Source: a virus
Lineage: Duplodnaviria; Heunggongvirae; Uroviricota; Caudoviricetes
IMG/VR virus record: IMGVR_UViG_2657245660_000016
Location: 1-8,587 of that record
Length of the DNA stretch: 8,587 nt
Strand: one strand, 5' to 3'
In this document: piece by piece, positions 1 through 8,587 of the stretch
Layout: every line of letters begins with the position of its first letter
How positions within the stretch are numbered: position 1 is the stretch's first letter
The notes under the pieces: generated by a model
What the model was told of the DNA's origin: nothing
What the model saw: the letters and a program-made list of their open reading frames with translations, nothing else
Database searches by the model: none
Made by a program: the position numbers and the translations under genes

Positions 1-342
1 ATGATGAAAAAAAGTATTCTGGCGTTTCTGTTACTCACCAGTTCTGCAGCGGCGCTGGCGGCACCGCAGGTGATTACCGTCAGTCGTTTTGAAGTGGGTA
101 AAGACAAATGGGCATTTAACCGCGAAGAGGTGATGCTGACTTGCCGACCGGGTAATGCTTTGTATGTTATTAATCCGAGTACCCTCGTGCAGTATCCTTT
201 AAACGATATCGCACAAAAGGAAGTTGCCAGTGGGAAGACTAAAGCCCAACCCATTTCGGTGATTCAGATTGATGATCCTAACAATCCCGGCGAAAAAATG
301 AGTCTGGCACCGTTTATAGAACGAGCTGAAAAACTCTGTTAA
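1..342 (+). CDS. yebY: Small periplasmic protein with N-terminal signal peptide, DUF2511/YebY-like (113 aa)
   Basis: Complete ORF from position 1 to TAA at 340-342. The N-terminus [23 protein letters not shown] is a typical Sec signal peptide with an AxA cleavage motif. The translation matches my recollection of E. coli YebY, which lies next to the sdsR/ryeA sRNA locus, and the sRNA-like sequence immediately downstream supports that context. Start could be either of the two leading ATGs. Confidence 0.75.
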
Positions 343-371
343 TTACCTAAAATAGCCTTTTGATTTCCAAT

Positions 372-413
372 AAAAAAACCGCCTCAGTTCTTTCACCAGA
401 ACGGGCGGTTTTT
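372..413. terminator. Bidirectional rho-independent terminator (A-run, GC stem ACCGCC/GGCGGT, T-run)
   Basis: A7 run at 372-378, stem 378-383 pairing with 404-409, inner stem GTTCT/AGAAC, T-run 409-413. It sits 30 nt after the yebY stop and can terminate transcripts from either strand (yebY on plus, an antisense sRNA on minus). Confidence 0.65.
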
Positions 414-500
414 AACATTTAAGCTGATGACCACCGCGCTTTTTATTGACCATTTTGCACGCAAACTGGAAAACCTGGCGTCGTCATCTATTCTTAAAGG

Positions 501-603
501 GCAAGGCAACTAAGCCTGCATTAATGCCAACTTTTAGCGCACGGCTCTCTCCCAAGAGCCATTTCCCTGGACCGAATACAGGAATCGTATTCGGTCTTTT
601 TTT
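501..603 (+). ncRNA. sdsR: SdsR (RyeB)-like sigma-S-dependent small RNA
   Basis: About 100-nt ORF-free segment starting GCAAGGCAACUAAGCCUGCAUUAAUGCC. It contains three hairpins, including GGCTCT/AGAGCC at 543-560, and ends in a perfect 10-bp stem (570-579 with 587-596, loop AGGAATC) followed by a T7 run at 597-603. A -10-like CTATTCT at 488-494 sits about 7 nt upstream of the predicted 5' end. Sequence and position next to yebY match my recollection of sdsR/ryeB; not verified by search. Confidence 0.55.
570..603 (+). terminator. Intrinsic terminator of the SdsR-like sRNA
   Basis: GACCGAATAC (570-579) pairs perfectly with GTATTCGGTC (587-596); 7-nt loop; followed by TTTTTTT (597-603). Confidence 0.7.
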
Positions 604-636
604 AATTGTATTTAAAATCAATTAGTTGCAAACGTC

Positions 637-656
637 TCCCCGAAATTCCCCGAAAT
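637..656. repeat. Tandem 10-bp direct repeat TCCCCGAAAT x2 (candidate integrase arm-type binding sites)
   Basis: Exact copies at 637-646 and 647-656, followed by the related ACTCGAATTT at 659-668. They lie about 80-100 bp from the int stop, the typical position of P' arm sites in lambda-family att regions. Confidence 0.4.
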
Positions 657-734
657 TTACTCGAATTTCTGTATTCCGGTCTTTTTTGGTTATATCACAA
701 CCAAAATACATTTAACAATCCATTTACGTAAAAA

Positions 735-1811
735 TCAGAGCAGTAAGTACGTTTTTTCTCTCTCATCAAGATACAGTTTTGTTGTCTTCTCCGATGTGTG
801 ACCAAGTAGGCGCTGGGCAAATTCTTCTCCACATGTTTCTTTGTACAATCGTCCAGCCAGACTTCTGATCTCGTGAAAAGTTGGTGGGTTTTCACTGAAC
901 TGAATACCTGTTAATTTTCTGGCTGCGACAAATTTTTTTGTCAGGCCATCCGGGTGAATGCTGCCGTCAGGGCTGTTTTTTCTAATCCCGGCACTGATTA
1001 GATAATCTCCCCGGCTTACCAGGCGGCACCGTTCAACTACTGTACCAAGCCGTAGGCCAGCGACAGGAAGGCTGAGTGACAAGGGGATAGCAATCATCAT
1101 TCCTGTCTTAATTTGCCTGATGTGGAGACGATCATCATAAATATCACTGAACCGCATATTCGTTATGTCTTCGCGACGTTGTCCTGTTACAAGGGCTAAA
1201 TCCATAGCTAATGGGAACCATGCCGGAAGTTGATCTGCTGCCTCCCTGATGCAGTTGTATGTCTTTAGTTTCAGTCGTTCTCTTGTAACTACTATTTTCG
1301 GTGCTCTTGTTGGTGTTACTGGATTTTGAGATATACGTCCTTCAACAATGGCCTCGCGGAACATATCAGATAACACAGAACGCATTGATCCTGCCATCGT
1401 GTTTTTCCCTCCTTCAATCCACAAATCAAGAAACTCGGCAATATGGCGAGTGGTTATTTCTGTCAGTAAAACACCTCCTAATTTTTCTTTTATTGTCTCC
1501 AGTTGATTTACCCGAATTTTATAAGTATTTCTGGACACTTTTCTCCTTATAAGAATCGTTTTGTAACGTTCAATCCAGTCTGCCATAGTAAATGAGTCGA
1601 ACCCTTTTAGTTTTTCAATTAAGGCAGCAGGAGAGTAGTTTTTGTATATATAATGATTTGCTTCAATTGCCTGCGCTACTGCATCTCTTCTTGAAATTTT
1701 ACCTAGTGTAAATTCTTCTTTCGTCAGAGGGTTGCGCCAGTAATATGCTTTGTCCCTCCTTCGATATGTTAAGTTTTTAGGCAAATTGGGATCGTATTTT
1801 TTCCGCTGCAT
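735..1811 (-). CDS. int: Lambda-family tyrosine integrase (358 aa)
   Basis: The translation aligns by eye with lambda Int at both ends. N-terminal arm-binding region: PNLPKNLTYRR...YYWRNPLTKEEFTLG against lambda PPNLYIRNNGYYCYRDPRTGKEFGLG. C-terminal catalytic region: HEIRSLAGRLY...LLGHTSEKTTKLYLDERE against lambda HELRSLSARLY...LLGH, including the tyrosine-containing tail. The 3' end faces the att region. Confidence 0.93.
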   Translation of the reverse strand: MQRKKYDPNLPKNLTYRRRDKAYYWRNPLTKEEFTLGKISRRDAVAQAIEANHYIYKNYSPAALIEKLKGFDSFTMADWIERYKTILIRRKVSRNTYKIRVNQLETIKEKLGGVLLTEITTRHIAEFLDLWIEGGKNTMAGSMRSVLSDMFREAIVEGRISQNPVTPTRAPKIVVTRERLKLKTYNCIREAADQLPAWFPLAMDLALVTGQRREDITNMRFSDIYDDRLHIRQIKTGMMIAIPLSLSLPVAGLRLGTVVERCRLVSRGDYLISAGIRKNSPDGSIHPDGLTKKFVAARKLTGIQFSENPPTFHEIRSLAGRLYKETCGEEFAQRLLGHTSEKTTKLYLDEREKTYLLL

Positions 1812-2058
1812 GTTTTAACTTCTCCAGTAACGGACTGTCTCTCCCTTGTCGCCCATTAGGCTGATGGTGTGTTATATCGGTATCAACCTTATTTGGGTTG
1901 ATATAGAAAGCTTCCGGAACCACCCTGTAACTCCTCCCGTGTAGTTCAGGTGCAGGATAAATGTTTCCATTCCTTGCCCATCGTCTCAGCGTTGATATTG
2001 ATGGTGGGTTATCCGGATATCTGAGTTTTCCCCACGTTTTGAGTGTCACAAGATTCAT
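1777..2058 (-). CDS. xis: Excisionase (lambda Xis-like, about 93 aa)
   Basis: MNLVTLKTWGKLRYPDNPPSISTLRRWARNGNIYPAPELHGRSY parallels lambda Xis MYLTLQEWNARQRRPRSLETVRRWVRECRIFPPPVKDGREY. I place the start at the third codon of the tracked ORF (ATG at 2058-2056) because the SD AGAGG is then 7 nt upstream; the tracked ATG at 2064 is too close to the SD. The 3' end overlaps int by 35 nt. Confidence 0.8.
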   Translation of the reverse strand: MNLVTLKTWGKLRYPDNPPSISTLRRWARNGNIYPAPELHGRSYRVVPEAFYINPNKVDTDITHHQPNGRQGRDSPLLEKLKHAAEKIRSQFA

Positions 2059-2168
2059 TGCCATACCTCTTACGATATGACCGCCAGCCAGTAAATATAC
2101 AGAATACTGGCGGGTGTGGTTGATTTTTAATAATCAGCTATGAAGTTCTAATTTGTATATAATGCAAC

Positions 2169-2357
2169 TCACGAGGACAGAAGTTTCTCGCAATTAAAAT
2201 TTATCAGCTTTACTTTCTGCTCTCTGGACACGCCTGCTTCTTTTTTCCCTGAGAGCATTTTTTCGCATTCTGATTTCGTTAATTTAGATTTTGAATATCT
2301 TGTCCAGTTAGTAGGAGTGCCACCTTCTTTTTCAATAGTGGCAGTTATTTTATACAT
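2169..2357 (-). CDS. ydaC: Small prophage protein, YdaC-like (DUF1187-type), 62 aa
   Basis: Start moved to the internal ATG at 2357-2355, which has a strong SD (GGAGGTG, 5-nt spacing). This start overlaps the ralR stop by 8 nt (ralR ...CAT GTA TAA; ydaC ATG TAT AAA), indicating translational coupling. The position between xis and ralR matches Rac gene order. Family assignment is from memory. Confidence 0.65.
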   Translation of the reverse strand: MYKITATIEKEGGTPTNWTRYSKSKLTKSECEKMLSGKKEAGVSREQKVKLINFNCEKLLSS

Positions 2358-2544
2358 GAACACCTCCATTATTATTTCCAGTGGTTCGTTTATTCCATCT
2401 TTCGAGTGCTTCTTTTTCACTTCCACCATAACCGGTTCGGGATTCGCATCCGTTACACTTCGCTCGGTAATATCCTGAAATGGCTTTCACCGTTACTGAT
2501 GGACAACCACAAAATGGACATGGTTTAACATTGTCATATCTCAT
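2350..2544 (-). CDS. ralR: RalR / Lar-family restriction-alleviation protein, DNase toxin of the RalR/RalA type I TA pair (64 aa)
   Basis: Translation from the internal ATG at 2544: MRYDNVKPCPFCGCPSVTVKAISGYYRAKCNGCESRTGYGGSEKEALERWNKRTTGNNNGGVHV. It is Cys-rich with CPFCGC and CNGC motifs and matches my recollection of Rac RalR. The 77-aa tracked ORF is an upstream in-frame extension. Confidence 0.8.
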   Translation of the reverse strand: MRYDNVKPCPFCGCPSVTVKAISGYYRAKCNGCESRTGYGGSEKEALERWNKRTTGNNNGGVHV

Positions 2545-2600
2545 AATTTTTCTCATAAAAAATATTTCAAGTTGGCGGTGCATTACACCGCCAGGCTGAA

Positions 2601-3410
2601 TTATTCCTCTGAATTATCGATTACACTGTATTCCCCGGTTAATACAGAGGAATCTGCAGGATCGATTGTCAGTGGTTCCTTTTCATCCATTGATACTGCA
2701 CGCTGGATCTCAATTGATACGGGCAGATATTTGAACAGGCGACGAATAGCCGTTTTCTTTGCCATTTCTTCCCAGTGAGTTACCCACGGCCCGTTATTAC
2801 CAGCTTTACTCAGGCTGCGCACCAGCTCAATCTGTTTGCGCGTCATAACTTCAAACTGAGTACCTCCGTCTTTCAGTCTTGCGACAGCATAGACGTGGGT
2901 AACCGGGGCATCTTCGTTTTCTCCCGGGCGGTGTATTAACTTTTCATCAAGGCCAAATTCGAAGCTAAACTCGTCACCTTCACGGACAACACGGGCTGAC
3001 AGGCTGGCGATTTGACCAGAACGGCGAGCCAGATCAATCATGCCGCGATAGCCAATGATTAGCTGAACGTTTTTTTTACCGCTCTTTTCGTTTTTATTAC
3101 CAAAAGGCAGTAAATATGCATGACCGAGAGCGCTACCGGGCTCAAGCCCGAGCTGTGAACACTGTACGATTGCACTGACAAAACTCATAGTGTCACAGTT
3201 TTCTAACGCCGGAACTTTACGGATTTCTGTGGTGGCGATACGGATCATACGTTCAGCCGTCATATGGCGTGGAAGAGCTGTTGCCAGTTGCTCTTTCATT
3301 GATGGCTGGTTAATAAAACTAATCACGTCGTTATTTTTAATTGCTGCTGGTGCACGGTTTCCCTGAGTTTTTTGCAGATCGGCTTTTGCGATTGGTGGTT
3401 GCTTAGTCAT
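2601..3410 (-). CDS. recT: RecT single-strand annealing recombinase (269 aa)
   Basis: Translation from the internal ATG at 3410 ([21 protein letters not shown]...) matches Rac RecT essentially end to end as I recall it. SD AGGAA lies upstream. The start overlaps the recE stop by 8 nt (AATGACTAA). The 19-aa N-terminal extension in the tracked ORF is rejected. Confidence 0.95.
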
Positions 3411-6072
3411 TTGCATATTCCTTAGCCCAGCGGGGCAGTGATAACGTCTTAATAGCTGGCCATTCATCGGTATTGAGGCAGTCAGCCAGGGTTCGCAGAT
3501 TGCGGTGATATTCCAGCTGACCTGCCAGTTTTGCTTCTTCGCCCATCATGAAAATTTCAACCGGATAACGTCCGCATTCAATAGTTGTGCTGGCAACCAG
3601 AAAAACGAAAGTTGGCTGCACTCCAAACTGTGCTTCATAACCGTCACTGTAGAATGCATCCTGAACGTGATAGCGGTAGTCGTAATAAGCGGTTTTGAAT
3701 CGTTGAATATCCGCCGTAGTTTTCACGTCCATGATCCAGTGAAATTCAGGGATAATTTTGTCCGGACGGCACCGACACAAAATTCCTGTTTCAGGATCTT
3801 CCCAGTAAATTGATGATTCAGCGTGTCCGGCGCTTTCAACAAGCCATTGCCCCAGCGGCAAAGCCATAACGCTTTGATACATGAGTTCAATTTTCCGGCC
3901 TTCTTCCGCAGTGATAACCGTTTTTCCTGTGCTTGCGCATTCCATCAGAAACGCTTTCTCTTCTTCTTTTCCGGCGTTTGTACGGCGATTAAATTCAGGT
4001 GCTATGATAAAGCGGTTACTGAATTCTTCCGGTTCAAGTACACGGCAGTGGAAAGCGGCTCCTAAATCGAGCGTTTTTGTCTTTGTGGTGTCCACTGGGG
4101 CATTTTTACGCCACAAATACAGAGCCGGAGTATCAGCAATGTCGTCGAGCTGAGACTTACTGACACCGGGACCAGCGTGGTAATTCTCATTCGAAATTCC
4201 GTAATAAATACCAGGCTCTATGTCTCCTGCGATTACGGGATCTGCGACTTCGCCAGTTTCGTCACTGCAATCGCGATGCGGATCGCTGCCAGCATTCTCA
4301 TTGTGCGGATGTTCAGGGCCTTCCATTTCCTCCGGATCTTTTTCCTGAGATTCATCCAGATTTTCTTCATTAAAGGTTTCCTGATACGTGGTGTCGCCCA
4401 TCACCGCGCCACAATCAGGGCAGTTGCCGCCACCGCTCTGACCGCAGGCGGCACAGACTTTTTCCGGTTCCTGTTGCGCTACTGGTTCAGATTGTTTCGT
4501 TTCTGGCTCGTTTTTCTGTGCATTTGGGCTGTTTTGTTCCGCTTTCTGGTTGTTTTGTTCCGATTCGGGCTGGTTCTGGTTCACAGAATCTCGGGTTTCA
4601 ATTCCCTTAACCCATTTCGGATCATTCGGGTCGCTAATCCCTTCAACAAATTCTCCGCGAGAGGCAGCCAGTAATTTATCTGCATCGACAGGATTTTGGG
4701 GCGGAATGTTTTTCCGGGCTTCATGGAGTTCTGCCCGCAGTTTCTGATATTTCGCATCAACAGAATTTACCTGTGACTGAGCATCCAGCGGCTGCGTGTC
4801 CTGATGATGTTCAGTTGCATCCGGTTCCACTGTTTCAGCCGTTGCCTGTTCATCTGCCATTGCGCAAGATGGTTGCAGTTTTTCTTCATCATCCTGTTTT
4901 CCTTCTTTTGTTACACGCTGCGGCATCGGGGCAGAGGAGCGACCACAGGCAATATCCACGATTTCCGGATCAGGGGTGGCATGATCGGTTTCAGTCAGCA
5001 CCTTATTCAGGTATTCGGTGACACGGTGGGGAGTAGCCTCTATACCAATTGGTGCTTCTTTCACGGACGCAACCACGATGGCGCGGGAGTAATCCTTGTG
5101 GCCCGGCATGGTGATGAATTTGCTGAAAAACACAGAAAATGGCGGTTTATTTTCAGCGATAATTTCCTCAATGCGTTTAGCGTGCGCGGGATGAAGGTTA
5201 TAAATATCCACGTCCATTGAACGGGCCAGTACGCCAGTGGCTACGTCACGCGCCACTGACGCATCATCGTGGACAAAACCTTCGCCGCGATCGGTAAGAA
5301 TGCCGCCGCCAGCGTTAGCGCCGGATGGCGTGCGGCTGATGCGTGAAACACGATTTCCTTTCATCCACTCTTTTGTAAGCAGACCGCGATCGGTGTAGTC
5401 AGCGCCCAGGTATGCTTCGATAAAAGAGGTCATCAGTCCCAGGTCCGAATTTACGGGGGCGGGGAAAACTTTGTCAGTGTCTCGCACCAGTTTGTACAAA
5501 TCCCGAATCTCCAGCGGTTCGAGTTGCACTGCTTTATTTGAGATGGCCAGCGCGGTAACGGCGGGAAGTTTTTCATCCTGTGCGTTATGTAATGCGCGCA
5601 GTTTGTCCAGTGAAACGTGCGTGAGCGGTTTTTCGCTGTTGTGTTGCGCCAGCCAGCGAACAGGCAGAATCTGACCTGAAACCGGAAGAAGCATATTCTC
5701 CTCAATCTTAGCCATGTCTTCGCCGTTGACGTTGGTATTGTCAGTACTGGCTGGTTTGTCCGGAACAGAGGGCGCGATAAGTATCATTGTGATACCATCT
5801 TCTCCGCCTTTTTCGTATCGGTTGCAGAATTCAGTATCAAACACACCTTCCGGTGGAAGGTCATTCACAACGGGTAAATGGACGCGGATGGGTTTTTTAA
5901 AATCCTCTTCGTCAAATCCGGCATCGTCCATTGCAGCAATGCAGCGTGAAACCGCAACAGAAAGTTTTTTTGCCTCTGTCCAGAAAAAGCCGCCTTTGAT
6001 GCCGAGGCGTTTTCTGGTTTTATCATTTTTCGCGTCGCAATACAGAGCGTAATTTTCTTTATCAGTACTCAT
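3403..6072 (-). CDS. recE: RecE exonuclease VIII (889 aa) with C-terminal PD-(D/E)XK nuclease domain
   Basis: The C-terminal roughly 280 aa (…[16 protein letters not shown]…[30 protein letters not shown]…[10 protein letters not shown]) matches the RecE nuclease domain as I recall it. The long N-terminal region resembles K-12 RecE but with a different extreme N-terminus. AGG SD lies 8 nt upstream of the ATG at 6072. Translationally coupled to recT. Confidence 0.92.
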
Positions 6073-6152
6073 TGATAAACCTCATAACTATTTTAAGGTT
6101 GAGCGACCACCTGCCATTGCTGGCATAAATTCAGTTTCGAATAGTCAGTTAG

Positions 6153-6323
6153 TTAAAGTTCGTGTGCCATCTGGTCTTTTTCGGCACAATTTTCACTACA
6201 ATATTTTTTCATTTCCGTCGTTGGGATAACTCCACGCATGAAATGAAGTGGTCTTTTAATACTTTTGCTTTCTTCAATTCCTTTATTGCAAAGGTGATAA
6301 GCACATTTTATTTTCTTAGTCAT
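6153..6323 (-). CDS. ydaE: YdaE-like small Cys-rich (probable zinc-binding) protein, 56 aa; absent from the ORF track
   Basis: Hand translation of the minus strand gives [56 protein letters not shown], ending TAA at 6155-6153. The ATG at 6323-6321 overlaps the kilR stop (TGATG). Four Cys are arranged CxxxxC...CxxxC. Position between recE and kilR matches Rac. Confidence 0.75.
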   Translation of the reverse strand: MTKKIKCAYHLCNKGIEESKSIKRPLHFMRGVIPTTEMKKYCSENCAEKDQMAHEL

Positions 6324-6544
6324 CACCATGACTCCGCCTTTACAGGTAAACCATCACGGCCGAGGAAGACTTTAATCATGCAGTCAGAAATGCATGTTTT
6401 TGTAGTCAGGCTACGAATATAAAGTTTTCGCTTTTTAATATTGTTTGCCGAGGCGATATATGTCCGACCTTCATGAAGAACATAATCGCCAGGAGTCACA
6501 CACTGACGTGGTATTTCATCAGTTCCGAAGTGATGAGCAATCAT
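6323..6544 (-). CDS. kilR: KilR, FtsZ-targeting cell-division inhibitor (73 aa)
   Basis: 73-aa ORF ([35 protein letters not shown]...) with a strong SD AAGGAG 6 nt upstream of the ATG. Sequence and position fit Rac KilR as I recall it. Confidence 0.8.
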
Positions 6545-6590
6545 AATTATCTCCTTAATAAATTTCTCGTATTAAGAAAATTCCAGAAAA

Positions 6591-7061
6591 CTATTTAATA
6601 CTCAGCAACTGCTCGACGGTCATATTTTTAATTGCGCTTCGGTTTACAAGAGTCCAGCCCTGTTTCTCCAGATAAAGGCGGAAAGTGTCCAGGGTACAGA
6701 CGAGAGCGCCATCAGGAACGGTTTCAGTGAATTCGACGTTGCCGAATTTGTCGAAGCGAACAACCAGAGTGCGCCCATCGCCCGGAATGATTTTGTTTGT
6801 GGGAGTGGTATTATTCTGGCGTAGCTCTGCTTCCATGCGGTCGAACTCAGCGATGTAGGCCTCTTTGAATGCAGCGGCTTTTTTGCCAGTGAAACCCATC
6901 ACCAGGAAAACGAAGCCGTTTTTGGTGATTTGGTACATTGGGAGTTTGCGCCCGGTTGAGTCGGTGTATTCACTTGGCTTAAAATTAAGCTCAGTGAATT
7001 CTGAGGAACATTCCAGAGCTTCAATTTTTTGAATGACGTTTTCAATAGCTACATCCAACAT
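6591..7061 (-). CDS. Rha-family phage regulatory protein-like (N-terminal Rha/pRha-type domain, uncharacterised C-terminal half), 156 aa
   Basis: Residues about 30-80 (SEYTDSTGRKLPMYQITKNGFVFLVMGFTGKKAAAFKEAYIAEFDRMEAEL) follow the conserved pattern of Rha-family regulators as I recall it (…Y.dsqGr..pmY.lt.dGF.lLvmgftG.kA..fK..yI..F..mE..L). SD AGGTGAG lies upstream of the ATG at 7061. It occupies the slot where K-12 Rac carries sieB. Confidence 0.65.
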   Translation of the reverse strand: MLDVAIENVIQKIEALECSSEFTELNFKPSEYTDSTGRKLPMYQITKNGFVFLVMGFTGKKAAAFKEAYIAEFDRMEAELRQNNTTPTNKIIPGDGRTLVVRFDKFGNVEFTETVPDGALVCTLDTFRLYLEKQGWTLVNRSAIKNMTVEQLLSIK

Positions 7062-7472
7062 TTTCTCTCACCTTTCATCACTGAAGTGAACTTTGTTGAT
7101 GCGGTGCCTGGTGCCTCCAGGTGACGTTAACCAGTTAACAATTAACGCCGGATAATCCACCCATAACACTGATGCTTTTAACTGTGCCGCGTGCGCTCAG
7201 CCGCATTCACCGCATCACAAAATTCACTTTAAAAAGGGGCGGCAGGGCAGCCACGGAGTAGAACTGATGCCGCCAAGACTACACACAGCAATGTCGTTAT
7301 TTACAACCGGAGGCGCACTCCCACCATTTAAATTTAACAGACAAGACCGACTCTTTATGGATATCGGAAATGCGCCTTCGTGTTGTGCCCGGTTTTATTT
7401 CACCACCTCCGGGCTTTGGTGGTTTCTGCTATACCCCTACAGCGAGAATATTGAATTAATCCAAATAATGGA

Positions 7473-7625
7473 TTAGCAAGTATTTCTGGCAAGCCAGCGA
7501 CGTGCGCCAGCTTCGGTTTTAAACGATTTGCTTTTGGTATACGTCATTGCGGTGAACGCGCCGTCCTGGTTTGGAAACACGCCACATACCAGAGATTCGT
7601 TGTTGCCAAGATCGATAGTATCCAT
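7473..7625 (-). CDS. Small prophage protein, YdaF/YdfA-like (DUF1391-type), 50 aa; absent from the ORF track
   Basis: Hand translation: MDTIDLGNNESLVCGVFPNQDGAFTAMTYTKSKSFKTEAGARRWLARNTC, stop TAA at 7475-7473. A G-rich SD (GGGGAAATGAGG) lies upstream. It is the first gene downstream of the PL-like promoter, as ydaF is in Rac. Family assignment is from memory. Confidence 0.6.
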   Translation of the reverse strand: MDTIDLGNNESLVCGVFPNQDGAFTAMTYTKSKSFKTEAGARRWLARNTC

Positions 7626-7695
7626 GTTGACCTCATTTCCCCTTAACGCCGGGTGGCGGAACTAAAACCTACAGCGCCGTGCTGTTCTTGATGTG

Positions 7696-7796
7696 AATAT
7701 TAGTAACACGGATATTTTAAGTCAACAGTATGGCGTATGATATTTTTGATTTAGTAACTATGTAAATGTTTTTCAAGGGAAAAATATTAGTTACAC
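7696..7796. promoter_or_regulatory. Candidate OL-type operator set: 14-bp direct repeats AATATTAGTAACAC (7696-7709) and AATATTAGTTACAC (7783-7796), plus related TTAGTAACTA (7751-7760)
   Basis: Two copies identical at 13 of 14 positions lie 87 bp apart, with a third partial copy between them. The AATATT/TTAGT motif also recurs in the divergent promoter region at 8363-8368, 8401-8405 and 8412-8417. Confidence 0.4.
7697..7725 (-). promoter_or_regulatory. PL-like early-left promoter (sigma-70 -35 TTGACT, 17-bp spacer, -10 TAATAT, read on the minus strand)
   Basis: The plus-strand agtcaa at 7720-7725 is the -35 and atatta at 7697-7702 is the -10, with an exact 17-bp spacer. The predicted start near 7690 gives a roughly 65-nt leader to the ydaF-like ATG. 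The -10 overlaps a repeated 14-mer. Confidence 0.45.
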
Positions 7797-7821
7797 AGCT
7801 GATTTGCAGAAGTTATGGCAC

Positions 7822-7851
7822 AAAAAAACCGACTAAGACGTCGGTTTTTTT
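7822..7851. terminator. Bidirectional rho-independent terminator downstream of the repressor gene
   Basis: A7 run at 7822-7828, stem ACCGAC (7828-7833) pairing with GTCGGT (7840-7845), loop TAAGAC, T7 run at 7845-7851. It sits 27 nt past the repressor stop. Confidence 0.65.
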
Positions 7852-7877
7852 GTTGTGGATAGGGTAGTGAGTGGTGG

Positions 7878-8339
7878 CTACTGGTTACGTTTCTTTAGTG
7901 CCAGCATGTTCTCGAAGGCTTCCTCATAGAGCTTGTTTAGTCCACGTAGCTGGTTAAGGAGTTTGGCTTTTTCTGACGCAGGTAGAATCTCGAAGAGGTT
8001 AAGTAACTCTGCCTGTTCTTCATTGACCAGCCTCCATCCTTTGCCTGAAAAGCTATCATCATAAGTATCTGATGATCTTACATAATTCATTAAGTCTTTA
8101 AGGTCTTCTCGAATGTCCTCTGGTTTTACCTTTAACAGAGCCGCAAATTTTAGCGCAGCGTCGGTATTTACCGGTATCTTGCCGTTCAGATACTGGCTAA
8201 CGGTGCCTTGAGATTCGAATCCCAACAACTCAGCCGCCAGCTCTTGAGTCAGCTTCAGCTCTTTTTTTCTTGCATTCCATGCGGCTTTTAAATTCTTGCT
8301 CGCTTCTGGAGTTGCAATCACTTCGCGTGTTTTTTTCAT
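7878..8339 (-). CDS. Prophage immunity repressor, CI/RacR-like, HTH-XRE N-terminal domain without LexA-type peptidase domain (153 aa)
   Basis: The N-terminal region LTQELAAELLGFESQGTVSQYLNGKIPVNTDAALKFAALLKVKPEDI is a classic XRE/Cro-CI helix-turn-helix. The C-terminal 60 aa are helical and charged with no Ser/Lys autopeptidase motifs. The gene is divergent from a cro-like gene. There is no SD before the ATG, which suggests a leaderless mRNA as for lambda cI. Confidence 0.85.
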   Translation of the reverse strand: MKKTREVIATPEASKNLKAAWNARKKELKLTQELAAELLGFESQGTVSQYLNGKIPVNTDAALKFAALLKVKPEDIREDLKDLMNYVRSSDTYDDSFSGKGWRLVNEEQAELLNLFEILPASEKAKLLNQLRGLNKLYEEAFENMLALKKRNQ

Positions 8340-8345
8340 ACATAG

Positions 8346-8373
8346 AGTTTATTTGTTTTACCAATATTATCAA
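8346..8373 (-). promoter_or_regulatory. Candidate PRM-like promoter for the repressor (minus strand -35 TTGATA, 16-bp spacer, -10 TAAACT), probably giving a leaderless transcript
   Basis: The -10 ends about 6 nt before the repressor ATG at 8339 and there is no SD, an arrangement like lambda PRM/cI. Motif match is moderate. Confidence 0.3.
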
Positions 8374-8387
8374 AGATAGTCTGACTG

Positions 8388-8416
8388 TTGATCTTTAAAA
8401 TTAGTGGAGCTAATAT
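8388..8416 (+). promoter_or_regulatory. PR-like promoter for the cro-like gene (-35 TTGATC, 17-bp spacer, -10 TAATAT)
   Basis: TTGATC at 8388-8393 and TAATAT at 8411-8416. The SD GAAGG at 8436-8440 sits 6 nt before the ATG at 8447. The -10 uses the same hexamer as the PL-like promoter and lies within an AATATT-containing repeat. Confidence 0.45.
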
Positions 8417-8446
8417 TTGTTCGAGGCATAACGTAGAAGGTTGGCT

Positions 8447-8587
8447 ATGAACTTAAGAGACTATTTAAAAGAGAAACATATCACCCAGTTACAGTTTGGG
8501 AAGCTAACGGGTTTATCTCAGGTGCATGTAAGTCGAGTGCTGGGGGGCTATGAAAGATTCAGCCCTGAAAAAGCATTACGTGTTGCT
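8447..8587 (+). CDS. Cro/YdaS-like HTH DNA-binding protein (5' part only; runs off the window)
   Basis: ATG with good SD. The translation MNLRDYLKEKHITQLQFGKLTGLSQVHVSRVLGGYERFSPEKALRVA has a helix-turn-helix signature (…GLSQVHVSRV…). It is divergent from the repressor, as cro or ydaS is. Confidence 0.75.
   Translation, partial: MNLRDYLKEKHITQLQFGKLTGLSQVHVSRVLGGYERFSPEKALRVA

Follow-up and report, generated by a model that had tools for sequence, protein, structure and literature searches.

Positions 569-734 of the DNA analyzed here (the "window", a stretch of 8,587 nucleotides) very probably form an attL junction (B-O-P′ arrangement) that marks the left end of a 55.6-kb lambdoid prophage with a lambda-family integrase and that arose by recombination between phage attP and the end of the small RNA gene sdsR. 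That a left prophage end should lie at the sdsR/RyeA terminator is mostly ordinary; the insertion hot spot was already known. On its phage side the junction carries a second copy of the 3′ half of the terminator, which belongs to the phage P′ arm, and a predicted extended −10 promoter directed toward the core that may drive a chimeric form of RyeA. SdsR is a conserved σS-dependent small RNA that represses tolC, mutS and ompD and is toxic when over-made, and it is opposed by the antisense RNA RyeA. Separation of RyeA from its promoter by a prophage can alter the balance between the two.

The host portion of the window begins with yebY (positions 1-342, plus strand), an open reading frame that corresponds to a YebY family protein in a genome of 100% identity (NZ_CP032811.1). 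SdsR/RyeB was located with Rfam model RF00111 at 504-603 on the plus strand, with a score of 118.1 bits against a gathering threshold of 38 and coverage of model positions 1-100 of 100. RyeA was located antisense to SdsR with SraC_RyeA (RF00101) at 607-463 on the minus strand, with 179.1 bits against a threshold of 37 over the full model. Note that the RF00101 model comprises only 145 nt and is blind to the displaced 5′ 40 nt of RyeA. Positions 372-413 probably hold a hairpin terminator that acts in both directions, serving yebY on the plus strand and RyeA on the other: when the minus strand is folded, its 3′ end shows a strong hairpin with a U run behind it, and RyeA 3′ ends in K-12 have been mapped to this region (Choi et al. 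2019, PMC6610125).

An earlier reading made from the sequence alone (the "sequence-only reading") had placed a prophage at the SdsR/RyeA locus on the strength of a similarity of 500-603 to sdsR. The similarity is present, and the placement is borne out by the Rfam matches and by comparison of all four att sites. In BLAST alignments, E. coli homology ended near position 604 in all 5426 complete genomes. The junction was identical in 228 of the 5426 (∼4%), and an intact empty site was found in 5189, none of which contains a counterpart of 604-734; the possible colinearity of this segment with prophage-free genomes is thereby contradicted. A search for the other prophage end identified attR beside pphA, 55.6 kb away, with the common core ACAGGAATCGT. 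The position at which BLAST similarity to empty-site genomes stops was then refined to a crossover at 578-588 using attB from L002, attR from L003, attP from L004 and L005, and attL from the window. The only sequence that attB, attP, attL and attR have in common is the 11-bp block ACAGGAATCGT (578-588). On either side of this block a mismatch (T/A to the left and G/A to the right) segregates reciprocally, as is the case for a crossover within it. Because only ACAGGAATCGT is common to all four sites, the crossover is placed in or beside the loop of the SdsR terminator.

The terminator itself has the form of a recombination core, which spans 570-603 and corresponds to SdsR model positions 67-100. 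A perfect 10-nt inverted repeat (570-579 versus 587-596) is separated by a 7-nt spacer, and the two SdsR stem arms are laid out like inverted core-type sites, as read from the sequence. The left arm, GACCGAATAC (570-579, plus strand), is the host core half-site B and the 5′ arm of the terminator stem, and the 7-nt loop AGGAATC (580-586) is likely to be the overlap region. The right arm is the phage core half-site C′ (GTATTCGGTC), which together with a run of seven T residues makes up the first copy, GTATTCGGTCTTTTTTT, at 587-603 on the plus strand. The sequence-only reading was correct as to the position of this copy and as to a change from host to phage DNA at this locus. It erred in assigning 587-603 to the host, as the att comparison identifies the DNA from 589 onward as the phage's own version of the terminator 3′ half. 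This copy matches the attP of PP818812 exactly and departs from attB by two substitutions (G to A and C to T).

The integrase recombined phage attP with the last part of host sdsR, with the exchange inside 578-588. Because the phage carries its own stem 3′ arm and T run (587-603), SdsR is rebuilt as a chimera whose final ∼15 nt (589-603) come from the phage. The rebuilt attL hairpin has a predicted stability of −15.8 kcal/mol, equal to that of the native attB hairpin; the attP sequence alone gives −4 kcal/mol. For annotation, the true prophage boundary is to be corrected to 578-588. In strains with this junction, the final 15 nt of SdsR and all sequence upstream of RyeA are phage DNA.

The protein-coding genes that adjoin the junction are those of a lambda-type recombination system. 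The int gene (735-1811, minus strand) encodes a tyrosine integrase that matches PF00589 (61.4 bits), PF22022 (40 bits) and the arm-binding domain PF09003 (28.1 bits versus a cutoff of 22), and that shares 38.6% identity with lambda Int along 97% of its length. The adjacent xis gene (1777-2064, minus strand; PF07825, E = 6.5e-14) overlaps the start of int and is annotated as an excisionase. Related systems were collected for comparison in two ways. Querying genome contigs with the Int protein alone gave no more than two near-identical loci, and scanning viral contigs for sequence patterns yielded far more.

The DNA from 589 to the int stop codon is, by strong inference from its sequence, a phage P′ arm with the layout of lambda. 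A candidate IHF-like site H′, AATCAATTAGTTG (616-628, plus strand), matches the consensus WATCAANNNNTTR exactly; note that 29 of 200 shuffles of the window contain at least two matches to this consensus somewhere. The ATCAA of H′ is located at +34 nt from the overlap center, compared with +33 in lambda, and the pattern TCA...TT is kept across lineages. The exact tandem repeat TCCCCGAAAT (two units, 637-656) that had been proposed as integrase arm-type sites is followed directly by a third, degenerate unit, TTACTCGAAT (657-666). We assign the three units on the plus strand as predicted sites P′1 (637-646), P′2 (647-656) and P′3 (657-666). They occupy +54 to +83 nt from the overlap center, as in lambda. 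In scans of viral contigs, more than 20 lineages carried such a triplet at an equal offset, its units spaced 10 and 11 nt apart and its sequence specific to the lineage, and the repeat sequence covaries with Int residues 18-22. Position, lineage specificity and covariation bear out the proposal, and 637-666 are very probably arm-type sites for the N-terminal domain of Int. The P arm contains two similar motifs, near −150 and −128 nt relative to the overlap center.

The second copy, GTATTCCGGTCTTTTTT, is located at 671-687 on the plus strand, where the sequence-only reading had put it, and consists of a C′-like box (GTATTCCGGTCT) and a T run. It is the sole match at an edit distance of 2 or less in the 8.6-kb window. 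Chance matches were obtained in 0 of 3000 mononucleotide shuffles and in 2 of 3000 first-order Markov resamples of 604-760, which puts the chance frequency below 1 in 1000. The element is conserved in phage P′ arms: at least 14 lineages, with Int proteins 50-72% identical and with differing arm repeats, have it at an offset of +73 to +75 past the core. In the attP of two phage records, PP818812 and OK490361, the two copies lie in one contiguous sequence that continues to their left as phage P-arm DNA. Because the copies are contiguous in free-phage attP and the offset is fixed across lineages, the box is neither an integration scar nor native RyeA.

The second copy had been described as having no 5′ stem partner, and this holds: the hairpin that can form between P′3 and the box is weak, and its pairing is not kept across lineages. 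On these grounds we rejected a role as an intrinsic terminator; a terminator scan found only that of SdsR. A role as an inverted fourth arm-type site was likewise rejected, as the arm repeats vary among CCC, GTC and CAC without any accompanying change in the box.

The reading that we prefer, on the basis of sequence, is that the box is an accessory core-type site for Int that overlaps a RyeA-like transcription start. Such a site for the C-terminal domains of Int could serve in wrapping or loading of the P′ arm, or as an operator through which Int represses the outward promoter. This we regard as plausible without its being probable. The box matches C′ at 11 of 11 positions with one inserted C, and the box of L089 is exactly GTATTCGGTCT. 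It begins 84 nt past the start of C′, or eight helical turns, and it is invariant where the arm repeats and the N-terminal residues of Int covary. As to variant host cores, three further viral-contig scans gave an equivocal picture: the box partially tracked them in L016, in L172 (GTACCCGGTGT, compared with GTGCCCGGTC as the B complement) and in L180 (both with GGG), and did not track them in L128 or L182. Two further observations weigh against an accessory site. Where the int stop codon abuts the box, the box is more degenerate (ATATCCTGTCT), and lambda attP, in which the int stop codon overlaps P′3, has no C′-like box in this orientation past P′3.

Just past the box is a predicted extended −10 promoter on the minus strand (689-718) that is directed toward the core, with a start at ∼682. 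The promoter consists of a −35 element TTGTTA (713-718), an 18-nt spacer and TG-A-TATAAC (TGATATAAC, 689-697), so the minus-strand promoter previously noted at 690-718 does exist as an extended −10 motif. The elements TTATAnCA, TT(A/C)ACA and TTTAC are kept in the non-coding spacer across lineages, in which "n" and the spacer vary. The extended −10 motif occurs in 28 of 48 flank clusters versus 2 of 48 in the opposite orientation, and is also present in decayed remnants. In both architectures it lies 2-6 nt from the box, which places +1 on the box itself. A second reading of the box, which we consider unlikely, draws on this position and on the motif counts: the box would be kept as the start and 5′ leader of a phage-borne RyeA-like RNA, for example as a single-stranded toehold for the 3′ arm of the SdsR terminator. 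Against a leader function, at least six lineages keep the box without a recognizable −10 motif (L009, L016, L033, L093, L172 and L180), and the predicted fold has the RNA 5′ end not free but paired to the arm-repeat segment.

A generic σ70 scan of 340-900 did not flag 689-718. The same scan also missed the validated RyeA promoter in prophage-free sequence from K-12, so its silence is uninformative. The only match that the scan did return, at 632-605 (TTTGCA-16-TACAAT), scored no better than shuffled sequence and lies in the non-conserved spacer; we took it to be a chance match.

That the box is a neutral leftover, from an ancient duplication of the core right half in a common ancestor of these phages, is improbable. 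A natural variant, L066, in which an 84-bp deletion has removed the segment between the two copies, would fit a repeat that is merely recombinogenic. Deletion by Int was considered for L066 and rejected: the junction keeps the single-C GTATTCGGTC followed by TTTTTTGG, and because the exchange occurred in the shared GGTCTTTTTT rather than in the overlap region, we interpret the variant as a microhomology deletion. Set against neutrality, the box and its position are kept down to 50% Int identity, whereas the 30 nt that separate C′ from the arm sites can hardly be aligned across lineages that keep the box.

The two readings offered originally fare worse. A scar, that is, an att identity-block remnant from this or an earlier integration into this chromosome, would account for a direct repeat of the core right half only 84 nt away at a locus that has demonstrably been hit repeatedly, where several hosts have decayed phage ends as their native flanks; it is contradicted by the attP of PP818812 and OK490361 and by the shared offset in the diverged phages, from which it follows that the box travels with the phage and was not made in this host, and we hold it to be highly improbable. 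For the second copy as the native RyeA 5′ end of the host, the probability is close to negligible: a plausible minus-strand promoter does lie just beyond it and the Rfam RyeA model starts with the similar AAAAAGACCGAAUAC, but the comparison with 5189 empty-site E. coli genomes, in which homology ends near 604, contradicts this origin, and the K-12-defined −10 (ACCATA) and start are intact at attR in the same genome. The suggestion of a RyeA-like start at the second copy is accordingly retained in part, as a minus-strand promoter motif is found there; it is phage-borne rather than native, as 604-734 is absent from empty-site genomes.

Displacement of the RyeA promoter follows from the location of these elements. 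In K-12, RyeA starts ∼40 nt beyond the part covered by Rfam, and that sequence is now at attR. The K-12 −10 element is ACCATA according to the mutagenesis primers, and its mutation abolished RyeA (Choi et al. 2019, PMC6610125). In the lysogen this native −10 lies beside pphA, 55.6 kb away, as the earlier suggestion of a displaced or rewired promoter had anticipated. At attL, phage sequence stands in place of the native RyeA 5′ part and promoter. The −10 at 689-697 occupies a position analogous to that of the validated K-12 element, 40 nt farther from the core.

The minus-strand extended −10 at 689-697 would drive a chimeric RyeA. Its transcript would start at the box (∼682), cross the arm sites and core, run antisense through sdsR and end at the yebY terminator. 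The phage promoter would in this way replace native RyeA by a chimera of ∼315 nt, ∼40 nt longer than the original, and the native RyeA promoter at attR would now fire into the right end of the prophage. In S. flexneri, SraC is reported to be ∼35 nt longer, with a −10 that lies ∼35 bp further upstream (Frohlich 2012). A S. flexneri genome with the same P′ arm was found; this genome is other than that of the strain used for the published northern, BS176. The longer RyeA predicted here is consistent with that northern. If the phage promoter works, lysogeny would rewire a host regulator of stress and mutagenesis without breaking it, and the wide variation of RyeA between species, which SdsR does not share, would be explained as well.

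A broader proposal, which is tentative and which we regard as doubtful, is that lambda-like phages of the sdsR terminator carry a portable P′ arm module (a C′-like box with an outward extended −10) that restores RyeA. The K-12 RyeA promoter, TGTTATGGT, would then be a fossil of the last codons of an int gene, RyeA would be phage-derived and replaced by each newcomer, and through binding to the box Int could link the state of recombination with control of the toxin-like SdsR. Alignment of the K-12 native flank with the 3′ end of an L008-type int gave a score of 31 versus a null of 17.0 ± 2.4. Alignment of the same flank with the window's own P′ arm gave a score of 16 versus a null of 17.8, which is not significant.

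The system can be compared with several that are known. It resembles lambda in its three-domain Int with an arm-binding domain, in xis upstream of int, in an int gene that abuts the P′ arm, and in the inverted half-sites with a 7-nt spacer, the position of the candidate H′ and the three tandem P′ sites. It differs from lambda in that attB is an sRNA terminator hairpin rather than the gal-bio intergenic site, in the extra C′-like box after P′3, in a conserved non-coding stretch of ∼50 nt between box and int stop codon that includes a predicted outward extended −10 promoter, and in the orientation of both candidate P-arm sites, which is that of P′ sites. With respect to the toxin-antitoxin-like K-12 pair (Choi et al. 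2019, PMC6610125), the SdsR body, σS-type context and terminator strength are alike, as is a RyeA that is antisense and ends at the yebY terminator. Unlike in K-12, the validated RyeA promoter (−10 TATGGT, with TG two bases upstream) is at attR and not at attL, where the phage-borne extended −10 lies 40 nt farther out.

The earlier statement that this locus is an insertion hot spot agrees with published work (Balbontin 2008, J Bacteriol 190:4075, as described in the citing papers PMC7380047 and PMC3603311). According to these papers, the att site of Salmonella PhiW104 is the last 23 bp of ryeB, and in PhiW104 lysogens RyeA has an altered 5′ part, with RyeA levels decreased and RyeB levels increased. 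As far as those descriptions go, PhiW104 and the present prophage both target the terminator end of ryeB/sdsR, keep sdsR and replace the 5′ part of ryeA, and insertions are repeated in both cases. The present case differs in its E. coli host and in a four-way identity of 11 bp, which lies inside a segment of ∼28 bp that has 2 mismatches. Phages that integrate at the 3′ ends of tRNA, tmRNA and sRNA genes and supply a new 3′ end have been described more generally (Williams 2002, as cited in PMC3603311). Judged from that citation, the features held in common are a crossover at the loop of a terminal hairpin, an attP with the downstream half of the gene, and an RNA gene that is restored at attL. 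The target here is, by contrast, bidirectional, so restoring sense SdsR necessarily cuts RyeA from its promoter.

The early region of the element resembles that of the Rac prophage of K-12, with ralR/RalA, recT, recE and kilR. Rac is integrated at ttcA, whereas this element uses the sdsR site, and because of its integration site we classify it as a Rac-like mosaic rather than as Rac.

Rfam matches placed the SdsR/RyeB sRNA on the plus strand at 504-603 (118 bits) and the modelled part of RyeA/SraC on the minus strand at 607-463 (179 bits), with yebY at 1-342. Homology to the window extended to about position 604 in all 5426 complete E. coli genomes, the phage side was continued in 228 only, and yebY-sdsR-pphA was uninterrupted in 5189. 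These results support the proposal of a sequence-only reading that a prophage is integrated at the SdsR/RyeA locus. E. coli ERL03-1416 (NZ_CP032811.1) is 100% identical to the window and carries yebY followed by integrase, excisionase, ralR, recT, recE and kilR; the genes adjoining yebY are the early region of a lambdoid, Rac-like prophage. Rfam also identified the antitoxin RNA RalA at 2173-2351 (219 bits) and a copy of the DicF antisense sRNA on the minus strand at 7237-7287 (54.7 bits versus a threshold of 48), in the prophage immunity/early region. Note that the Rac-like early region (RalA plus the annotated ralR, recT, recE and kilR) reaches about 6500, and that the int/att module instead targets sdsR. 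The prophage has the look of a mosaic that joins a Rac-type early region to a different integration module.

Four att sequences were compared: attB from the empty site of ATCC 8739 (GGACCGAATACAGGAATCGTGTTCGGTCTCTTTTTATCTG), attR from the right prophage end beside pphA, 55.6 kb away (TTGTTGACGAAAACAGGAATCGTGTTCGGTCTCTTTTTATCTG), attL from the window (GGACCGAATACAGGAATCGTATTCGGTCTTTTTTTAATTG) and the contiguous attP of phage record PP818812, whose Int is 97.8% identical (TTGTTGACGAAAACAGGAATCGTATTCGGTCTTTTTTTAATTG). The sole block common to all four, ACAGGAATCGT (window 578-588), is the core shared with the other prophage end that the earlier reading had called for. Because the mismatches flanking this block segregate reciprocally among the four sequences, the crossover is placed inside it, and 589-603 is therefore phage DNA. 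Thus the terminator 3' half and T run at 587-603, previously taken as host sequence, lie mostly beyond the boundary; alignment to prophage-free E. coli does give host similarity to about 604, but the true breakpoint is further in. Within the block lies the SdsR terminator loop (7 nt, AGGAATC), between the arms of a perfect 10-nt inverted repeat (the stem); a lambda-type core is laid out in this way. On this comparison SdsR in this strain is a chimera, its terminator 3' arm and U tail supplied by attP. The rebuilt terminator hairpin folds at -15.8 kcal/mol, equal to the native -15.8, and the attP sequence alone at -4, with the hairpin not formed.

Int carries the lambda arm-binding (PF09003), central and catalytic domains, shares 38.6% identity with lambda Int across 97% of its length and is preceded upstream by Xis (PF07825). 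With offsets counted from the overlap centre at position 583, the P' arm contains a predicted IHF-like site, H', at 616-628 (exact consensus; ATCAA at +34 nt) and three predicted 10-nt arm-type units at +54 to +83 nt (TCCCCGAAAT, TCCCCGAAAT, TTACTCGAAT); the offsets of lambda H' and P'1-P'3 are essentially equal to these. When viral contigs were scanned for the core, at least 120 loci were returned, and among the matches listed their right flanks formed dozens of clusters. Most listed clusters with a downstream Int 50-72% identical to that of the window have the same P' plan, in which the triple repeat keeps its 10- and 11-nt spacing and constant offset while its sequence is lineage-specific (CCCCGAAAT, GTCCGAAAAT, CACGAAAA, CCACCAAA or TCTCGAAAT). 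Int residues 18-22 track the 5' part of the repeat: CAC occurs with x-Y-K/R, GTC with (A/S)-R-K, and CCC with R-D-K and similar. Such covariation is expected of sites read by the N-terminal domain and, with the offset, supports the earlier suggestion that the tandem TCCCCGAAAT represents integrase arm-type sites, although the predicted sites number three and not two. The 30-nt stretch separating C' from the arm sites can hardly be aligned in the same lineage set.

Both repeats described earlier were found in place. The second copy of the terminator 3' half (a C'-like box plus T run, 671-687) was the only match in the window at an edit distance of 2 or less; when 604-760 was randomised, 0 of 3000 mononucleotide shuffles and 2 of 3000 Markov resamples held an equally good match. 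Both copies are present in the contiguous attP of PP818812, and the second also in the attP of Salmonella phage ZC-S1_prp, which has 73% DNA identity to window 560-1900. Judged from these att sequences, the second copy belongs to the phage, and both copies are assigned to attP. Within 150 nt after the core, at least 14 diverged lineages have their best match to GTATTCGGTCT at +73 to +75 (exact in locus L089), and the consensus (A/G)TAT(T/C)C(n)GTCT is kept while the adjoining arm repeats change. From the start of C' to that of the box is 84 nt, or 8 helical turns. A role as a core-type Int site is attractive for the box, but its covariation with variant host terminators is equivocal. The sequence-only reading offered two origins, native RyeA 5' sequence or an att remnant. 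Neither stands as written, since the box belongs to the phage attP and is constant across diverged lineages; its carriage in free-phage attP also contradicts a scar made in this chromosome. A terminator was rejected by terminator scan and folding, and an inverted arm-type site because the box and the arm repeats show no covariation.

In one attL variant (L066 8431-8670; IMG/VR UViG_2728369554_000022) a deletion has removed exactly the 84-85 bp that separate the copies (..CGTATTCGGTCTTTTTTGGTTATATCAC..). Its junction lies within the shared GGTCTTTTTT, indicating a microhomology deletion and not a site-specific event. The deletion takes out H' and all three arm sites, so this prophage is probably locked in. 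All 15 of the 15 best-matching complete E. coli genomes listed keep the extra ~84-85 nt and lack such a deletion.

In the architecture of the window the int stop lies ~50 nt past the box (offset 134-140), and the intervening non-coding spacer holds three conserved blocks, TTATAnCA, TT(A/C)ACA and TTTAC. Read on the minus strand, these give an extended -10, TGnTATAA(C/G) with n = A, G, C or T, and a weak -35 17-18 nt upstream. The putative phage promoter of the window (minus strand; -35 TTGTTA at 713-718, TGATATAAC at 689-697) has its predicted start at ~682, on the box. A second architecture has the int stop directly against the box; the final int codons there (..Y V M V stop) are TGTTATGGT. 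Searched for as its plus-strand image, the motif was found in 28 of 48 flank clusters among the matches listed, a count that takes in 15 decayed flanks without arm repeats, and the opposite orientation in 2 of 48.

A published mutagenesis primer replaces ACCATA in ..TAGTCAACCATAACACAC.. of K-12 with CTCGAG, and the mutant lacks RyeA (PMC6610125); as read from that primer, the K-12 RyeA -10 is exactly this extended -10 element. The K-12-type RyeA promoter is intact but lies at attR, pointing into the prophage. The phage -10, the sole candidate at attL, is more distant from the core by 40 nt and would yield a RyeA of ~315 nt versus 272 nt in K-12. The earlier idea that the RyeA promoter was replaced or rewired therefore holds as to displacement; replacement by a phage-borne promoter we infer. 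For S. flexneri BS176 and Salmonella, Frohlich et al. reported an SraC longer by ~35 nt and a putative -10 located ~35 bp further upstream, and the same P' arm is present in an S. flexneri genome, which is suggestive, not proof, of a phage-borne RyeA start. The 5' end of the Rfam RF00101 consensus (AAUUAAAAAAAGACC) fits the phage-type flank at window 597-607 and not the K-12 flank (AGAUAAAAAGAGACC), which suggests that lysogen or remnant-type sequences dominate the seed.

Alignment of the K-12 flank to the 3' end of int from L008-type phages scored 31, versus a null of 17.0 ± 2.4, so the native sdsR-pphA spacer, too, is probably an old phage end. The aligned spacer (2347-2411 of L002, a prophage-free E. 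coli sdsR-pphA locus) includes the validated RyeA -10 ACCATA, and the resident RyeA promoter looks like a fossil phage end. The pattern AACCATAnCA...GTCCAG...TTTTT is kept in flanks from other hosts (L018, L022, L030, L086, L114). An old phage end fits the published view of repeated insertion at this site.

That the locus is an insertion hot spot, as stated in the earlier reading, is published: Salmonella phage PhiW104 integrates into the ryeB/sdsR end, replacing the 5' part of ryeA and altering RyeA/RyeB levels (Balbontin 2008, as cited in PMC7380047). A survey of prophages in E. coli and Salmonella also cites the ryeB/sdsR end among known sRNA targets, and "RyeB" serves as a site name in island catalogues. 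The present finding is an E. coli instance of a known integration type; the family-wide anatomy with a C'-like box at fixed phase, the conserved outward extended -10 and the link of the phage -10 to the validated K-12 RyeA promoter may be undescribed. A second, unrelated integrase family at the same core (L049, L130, L131, L156, L181, L183-L186) underlines the hot-spot character of the site. Its members have CCTGTT-type arm repeats without a C'-like box and also occur in hosts with variant stems (GACCCGATAC, GACCAAAGAC); the 362-aa ORF of L049 had no blastp similarity to the window Int at E ≤ 1e-3.

Several minor observations were made. Two sdsR-type cores lie 8.3 kb from each other on L021, a 10.5-kb viral contig; directly before the second (~8835-8885) there is a tandem hexamer run, (AAACGG)n, in the position expected for a P arm or sdsR. 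PP818812.1 is labelled as an Actinobacillus pleuropneumoniae phage ('Actinobacillus phage vB_Apl-pPE4'), yet its attP matches an enterobacterial sdsR terminator; given this and the 97.8% identical Int, the host assignment looks doubtful. In the P arm of the prophage, the core segment AATACAGGAAT recurs as an exact 11-nt copy (36209-36219 of L003, the attR end), ~185 nt left of the attR core. The copy is not conserved in the 97%-related PP818812, which has ACTCATAGAT at that place, and could be chance or a recombination trace. Also in L003 (5450-17816, outside the window), a ~10-kb insert splits the terminase large-subunit gene and encodes its own tyrosine integrase, primase, SSB and a ClpP-protease/capsid fusion, resembling the helper-embedded satellites (HE-PICI) of PMC10111431.

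Follow-up and report, generated by a model that had tools for sequence, protein, structure and literature searches.

The closest described system to the locus studied here is the RalR/RalA toxin-antitoxin pair of the Rac prophage of E. coli K-12, known since 2014. In the curated record of K-12 MG1655, ralA (b4714) is a 179-nt ncRNA at 1413556-1413734 on the plus strand. It lies opposite rcbA/ydaC (b1347, 1413531-1413740, minus strand), and the stop codon of ralR (b1348, 1413733-1413927, minus strand) shares 2 nt with its end. RalA supplied in trans from pBAD neutralises RalR in K-12 (Guo et al. 2014, PMC4041452). The same study found that T63C, G64C and a 4-nt seed mutant impair the antitoxin and that the matching ralR mutation restores it, and that the activity requires Hfq (PMC4041452). 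In K-12, RalA lowers the RalR protein and not its mRNA. According to primer extension the RNA begins 62 nt before a so-called '16-nt repeat', and its predicted terminator (GC-rich stem of 5 bp, loop of 14 nt, then four U) gives the length of 179 nt (PMC4041452).

Judged by its sequence, the locus in the window (the window being the whole stretch of 8,587 nt analysed here) is this known type I pair, carried by a Rac-like recET prophage in the form of a common natural ralA allele. It is an ordinary locus. The Rfam covariance model for RalA (RF02694, 'RalR antitoxin') matches 2173-2351 on the plus strand over its full length (model positions 1-179 of 179) with 219.2 bits and an E value of 5e-53, the gathering score of the model being 170 bits. 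The alignment of K-12 b4714 to 2150-2400, which a preliminary description of this DNA had proposed as a check, is colinear and gapless with ~97% identity. Because of the full-length model match and this colinearity, the plus-strand RNA of ~180 nt predicted in that description can be equated with RalA. Its proposed start near 2170 is at most 3 nt away from the model start at 2173 and its length is 1 nt off, and the RNA runs on the strand opposite ydaC, as had been suggested. The positions given there for TATAAT (2158-2163), TG (2154-2155), the ydaC stop and the 3′ limit of ralR all agree with the sequence. The arrangement of RalA, ydaC and ralR (Table 1) is that of K-12: the whole of RalA is antisense to the ydaC/rcbA homolog, and the final 2 nt of RalA lie in the ralR stop codon. 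The antitoxin had also been said to be easily missed, and this is indeed the case, because E. coli genomes annotated automatically by PGAP show ralR and the DUF1187 gene but no ralA.

Table 1. Features of the ralR/ralA region, with positions in the window.
Feature	Position	Strand	Basis or detail
ralR, 64-aa DNase toxin, Lar family	2350-2544	-	ORF; NF007260, PF14354; MRYDNVKP...GGVHV
ydaC/rcbA homolog (DUF1187), 62 aa	2169-2357	-	ORF; Pfam PF06688 129.5 bits
RalA small RNA, antitoxin of RalR	2173-2351	+	179 nt; RF02694, K-12 b4714 colinearity
Candidate ralA -10 hexamer TATAAT	2158-2163	+	sequence; -15 to -10 relative to G2173
RalA nt 63-78, '16-nt repeat'	2235-2250	+	UGCUUCUUUUUUCCCU; position transferred from Guo 2014
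RalA target within ralR CDS	2407-2422	-	mRNA nt 123-138, codons G41-A46, 5′-AAGUGAAAAAGAAGCA-3′
RalA intrinsic-terminator-like hairpin	2318-2351	+	stem 2318-2323/2338-2343, loop 2324-2337, tail GUUAUUUU

Taken as a whole, the locus is best explained by the known antitoxin RNA RalA, and we give this reading a probability of roughly 85%. Transcription would most likely start at or just upstream of G2173 from a -10-dominated promoter (TATAAT, without a -35 element), the RNA would proceed antisense through ydaC and it would end at a weak hairpin with a U tract that extends over 2 nt of the ralR stop codon. RalA nt 63-78 would pair with ralR codons 41-46 by 11 contiguous Watson-Crick pairs, followed by a G.U pair, a mismatch, a C-G pair, a further mismatch and a U-A pair, and the pairing would lower the RalR protein rather than the mRNA, as in K-12. 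The match of sequence and model, the colinearity with K-12, the complementarity of seed and target and the terminator hairpin were computed here; the K-12 experiments supply the 5′ end, the dependence on Hfq, the activity as an antitoxin and the rescue by compensatory mutations. We infer that TATAAT is the promoter and that the RalA of the window allele would be expressed and active.

The toxin call of the preliminary description is confirmed. The RalR protein scores above the cut-off with the NCBIfam RalR equivalog NF007260 (166 bits, cut-off 113), with TIGR03655 (55.3 bits, cut-off 39.6) and with Pfam PF14354 (Lar_restr_allev; 53.5 bits, cut-off 28.6), and the DNA of its CDS is identical to K-12 ralR. 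The neighbouring ydaC homolog ends with TGA on the minus strand (TCA on the plus strand) at 2169-2171, and its ATG overlaps the ralR stop in ATGTATAA at 2350-2357. YdaC is polymorphic in length, with 62 aa in the window and several K-12-like alleles and 69 aa in K-12 RcbA, which is 7 codons longer. The short 62-aa form puts the RalA 5′ end and its candidate -10 outside ydaC, and it contradicts the published statement that RalA lies wholly within ydaC. On the ralR strand two sigma-70-like sites were found (2642-2613 and 2570-2543, both minus), a count no higher than in shuffles. TTAACC-18-GATAAT at the recT end could be the promoter of ralR itself, with a leader of ~60 nt, and a start from TTGAAA-16-AATTAT would fall within ralR.

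The position of the pairing region follows from the K-12 work: the repeat begins 62 nt past the 5′ end and the mutants T63C and G64C match T2235 and G2236, therefore it was placed at T2235. Here RalA nt 63-78 read TGCTTCTTTTTTCCCT, and the ralR target on the plus strand reads TGCTTCTTTTTCACTT. These 16 nt are complementary to the ralR CDS with 11 contiguous pairs, since the first 11 nt of the repeat pair with the target without a mismatch. On the plus strand this core (TGCTTCTTTTT) occurs only at 2235-2245 and 2407-2417 in the whole window, and it is longer than in ~98% of shuffles. The local duplex amounts to -17.3 kcal/mol in the window vs -19.8 in K-12. For the full-length RNAs the predicted duplex was a meaningless chain of internal loops, and local duplexes were used instead. 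In a set of 31 distinct sequences of the region, obtained from 88 related loci, the ralR target is invariant throughout (31/31), and target and 11-nt core together are invariant in 27. The short complementarity to the ralR mRNA expected in the preliminary description thus exists, but it lies in codons 41-46 and not at the ralR 3′ end. The overlap drawn there at 2350-2366 has to be reduced from 17 to 2 nt of ralR CDS, because the RNA model stops at 2351. An identification of the 16-nt complementarity with the 3′ overlap was rejected for the same reason, and the experimentally tested K-12 pairing site is ~60 nt deeper in ralR than the RalA 3′ end. No literature joining RalA with RIL-seq was found.

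An interaction at the ralR 3′ end, as the preliminary description had pictured it, comes close to a model in which RalA acts mainly in cis, which we consider unlikely. Provided that ralR and ydaC are on one long leftward early transcript, RalA is perfectly complementary to the 179 nt directly 3′ of the ralR stop, and this 179-nt duplex with the ralR-ydaC mRNA, not the 16-nt match, would control ralR (and ydaC). Co-transcription of the two genes is indeed likely, because of the overlap of the ydaC ATG with the ralR stop and because the ydaC, kilR and ralA signals go up together, more than 70-fold, when RacR is counteracted (PMC6765115), which is expected of one repressor-controlled leftward operon. 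A review also sees an organisation that suggests interaction by overlapping 3′ ends, the ends being unmapped (PMC4147584). However, in K-12 the RalR produced by a construct with ralR alone is neutralised when RalA is supplied on a separate plasmid, and the loss of the effect in the seed mutants together with its restoration by matching ralR mutations argues that the 16-nt match is sufficient (PMC4041452). Moreover, no RNase III cleavage site was found at ralR/ralA (PMC6212723), and RalA shares only 2 nt with the ralR CDS itself.

The preliminary description had found no clean terminator for the RNA. According to the fold prediction a terminator is present, although a weak one: a 6-bp GC-rich stem with a 14-nt loop is followed by the U tract GUUAUUUU up to 2351, with a folding energy of -9.8 kcal/mol (z = -1.8), which fits the Rho-independent terminator predicted for K-12 (PMC4041452). 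The terminator scan tool reports no RalA hairpin here because the loop exceeds 8 nt. The fold of the whole RalA is no more stable than that of shuffles (z = -1.28). The accessible part of the supplementary Term-seq tables on K-12 3′ ends (PMC7815308) lists neither ralA nor rcbA nor ralR, none of its coordinates starts with 14135, and its single '14137' match is not a ralA position. An in-vitro run-off study (PMC10301672) contains nothing on ralA.

The RalA of the window differs from that of K-12 at eight positions (T7A, T36C, A57C, A75C, G110A, C156T, G171A and A174T). Of the eight differences within the ydaC codons common to both, seven are synonymous. One pair of the 5′ stem-loop is lost with T7A and another with T36C (7-34 becomes A.A and 5-36 becomes A.C), and the consensus stem is missing from the minimum-free-energy fold of the first 42 nt (-3.3 vs -5.5 kcal/mol). 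A75C costs the 16-nt interaction one flanking A-U pair. G171A, on the other hand, replaces the closing U.G by U-A and makes the base of the terminator stem stronger. Owing to C156T the loop 2324-2334 (CUUCUUUUUCA) is complementary to ralR 2409-2419 over 11 nt without a mismatch (-12.5 vs -8.3 kcal/mol); the C at RalA nt 156 in K-12 breaks this match, and the partner of the loop is the ralR site of the published seed. The motif CTTCTTTTT is present three times, at 2237, 2324 and 2409 (spacing 87 and 85 nt), and since (E/K)KE codons lie on the strand opposite each of them, codon repetition may explain them.

The broken 5′ stem-loop belongs to a natural variant. The same RalA sequence is present in six other loci (seven in all), and the window-type 46-mer (2140-2185) was found in 231 of 5,426 complete E. 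coli genomes, 1,922 of which carry the locus. Therefore the window ralA is a circulating allele and not a lesion, with a share of ~12% among the ralR-carrying E. coli genomes. E. coli GCEC19 and O26 RM8426 are examples of strains with the window-type sequence. The window is a natural chimera, in which ralA/ydaC of one type (loci L083-L089) are combined with ralR of the K-12 type. The recombination joint is at ~2352-2383, and the L083 group differs from the window ralR at 10 sites at least.

Other alleles are altered in the seed. Two loci (L016, L025) have a 12-nt in-frame deletion of RalA nt ~58-69, by which most of the seed is lost and YdaC GKKEAGVS is changed to GKIS. One locus (L060) carries T63C, which is known from the K-12 mutants to weaken the antitoxin, and another one (L053) T63A. 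In all four the 64-aa RalR is intact and the ralR target unchanged. Comparing the 17 distinct RalA sequences from the window and the 88 related loci reveals no compensatory base-pair change, and the variation is mostly synonymous for ydaC. Out of 19 substitutions at Rfam-paired positions 13 break the pair and six keep it by a one-sided change, none being compensatory, so the Rfam structure of RalA is without covariation support in this sample.

Distant ralR-ydaC pairs, with RalR 67-75% identical, are found in Citrobacter braakii (L009) and in a soil MAG (L010). Their RalA matches of 35 and 29 bits are below the threshold and are probably due to ydaC coding conservation, and no seed-target complementarity above chance was found in these two loci. 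They therefore neither support nor refute the RalA structure. The RNA antitoxin may, from this comparison, be confined to Escherichia-type Rac elements. The ralR/ralA locus was also found with 90-100% identity in a MAG labelled as uncultured Roseburia (L006) and in the Actinobacillus phage vB_Apl-pPE4 (H88); these host attributions probably reflect mis-binning or contamination and not a true host range.

Could the plus-strand RNA be free of any selection as an antitoxin? In that case the conservation would be that of YdaC/RcbA coding, the seed would be a by-product of Glu-Lys-Glu codons and TATAAT a chance hexamer in AT-rich DNA. We regard this as quite improbable, and yet as a real caveat. 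The synonymous character of seven of the eight differences would be in line with it, and so would the predominance of pair-breaking substitutions without compensation, the unremarkable z of the whole fold, the intact RalR beside a deleted or mutated seed, the (E/K)KE codons opposite all three CTTCTTTTT copies, and the Citrobacter-type homologs with ralR and ydaC but without complementarity. However, the direct genetics in K-12, namely trans complementation, seed mutants, compensatory rescue and Hfq dependence (PMC4041452), is not overturned by these points. RalA was moreover detected by RNA-seq in eight out of eight conditions (PMC12266141), and 27 of the 31 distinct sequences show no change in target and core. 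A further reading, in which selection would not uphold the pairing of RalA with ralR in natural Rac-like prophages, is suggested by the ydaC-like variation without compensation, by the damaged-seed alleles with an intact toxin and by the second 11-nt complement in the loop 2324-2334 of the window allele, and we think it just as doubtful. If it were true, the antitoxin would be dispensable at native expression, or the loop contact would act besides or instead of the published seed.

Coming back to the preferred reading, in which RalA is a genuine antitoxin with its own promoter, the hexamer at 2158-2163 matches the -10 consensus in six of six positions (local sequence ...TTTGTATATAATGCAACTCACGAGGACAG...). 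T2154 and G2155 are present upstream of it, in the arrangement TG-TA-TATAAT. The canonical extended -10 is TGnTATAAT; because two bases separate TG from the hexamer and one is needed, a reading as an extended -10 was rejected. At a spacing of 16-18 nt there is no -35, the best candidates by eye (CAGCTA, TCAGCT) having 2/6 matches, and a two-hexamer promoter scan of the plus strand from 1900 to 2800 reported no site. Upstream of the hexamer there is an AT-rich tract (2123-2134). TATAAT is not enriched in the window, with two copies vs 3.9 +/- 2.0 expected from shuffles. K-12 has TACAAT at the same place, and all 31 distinct sequences of the region share T-A-(C/T)-A-A-T, including those with an early ydaC stop, in which the hexamer is intergenic. 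This conservation does not single out the hexamer, because the flanking bases and intergenic DNA are equally conserved. A sigma-70 start is usually ~7 nt past the -10 hexamer, with a range of roughly 5-9. G2173, the ortholog of the mapped K-12 end, is 10 positions past T2163 (9 nt between) and therefore at the long end of this range, and the canonical start would be C2170 or A2171. The K-12 end was derived from the size of a 110-nt extension product, so it may in our view be off by a few bases.

No ralA promoter was defined by Guo et al., who state only that 'native promoters function', and their primer-extension plasmid ended at the ydaC stop, which leaves ~25 bp upstream of the 5′ end with the -10 but not a -35 (PMC4041452). 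These ~25 bp fit a -10-dominated promoter. The promoter call is plausible, its function being judged from position and conservation only, and we take TATAAT as the probable -10 of RalA. That RalA is real but its 5′ end arises by processing of a longer plus-strand RNA coming from upstream, antisense to xis, is hardly to be expected, for although the missing -35, the long spacing, the mapping of the K-12 end only from an induced plasmid and the 124 bp of upstream DNA in pBAD-ralA (PMC4041452) would allow it, the ~25 bp in the primer-extension plasmid held the hexamer but little else, and no better plus-strand promoter was found in 1900-2170.

The prophage surroundings contain further small RNAs. 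SraC/RyeA (463-607, minus strand, 179 bits) and SdsR/RyeB (504-603, plus strand, 118 bits) form a convergent pair, with yebY (1-342) on one side and the integrase gene of the prophage (735-1811, 358 aa) on the other, and this places the prophage next to yebY/ryeA/sdsR and not at ttcA. A full-length match to the DicF small RNA (RF00039, 54.7 bits) is located at 7237-7287 on the minus strand, in the immunity/early region. In K-12, DicF belongs to the prophage Qin and not to Rac.

Beyond annotation the locus carries little weight. Because ralA is absent from the automatic annotation, flagging RalA in Rac-like prophages is useful. A slight addition concerns the promoter of ralA, for which the original paper gave no definition and the hexamer at 2158-2163 is the obvious candidate. 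Furthermore, the natural alleles vary in promoter strength, seed pairing and 5′ stem and represent a ready-made allelic series for the antitoxin mechanism.

In comparison with RalR/RalA of K-12 Rac (b4714, RF02694, PMC4041452), the window has the same gene order recT-ralR-ydaC-xis-int and the same ralR CDS. Its RalA agrees with that of K-12 in length and position, in the 11-nt core and its target, in the architecture of the terminator and in the 2 nt shared with the ralR stop. The window differs in the eight RalA positions given above, in the -10 (consensus TATAAT vs TACAAT), in the length of ydaC (62 vs 69 aa), and in the prophage, which has a different integrase and another place than K-12 Rac at ttcA. 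Among other type I systems, IstR-1/TisB, OhsC/ShoB and OrzO/ZorO are like RalA in that the pairing is short (16-21 nt) and imperfect, and the sRNA gene adjoins the toxin with the pairing site apart. However, IstR-1, OhsC and OrzO pair in the 5′ UTR and are Hfq-independent, whereas RalA pairs inside the CDS and is Hfq-dependent (PMC4147584), and TisB, ShoB and ZorO are small membrane peptides whereas RalR is a soluble DNase. TxpA/RatA and BsrG/SR4 of Bacillus subtilis share with RalA an antitoxin which is convergent toward the 3′ end of the toxin gene, and theirs is the geometry assumed in the preliminary description. But RatA and SR4 overlap the 3′ region of the toxin mRNA by tens of nt and trigger its decay, while RalA reaches only 2 nt of the ralR CDS and in K-12 affects the RalR protein and not the mRNA.

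Follow-up and report, generated by a model that had tools for sequence, protein, structure and literature searches.

A known counterpart of the locus analysed here is the isrK-orf45-anrP-isrJ locus of the Salmonella prophage Gifsy-1, which Hershko-Shalev et al. (2016; PMC4825925) dissected experimentally. Part of the transcription that starts at the isrK promoter of Gifsy-1 reads through the IsrK terminator, and the long RNA that results is translationally silent (PMC4825925). Short IsrK, acting in trans, exposes the ribosome site of orf45, to whose translation that of anrP is coupled; the short RNA of Gifsy-1 thus activates rather than represses (PMC4825925). Expression of AnrP raises the level of antQ mRNA, and the prophage is induced (PMC4825925). 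The RNA STnc1160 is processed from the orf45 region, and IsrK has been likened to seqA of P4 (PMC4825925). In Shigella dysenteriae, orf45 is fused to anrP (PMC4825925), as it is in the E. coli loci described below. C4-type RNAs are also found in the immI region of P1/P7 (c4 RNA-icd-ant) and in P4 (CI RNA with seqA/seqC), where they gate a downstream anti-repressor or replication operon (PMC4825925, in part).

The Rha family (phage phi80 rha; PF09669/TIGR02681) enters the comparison through a significant domain match of the protein considered here, and the intact form of its gene is named 'Rha family phage regulatory protein' by PGAP. The biochemical role of Rha is poorly defined.

Here we describe an ORF in a stretch of phage DNA of 8,587 nucleotides, hereafter the window. 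A preliminary description of this DNA had placed an ORF of 156 aa at 6591-7061, beside kil in the early-left operon. Both statements are borne out. The ORF list gives an ATG-to-stop frame of 156 aa on the minus strand at 6591-7061, with its ATG at 7059-7061. This frame lies directly upstream of kilR (6323-6544, minus strand) in a Rac-like early-left region; kilR, identified by the PGAP and Pfam KilR annotation of identical loci, has the same orientation and starts 46 bp 3' of the ORF.

The ORF at 6591-7061 and its deletion junction

To place the ORF among related prophages, window 6300-7400 was compared by megablast with 5,426 complete E. coli genomes. The number of places that this 1,101-base query matched in a genome had a median of 2 and reached 9. 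In the Rac-like prophages of STEC strains, loci with 99.9% identity were found, always as two pieces that cover 1,479 bases for the 1,101-base query. One such locus, L001 in NZ_CP027388, served as the reference for a pairwise alignment with the window. Positions 7739-8116 of L001, i.e., 378 bp, are absent from the window, and the rest of the alignment is identical. At the junction (window 7038-7042) there is a 5-bp microhomology, GTTTT on the plus strand and AAAAC on the coding strand, which stands at both ends of the 378-bp segment in the intact loci and is left as a single copy in the window.

Aligned to L001, the ORF consists of eight upstream codons (MLDVAIEN) joined in frame to residues 37-184 of a Rha-type, AnrP-like gene. 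Its ATG and first codons (7043-7061, minus strand) correspond in the intact loci to DNA upstream of the isrK promoter. The length of the missing segment is a multiple of three, and the ORF stays open because, in the intact loci of E. coli, no stop interrupts the one frame that leads from the upstream ATG across both RNAs to the gene, a frame annotated by PGAP as a 282-aa protein. The 156-aa ORF is an in-frame fusion left by a deletion between short direct repeats, and not a complete gene. The flanks differ from the intact alleles by about 1 base in 1,101, so that the deletion is recent and neither decay nor selection can be read from it.

The distribution of the junction was assessed with a 79-base probe (window 7000-7078), searched against the same 5,426 genomes. 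The probe matches 52 of them. In 31 of the 52, its two halves (query 1-43 and 39-79, a 5-nt overlap) are found 378 bp apart, and in the remaining 21 one half only is matched. The junction allele is present in none of the 52, and is absent from all 5,426 complete genomes. The exact 156-aa protein does occur on eight contigs, one from an NCBI assembly and the others from Logan assemblies of sequencing runs. The NCBI contig (LJWY01000063.1 of GCA_001440355.1) is 100% identical to the whole window. All seven loci that were fetched carry the junction, at 99.6-100% identity to the window, which rules out an assembly artefact; the deletion allele is natural. The Logan contigs with the allele (L003-L008) all end at window 7126 or 7133, in the STnc100-like leader described next, probably because other lambdoid prophages in these genomes carry further copies of this leader.

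The signals that remain around the ORF are few. A Shine-Dalgarno-like GGTGAG, read off the sequence at 7067-7072 (minus strand), lies 5 nt 5' of the ATG and may serve as its ribosome site, so some product from the ORF is possible. Further upstream, the window keeps a leader (7078-7287, minus strand), which combines an STnc100-like stretch (7078-7247; 41.8 bits in Rfam, below the gathering score of 47) with a DicF-like sRNA (7237-7287; 54.7 bits, gathering score 48). A terminator scan places a terminator-like hairpin at 7239-7254, inside the DicF-like sRNA. This leader aligns with that of K-12 Rac, which carries the sRNA kilS, and transcripts that reach the ORF must pass through it. A promoter scan calls no promoter-like site at the window junction. 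Having no promoter of its own and lying 3' of the DicF-like terminator, the ORF could be transcribed only within an early-left transcript that reaches kilR.

The deleted segment compared with Gifsy-1, P1/P7 and P4

To determine what the deletion had removed, the intact reference locus was searched with Rfam. Two RNAs were found on its coding strand, namely IsrK at 8089-8013 (68.6 bits, gathering score 50) and a C4 antisense RNA at 7988-7901 (78.1 bits, gathering score 45). Neither C4 nor isrK is found in the window by this search, even at E <= 1. The isrK family was matched in L001 and in five other loci. A sigma-70-type promoter in L001 (TTGAAA, 17 nt, TATAGT; 10 of 12 matches) ends 7 nt before the start of the isrK model, and IsrK itself ends in a terminator hairpin. 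The two hexamers stand at the same positions in six loci: L001, Gifsy-1, three Stx-type phages and one Salmonella phage. In the intact loci, the ATG that opens the window ORF lies 51 nt upstream of the isrK transcription start.

Overlapping C4 and lying downstream of it, an orf45-like leader ORF with two in-frame ATGs (MVGRM...) runs into a GAGG-preceded ATG that opens the 184-aa protein, MATIPTLSHPDV... in L001. Gone with the deletion are the -10 box and IsrK, C4 together with the leader ORF, the ribosome site and ATG of the gene itself, and its codons 1-36. Of the promoter, the -35 hexamer TTGAAA is kept in the window at 7040-7045, where it forms part of codons 6-8 and overlaps the microhomology. 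There is no tRNA or tmRNA in the 378 bp of extra DNA.

Gene calls for the intact gene vary between 184 and 282 aa. That a long protein frame is conserved across isrK was considered and is ruled out by stops in Gifsy-1 and in phage TL-2011c, and also because the longest ORF begins upstream of the conserved promoter. Several annotated CDSs of 282-383 aa span the isrK promoter, IsrK with its terminator, and C4, e.g., L001 7292-8140 (minus strand) and those annotated 'antirepressor' in L013 (944-2095) and L014 (1073-2095). They appear to be gene calls that extend too far, with the Rha or Ant protein itself beginning 3' of C4. The Pfam family PF10554 ('Phage_ASH') has a match in the 282-aa PGAP protein, at aa 14-108 (E 2.6e-15; L001 7846-8140, minus strand); the corresponding DNA is missing from the window. 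The matching stretch is the translation of the isrK and C4/orf45 RNA region, and PF10554 may largely model a translated structured RNA together with a short leader ORF.

The Gifsy-1 locus follows the same order, with isrK (79.3 bits), C4 (69 bits), STM2616 and isrJ. STM2616 is taken as the AnrP gene because it lies between isrK/C4 and isrJ; in the Gifsy-1 paper, the SL1344 tag is SL2578. Gifsy-1 and the intact relatives of the window thus share a promoter, IsrK with its terminator, a C4-type RNA with a leader ORF that has two ATGs, and a protein of about 185 aa. By sequence, AnrP and the Rha-type proteins are distant homologues with a common two-domain layout. The two systems differ in the head domain, which is ORF6N (PF10543) in AnrP and Rha (PF09669) in the family of the window; in the leader ORF, which in the E. 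coli loci continues in frame into the protein but ends in an overlapping AUGA in Gifsy-1; and in the site of the cassette, which lies in the early-left operon beside kilR here, but beside the Q antiterminator gene in Gifsy-1. Compared with Gifsy-1, the window copy is without the whole leader and 36 codons. Of the parts of an IsrK/C4 cassette, it retains homology to AnrP, and lacks both the isrK promoter with IsrK and C4 with the leader ORF. In Gifsy-1, the sRNA isrJ lies just 3' of anrP; at the same position in phage TL-2011c, just 3' of a Rha-family gene, there is a match to the sRNA-Xcc1 family (79.6 bits; L016 2323-2406, plus strand).

The isrK-C4 leader is found in 211 phage records; the names given to annotated DNA under the leader matches include antirepressor, Ant, Rha family, transcriptional regulator and ash family protein. 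Like the RNAs of P1/P7 and P4, the RNA lost from the window is a member of Rfam family C4 (RF01695). Unlike in P1/P7, where the cargo is Ant, the cargo protein here is not P1 Ant, and in contrast to both P1/P7 and P4, no RNA machinery of the C4 type is left in the window. The c4-a1b1 target motif scores 48.1 bits in the isrK region of Gifsy-1, against a gathering score of 46.7, and only 18.8 bits in L001.

A truncated Rha domain and its C-terminal partner

The preliminary description had assigned residues of about 30-80 to a Rha-type domain. The family assignment is correct, but the extent is not. Pfam Phage_pRha (PF09669) matches the 156-aa protein with E 2.6e-24 (86.1 bits; cut-off 29.9), and TIGR02681 with E 1.3e-25 (89.6 bits; cut-off 45.95). 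The Phage_pRha match covers aa 7-77 of the window protein and positions 15-90 of the 91 in the profile; that with TIGR02681 begins at position 28 of 108; and the best PHROG match, phrog_995, begins at position 135 of 307. All three matches start inside their models, and a missing N-terminus was therefore suspected. In the intact 184-aa protein, Phage_pRha is matched over positions 1-90. Relative to the Rha family, the window copy is without profile positions 1-14 and the residues that precede them; that is, the N-terminal strand-strand-helix is absent and the domain is incomplete.

The same result was obtained from an alignment of homologues (A2). The window protein is the sole Rha-type row without the conserved N-terminal 33-36 residues, which are present in all 33 others, and it lacks the near-invariant P10, T21, S23, A27, F30, K32 and H34. 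Most Rha-type rows of this alignment are 181-197 aa long, and matches of 183-188 aa are common in the homology search.

A structural model of an intact relative (P0006) was created with AlphaFold (mean pLDDT 79.7). Its N-domain starts with strands 12-15 and 18-22 and helices 23-30, 34-42 and 48-54, and continues with strands 55-61 and 67-74 and helix 75-82. A long helix (88-111) leads to the C-domain, which has strands 126-131 and 137-143 and helices 152-161, 169-173 and 177-181. The window protein begins at the equivalent of residue 37, and thus lacks both strands and the helix that precede this point (12-15, 18-22 and 23-30), as well as the first part of helix 34-42. What remains of the Rha (KilA-N-like) N-domain, from within helix 2 onward and hence without strands 1-2 and helix 1, is encoded with the linker helix at 6831-7037 (minus strand). 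In an AlphaFold model of the window protein itself, the remaining secondary structure is kept (mean pLDDT 78), a prediction that is driven by the alignment and says little on stability. With Foldseek, this model has no match in the PDB below E 0.07. The named matches in BFVD are mostly phage 'Regulatory protein' entries, and most of the significant alignments span 77-96 columns; none gives a name for the C-domain.

The C-terminal domain (6591-6830, minus strand; about 70 aa) is intact. Structure prediction of this half, which the preliminary description had proposed, yields a beta hairpin and three short helices, with no fold match. The statement that the C-terminal 76 aa match nothing that could be named holds as far as Pfam is concerned, in which the C-terminal 76-79 aa have no match, and a sequence search of solved structures likewise gives none below E 0.55. 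It does not hold for PHROG, where the C-terminal 79 aa match phrog_25059 (E 5.5e-32), phrog_995 and phrog_2379, the last annotated 'anti-repressor' (E 2.7e-6). Gifsy-1 AnrP belongs to phrog_2379 over its full length (E 3e-98), and the region matched by the C-terminal 79 aa is positions 120-180 of that family. BLASTP of AnrP against the protein is not significant (E 0.14), and the link to AnrP therefore needed profiles. In a comparison of alignment A2 with the AnrP family by hhalign, the two align with 82% probability (E 1.1e-5) over 159 columns, which include the C-terminal motif ...GN(V/I)K...GW.(L/V)(I/V).R. The same C-terminal module carries a Bro-N head in P0102. A phmmer search with the C-terminal 79 aa against 1.84 billion representatives gave 28 matches, 6 of them at E <= 1e-10; several weak matches to long repetitive proteins are taken to be spurious.

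These profile comparisons identify the unnamed half as an AnrP-type C-terminal domain, which is structurally uncharacterised. By analogy with AnrP, its distant homologue, the intact 184-aa gene would encode a Rha-type anti-repressor. The preliminary description would have regarded the protein as ordinary if it had a characterised homologue over its whole length. That situation is approached, in that an annotated family with many members covers the whole length and is distantly related to AnrP.

Competing readings of the locus and their consequences

Along the coding strand, the intact cassette consists of the isrK promoter, IsrK with its terminator, C4 overlapping the orf45-like ORF, and a 184-aa protein in which a KilA-N-like Rha N-domain is connected by a long helix to an AnrP-like C-domain. 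By analogy with Gifsy-1, the long transcript would be translationally silent until IsrK, in trans, opened the leader ORF. Translation would then continue into the protein, by way of a fusion here and by coupling in Gifsy-1, and the 184-aa protein would counteract a prophage repressor. In the window, the 378-bp deletion between two AAAAC repeats has fused the rest of the gene to an ATG that once lay upstream of the promoter; any 156-aa product would be made from early-left read-through transcripts that continue into kilR, and the prophage would be left without an induction switch gated by IsrK/C4. Selection for this loss, e.g., because it removes promoter activity reading into kilR, is a matter of speculation.

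We estimate at roughly 80% the probability that the ORF is, as proposed, a deletion remnant of a riboregulated anti-repressor cassette with an inactive or crippled product. Because one third of the N-domain core is gone, the 156-aa product is most likely inactive as an anti-repressor. What counts against a loss of function is that the frame is intact, that GGTGAG precedes its ATG, and that the linker helix and the C-domain are complete. The intact frame, helix and C-domain also favour the opposite view, namely that the truncated protein works. Its AnrP-like C-domain would be the effector, e.g., the part that binds the repressor; freed of IsrK/C4 control and joined to a usable Shine-Dalgarno sequence and ATG within the early-left operon, the protein would be a minimal anti-repressor or a dominant-negative competitor. 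This view gains from the observations that the C-domain is constant while the heads are swapped (Rha here, Bro-N in P0102, ORF6N in AnrP), and that the allele is present on eight contigs from several sequencing runs. However, two of the four strands and one helix of the N-domain core are lost, along with the conserved N-terminal positions, and the gene's own promoter is destroyed. Moreover, the near-identity of the eight contigs (99.6-100%) fits a single recent event, with no selection seen, and the allele is missing from the complete genomes. A functional truncated protein is thus unlikely. About as unlikely is the broader proposal that the C-domain of about 70 aa is the real effector of IsrK/C4-gated anti-repressors, borne on swappable KilA-N-type heads, and that the deletion leaves in the window a minimal effector free of RNA control, or a dominant-negative form, which is expressed together with kilR from the early-left operon. 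By sequence, this domain is confined to a few clusters of enterobacterial prophage proteins.

The position of the ORF had suggested an intact accessory gene in the place of sieB, with a role in superinfection exclusion or host interference. The interval from kilR to the DUF1391 gene is indeed variable, as claimed: it holds sieB in K-12 Rac, in the order kilR (-), kilS sRNA (-), sieB (+) and ydaF (-), and no gene in two related prophages that likewise sit at yebY. SieB of Rac and lambda thus shares this interval with the Rha cassette, but has no sequence relation to it, is encoded on the opposite strand and has a different insertion point. In a four-way alignment, the Rha cassette lies between the conserved DicF/kilS-like leader and the ribosome site of kilR, whereas sieB is inserted beside ydaF, on the other side of the leader, in the opposite orientation and about 400 bp away. 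The notion of a sieB slot is therefore right as to the kilR-to-ydaF interval and wrong as to the site itself; on comparison of gene content, the Rha cassette and sieB occupy two different slots. The gene is, in addition, not intact. No family of PADLOC-DB 2.0 matches the 156-aa or the 184-aa form at E <= 0.1, i.e., there is no match to a defence model, and the family matches are to transcription-regulator and anti-repressor PHROGs. We consider an exclusion or host-interference gene very improbable. Of the three functions that the preliminary description had offered, anti-repression is the one that finds support, for the intact gene and through an isrK/C4 leader like that of Gifsy-1. Last, the short form could be thought ancestral, the 378 bp being an insertion elsewhere, since a 5-bp direct repeat around extra DNA resembles a target-site duplication. 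The extra DNA, however, encodes the N-terminus of a domain, collinear with Pfam positions 1-14 and present in every homologue; an insertion would have to split a promoter between its -35 and -10 boxes; and the complete unit of leader and gene recurs in Gifsy-1 and in Stx phages. The collinearity of the extra DNA with the start of a conserved protein domain rules out an insertion with a 5-bp target duplication, and an ancestral short form is hardly credible.

Other features of the window concern the prophage at large. The sRNA pair SraC/RyeA (-) and SdsR/RyeB (+) is found at 463-607, between yebY and the integrase gene (735-1811), so that the Rac-like element is integrated next to ryeA/ryeB, and not at ttcA as is K-12 Rac. 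A RalR/RalA type I toxin-antitoxin pair is present; its RalA antitoxin sRNA (219 bits) lies at 2173-2351 (plus strand) and runs antisense to both the DUF1187 gene and its neighbour ralR. Toward the end of the window (about 7688-8587), similarity to complete genomes is lost: the closest ones match no further than about 7688, and the next group no further than 7662. The repressor encoded there (7878-8339; 153 aa, HTH_3) is not of the same length as its counterpart in L001 (420 nt). Judged by these comparisons, the immunity region forms a mosaic with respect to the recE-kilR block.

In sum, the 156-aa ORF represents a known module in decayed form rather than a new exclusion factor. The preliminary description had singled it out as the best place in the window to look for something undescribed, and this cannot be upheld for a remnant that has lost promoter, riboregulators and native start, and with them the opening third of its N-domain. 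Many genomes carry annotated members of the gene family, and its regulatory design is known from Gifsy-1, so that the discovery value is small. The locus is nonetheless a worked example of an ORF with a good domain match that is yet a deletion fusion, the giveaway being a profile match that starts at position 15. For the intact gene, calls of 230-282 aa cross two genes for structured RNAs, with the longest beginning 5' of their promoter. The C-domain of a Rha protein is tied here to the studied AnrP, which provides a concrete hypothesis for the intact 184-aa genes of STEC Rac-like prophages.

Follow-up and report, generated by a model that had tools for sequence, protein, structure and literature searches.

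A probable non-coding RNA locus in a Rac-type early-left operon: a KilS/DicF-like small RNA gene and an STnc100-type leader

Introduction

Two small RNAs (sRNAs) encoded by cryptic prophages of Escherichia coli K-12 are the closest described relatives of the locus studied here. KilS (b4833) is a northern-verified RNA of the Rac prophage reported in 2021 (Bar et al. 2021, PMC8175672). Its independent transcription and association with Hfq were reported, the authors state that it can be transcribed from a promoter of its own, and yncL is its RIL-seq partner (PMC8175672). DicF (Rfam RF00039) is encoded by prophage Qin, whose layout is ydfA...dicF, about 175 nt and dicB. The literature describes a DicF 5′ end generated by RNase E and a 3′ end generated by termination or by RNase III. 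The RNase III product is 72 nt long (PMC5069750, PMC9438474), and pairing of the DicF 3′ region with ftsZ was confirmed by compensatory mutations (PMC5069750).

Three other RNAs are relevant for comparison. The STnc100 family (RF02076) and the related PasD sRNAs of EPEC/EHEC prophages occur in temperate enterobacterial phages; canonical STnc100 copies act as stand-alone sRNAs with their own terminator and are grouped in arrays close to tRNA, Q and lysis genes. RprA is a Rcs-dependent sRNA of the core genome whose characterised seed hairpin spans approximately nt 31–50 (PMC5861431). The put element of HK022 is a ~70-nt RNA with two stem-loops and a triplex, located just downstream of PL/PR, that acts on the zinc-binding domain of the RNA polymerase β′ subunit (PMC9378689).

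We analysed a stretch of 8,587 nucleotides of a tailed phage (Caudoviricetes; IMG/VR record IMGVR_UViG_2657245660_000016), hereafter the window, which carries a Rac-type early-left operon on its minus strand. The work focused on a segment of that operon that appears empty of genes.

Results and Discussion

The gap and its flanking genes

Inspection of the ORFs of both strands identified none that is credible in segment 7062–7472 (~410 bp). The original prediction that no minus-strand ORF exceeds 23 codons holds for ATG starts, the longest such ORF within the gap having 23 aa (7135–7206). It fails when GTG and TTG starts are allowed, as minus-strand ORFs of 33 aa (7068–7169) and 30 aa (7400–7492) are then found; the statement is therefore true only for ATG initiation. 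The 69-aa plus-strand ORF at 7267–7476 exists as described and is antisense to the sRNA presented below. A Pfam search with the 69-aa and the 33-aa ORFs gave no matches.

The gap is bordered upstream by a minus-strand gene coding a DUF1391 protein (7473–7625; PF07151, E 3e-28), a YdfA/YdaF homologue whose ORF is 82–86% identical to YdaF/YdfA. The downstream neighbour, also on the minus strand, codes a Rha-family regulator (6591–7061; PF09669) and has an in-frame internal deletion. The Shine-Dalgarno region of the latter gene (7059–7076, minus strand) includes AAGGUGAG (7074–7067) and the ATG (7061–7059). In the minimum free energy (MFE) fold the GAAAGG near this start pairs with the U tract of the sRNA, an arrangement that might sequester the Shine-Dalgarno sequence.

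The equivalent position of K-12 Rac is occupied by sieB, on the plus strand, and by the sRNA gene kilS. The expectation that ydaG should be found in the gap was misplaced, since in K-12 Rac ydaG sits elsewhere, between racR and ydaF. We consider it likely that the operon (minus) strand of the gap encodes non-coding RNA, in two modules known from the K-12 cryptic prophages. A processed leader or sRNA had been among the roles first proposed, and this proposal was essentially right: the locus has a DicF match above the gathering score, orthology to kilS and a leader supported by covariation.

The sRNA gene

Alignment to the annotated K-12 kilS delimits the first module, a minus-strand gene of ~94 nt (7324→7231; 7231–7324) in which a KilS-type 5′ body continues into a terminator hairpin and U tract of the DicF type. 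Like kilS, it precedes kilR in a Rac-type early-left operon, at the orthologous position. Identity to the Rac KilS locus is ~98–99% over the first ~63 nt and over the ~120 nt upstream, promoter region included (49/50 identities in the 5′ 50 nt; K-12 strains match sRNA positions 1–63 at 98.4%), and the leader that follows is homologous in the two prophages. The loci differ by the presence of rha between leader and kilR in the window, and by the absence of sieB upstream.

The 3′ part has another affiliation. The terminator hairpin (7274–7238), with arms GGCGGCA/UGCCGCC and followed by CC-UUUUU, is of the Rho-independent type, and a terminator-like site followed by CCCTTTTTAA was called at 7254–7239. 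This hairpin covaries among sRNA variants. It shares 32/37 positions with Qin DicF, including the 3′ half used for pairing to the ftsZ ribosome-binding site (RBS), but only 22/41 with K-12 KilS. The Rfam DicF model matches 7237–7287 (minus strand) with 54.7 bits, above its gathering score of 48 (E 4.4e-10); the same model gives 76.7 bits for K-12 DicF and only 39.1 bits for K-12 KilS. The window score stems almost entirely from the terminator hairpin: model positions 1–14, which represent the DicF 5′ single-stranded region, have almost no matches in the cmscan alignment, and KilS/RprA-like sequence is found there instead. The combination of a KilS-type head with a DicF-type terminator hairpin therefore defines the sRNA as a mosaic, which on sequence grounds appears to be a KilS/DicF recombinant. 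An identical sRNA sequence was found in O157:H7. The folding energy of the sRNA alone is unexceptional (z −1.0 relative to shuffles).

A candidate promoter with an extended −10 element (TG-n-TAAATT; 7331–7339, minus strand) can be read 7 nt upstream of the presumed sRNA start at 7324, its −10 hexamer at 7336–7331 and its TG at 7339–7338. The surrounding sequence (7325–7440) is almost identical to the one found upstream of K-12 kilS. A consensus promoter scan, which requires a −35 element, left this promoter uncalled, the −35 being absent. A probable own promoter distinguishes the window sRNA from DicF, whose 5′ end is reported to arise by RNase E processing.

The upstream part of the gap (7325–7472) probably serves to carry this promoter. 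Its 7325–~7445 portion aligns as a homologue of the K-12 Rac sieB–kilS intergenic region, with 99.3% identity in K-12 over 7325–7400, and its conservation extends to 1771 E. coli genomes; sieB itself is absent from it. These 148 nt fold with unexceptional energy (z −0.65 for the minus strand and +0.24 for the plus strand relative to shuffles). They contain the interleaved GC-rich repeats GCCCGG/CCGGGC (7387–7392/7409–7414) and ACCACC/GGTGGT (7402–7407/7418–7423), whose occurrence had been predicted correctly.

Identity, family scores, fold and covariation are the observations from which we infer the transcription, processing, targets and regulatory outcome of the locus. The first module would be the gene of an Hfq-type base-pairing sRNA, whose synthesis could start at the extended −10 promoter, in the manner reported for the K-12 orthologue KilS, and which may also be released from read-through transcripts of the early-left promoter, a route described for DicF. 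Its end would be set by the Rho-independent terminator, which could also limit transcription into the downstream rha–kilR–recET genes.

Seed, RprA-like block and target pairing

The probable seed of the sRNA, UGCUGUGUGUAGU (7278–7290, minus strand), is the invariant core of KilS-type heads, unchanged in 7 KilS-head variants whose hairpins differ. As in KilS, it is predicted to be single-stranded and complementary to the yncL leader, and it is identical to part of RprA. The duplex of the seed with the yncL 5′ UTR has a computed energy of −18.7 kcal/mol versus −10.2 ± 2.2 kcal/mol for shuffles, a value reached by 1/1000 of them. Only the isolated seed stands out in this way, the energy of the full-length KilS–yncL interaction being unremarkable.

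The seed is included in a 31-column block (7302–7272) with 28/31 identities to nt 50–80 of RprA (AAAYAACGA-AUUGCUGUGUGUAGUCUU-GC), positioned directly 5′ of the terminator stem in both RNAs. In local alignment to rprA the score is 45, and none of 2000 dinucleotide shuffles exceeded 32 (Gumbel p ~2e-7). The 5′ stem-loops of the two RNAs differ, however, and the characterised RprA seed hairpin is lost in the window sRNA. The RprA model (RF00034) gives 28 bits on the window (E 0.5), against a gathering score of 70, which does not place the sRNA in that family.

In co-folds with ftsZ, the hairpin of the window RNA is opened and the RBS becomes paired in a DicF-like pattern, which K-12 KilS does not reproduce. 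The corresponding ΔΔG values, −9.0 to −10.4 for the window RNA versus −11.3 for DicF, do not beat shuffled controls in any case. Interaction energies of the window RNA with ftsZ and rpoS were no better than those of mononucleotide shuffles, while the positive control RprA–rpoS did separate from shuffles in co-folding. RprA-like activation of rpoS by the sRNA is therefore not claimed. Whole-length RNAduplex predictions were rejected because their pairings were unrealistically long. Given a KilS head and a DicF-type tail, whose hairpin has the 3′ half used by DicF to pair with the ftsZ RBS, the predicted trans targets of the sRNA are of the KilS type and possibly include ftsZ.

The structured leader

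The second module (7229→7084, minus strand) is modelled as a structured leader in which a 22-bp long-range helix (P0) closes a pseudoknotted domain of four hairpins with an STnc100-type fold. The minus-strand segment 7236–7062 (175 nt) folds at −63 kcal/mol, compared to −45.6 ± 3.6 kcal/mol for shuffles (z −4.8; 0/200). The STnc100 model matches 7247–7078 of the minus strand with 41.8 bits (E 1.3e-7), below the gathering score of 47. The equivalent elements of Qin and Rac score 34.4 and 28 bits, and the window-type copies of P7, D6, Kp4865-4, phiSTEC1589 and L062 likewise fall under the threshold, while canonical copies reach 53–147 bits.

In the MFE fold the P0 strands AAAGUGAAUUUUGUGAUGCGGUG (7208–7229) and CACCGCAUCAACAAAGUUCACUU (7084–7106) form 22 pairs, 6 of them with compensatory changes. 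The helix gives way to hairpin P1 (GCGGC-UGAGC-GC(A)CGC, 7189–7204; 100% of cells paired), preceded by a GGUGAAU motif (7211–7205) that is invariant in 91 family members. The linker after P1 carries the 5′ arm of the pseudoknot, CAGUUAA (7178–7184), which pairs with positions 7138–7132 as a perfect 7-nt inverted repeat. The latter positions are the loop of hairpin P3 (GGCGUUAA-UUGUUAACUGG-UUAACGUC, 7123–7149); of the 8 pairs in its stem, 4 show compensatory changes (98.5% of cells paired). Hairpin P4 (CCUGG-AGGCA-CCAGG, 7107–7121; 100% of cells paired) lies within the family signature UCACCnGGAGGCACCnGGCACC, and its third pair covaries (GC 73, UA 18) with no mismatches in 91 sequences. All these elements are on the minus strand.

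Across 17 window-type relatives the proportion of paired cells is 93.2%, as opposed to 33–41% when the partners are slid; double changes occur at 11 pairs, and a covariation score this high was reached in 0/500 shuffles. The pseudoknot is invariant inside this subfamily and draws its covariation support from the wider family only. There the complementarity between linker and loop covaries over 13 sequence classes (matched mean 7.2 nt versus 4.5 nt mismatched), and pairs of P0, P4 and the pseudoknot covary. Pair counts derive from anchor-based parsing and the subfamily alignment; the whole-family MAFFT alignment is poorly registered in P3.

The leader shares with STnc100 and PasD RNAs the closing helix starting with GGUGAAU, P1, the linker–loop pseudoknot, P3 and UCACCnGGAGGCACCnGGCACC. 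The window-type subfamily is set apart by its extended 22-bp closing helix, its loop UUGUUAACUGG, the lack of a terminator and its position as 5′ leader of dicB, kilR, rha or tciA/terB. An ORF of this set starts 32–45 nt after the element in 30/35 window-type copies, the present one among them, whereas a terminator is found 10–65 nt downstream in 59/81 canonical STnc100 copies.

The order of genes around the leader, with a DUF1391 gene, the sRNA, ~175 nt and rha, parallels that of Qin, from which it differs by the absence of ydfB and ydfC and by the presence of rha at the place of dicB. The 72-nt DicF ends 19 nt past its terminator, and the RNase III cut of Qin therefore falls inside helix P0. 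Arithmetic on the reported lengths, transferred from Qin, would place the cut in the window around 7217/7216. The leader would be present only in transcripts that read through the sRNA terminator. By homology with the dicF–dicB region, RNase III would cut P0, parting the sRNA from an mRNA whose short 5′ end would lie near the Shine-Dalgarno sequence of the downstream gene.

Other explanations of the gap

The leader might instead be a cis-acting regulatory device in itself, with RNase III processing as a secondary event: a tRNA-like or riboswitch-like element recognised by a protein, a ligand or RNase P, or a put-like antiterminator RNA, gating expression of the toxic division-inhibitor genes behind it. 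We regard this as unlikely, though it accounts for several properties of the leader. Its stems covary while unpaired motifs (GGUGAAU, the AGGCA loop, UCACC...CACC) stay invariant, a pseudoknot is present, and the spacing to the next start codon is fixed. The terminator that follows most canonical copies recalls a riboswitch expression platform, the topology is tRNA-like, related elements adjoin phage tRNA clusters, and the literature establishes no function for STnc100. On the other hand, Rfam riboswitch, ribozyme and tRNA models have no matches in the leader, and published work describes the canonical STnc100 members as abundant sRNAs that associate with Hfq and have trans targets. The leader lies here after a terminator and not before one. 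ARAGORN identified neither tRNA nor tmRNA in the window, and the tRNA-like idea thus concerns topology only. A put-like antiterminator was judged from the published description of put and set aside: the window element, ~145 nt long, combines a long helix with four hairpins and a pseudoknot, an architecture that differs from the small promoter-proximal two-stem-loop put RNA (PMC9378689).

All the repeats listed in the original prediction were found, including the tandem GGTGCCT (7103–7116), GTTAAC at 7126–7131 and 7134–7139 with a further TTAAC at 7142–7146, and the inverted repeat GGCGGCA/TGCCGCC (7238–7244, 7268–7274). Their tandem or palindromic look is that of protein-binding arrays, and they could have been DNA operators for a regulator such as Rha or a RacR-like repressor. 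This is very improbable. The GGTGCCT tandem corresponds to P4, the TTAAC cluster with its HpaI-like sites to P3 and the inverted repeat to the sRNA terminator hairpin, so that the supposed array consists of arms and loops of RNA helices that covary in relatives. TTAAC is replaced by TGCAG or CTGCC, and T-A by G-C in the GGTGCCT hairpin. Since the partner changes are compensatory, selection acts on RNA pairing. Outside the gap, at 7697–7794, TTAGTAAC repeats that overlap promoter-like sites are better candidates for operators.

Hardly any weight can be given to a λ-type nut site or any other site of antitermination by an N-like protein, even if the gap sits in the early-left operon and has hairpins, and an N protein is encoded upstream of the same leader in some related phages (L010): the operon strand of the gap has no boxA-like sequence, the window-wide count (8 versus 6.9 expected) is at chance level, no N-like ORF exists between the promoter region and the gap, and all gap hairpins are explained by the sRNA terminator and the STnc100-type fold. 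A decayed gene or a functional 69-aa plus-strand ORF is just as improbable: sieB, which lies between ydaF and kilS in K-12 Rac, is missing and the ORF does exist, but K-12 SieB and YdaG gave no tblastn match in the gap (E ≥ 2.2), both the 69-aa and the 33-aa ORF overlap RNA elements conserved and covarying as RNA, and genomes that likewise lack annotation here conserve the whole gap as one unit at 97%.

Distribution and wider readings

The gap and its flanks (6900–7700) have matches in 4647/5426 complete E. coli genomes, at up to 12 places per genome. The KilS head is present in about 1700–1800 complete E. coli genomes, only 173 of which cover at least 80% of the window sRNA. RefSeq has no features annotated at the gap in the genomes inspected. 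Under the non-coding RNA locus reading, an apparently empty 410 bp of a very common prophage operon would thus be made of RNA genes that genome pipelines leave out. The locus displays modular reshuffling among prophages, which involves sRNA heads, terminator hairpins, the structured leader and the downstream genes.

Two linked wider readings are offered tentatively, as possible rather than probable. According to the first, KilS-type sRNAs are phage-borne partial copies of RprA, which would use as seed the 13–31-nt single-stranded block beside the terminator that they have in common with RprA. The version found in the window and in O157:H7 would additionally have gained the ftsZ-binding hairpin of DicF by recombination. 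Such an RNA would be a natural chimera with two seeds, linking an RprA-like set of targets to the inhibition of cell division. According to the second, the leader represents an unrecognised cis-acting subfamily of STnc100. A pseudoknotted leader of tRNA-like topology would in that case be placed, maybe as a portable processing or control cassette, before dicB, kilR, tciA/terB and rha, spanning lambdoid and P1-like phages. The block shared with RprA and the pseudoknotted, abundant STnc100-type fold make both readings concrete, testable hypotheses.

An Rfam-based table of EDL933 lists DicF_1–4 and STnc100_1–11. EHEC is said to have four dicF copies (reportedly described by Melson & Kendall in 2019), which are treated as one regulator. 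At least the copy examined here, carried by the Rac-like prophage of O157:H7 (L005), has a different 5′ region, and its targets may therefore differ.

Organization of the Rha-DUF1391 Intergenic Region

The window is a Rac-like prophage in which the Rha-family gene (6591-7061) and the DUF1391 gene (7473-7625), both on the minus strand, are spaced by 411 bp. This gap (7062-7472) is explained by known kinds of elements read from the operon strand: an sRNA gene of the KilS/DicF family, including its terminator (7324→7231), and the conserved structured leader (7229→7084) found after dicF and kilS in K-12. A processed leader or sRNA was among the roles proposed in the original prediction; the gap and every repeat listed there are present, with coordinates that hold within one or two bases. 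The statement that no minus-strand ORF exceeds 23 codons is correct for ATG starts (longest 23 aa) but not for GTG and TTG starts, which give ORFs of 33 and 30 aa. The 69-aa plus-strand ORF exists; neither it nor the 33-aa ORF has a Pfam match.

The other roles suggested for the gap did not survive. The repeats could have formed a regulator-binding array, a reading disfavoured by their covariation as RNA pairs, not as DNA sites. A nut-like or antitermination site is disfavoured by the absence of an operon-strand boxA and of an N-like gene, and a decayed sieB or ydaG gene by negative similarity searches of the gap with SieB and YdaG; ydaG, expected in this interval, would in any case be located beyond the DUF1391 gene.

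The 175 nt adjoining the Rha gene have a folding energy of -63 kcal/mol versus -45.6 ± 3.6 kcal/mol in shuffled sequences (z -4.8). The sRNA region is unexceptional (z -1.0) and the 148 nt adjoining the DUF1391 gene have no significant fold (z -0.65 and +0.24 for the two strands). Interleaved GC-rich inverted repeats (GCCCGG/CCGGGC and ACCACC/GGTGGT) are found at 7387-7423, in a segment that is homologous to the K-12 sieB-kilS intergenic region and folds significantly on neither strand.

The sRNA Gene

A scan of all Rfam families identified DicF at 7287-7237 (minus strand; 54.7 bits, gathering score 48). The gene order of K-12 prophage Qin is that of the window (ydfA (DUF1391), dicF, ~175 nt, dicB); alignment with Qin is confined to the hairpin and the 175 nt that follow. 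On its 5′ side the hairpin is preceded by sequence with 99.3% identity to the Rac prophage of K-12 strains, in which RefSeq annotates the ncRNA kilS (b4833) upstream of kilR. KilS was predicted from RIL-seq and verified by northern blot; a promoter of its own is reported to be able to drive its transcription, and its partner is yncL (PMC8175672). Mapping of kilS through a three-way alignment places the window orthologue at 7324→7231. Of the first 50 nt of this orthologue, 49 are identical to KilS; its hairpin matches DicF at 32/37 positions and the KilS hairpin at only 22/41. The window sRNA is therefore a mosaic that combines a KilS head with a DicF tail. Judging from the searchable literature, this mosaic nature appears to be new.

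The identical sequence was found in O157:H7 and in a cattle isolate. At least 80% of the sRNA is covered in 173 of 5426 complete genomes; the KilS head is carried by ~1700-1800 genomes. Head, hairpin and downstream gene occur in further combinations at other loci (e.g., DicF head with kilR, KilS head with rha), and the hairpin stems vary in compensatory fashion across variants. In an E. coli JNEC-KY178 stretch (L006, 1353-1765) a K-12-type KilS hairpin is joined to a leader nearly identical to the one of the window, followed by a dicB pseudogene in place of rha, an arrangement that illustrates recombination within the hairpin-leader module.

An extended -10 element (TG-n-TAAATT; 7339-7331, minus strand), read from the sequence, is suitably spaced from the inferred sRNA start and may belong to its own promoter. 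The sRNA 5′ hairpin (7308-7322) and the sequence upstream of the start (7366-7380) form a 15-nt inverted repeat, 80% complementary, whose pairing could be relevant only to read-through transcripts from the operon promoter, e.g., for processing.

We infer the functions of the sRNA and of the leader from homology and structure. The motif UGCUGUGUGUAGU (7290-7278) is invariant across seven KilS-head variants and complementary to the yncL 5′ UTR at -18.7 kcal/mol, an energy reached by 1 of 1000 shuffles; it is therefore the probable seed. For DicF, compensatory mutations validated pairing of the 3′ region with the ribosome-binding site of ftsZ (PMC5069750). Co-folding predicts a DicF-like pairing of the window RNA with this site that K-12 KilS lacks; since its energies are not better than those of shuffled controls, ftsZ targeting is plausible, not demonstrated.

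Rfam also returned a weak RprA match (28 bits). A 31-column block (7302-7272, minus strand) aligns the KilS head with RprA nucleotides 50-80 at 28/31 identity; in each of the two RNAs it immediately precedes the terminator. Its alignment score is 45, compared to a maximum of 32 in 2000 shuffles (Gumbel p ~2e-7), and it includes the 13-mer complementary to yncL. The characterised seed hairpin of RprA (PMC5861431) is not common to the KilS head, and predicted rpoS-leader pairing of the window RNA is at chance level in co-folding, where the RprA control stands out. We report homology of a block and claim no shared function. No link between RprA and KilS was found in the searchable literature, within which the block appears to be new.

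The Structured Leader

The leader region matches Rfam STnc100 at 7247-7078 (minus strand; E 1e-7), its 41.8 bits falling short of the gathering score (47). Its core (7214-7100) recurs in Rac-SA53, Stx phages, a Klebsiella phage and, upstream of tciA/terB, the P1-like phages P7 and D6. Scanning IMG/VR with the signature UCACCnGGAGGCACnnGGCRCC yielded >120 stretches and 91 unique parsed domains. Their common fold has in order a closing helix (starting with GGUGAAU), hairpin P1, a linker, hairpin P3, hairpin P4 (CCnGG-AGGCA-CCnGG) and CACC. Covariation is clean in the closing helix and in P4 (P4 third pair: 73 GC, 18 UA, zero mismatch). Complementarity between linker and P3 loop tracks across 13 sequence classes (mean 7.2 nt matched versus 4.5 nt mismatched), indicating that they form a pseudoknot. 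The topology is tRNA-like: the closing helix adjoins a 5-bp hairpin, and the pseudoknot is added to this.

In 17 members of the window-type subfamily, 93.2% of cells are paired in a structure with a 22-bp closing helix, versus 33-41% in slid controls; compensatory changes affect eleven pairs, and none of 500 shuffles reaches the observed covariation score. The GGTGCCT tandem noticed originally corresponds to P4 and the closing helix, and the TTAAC/HpaI cluster to P3 together with the arm of the pseudoknot. With STnc100 scores of 53-147 bits, canonical copies form tandem arrays (3-6 copies) and also occur immediately next to clusters of phage tRNA genes. Arrays or tRNA-adjacent copies are found in the stretches L019 (2265-3380), L077 (4349-5513 and 8357-8555), L027 (342-1038), L011 (8044-8560) and L020 (1142-1942). 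An intrinsic terminator follows canonical copies by 10-65 nt in 59/81 cases, and an ORF start (dicB, kilR, rha, tciA/terB) follows window-type copies by 32-45 nt in 30/35. The leader appears to represent a subfamily of the STnc100 fold that is pseudoknotted and serves as a cis-leader; within the searchable literature, its recognition as such appears to be new.

The P7 (L007, 1501-1616) and D6 (L008, 1501-1621) leaders are window-type, 84% identical, and belong to the tRNA cluster of the ban operon, where terB/tciA, labelled “tellurite/colicin resistance, inhibition of cell division”, follows 40 nt downstream. The cassette is therefore common to lambdoid and P1-like phages.

Read-through transcripts of dicBF are processed by RNase III to a DicF of 72 nt, which exceeds the terminated RNA by 19 nt (PMC5069750, PMC9438474). 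In the window, 19 nt past the terminator falls within the 5′ strand of the long helix (~7217/7216), from which we infer that this helix is a target of RNase III. A cut at this point would detach the sRNA from the mRNA and also shorten the downstream message at its 5′ end. The predicted window fold additionally pairs the sRNA U tract with GAAAGG in the Shine-Dalgarno region of Rha. Published proposals for the function of STnc100 are hypotheses only.

Prophage Setting

The minus strand also carries ORFs for the integrase (735-1811), ralR, recT, recE, ydaE, kilR (6323-6544) and an HTH repressor (7878-8339), and Rfam matches the RalA antitoxin RNA at 2173-2351. The segment 7626-7877 is likely the immunity and early-left control region. 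It has operator-like repeats (TTAGTAAC at 7700-7707 and 7751-7758, TTAGTTAC at 7787-7794), minus-strand promoter-like sites (7766-7737 and 7725-7697) and a bidirectional terminator-like hairpin flanked by A/T runs (~7826-7850). RNAI also matches weakly at 7746-7853 (23.5 bits, E 0.6), probably by chance. The Rha-family gene has an in-frame internal deletion that removes residues ~9-132 of the 282-aa protein of close relatives, the remainder being 99% identical. The RyeA/SdsR sRNA genes (Rfam match, 463-607) directly adjoin the integrase gene, and the prophage therefore appears to be sited beside ryeA/sdsR; the position of Rac in K-12 is ~1.41 Mb.
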